Numbered from the stretch's first letter, positions 1-12,153 are shown. The stretch is 12,153 nt of DNA from Promethearchaeota archaeon (GCA_048939465.1 JBHLPL010000058.1:1-12153), one strand, 5' to 3'. The notes: generated from the sequence alone by a model not told the origin. Numbers and translations are program-made.

Positions 1-306
1 AATTGAGACGCTCTCTTCAGAGATATCAGCGTATGCTGGAATCAGATCCTTCCTGAAGTATCTCTCGAAGTCATTGACAGGATACCGATGCCAATTGCTG
101 TCCAGAATTGACTCTCCTTCTTTCCTAACACTCCTCCGTCGTAACACTCCCTTCTTCTTGTCATAGTCAAAAGCGAAGTAGATGTATGGATAATACTGTG
201 TTTTTAGCTCCTTTACCTTGCCGAACCGAAGTTCCTTTACGATTTCTTCTATTTCCCCCTCAGACTTCGTAGTAAAAGTCAATATTTTGCGGGCGTCCTT
301 ACTCAA
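1..306 (-). CDS. Hypothetical protein, 3'-truncated at the window edge (>=102 aa; not in the supplied ORF track)
   Basis: Manual translation from TTG at 306 gives a stop-free frame to position 1: MSKDARKILTFTTKSEGEIEEIVKELRFGKVKELKTQYYPYIYFAFDYDKKKGVLRRRSVRKEGESILDSNWHRYPVNDFERYFRKDLIPAYADISEESVSI. The TTG overlaps the TGA stop of the VWA ORF (TTGA, 4-nt overlap) and is the only start after an in-frame TAG. No family recognised. Confidence 0.75.
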   Translation of the reverse strand, partial: MSKDARKILTFTTKSEGEIEEIVKELRFGKVKELKTQYYPYIYFAFDYDKKKGVLRRRSVRKEGESILDSNWHRYPVNDFERYFRKDLIPAYADISEESVSI

Positions 307-1592
307 AGTCTCATCATCTCTAATCTACTTTTTCCAAAGATCGCGCTTGAAGTCGAGTCTTCCATGATTCTAGCTACGGTTTCAACATTGAACTTACCCT
401 TTCGAATGACTCCTGCGCGGAAACCGTAATACTTTCCTCCTGTTATTCTGGAAATCTCTTTAAGGAGCTGGGTTGGTGAAAGGAATTTCTCGAATTTCCA
501 TTTGTCTAAGTGCAAAGGGTTGATTGAAGTTATAGGTATTCTTTTGCGGGCCGCCCGTCTTGCTACAGCGATGACATCTGCTTGAGAGGGGCTATGCATC
601 AAGTCTCTTAAAGCGGAGCTAACTGGACGTTCTAGGGGAACATTCGCCAACCCATCACTCAACACAATAATTAGTGGAACAATGCTTGGATTACGCCTCA
701 ATTCATATTCCAAAACCTCTTGAGCCTTCAATATCCCGGATGCAAGAGGAGTAAGCCCTCCACACTTAAGATTTTTGATGCTTTTGGAAACGATCTGGAT
801 ATTTGTGGTAGGATGATGTAACACCTTAGCATGGTCACCTCTCACCATGATTAGACCTACACGGTCACGTTTCCTATAAGCAGTCCTGTGAAGAAGCAGA
901 ACGGCATTAGCAATAGTCTCCAGGAACCATATCATAGAATCGCTTGCATCAATAACAATTATGATTGAAAGAGGCGCTTTATAGGCCCGGATCTTGCTTC
1001 TCCAGTCTTGTTTCTTGATGTCAACAGCGAGCCTATTCTTGCCTCTCCCTCTGGCTGCAGCTGCCCGTATGGTCGGCCCGAAGGCTAAATCCACCAGTGG
1101 ACCCTTAGGAATCTCAAATCCTATGCTATGCCCTCGCGAAGAGGTAACAGCAACCGCTCTTTTGCCCGAAAGCCAAGCTTTCTCCCCTCTTCTGACTTTG
1201 GCTTGAATGTTTGCCCCTAGTTTGTGCCTCTCCAAGAAAGCATCAGGTTTAATGGTGACGGGATCCCCCGGAACCTTTTCTCTCTTTTCGGGGGACATCA
1301 TGATCTCCCCCGTAGGAATCCCTTTTTTATCATAACCCTTCTTTCTCACAAACATACTACTGCTGGGTTTCTTCTTCCACACTGAACTCAGTTTATCCTT
1401 CAGGCTTTCGAATTTTTTGATGACTGCCTCCTTTGTTCTATGGAGATACCCACCTCTTGGGACTCTTGGAAATCCCTTTTTTACAGAAACAGGTACCTTG
1501 GTAAATAATCCCGTTTTAGTCTTTATTGAAACACCGCCCTGTTGCTTCTCTCGCTCTTCCCAAAAGCTTGTACGGCGCTTCACTCGCTCCAT
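303..1592 (-). CDS. chlD: ChlD/BchD-type C-terminal module: basic linker plus von Willebrand A (VWA) domain; possibly the frameshifted second half of a chlD-like gene
   Basis: Intact MIDAS: VIDASDSM (DxSxS, 936-950), GGLTPLASG, VLSDGLAN. Also YRKRDRVGLI and RGH..EIPKG..DLAFGPTIRAAA, typical of the ChlD/BchD C-terminal region. There is no SD before ATG 1592, and the frame is open upstream to 1646. Confidence 0.85.
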   Translation of the reverse strand: MERVKRRTSFWEEREKQQGGVSIKTKTGLFTKVPVSVKKGFPRVPRGGYLHRTKEAVIKKFESLKDKLSSVWKKKPSSSMFVRKKGYDKKGIPTGEIMMSPEKREKVPGDPVTIKPDAFLERHKLGANIQAKVRRGEKAWLSGKRAVAVTSSRGHSIGFEIPKGPLVDLAFGPTIRAAAARGRGKNRLAVDIKKQDWRSKIRAYKAPLSIIIVIDASDSMIWFLETIANAVLLLHRTAYRKRDRVGLIMVRGDHAKVLHHPTTNIQIVSKSIKNLKCGGLTPLASGILKAQEVLEYELRRNPSIVPLIIVLSDGLANVPLERPVSSALRDLMHSPSQADVIAVARRAARKRIPITSINPLHLDKWKFEKFLSPTQLLKEISRITGGKYYGFRAGVIRKGKFNVETVARIMEDSTSSAIFGKSRLEMMRL

Positions 1593-1594
1593 TT

Positions 1595-1647
1595 GCTGCT
1601 TATAGATGTCAAGGTCAGCTTTCGCGAAAAAACTGCCTGGTCTCCTT
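1595..1647 (-). other. Candidate programmed frameshift cassette (+1 or -2) linking the chlI-like and VWA ORFs
   Basis: Minus strand reads AAGGAG(1647-1642) ACC AGG CAG TTT TTT(1632-1627) CGC GAA AGC TGA. The +1 frame (TTC GCG AAA GCT GAC...) is continuous with the VWA ORF. A weak GCTG-AC-CTT...AAG-CAGC hairpin lies at 1619-1595. Confidence 0.5.
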
Positions 1648-2682
1648 TACGCTCTTCTTGAATGCCTCGTTAATCTGTTCTGCTGAAGCCGGCTCCTCAT
1701 AACCGCCCAGTCTGGTTCTATGCTGAAGGGCGAGCTGAGACGCCCAGTTTATATCCTCAAGTTGCACAGTACTCCTCCCTTCATAAGCAGCCAGTGTTTT
1801 TGCTGTCGTGACGATAATGATGTCTGGACGATGTCCGTCAATGCCCAACAGCGTGCACATCCTTGCTACGACGTGGAGGATTCCATCTGGTATTTCGACT
1901 CTGCCTAGCAGCTGGCGTGCGTTTGCTATTCTGCCCTGAACTTCCTTCTCCTTCTCTTTCCAATTACTATAAAACTCCTCAGGATGTTCGGAAAACTCCA
2001 TGTTACGCTTGATGACCTCGACTCTCATCCCCTCGTCAGTTAGTCCCCCGATTGAAACCGATAGCGGCAGACGGTCAAGTAGCTGAGGTCGCAACTCCCC
2101 CTCTTCCGGATTCATGGTTCCCACAAGCACGAATCTGGATGGATGAGAAACTGAGACTCCTTCTCTTTCGACATAATTCCATCCGAGCGCTGCAGCGTCG
2201 AGAATAACATCAACAATATTGTCCGGCAAGAGATTAATCTCATCAACATACAGAATACTCTGGTTTGCCCTGGCAAGTATTCCTGGTTGAAGGGCAAGAA
2301 CTCCCTTAGTGAGGGCCTTCTCAACGTCTAAAGTGCCTACAACCATGTCCTCGGTAGCTCCTAGCGGCAAGGTCACAACTCCCATTCTTTTCTTTTTTGT
2401 TGTAAGCTTCCCCTTTGCGCCGCTTTTCTCCCTGCAGACTTCACACATATTTGTGGTATCGTGAGGGCTACAGTTGAATGGACACTCACTTGAAACTTCG
2501 ATCGGAGGGAGCAAACCAGCAAGTCCTCGAACCAGGGTTGATTTCCCGCTGCCTTTTTCACCCCGGATCAGCACTCCTCCAATACGCGGATTGATGGCAT
2601 TGAGTATCAGTGCGATTTTGGAAGGCTCATGATTGACAAAAGCCGTGAATGGGAAAACAATTCTACTAGCTCTTTCTGCCAA
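1615..2682 (-). CDS. chlI: ChlI/BchI-type chelatase-family AAA+ ATPase (355 aa), or N-terminal half of a frameshifted chlD-like gene
   Basis: N-terminal [24 protein letters not shown]; Walker [10 protein letters not shown]; Cys insert CPFNC-x8-CEVC (C67/71/80/83); Walker [10 protein letters not shown]; [17 protein letters not shown] (sensor 1/Arg finger); GHRPDI. TTG start with AAGGAG 9 nt upstream. The metal substrate cannot be assigned from this window. Confidence 0.92.
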
Positions 2683-2691
2683 AACCCTAAT

Positions 2692-2697
2692 CTCCTT
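2692..2697 (-). promoter_or_regulatory. Shine-Dalgarno-like site of the chlI-like gene
   Basis: AAGGAG 9 nt upstream of TTG 2682. Confidence 0.6.
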
Positions 2698-2730
2698 CTT
2701 GTATCTCTCCTTTCATAAGAATAAGAACTC

Positions 2731-2747
2731 CAAAATAAAAGTTTTTC
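2731..2747 (-). promoter_or_regulatory. Putative archaeal BRE/TATA promoter of the chlI-VWA-ORF operon
   Basis: Minus strand GAAAAAC TTTTATTTTG in the AT-rich intergenic region, about 55 nt upstream of the start. A second candidate, GAAAAATTAATG, lies at 2760-2749. Confidence 0.45.
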
Positions 2748-2786
2748 ACATTAATTTTTCAAAATAAGCTCCCTATTCCCCGGCTG

Positions 2787-2806
2787 AAAAGAAGTTGGAG
2801 GGAAAA
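2787..2806 (-). terminator. U-rich terminator candidate after the malic enzyme gene
   Basis: Minus strand TAG TTTTCCCTCCAACTTCTTTTC immediately after the stop. Confidence 0.5.
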
Positions 2807-4129
2807 CTAATCCGGAAATCTATCGAAAAGCCCCTCTTTTGTCATTATTGCAAGGACTTTGTGATACTTCTCCACTCTTCGCTGCGTGTCCCTAAGGATC
2901 TCGTCTGGGTCAACTTTTATCCTGGCCATACCTGTTTTAATGGCAGCTCTTGCAACGGCAGCTGCTTCACGAGGAAACACGTCAAACTCACTCATTGTAG
3001 GGGTAATATAGTCTTCAGTAATCCCCTTTTCTTCTGAGAATTTTGCCAACTCCTCAGCCGCAGCTATTTGCATATCCACATTAATTGTGGGGGCCAAAAC
3101 ATCAAGACTTCCTCGGATGATTGCAGGAAAACCTAACGAGTTGTTTACCTGGTTGGGATAATCCGAACGTCCAGTCGCAACAATCCTTGCCCCTCCCTTT
3201 TTTGCCTCTGGCGGTGATATCTCTGGAACCGGATTTGCCAGGGCGAATACTATGGCATCATCCGCCATAGAGGCAACCATATCTTTGGTGATGACCCCAG
3301 GACCTGGCTTCGAGATTGAGATCGTAAGATCAACCCCCCTCATGGCTTCTGCGATTCCTCCTTCTCGTTCCTCCTTATTCGTCTGTTTTGCCATTCTTTG
3401 CTTGTATTCGTTTAGGTCCGGAAGTCTACGTGTGTTCAGGATACCTCCGCTATCCACAACAAAGACATTTCCTGGTCGGGCGCCTGTGTCAACTAGGAGC
3501 TTCACAGTTGGCAATCCAGCAGCCCCGGCTCCGATAATCGCTATCTGTATCTCATTGATCTTCTTCCCAACTAGCTTCAAAGCATTAATAACTCCAGCAA
3601 GTATGACAGTGGCTGTTCCTTGTTGGTCATCATGCCATACAAATATGTCCAATTCATCAATCAACCTTTCAAGCACGTAAAAACATTTGGGCGAAGCAAT
3701 GTCTTCTAAGTTAATGCCTGCAAATGTTGGGGACAGCCACTTCACTGCAGTAATGATATCATCAGGATTCTGAGTGCCAAGAGCTACGGGAAAAGCGTCT
3801 ACGTCTGCCAAATACTTGAAAAGCACGGCCTTTCCTTCGAGTACCGGTAGACTTCCATGAGCCCCTATGTTTCCCAGACCCAGTACGCGACTTCCATCGG
3901 AGACAACTGCGACGAAGTTTGGCTTGTTGGTATAGTCGAACACTTTATCCGGATCTTTGAAAATCTCATTGCAGGGTTCGGCCACTCCTGGCGTATAGAC
4001 TATTGCAAAATCACGATAGCTTCTAATAGGATGCTTTAGATTCACAGAAATCTTGCCTTTGTAGAATTTATGCCATCTCTTAGCAATCTGTTCAAATTTG
4101 TGAATTCTAGATCCCTCCCAAGCCTGCAA
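2807..4129 (-). CDS. mae: NAD(P)-dependent malic enzyme (oxaloacetate-decarboxylating malate dehydrogenase), single-domain, no PTA fusion
   Basis: YTPGVAEPC; VAVVSDGSRVLGLGNIG; PVLEGKAVLFK; GINLEDIASP; HDDQQGTA; Rossmann GAGAAG; FALANPVPEI; ATGRSDYPNQVNN. The TTG start directly follows an in-frame TGA, so it is the earliest possible start. Confidence 0.96.
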   Translation of the reverse strand: MQAWEGSRIHKFEQIAKRWHKFYKGKISVNLKHPIRSYRDFAIVYTPGVAEPCNEIFKDPDKVFDYTNKPNFVAVVSDGSRVLGLGNIGAHGSLPVLEGKAVLFKYLADVDAFPVALGTQNPDDIITAVKWLSPTFAGINLEDIASPKCFYVLERLIDELDIFVWHDDQQGTATVILAGVINALKLVGKKINEIQIAIIGAGAAGLPTVKLLVDTGARPGNVFVVDSGGILNTRRLPDLNEYKQRMAKQTNKEEREGGIAEAMRGVDLTISISKPGPGVITKDMVASMADDAIVFALANPVPEISPPEAKKGGARIVATGRSDYPNQVNNSLGFPAIIRGSLDVLAPTINVDMQIAAAEELAKFSEEKGITEDYITPTMSEFDVFPREAAAVARAAIKTGMARIKVDPDEILRDTQRRVEKYHKVLAIMTKEGLFDRFPD

Positions 4130-4132
4130 TCA

Positions 4133-4165
4133 GTGTGTAGGTACTATTGCACACACGCTAGTGCA
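4133..4165. repeat. Two overlapping short inverted repeats between the malic-enzyme TATA box and start codon
   Basis: GTGTGT(4133-4138)-N12-ACACAC(4151-4156) and TGCAC(4148-4152)-N8-GTGCA(4161-4165). Confidence 0.45.
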
Positions 4166-4180
4166 TTAAATACTTATTCC
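4165..4180 (-). promoter_or_regulatory. Putative BRE/TATA promoter of the malic enzyme gene
   Basis: Minus strand GGAATAAG TATTTAAT, ending about 36 nt upstream of TTG 4129. Confidence 0.45.
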
Positions 4181-4251
4181 TTTTTAAAAAATAGGTTGTT
4201 TTTTCGCTTCTATTTTTCAAGTCTCTGGTTGATATGATGCTAAAGTGATGA

Positions 4252-4260
4252 TATATATAA
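4252..4260 (+). promoter_or_regulatory. Putative TATA box of the surface-protein gene
   Basis: TATATATAA about 45 nt upstream of ATG 4304; SD-like AGGCGAT just before the ATG. Confidence 0.55.
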
Positions 4261-4303
4261 TCTGGTGCTCATATTGAATTATAAGGAAAAAAAAGGCGAT
4301 AAT

Positions 4304-7285
4304 ATGAGGAAAAAGCTTTTTACAACCACCTTTCTCTTGGCATTTCTCGTAATGACGTTGATACCCCTTAGCGTTGTGAGATTTTCTTCCTCTTCACCGC
4401 CGCCGCCAACCACCTTCTATAAGCGGGTCTCCTTTGTGTATTCAGATCCAACCTCCTACTTGGACGAATACGCCCTTTTGGCATCGATACCTGCCAACGT
4501 TTTTTGGGATGCGGCCGGAAGCGTATATACTTCCCCCATCATATTTGGTGAGTCGCAGGCAGGGAGGTACCTGCTCGAAGACTGGAATACTTACTGCAAT
4601 CGCTGGGGCGGAATTGATTATGCTGACTATATTGGTCCATACAGCAGCAATTACATAAGTGCGATGCAAACTTACCTTGGTACACCAAACTATGCCCAGA
4701 TGACTGCTACAGACCCATATTCCTACGCAATGAAAATTGCCCTGAGAGACTGGGCAAATGCGACCACAGCAGTTATTGCTCCTGCTCAAACGTACTTCGG
4801 CCAACCCAATACGATATATGGCAGCTTTCAAGGCTCATACTCCAACGTCGTTCCTGGCACGTATACTACGCAAGTTCCATTTACTGGAGTGGTTTCTCCA
4901 AATGGATGGCTCAACTTCACTTTTACCGCATACAACAATGCAACAAATATGCAGGTAATACCGGGACTATGGCGGACCCTTTTGTTCCCTCCATCCTATT
5001 CTGGATGGATGTTAACAAATGAATCCTTCCCTGTAAGCGCTGGCCTTAACGTAACCTTTGTTCAAGCGTATCTAATCGATAACACTAGCAAGGTAGTCGA
5101 TTATAGCTGGAATACGCCCGGCTGGAGATGGGAATCGGCTGGCTGGAGCGGTTTCAGTGACCACATAGTATCGGCCAATGGAAATCCCGGAATGTACACA
5201 TTGGCATTCTACAGCTCAAATGCCTCTCAACTGCCTGTGAATGTGACCGGGAGTGTTCAGTTTGACATGACAGCACACAGATACAACATAACTGTTCCTG
5301 AGAATGCTGAATCCCTAAGAGTCCACCTTAACATCTCTGATCCGGCATACTACTATTTTGGTCAAAGCTATGTAAGGCTTGCACTAATCGATCCGGATGG
5401 TAATGAAATGATTGGCGATTACTTCAAGGGTGAGACCTTCAACTACGTATACAATTACGTGGATCCGTACAATGTTATCGAGAATCCAGCACCTGGCAAT
5501 TGGACCGCAATCGTTTGGTGTCTCCCGTCGGGATCTCTTACGGGGTCAACCCAGTATAATCTCGATTATGCCATTCAAAGATACCCAGCTGACAAAACGA
5601 AATATGTTGGTTCAGCCGCCAACGGGGCAGTCATAGCTTCTCTTCAGAATTCTCCGCTCCTTTATACAGCTTCAAACAGTCTGCCAGACGATACAGCCGC
5701 GGCGATAAATCGACTCGGCATAACAAATGTGATTCTTGTTGGACTAAACAACACAATTTCAACAACCGTCAAAAACAGTCTGACATCCCTCGGAGTCTCA
5801 ATAGCTACTGATCTGGCAAATATGACTTCTGTCTGCAGCTATATCCGTTCCATAAGCAATCAGCCCGATATTGCGGTAACCATCCCTGAGGACAACTTCT
5901 TTGCTGCCGCTGCCCTTGTCGGAGCCTATCACGGAGGGCCAGTTCTGCTTTTGGAGGGTAAAGGAAAGACAGTATCAAACATAGCTGAATCGGTATGGGG
6001 TCGTCTATTTGCGTCCTTATCCTCAATGACGGGATGGTATGTTACGGAAGAATACAAGTCCGCTCACTTCGTATGGATGTGTGAACTCTCAGACACCTTC
6101 TATAGCTGGATTAACAGCCTGACCCTCGATGCGCCGGGCGTAGAAACGATAATTACCGTGGCTCCGATGGATAGATTCATGACAACATTTGACCGTGCTA
6201 TCGTTGGTGGTTCAATAACCGGAAGACTTGCTGGTGACACCGCCGAAGAAGACGTGGCTTTTGAATGCAGGGCTATGCTATATCCCGCAATCGTTTATGC
6301 AAACCCCGGCTCTGGCAACGCTACAGTCTCGCTAGTTGCGTATGAACACGGTTGGCAAATCTATGATAATATGAACAATAGCATTAACGTCTTGCTAACC
6401 AATATCACTCGCGATGCCCTCAATTCCACAGGTTTCAACATCAGCTACCATATCGGGAAGTATGAGATTCTCTCTGCACTAAACAACGGAACTGCAATCT
6501 GGTCCTTCTCAGACCACGGCGACCTAGGTCCGTGGTACGATAGACGCCCGTTCGCAGAAGGTTGGCTCGGAGTGTATTCAAATGATTCTAGCTGGAGAGC
6601 TTTCGAGCTCGGTGGAACTGCCAGCAGCCCCGATTTTGATGGAAATGGCGTAGTCGATCCGTTGTCATCTGGATTCATTACATCAAACATTATCGGCAGC
6701 GATTTTGACGCCTATGTCGGGAATATCCACAGCACAGTTGTCGACTTCATGTGCTGCTGGATTGGCAGCTCAAAATTACCAGTAACCGTGATGAAACATG
6801 GCGCTGTTGCCTCTCTTGGGTCTCTCAGACTCCTGGACTTTGGCTTTGGCTATGCTTCAGCAATGTTTGTTAACCGCACTGTTCTCGGAGACACTCTCGG
6901 TGAAGCAATGATGTATGTGCTTACTGCGTGCAGTTGGAACTACTATGCACATCAAGTATCCCAGAATTTCAGCAACTGGGATCTAATCCTAGGTCATTTG
7001 AGTTTCATGAGGGCTCCTGCATTTGGAGGTGGAAGTTTGCAGTATGTACTACACGGTGACCCAGAAGTTCAGCTTATCAATCCAAACACATGGAGTGAGC
7101 CTCAGGGTGCCGGGGTGAACTCGATCAACGTAGGCGGGCATTCACCTGAGCGTGGAATCGGAGAAGAGCCCCAGCAGCCGCCGTCTGCCTTTGACCCGGT
7201 TTCAATAGGCATAGGCTTGGCCGTCGGAGTTGCAGTAGGGGTCATCATAATGTTCTCTATACTCCGGTCAAGAAAAGGATCTTAA
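4304..7285 (+). CDS. Secreted, C-terminally membrane-anchored surface protein (~993 aa): CWB2-like repeats, 2x PPC-like domains and a gingipain/peptidase C25-like (clan CD) domain
   Basis: Start moved from GTG 4265 to ATG 4304 because it gives a signal peptide (MRKKLFTTTFLLAFLVMTLIPLS) and an SD-like site. CWB2-like segments: DPYSYAMKIALRDWANATTAVIA; SPLLYTASNSLPDDTAAAINRLGITNVILVG; DNFFAAAALVGAYHGGPVLLL. C25-like motifs: TGRLAG, FSDHG (6515-6520), DFMCCWIG (6752-6757), GAVASLG, GDTLGEA, YVLHGDP (7043-7063). TM helix at 7205-7264 followed by RSRKGS. Confidence 0.85.
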   Translation: MRKKLFTTTFLLAFLVMTLIPLSVVRFSSSSPPPPTTFYKRVSFVYSDPTSYLDEYALLASIPANVFWDAAGSVYTSPIIFGESQAGRYLLEDWNTYCNRWGGIDYADYIGPYSSNYISAMQTYLGTPNYAQMTATDPYSYAMKIALRDWANATTAVIAPAQTYFGQPNTIYGSFQGSYSNVVPGTYTTQVPFTGVVSPNGWLNFTFTAYNNATNMQVIPGLWRTLLFPPSYSGWMLTNESFPVSAGLNVTFVQAYLIDNTSKVVDYSWNTPGWRWESAGWSGFSDHIVSANGNPGMYTLAFYSSNASQLPVNVTGSVQFDMTAHRYNITVPENAESLRVHLNISDPAYYYFGQSYVRLALIDPDGNEMIGDYFKGETFNYVYNYVDPYNVIENPAPGNWTAIVWCLPSGSLTGSTQYNLDYAIQRYPADKTKYVGSAANGAVIASLQNSPLLYTASNSLPDDTAAAINRLGITNVILVGLNNTISTTVKNSLTSLGVSIATDLANMTSVCSYIRSISNQPDIAVTIPEDNFFAAAALVGAYHGGPVLLLEGKGKTVSNIAESVWGRLFASLSSMTGWYVTEEYKSAHFVWMCELSDTFYSWINSLTLDAPGVETIITVAPMDRFMTTFDRAIVGGSITGRLAGDTAEEDVAFECRAMLYPAIVYANPGSGNATVSLVAYEHGWQIYDNMNNSINVLLTNITRDALNSTGFNISYHIGKYEILSALNNGTAIWSFSDHGDLGPWYDRRPFAEGWLGVYSNDSSWRAFELGGTASSPDFDGNGVVDPLSSGFITSNIIGSDFDAYVGNIHSTVVDFMCCWIGSSKLPVTVMKHGAVASLGSLRLLDFGFGYASAMFVNRTVLGDTLGEAMMYVLTACSWNYYAHQVSQNFSNWDLILGHLSFMRAPAFGGGSLQYVLHGDPEVQLINPNTWSEPQGAGVNSINVGGHSPERGIGEEPQQPPSAFDPVSIGIGLAVGVAVGVIIMFSILRSRKGS

Positions 7286-7328
7286 CTCCTCCAATTTTTT
7301 TTCTTTCACTTTTTCTTATCAAAAAATC
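7286..7328. terminator. Convergent U-rich terminator region between the surface protein and the aminotransferase
   Basis: Plus strand CTCCTCCAA T8 CTTTCACTTTTTCTT after TAA 7285; minus strand TAG GATTTTTTG after the aminotransferase stop. Confidence 0.65.
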
Positions 7329-8471
7329 CTATTGAAAAGCTCTTTCAGCCATCTCTACGGCCTTCCCCCTTTCAAAACTGTGGCCCAGTTTCTGGAGGGC
7401 ATCTTCGATTGCATTGAGTGTATCCAGAACGTTCTGTTTTGAGACTTGTCCCATGGTGCCTATTCTGAAAATCCTTCCTTTTGTAGGCCCAATTCCACCC
7501 GCAATCGCAATCCCATACTCTTTTAGAAGATGCATTCTTACATCCAGGTCGTTGATTCCCTCTGGATTCACTATGGCGTTTACTGTCCTTGACGCAAATC
7601 TTTCTTCTCTGGGTAGGAGTTTCAAGCCAATTGCTTTCGCTCCTTCTATTATCCCCTTTGCGCACATCTCGTGCCGTCTTATCCGATTCTCAATTCCTTC
7701 TTCTCTTATTATTTCCAAAGCTTCGTCTAGCGCATAGAATATAGATACTGCGGGTGTAAAAGGCGTTTCCGATTTTTCATGGAATTTTCTTATTCTGATC
7801 AAATCCAAGTAGAAGTTTGTTCTGTTCTTGTTATTCTCAACTTTTTTCCAGGCAGCCTGGTTAAGAGAAATAAAAGCCAGTCCTGGAGGGCAGGCCAAAC
7901 ATTTCTGACTGCCTGTGACAACAACATCAGCATCCCACTTGTCCATATACAAATAATCTCCCGCAAGGTTGCTTACAGCGTCACAAAGGACGAGTATGTC
8001 ATGGTCTTTGGCGATCTTAATCAGTTCTTCGGCAGGATTGCGGACGCCTGTAGACGTTTCGTTGTAAACAAACGCTATCATCTTCGTGTCAGGATTCTTG
8101 GCAAGTGCATCTTCTATTTTCTTTGGATCTGCCCAGTCGCCCCATTCTGCCTCAATTCTAATAGCTTTCCCGCCAAATCGCTCTACGGTTTCCGAGACCC
8201 TAATTCCAAACTCGCCATTTGTGGGCACGATTACTTTGTCTCCTTTGGCCACAAGATTGCTAATTGCGCACTCAACAGCCCCCGTACCTGAGTTTGTCAG
8301 AGTATACACATCATTTTCAGTTTGAAAGACGTATTTTAATCCTTTCTGGACTTTTCGGTAGAGTTCTCTCCAGAGTTCCCCTCGGTGATTTATGATAGGC
8401 TTAGTCATGGCCTTCAGAACCCTTTCGGGCACCTGAGTGGGACCCGGGAGCATAAGAAGTTTCTCTTCCAA
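7329..8471 (-). CDS. Class V PLP-dependent aminotransferase (alanine-glyoxylate / serine-pyruvate type)
   Basis: LLMLPGPTQVP; HRG; SGTGAVECAISN; YNETSTGV; CDAVS; PLP-lysine motif DVVVTGSQKCLACPPGL; TPFTP; FRIGTMG. The start is most likely TTG 8471 (MEEKLLMLPGP, preceded by GAGGGA) rather than GTG 8519. Confidence 0.95.
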   Translation of the reverse strand: MEEKLLMLPGPTQVPERVLKAMTKPIINHRGELWRELYRKVQKGLKYVFQTENDVYTLTNSGTGAVECAISNLVAKGDKVIVPTNGEFGIRVSETVERFGGKAIRIEAEWGDWADPKKIEDALAKNPDTKMIAFVYNETSTGVRNPAEELIKIAKDHDILVLCDAVSNLAGDYLYMDKWDADVVVTGSQKCLACPPGLAFISLNQAAWKKVENNKNRTNFYLDLIRIRKFHEKSETPFTPAVSIFYALDEALEIIREEGIENRIRRHEMCAKGIIEGAKAIGLKLLPREERFASRTVNAIVNPEGINDLDVRMHLLKEYGIAIAGGIGPTKGRIFRIGTMGQVSKQNVLDTLNAIEDALQKLGHSFERGKAVEMAERAFQ

Positions 8472-8523
8472 GATATTTCCCTCAATTACGCTATGAAGTC
8501 GAGCAGATTGTCTTTCCACCTCA

Positions 8524-8531
8524 TTATTAAA
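8524..8531 (-). promoter_or_regulatory. Putative TATA box of the aminotransferase gene
   Basis: Minus strand TTTAATAA in the short hel308-aminotransferase gap. Confidence 0.4.
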
Positions 8532-8561
8532 GTTAACGCCTATGCTAGAACCAGAAGCCTT

Positions 8562-10793
8562 TCACTCTTCAAATTCGGAAAGCACTTTTTGATCACTTTC
8601 ATCAGGTCTTCCTGACTTGAGTTCTTTCCACTCTTTTTGTGTAAGAACTCCGCCTACCTGTTCCTTAATCTTTTTGGCAATCTCCTTTCCAATTAGGGGT
8701 ATTCCTGTGAGCTGCTGAGGTTTTGCTCTTTTGAGAGCTTTTACATCCTCAAAACCAGCATTAAACAGCATTCGGGCGCGGACTCTTCCTATCCCCTTCA
8801 GCCTTACCAGATCCAGAAGCTCTTCTTTAACTCCATTTTTTACACGCACCCTAGTTCTTTTGATTTGAGGGGTTAATTCTCTGATCTTGAATAGCTTTCC
8901 TATCTCGTATGTTGAATAGAGAAGCCAATCTGCTGTTTCCACAAATCGAAATATATCGCCCGAGCCTACGTCAAATCTTCTGGTTAGCAAATCCTCCGAA
9001 GTCTCGTTAGTCCAATCCAGTAGAAGCTTGGCAACCTTAACCTCTGACAGGAAGAATTCGTATTCGTGGGGCTCTAACCACTGATCTGGCATTTCAACGA
9101 TGAATTCGCCAAAATGCTCATCTGTGAATACATCCAATTCCTGATAATCTTTCTTGCGGAGATAAAGACTGGGCATGTTGGGTGTATGACAGATTAGGTG
9201 CATAAAACTCAGTGGAGTGGTTTCTTTGCTTCTTGCAGATAGTAAGGCATTCCTAATGGTGACCCCCGTCTTAGGATCAATATAGAGTTCTGAGACTCTA
9301 TGTCCGAATCTTGTGGCAGAAAGCCTCCCATTCTTATGGTGTATCATCTCTTCTTCAACCAGAAATTGACGTATCCGTTCAACTACCTCTAGAATGTCTT
9401 CCGGATCATATTGGTGCGCATAGAAGGTATGATTGATGAACTCAAGCAATCCTTTTTCATCTTTGGCGAAACCCGTGGCTATCAGGGCCAGAATATGTGT
9501 TCTCAGTGCTCCCTCTGCTGCCAACTTGGACCATATCTTTTCAGGATTTCCAAAGACATAGTTGCGCATAACGAATTCCTTTTCATTCTCTGTTTTCGCT
9601 AGGAGCACCGCCTCGCCTTCTTTGTCGTACTTTGGCCTTCCAGCCCTGCCGGCCATCTGTTTATACTCCAGAACCGGGATGGGATAGTAGCCAATTCCTC
9701 CCTCATAGCGCCGGTAACTTCCGATTATCACTCTTCTAGCGGGTACATTTATTCCAGCGGCAAGTGTCGGCGTGGCACATATTACTTTGAGAAGATTCCG
9801 TCTAAAGCAATCCTCAACGAGCTTTCGATGGGTATACCTTAATCCGGCGTGATGAAATGATGTCCCACGAAGAACCAACTCAGACAGTCTTCGACTCATT
9901 CTGGTAATCTCGCCTTGTCTTAGTATCGTCTCTGAAACTCGCTTTAGGGTCTTTCTCTGATTCTTGGTCAAGAACTCTGGCAAAACTCTAGCTATTCTGC
10001 TTGCAGTAGATGCAGTAGATTTTCTGGTACCAGTGAAGACCAGTGCCTGACCGCCTTTACTCACTATGTCCATAACAAGGTCAACAACATCATTGCCATA
10101 TTTGGGATTTAGCCCTGCACTCTCACCTTTGTTAAACTCTATGCCCCCCCTAAGATACACCCCTTCTCTAAGCTCCACAGGTCTCCAGTCGCTTGTGACA
10201 AGTTTCGCATCAAGCCACTCTGCAATTTCACCTGCATTGCTAATGGTAGCGCTGAGAGCCAGAATCTGAGCGTGAGGATTTATCTGTTTTAGCTTAGCTA
10301 TGACTGCCTCGAGAGTAGGCCCTCTACTTGAGTCGTTGATCAGGTGTGTCTCATCTGCTACAATAACGGTAAGATTGGATATCCATCTGGAACGATGGCG
10401 CAACAAAGAGTCTGCTTTTTCATTTGTGGAAATGATTAAATCCTGTCTTTCAAGCCAGGGATCGGCAGAATCGTAATCGCCTGAAGTAACAGCTACCTTA
10501 ACACCTATCTTCTCATATTTCTTAAAATCGTTGTATTTCTCGCTGGCAAGAGCCCTGAGCGGAACAAGATAAATTGCCTTGCCACCCTTCTCAATAATCG
10601 ACTTGACCATGCACAGCTCTGCTATCAGCGTCTTGCCAGAGGCTGTTGGAATGGCAAGAACTACGTTTTTCCCGTCCAAAACGCCTGCATTTATTGCCTC
10701 CTCTTGCGGTGGATAAAGTCCAGTTATGCCTTCTTCGAGAATAACCTCTTTAACCGAATCTGGAATACTGAGATCTTCAATTCCTGTCGACAT
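8562..10793 (-). CDS. hel308: Hel308/Hjm Ski2-like SF2 DNA helicase
   Basis: Q motif LYPPQEEAI; Walker A AIPTASGKT; DETH (10344-10355); LSATISN; FHHAGL; ATPTLAAGINVPA; QMAGRAGRP; winged-helix/ratchet region; C-terminal HhH LKGIGRVRARML with the RAR motif. Confidence 0.96.
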   Translation of the reverse strand: MSTGIEDLSIPDSVKEVILEEGITGLYPPQEEAINAGVLDGKNVVLAIPTASGKTLIAELCMVKSIIEKGGKAIYLVPLRALASEKYNDFKKYEKIGVKVAVTSGDYDSADPWLERQDLIISTNEKADSLLRHRSRWISNLTVIVADETHLINDSSRGPTLEAVIAKLKQINPHAQILALSATISNAGEIAEWLDAKLVTSDWRPVELREGVYLRGGIEFNKGESAGLNPKYGNDVVDLVMDIVSKGGQALVFTGTRKSTASTASRIARVLPEFLTKNQRKTLKRVSETILRQGEITRMSRRLSELVLRGTSFHHAGLRYTHRKLVEDCFRRNLLKVICATPTLAAGINVPARRVIIGSYRRYEGGIGYYPIPVLEYKQMAGRAGRPKYDKEGEAVLLAKTENEKEFVMRNYVFGNPEKIWSKLAAEGALRTHILALIATGFAKDEKGLLEFINHTFYAHQYDPEDILEVVERIRQFLVEEEMIHHKNGRLSATRFGHRVSELYIDPKTGVTIRNALLSARSKETTPLSFMHLICHTPNMPSLYLRKKDYQELDVFTDEHFGEFIVEMPDQWLEPHEYEFFLSEVKVAKLLLDWTNETSEDLLTRRFDVGSGDIFRFVETADWLLYSTYEIGKLFKIRELTPQIKRTRVRVKNGVKEELLDLVRLKGIGRVRARMLFNAGFEDVKALKRAKPQQLTGIPLIGKEIAKKIKEQVGGVLTQKEWKELKSGRPDESDQKVLSEFEE

Positions 10794-10806
10794 TTGTCCA
10801 CGAGCT

Positions 10807-12153
10807 CTATACTTTCTTTACAAAACCCGGACTGGGACGGTAAAGAACCCCTTCATCAATAAGTTGCTCTATTGCTCTTTCGACAAATTCCTTTTCCAGC
10901 TCATGTTCTTGAGCGCTTTCCACAACTCGATCTACCGGAACCGCATCTCCTATTTCTTTCTCAAGTTCCATAATCAACCGGATTATTAAGTCCATTCTAT
11001 CTCGCAAGCTTTTTGGTCTACCAAGCATGATCGTATCGATATCGTACCGCCCCGTCTCTTTGTCCATACCTACCTGCCTTAGCGAAACATCAATGAGTCT
11101 GATAACGGCATCAGCGTCCTCCGCAGTTACTTCCTTCCTGAGAGCGATTCGGGCTCTCGCCTCGGCCAGCCTGATGAGTGCTTCCAGCTGTCTTGCCGTG
11201 ATTGGCACCGGGGAATCTCTATCTTCTCCTCTGGAACGCATCTCAAGATAGAATTGCTTCAATCTTTCGGCTGCCTCCTTTGTTATCATCGGACGAACGT
11301 TTCTCTTAGCGTAAGCTATGTATTTTCTCAAGATTTCGGGTTCGATTGGAGGTTCCGTGCTGCGAAGACGGTGCAGATCTAAAATGTGGTCTGAAATCCG
11401 TTTGTCGAACTCCTCTTCAGGTCTGTCGGTGATTATGAAAATCAGGTCAAAACGAGAGAGTAAGGTTACTGGGAATTTGATATTCTCTGCAGCAGAGCGG
11501 TAGGGGTTGTATCTACCGAGGGCAGGATTTGCTGCTGCCAGAATTGCCGTTCTTGCGTTGAGTGTAGCAACGATGCCTGCCTTGGCTATGCTAATCGTTT
11601 GTTGCTCCATCGCCTCATGTATTGCGACCCTGTCCTGGGGATTCATCTTGTCAAATTCATCAATACATGCGACCCCCCGATCAGCCAGGACCAGTGCTCC
11701 GGCCTCAAGAGTCATACCGCCGGTTTCGTCTCTCAAAACTGCAGCGGTATTATGTACAACTATTCCGTTAGCAATGAAATTATGTGAGTCCGGAATTGTT
11801 AGGTCATAAACATATGGTTCTTCAGCTGGGATTTCGGTCGCTTCCGTAACCTCATCCCAGAAGATATCTGAATGACATAAGCTCTTCAAAAACTCATGGC
11901 TCTTTTTGTGTTCTAGGTGTTTCTCTTTGATAGATTTGATGAGTTCTCTCCAGTATTCGACGGTTTCTGAATTTAGATGTTCTCCCCCTATCTTCAGGAG
12001 AGAGATAAAGATTCCGATAGGAACGGAAGGATTCCTTGTCCGTCTTACGAAGTATTCATAGAGCTGTGTTCTAGTGATTTTTAGCTGCTTGCATACCGTA
12101 TCCAAGGAAATGGTCCTTCTGATTTCCCGGTAAAGCTTGTTTCTTGAACTATG
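10807..12153 (-). CDS. mcm: MCM replicative helicase, 5'-truncated at the window edge and interrupted by an intein (C-extein 10807-11748)
   Basis: TAAVLRDETGGMTLEAGALVLADRGVACIDEFDKM (Walker B); HEAMEQQTISIAKAGIVATLNARTAILAAANP; Arg finger LLSRFDLIF; sensor 2 ITARQLEALIRL; C-terminal winged helix. The frame is open from 12153 (HSSRNKLYREIRRTISL...), so TTG 12105 in the ORF track is not a real start. Confidence 0.97.
   Translation of the reverse strand, partial: HSSRNKLYREIRRTISLDTVCKQLKITRTQLYEYFVRRTRNPSVPIGIFISLLKIGGEHLNSETVEYWRELIKSIKEKHLEHKKSHEFLKSLCHSDIFWDEVTEATEIPAEEPYVYDLTIPDSHNFIANGIVVHNTAAVLRDETGGMTLEAGALVLADRGVACIDEFDKMNPQDRVAIHEAMEQQTISIAKAGIVATLNARTAILAAANPALGRYNPYRSAAENIKFPVTLLSRFDLIFIITDRPEEEFDKRISDHILDLHRLRSTEPPIEPEILRKYIAYAKRNVRPMITKEAAERLKQFYLEMRSRGEDRDSPVPITARQLEALIRLAEARARIALRKEVTAEDADAVIRLIDVSLRQVGMDKETGRYDIDTIMLGRPKSLRDRMDLIIRLIMELEKEIGDAVPVDRVVESAQEHELEKEFVERAIEQLIDEGVLYRPSPGFVKKV
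11749..12153 (-). mobile_element. Intein in MCM (C-terminal part only), inserted immediately before TAAV
   Basis: Block F/G: DIFWDEV...EEPYVYDLTIPDSHNFIANGIVV-HN, with terminal His-Asn (11754-11749) followed by Thr +1 (11748-11746). The site before TAAV corresponds, from memory, to the recurrent MCM/CDC21-b site. Confidence 0.95.

Follow-up and report, generated by a model that had tools for sequence, protein, structure and literature searches.

The window, the whole 12,153-nucleotide stretch of DNA that was analysed, belongs to an Asgard (Odin-type) metagenome-assembled genome of 1.96 Mb that is 91% complete, and encodes on its minus strand a ChlI/BchI-like AAA+ ATPase followed, one base out of frame, by a protein with a VWA domain (Table 1). 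The last codons of the AAA+ ORF are CAG TTT TTT CGC GAA AGC TGA, while the VWA frame, which is +1 with respect to the AAA+ frame, opens at 1646 after a TAA at 1649-1647 and closes with the stop codon at 305-303. Eighteen open codons of the +1 frame precede its first ATG (1592-1590), with no ATG, GTG or TTG among them, and joining the two frames at the U run gives a protein of 352 + 440 = 792 aa. The initial annotation had described the ends of the ORFs, the opening of the +1 frame into the VWA ORF and products of 355 and about 792 aa, all of which proved correct when re-read from the sequence; equally confirmed were the positions of an AAGGAG hexamer 9 nt before the run (1647-1642) and of the same hexamer at the same spacing before the TTG start of the AAA+ gene (2697-2692).

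Table 1. Features of the AAA+/VWA locus, in window coordinates.
Feature	Position	Strand	Basis or remark
AAA+ ATPase ORF (frame 0), 355 aa, ChlI/BchI-like, TTG start; short product	1615..2682	-	Pfam and NCBIfam matches
VWA-domain ORF from first ATG, 429 aa; C-terminal part of the proposed long product	303..1592	-	Pfam VWA_2, TIGR02442, TIGR02031
Proposed shift site UUU UUU CGC; T6 at 1632-1627, rare Arg codon CGC at 1626-1624	1624..1632	-	read from sequence, conservation
Frame-0 stop TGA, two codons past CGC	1615..1617	-	read from sequence
Start-less open stretch of the +1 frame ahead of the first ATG	1593..1646	-	no ATG, GTG or TTG
SD-like AAGGAG, 9 nt 5' of the AAA+ TTG start	2692..2697	-	read from sequence; kept in L056
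Internal AAGGAG, 9 nt 5' of T6; probably not a conserved signal	1642..1647	-	present in window, L002 and L060 only
Next ORF of the operon, TTG start overlapping the VWA stop as TTGA	1..306	-	same layout in L033, L002 and L056

The ATG at 1592 lies 22 nt past the frame-0 TGA, and no SD-like motif is present in its 20 upstream bases, as the initial annotation had also noticed. While the VWA ORF and the next ORF of the operon, of 239 aa, meet in a classical TTGA overlap of stop and start, no overlapping start and no SD are present at the AAA+/VWA junction. The gene order malic enzyme, AAA+, VWA and 239-aa protein is conserved within the genus only, and so is the 239-aa protein itself (window 1-306, minus strand; L002:782-1501), for which no Pfam or NCBIfam match was found. 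Elsewhere the window encodes a Hel308-type helicase and an archaeal MCM with an intein, the splicing domain of which is situated directly before the MCM P-loop domain in an ORF that exits the window (10807-12153, minus strand), and a 1006-aa ORF (4265-7285, plus strand) that gave a sub-threshold CW_binding_2 match only. Even with introns allowed, ARAGORN identified no more than 25 tRNA genes in the genome despite its completeness of 91%.

With respect to domain content, the AAA+ ORF matches the Pfam families AAA_lid_2, Mg_chelatase and AAA_5, has an intact Walker A (GEKGSGKST) and Walker B (ILYVDE) motif and aligns with positions 1-334 of the 337 positions of TIGR02030 BchI-ChlI at 402 bits (cut-off 467) and with positions 1-323 of TIGR02442, 'putative cobaltochelatase', at 460 bits. 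The VWA ORF displays Pfam VWA_2 at residues 210-314 with a readable MIDAS motif, DASDS, and aligns with positions 403-592 of TIGR02442 at 153 bits and with positions 337-597 of TIGR02031 BchD-ChlD. The two ORFs consequently correspond to one half each of a single NCBIfam model, TIGR02442, with scores of 460 + 153 that stay under its cut-off of 779. As the curated cut-offs of both TIGR02030 and TIGR02442 are missed, the protein pair is a relative, not an equivalog. Its close homologues are mostly fused proteins of 600-860 aa. A CobN/ChlH large subunit (PF02514) was not matched in the 91%-complete genome, while control genomes gave matches, nor was a second ChlI-like gene found in the genome. 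Between Walker A and Walker B, the AAA+ protein carries a four-cysteine insert, CPFNC...CEVC (window 2440-2500, minus strand; residues ~61-85), also observed in the fused relative L004, which may be a small zinc-binding element.

The break point in the genus and across the Asgard clade

The T6 run was assessed on Logan contigs from three independent studies that cover two strains. A depth-15 contig from a mangrove metagenome covers the whole stretch gap-free and has T6 without indel, as have contigs of the same strain and of a strain of about 90% identity from two more studies. Because independent contigs of three studies agree, T6 is no sequencing or assembly artefact, and the alternative of a T5 run misread as T6, which the initial annotation had kept in view, is refuted. 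More broadly, errors of sequencing or assembly, or recent decay into a (pseudo)gene, would mean that the true or ancestral gene was read in a single frame and that the break has no function. Homopolymers are indeed classic sites of errors and indels, and fused relatives exist; yet beyond the agreement of the contigs, the break and both ORFs are intact in four sequences of the genus at 81-90% protein identity, and the same break with both ORFs intact recurs in 13 genes of four other families, which leaves this explanation with a practically negligible probability. The genus set comprises the window, L033 (90% protein identity), L002 together with L056-L059 (81%) and L060; these four diverged sequences keep TTTTTTCGC, two more codons, the TGA and the open +1 frame.

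A search of 400 Asgard genomes and public contigs retrieved 45 homologues of the VWA part, 22 of which form one clade of the maximum-likelihood tree (SH-aLRT 99). With three later-added loci, the clade contains 17 split genes, which belong to five GTDB families, namely f1 (window, L033, L002, L060), f15 (L021, L034), f17 (L007, L008, L039, L042, L061), f32 (L043, L049, L041, L048, L063) and f5 (L062). The break point is an in-frame TTT TTT CGN (N being C, T or A) in each of the 17, always with the VWA frame in +1 and open across the run, and no split gene of the clade breaks elsewhere. Sixteen of the genes have their frame-0 stop 0-5 codons past CGN; in L063 it comes after 17. Alignment with orthologues had been proposed as a check by the initial annotation, and the break and UUU UUU C passed it in all split genes of this clade.

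In the junction alignment (A3) of 24 sequences, 17 split and 7 fused, TTTTTTC provides the sole invariant columns, and the conservation of the following G exceeds 90%. TTT encodes both Phe residues in 24 of 24 genes, though several of these genes use TTC about as often. The residue that follows FF in the +1 frame varies (A, V, D or E), while its first base is always G, and thereby the frame-0 CGN codon is kept; AGA and AGG dominate among the Arg codons of all these genes. Split junctions are uniform, whereas fused junctions are heterogeneous: the fused clade-mates L022, L023, L024, L038 and L070 read FFRQ, FFRRE or FFRVRK with CGT in frame, L025 has FFVQER, which is the +1 reading (codons GAT TTT TTC GTT), and L026 has FFH on a T7 run. 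The tree requires at least 4-5 changes between the split and the fused state. Together with the uniform split junction, this means that either the site has been kept since the ancestor of the clade with several independent fusions, or the same site has been hit repeatedly, and either history speaks for a viable and long-lived split state.

Beyond these genomes, a metagenome search gave no relatives with a single protein as query and only copies of known loci with an alignment as query, and a search of 1.84 billion representative proteins added only two recognizable members of the clade, the fused P0023 and the split P0025, which ends FFRG. BLAST comparison of the window with P0023, the nearest fused protein, leaves the register ambiguous in the charged linker. 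In a sister clade (L046, L047, L050 and L064-L069; families f22, f25 and f26), the VWA ORF is located in the -1 frame behind runs of A9-A11; there, the tree likewise mixes fused and split genes, and the poly-A run is of the published type.

The codons directly past the run bear on the question whether the +1 frame is translated from upstream. The first canonical start of the +1 frame lies 43 codons past the run in L039 and L061, 17 codons in L021, 13 codons in the window, L002 and L060 and 12 codons in L042, and in all seven genes no start occurs between the upstream +1-frame stop and the run. Three of these start-less stretches (L061, L039 and L021) have recognizable counterparts in relatives: L061 FFVEDETCWDEDT resembles FFRDSETCLDEDT of the fused L070, L039 IPERIRKIPKKS resembles IPDQIRKLPRKS of L008 with the common pattern IP..IRK.P.KS, and FFVQREGKYVL of L021 resembles FFRREGEKYVL of the fused L024. 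In the pairs L061/L070 and L021/L024, the number of residues from FF to the next shared block is equal, and the DNA differs by exactly one base.

Substitution patterns point in the same direction as the start-less stretches. L021 and L034 differ by two changes within the overlap, both of which are silent in the +1 frame yet replace the residue in frame 0. Within the genus of the window, 12 substitution events were counted in the 11 codons past the run (four sequences), of which 7 fall on +1-frame third positions and are all synonymous, a bias that for this genus alone is marginal (binomial p ~0.07); the frame-0 tail meanwhile varies between RES, RKS and RTS. Seven split genes, however, possess a possible start at the run or shortly ahead of it. 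In L034, L043, L049 and L062 this is a GTG immediately following TTC; L007 and L008 have an ATG or GTG 2-4 codons upstream of the run, and in L033 an ATG lies 13 codons upstream.

A candidate +1 shift and its alternatives

We consider the two ORFs to be probably one recoded ChlD-type gene, expressed in part through a programmed +1 ribosomal shift at UUU_UUU_CGC; the broader statement that recoding of any kind takes place at the run, slippage of the polymerase included, deserves a little more confidence. The anatomy of the locus, the genuine T6 run, the conservation of site and frame relation throughout the clade and the rarity of the codon are observed; the occurrence of the shift, its ribosomal nature and its efficiency are inferred. 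Unshifted ribosomes would produce the 355-aa ChlI-like AAA+ ATPase ending FFRES. A fraction of the ribosomes would pause while the second UUU, paired with tRNA-Phe (anticodon GAA), occupies the P site and the rare CGC the A site, whereupon tRNA-Phe would re-pair one base forward on UUC and translation would go on in the +1 frame. The shifted product of about 792 aa would consist of AAA+ module, linker and VWA domain and thus have a ChlD-like architecture.

The components of the proposed site have precedents. [quoted passage not shown] Each of the 17 split genes has a C directly behind an in-frame UUU, and the A-site codon of the window is rare in its host, CGC being the second-rarest sense codon of the genome with 3.8 occurrences per 1000 and CGT the fourth-rarest. 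In-frame TTT_CGN occurs approximately 123 times in the 747 long ORFs of the genome and is not clearly avoided. As the motif is common in other genes, it cannot in its short form alone give efficient shifting, and the efficiency of the shift may therefore be low or dependent on the full U6 run. Genome-wide recoding at TTT_CG was ruled out, since the present locus holds the only TTTCG in the genome that is flanked by long ORFs in frames 0 and +1.

The accessory signals that the initial annotation had proposed did not withstand comparison. AAGGAG precedes the run in the window, L002 and L060, is replaced by CAGGAA in the 90%-identical L033 and is absent in all other families; as a stimulator of the shift it was ruled out on these grounds. 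The weak hairpin downstream of the run is no better than those of shuffled sequences, with z = -0.09 for the 60 nt past the run and z = +0.13 for the 91 nt around it, and as a general signal it was excluded by z values from -1.6 to +1.05 in 13 genes. An apparent compensatory pair (CUUG/UAAG in the window, CUCG/UGAG in L033) is lost in L002 and L060. A dnaX-like arrangement or a -2 slip, also suggested at the outset, is not needed. Cumulatively, neither the junction alignment nor the fold tests revealed a conserved element besides the U6-CGN site. Intergenic conservation was uninformative as a neutral yardstick, because the promoter region of the AAA+ gene is itself kept well in the genus. RNAfold pairs the U run of the window (1612-1638, minus strand) with the following GAAAGCUG into an 11-bp hairpin with a UCGC loop, which encloses slip site and stop codon, loses strength in L033 and does not stand out significantly from shuffled sequences. 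The central proposal of the initial annotation, one gene with a ChlI-size and a ChlD-size product, hence gained the comparative data of 17 split genes in five families and lost its accessory signals.

The main rival reading, which we regard as rather unlikely, holds that the locus consists of two separate, translationally coupled genes, where re-initiation at ATG 1592 or at a near-cognate codon gives a free 429-aa VWA protein that binds the ATPase ring as in MoxR/VWA pairs, and where TTTTTTCG owes its conservation to FFR as the preserved terminus of the ATPase module. In other families AAA+ ATPases commonly have free-standing VWA partners, as in the MoxR and CbbQ/CbbO systems; gene callers likewise annotate two genes here. 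An ATG does exist at a distance of 22 nt past the stop codon, and a canonical start is found at or near the run in 7 of the 17 split genes; the ATG of the window is, however, accompanied by neither an SD nor a stop/start overlap, in contrast to the junction that follows in the operon, and elsewhere 43 (L039, L061) or 17 (L021) codons past the run that resemble those of relatives come without a start. FFR is in frame in the fused L022, L023, L024, L038 and L070, such that part of the conservation of TTTTTTCG could be due to the FFR peptide and common descent. Against two genes speak the synonymous choices, always TTT TTT and always CGN, held across saturated divergence; nor is there a need for the VWA frame of an independent gene to be open back across the run, as it is in 17 of 17 split genes. 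Conservation of the +1 codons next to frame-0 tails that are unconserved after FFR equally speaks against this reading.

If the frames are joined by recoding, the polymerase rather than the ribosome could be the agent, dropping one U or adding two in some of the transcripts of T6. Such transcriptional slippage would leave the same expected product, QFFAK, and finds support in the invariance of the whole homopolymer, which goes beyond the UUU_C needed for a P-site slip, as well as in the A9-A11 runs of the sister clade, where polymerase slippage is a recognized alternative. Six bases are nevertheless short, since efficient slippage usually starts from about 8-9 A or T (PMC5009743), the run is never longer in split genes, and the invariant CG that forms the rare Arg codon is left unexplained; we consider slippage improbable. 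More remote still, and very improbable, is a tRNA-type micro-intron of 3n+1 bases with a bulge-helix-bulge (BHB) motif that spans the stop codon and joins the frames upon removal. Under very loose rules a weak, AU-rich 16-nt candidate lies over the run. The canonical rule (helix, 3-nt bulge, 4-bp helix, 3-nt bulge, helix, around a 3n+1 insert that removes the stop), in turn, gives no frame-joining candidate in the window, L033, L002 or L060, and its five matches in other loci are located at non-homologous places and are as many as chance predicts. As the one-base offset between split and fused genes in L021/L024 and L061/L070 leaves no room for an intron, and a canonical candidate is missing in the genus, the BHB intron was rejected for the AAA+/VWA junction. 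A fairly canonical 19-nt BHB just past the run in L062 (1637-1655; genome G009, f5) with outer helix GAGG/UCUC, central helix UAGA/UCUA and 3-nt bulges, spans both frame-0 TAG stops, and excising it would bring the two frames together; as a single match it is within chance expectation.

Wider meaning and comparison with known systems

A programmed +1 ribosomal shift at the U6-CGN site, the reading preferred above, might have a wider dimension. Tentatively, and with more doubt than confidence, UUU_UUU_CGN can be viewed as an ancient +1 site selected clade-wide in Asgard archaea, with the run perhaps acting as a two-way switch and lineages having toggled between the layouts repeatedly. Split genes may shift into the VWA frame to produce the long subunit. 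The fused clade-mates (L022-L026, L038 and L070) keep the T6 or T7 run unaltered at the AAA+/linker boundary, and both of their off-frames end within 4-23 codons; fused genes might therefore shift out of frame and produce the short ChlI-like subunit, the reverse of the split layout. Lineages may have moved between the two layouts through one- or two-base changes beside the run. If true, a conserved +1 programmed frameshift would have been recognized for the first time in a family of cellular archaeal genes.

If the shift itself is real, the design of two chlD-type subunits from one gene would have evolved at least twice in Asgard archaea with opposite slip directions, by U6-CGN and +1 in the present clade and by A9-A11 and -1 in its sister clade. 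About 17 gene pairs annotated as 'AAA ATPase' and 'VWA protein' would then be better annotated as one recoded gene each. The cassette is short and structure-free and suited to reporter tests. A real shift would moreover add a +1 site to archaeal recoding, where one -1 case has been demonstrated (PMC8211752).

Two mechanistic parallels are found outside of the archaea and outside of the chelatases. The prfB (RF2) site CUU_UGA_C shares with the proposed site a +1 shift by P-site re-pairing during a slow A site, and in L007, L008, L039 and L042 a UGA even follows directly after CGN. In prfB, however, it is the stop codon that makes the A site slow, and the shift requires an SD 3 nt upstream, whereas here the A-site codon is the sense codon CGN and the AAGGAG 9 nt upstream is not conserved. 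With PA-X the junction has in common the P-site UUU that would re-pair on UUC, the rare CGN Arg codon in the A site and the dispensability of strong RNA structure. The PA-X site differs in being viral and decoded by eukaryotic ribosomes, and in its preceding codon, which is UCC there and UUU here. The efficiency of PA-X frameshifting is said to be about 1%.

Among cellular archaeal genes, the only demonstrated programmed frameshift is that of fucA1 of Saccharolobus solfataricus (PMC1616953; PMC8211752), and no +1 case had been demonstrated as of a 2021 review (PMC8211752). Like the present locus, fucA1 is a cellular archaeal gene split into two ORFs from which one protein is made by recoding; it differs in shifting by -1 on A_AAA_AAT, where rare codons flank the site and a stem-loop is present.

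In gene architecture, the locus agrees with the frameshifted chlD genes. A complete ChlI-type AAA+ module is followed by an out-of-frame ORF with a ChlD-type linker, a VWA domain and a MIDAS motif, the break lies at the boundary of ChlI and linker, the slippery site is conserved among orthologues, and fused homologues exist. Published cases predominantly shift by -1 on A runs, whereas here a +1 shift on UUU_UUU_CGN is proposed in Asgard archaea. A study by Antonov from 2020 in MBE reportedly also deals with frameshifted chlD genes. It lay outside our literature search, which found nothing that links Asgard archaea, chelatase and frameshifting. Frameshifted 'magnesium chelatase' genes were described in 2013 (Antonov et al., PMC3711429), and the validated and archaeal cases, known from Methanocaldococcus, Methanococcus, Pseudomonas and other taxa, slip by -1 on A_AAA_AAR or poly-A (PMC3711429; PMC5009743). 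According to Kuznetsov et al. (2022, PMC9227772), +1 cases exist and are rarer, and some carriers of frameshifted chlD, termed 'stage 1' genomes, possess neither the large subunit nor the B12 and chlorophyll pathways, a likeness to the present host, in the 91%-complete genome of which no large subunit was matched. The earlier statement that frameshifted chlD genes have been reported, archaea included, is borne out by this literature (PMC3711429; PMC9227772), and of the suggestion that the cassette is undescribed in this lineage, the part that concerns the lineage is plausible, while frameshifted chlD as such is published. What would be new here is the proposed +1, U6-CGN form of an already published type of frameshifted chlD gene.
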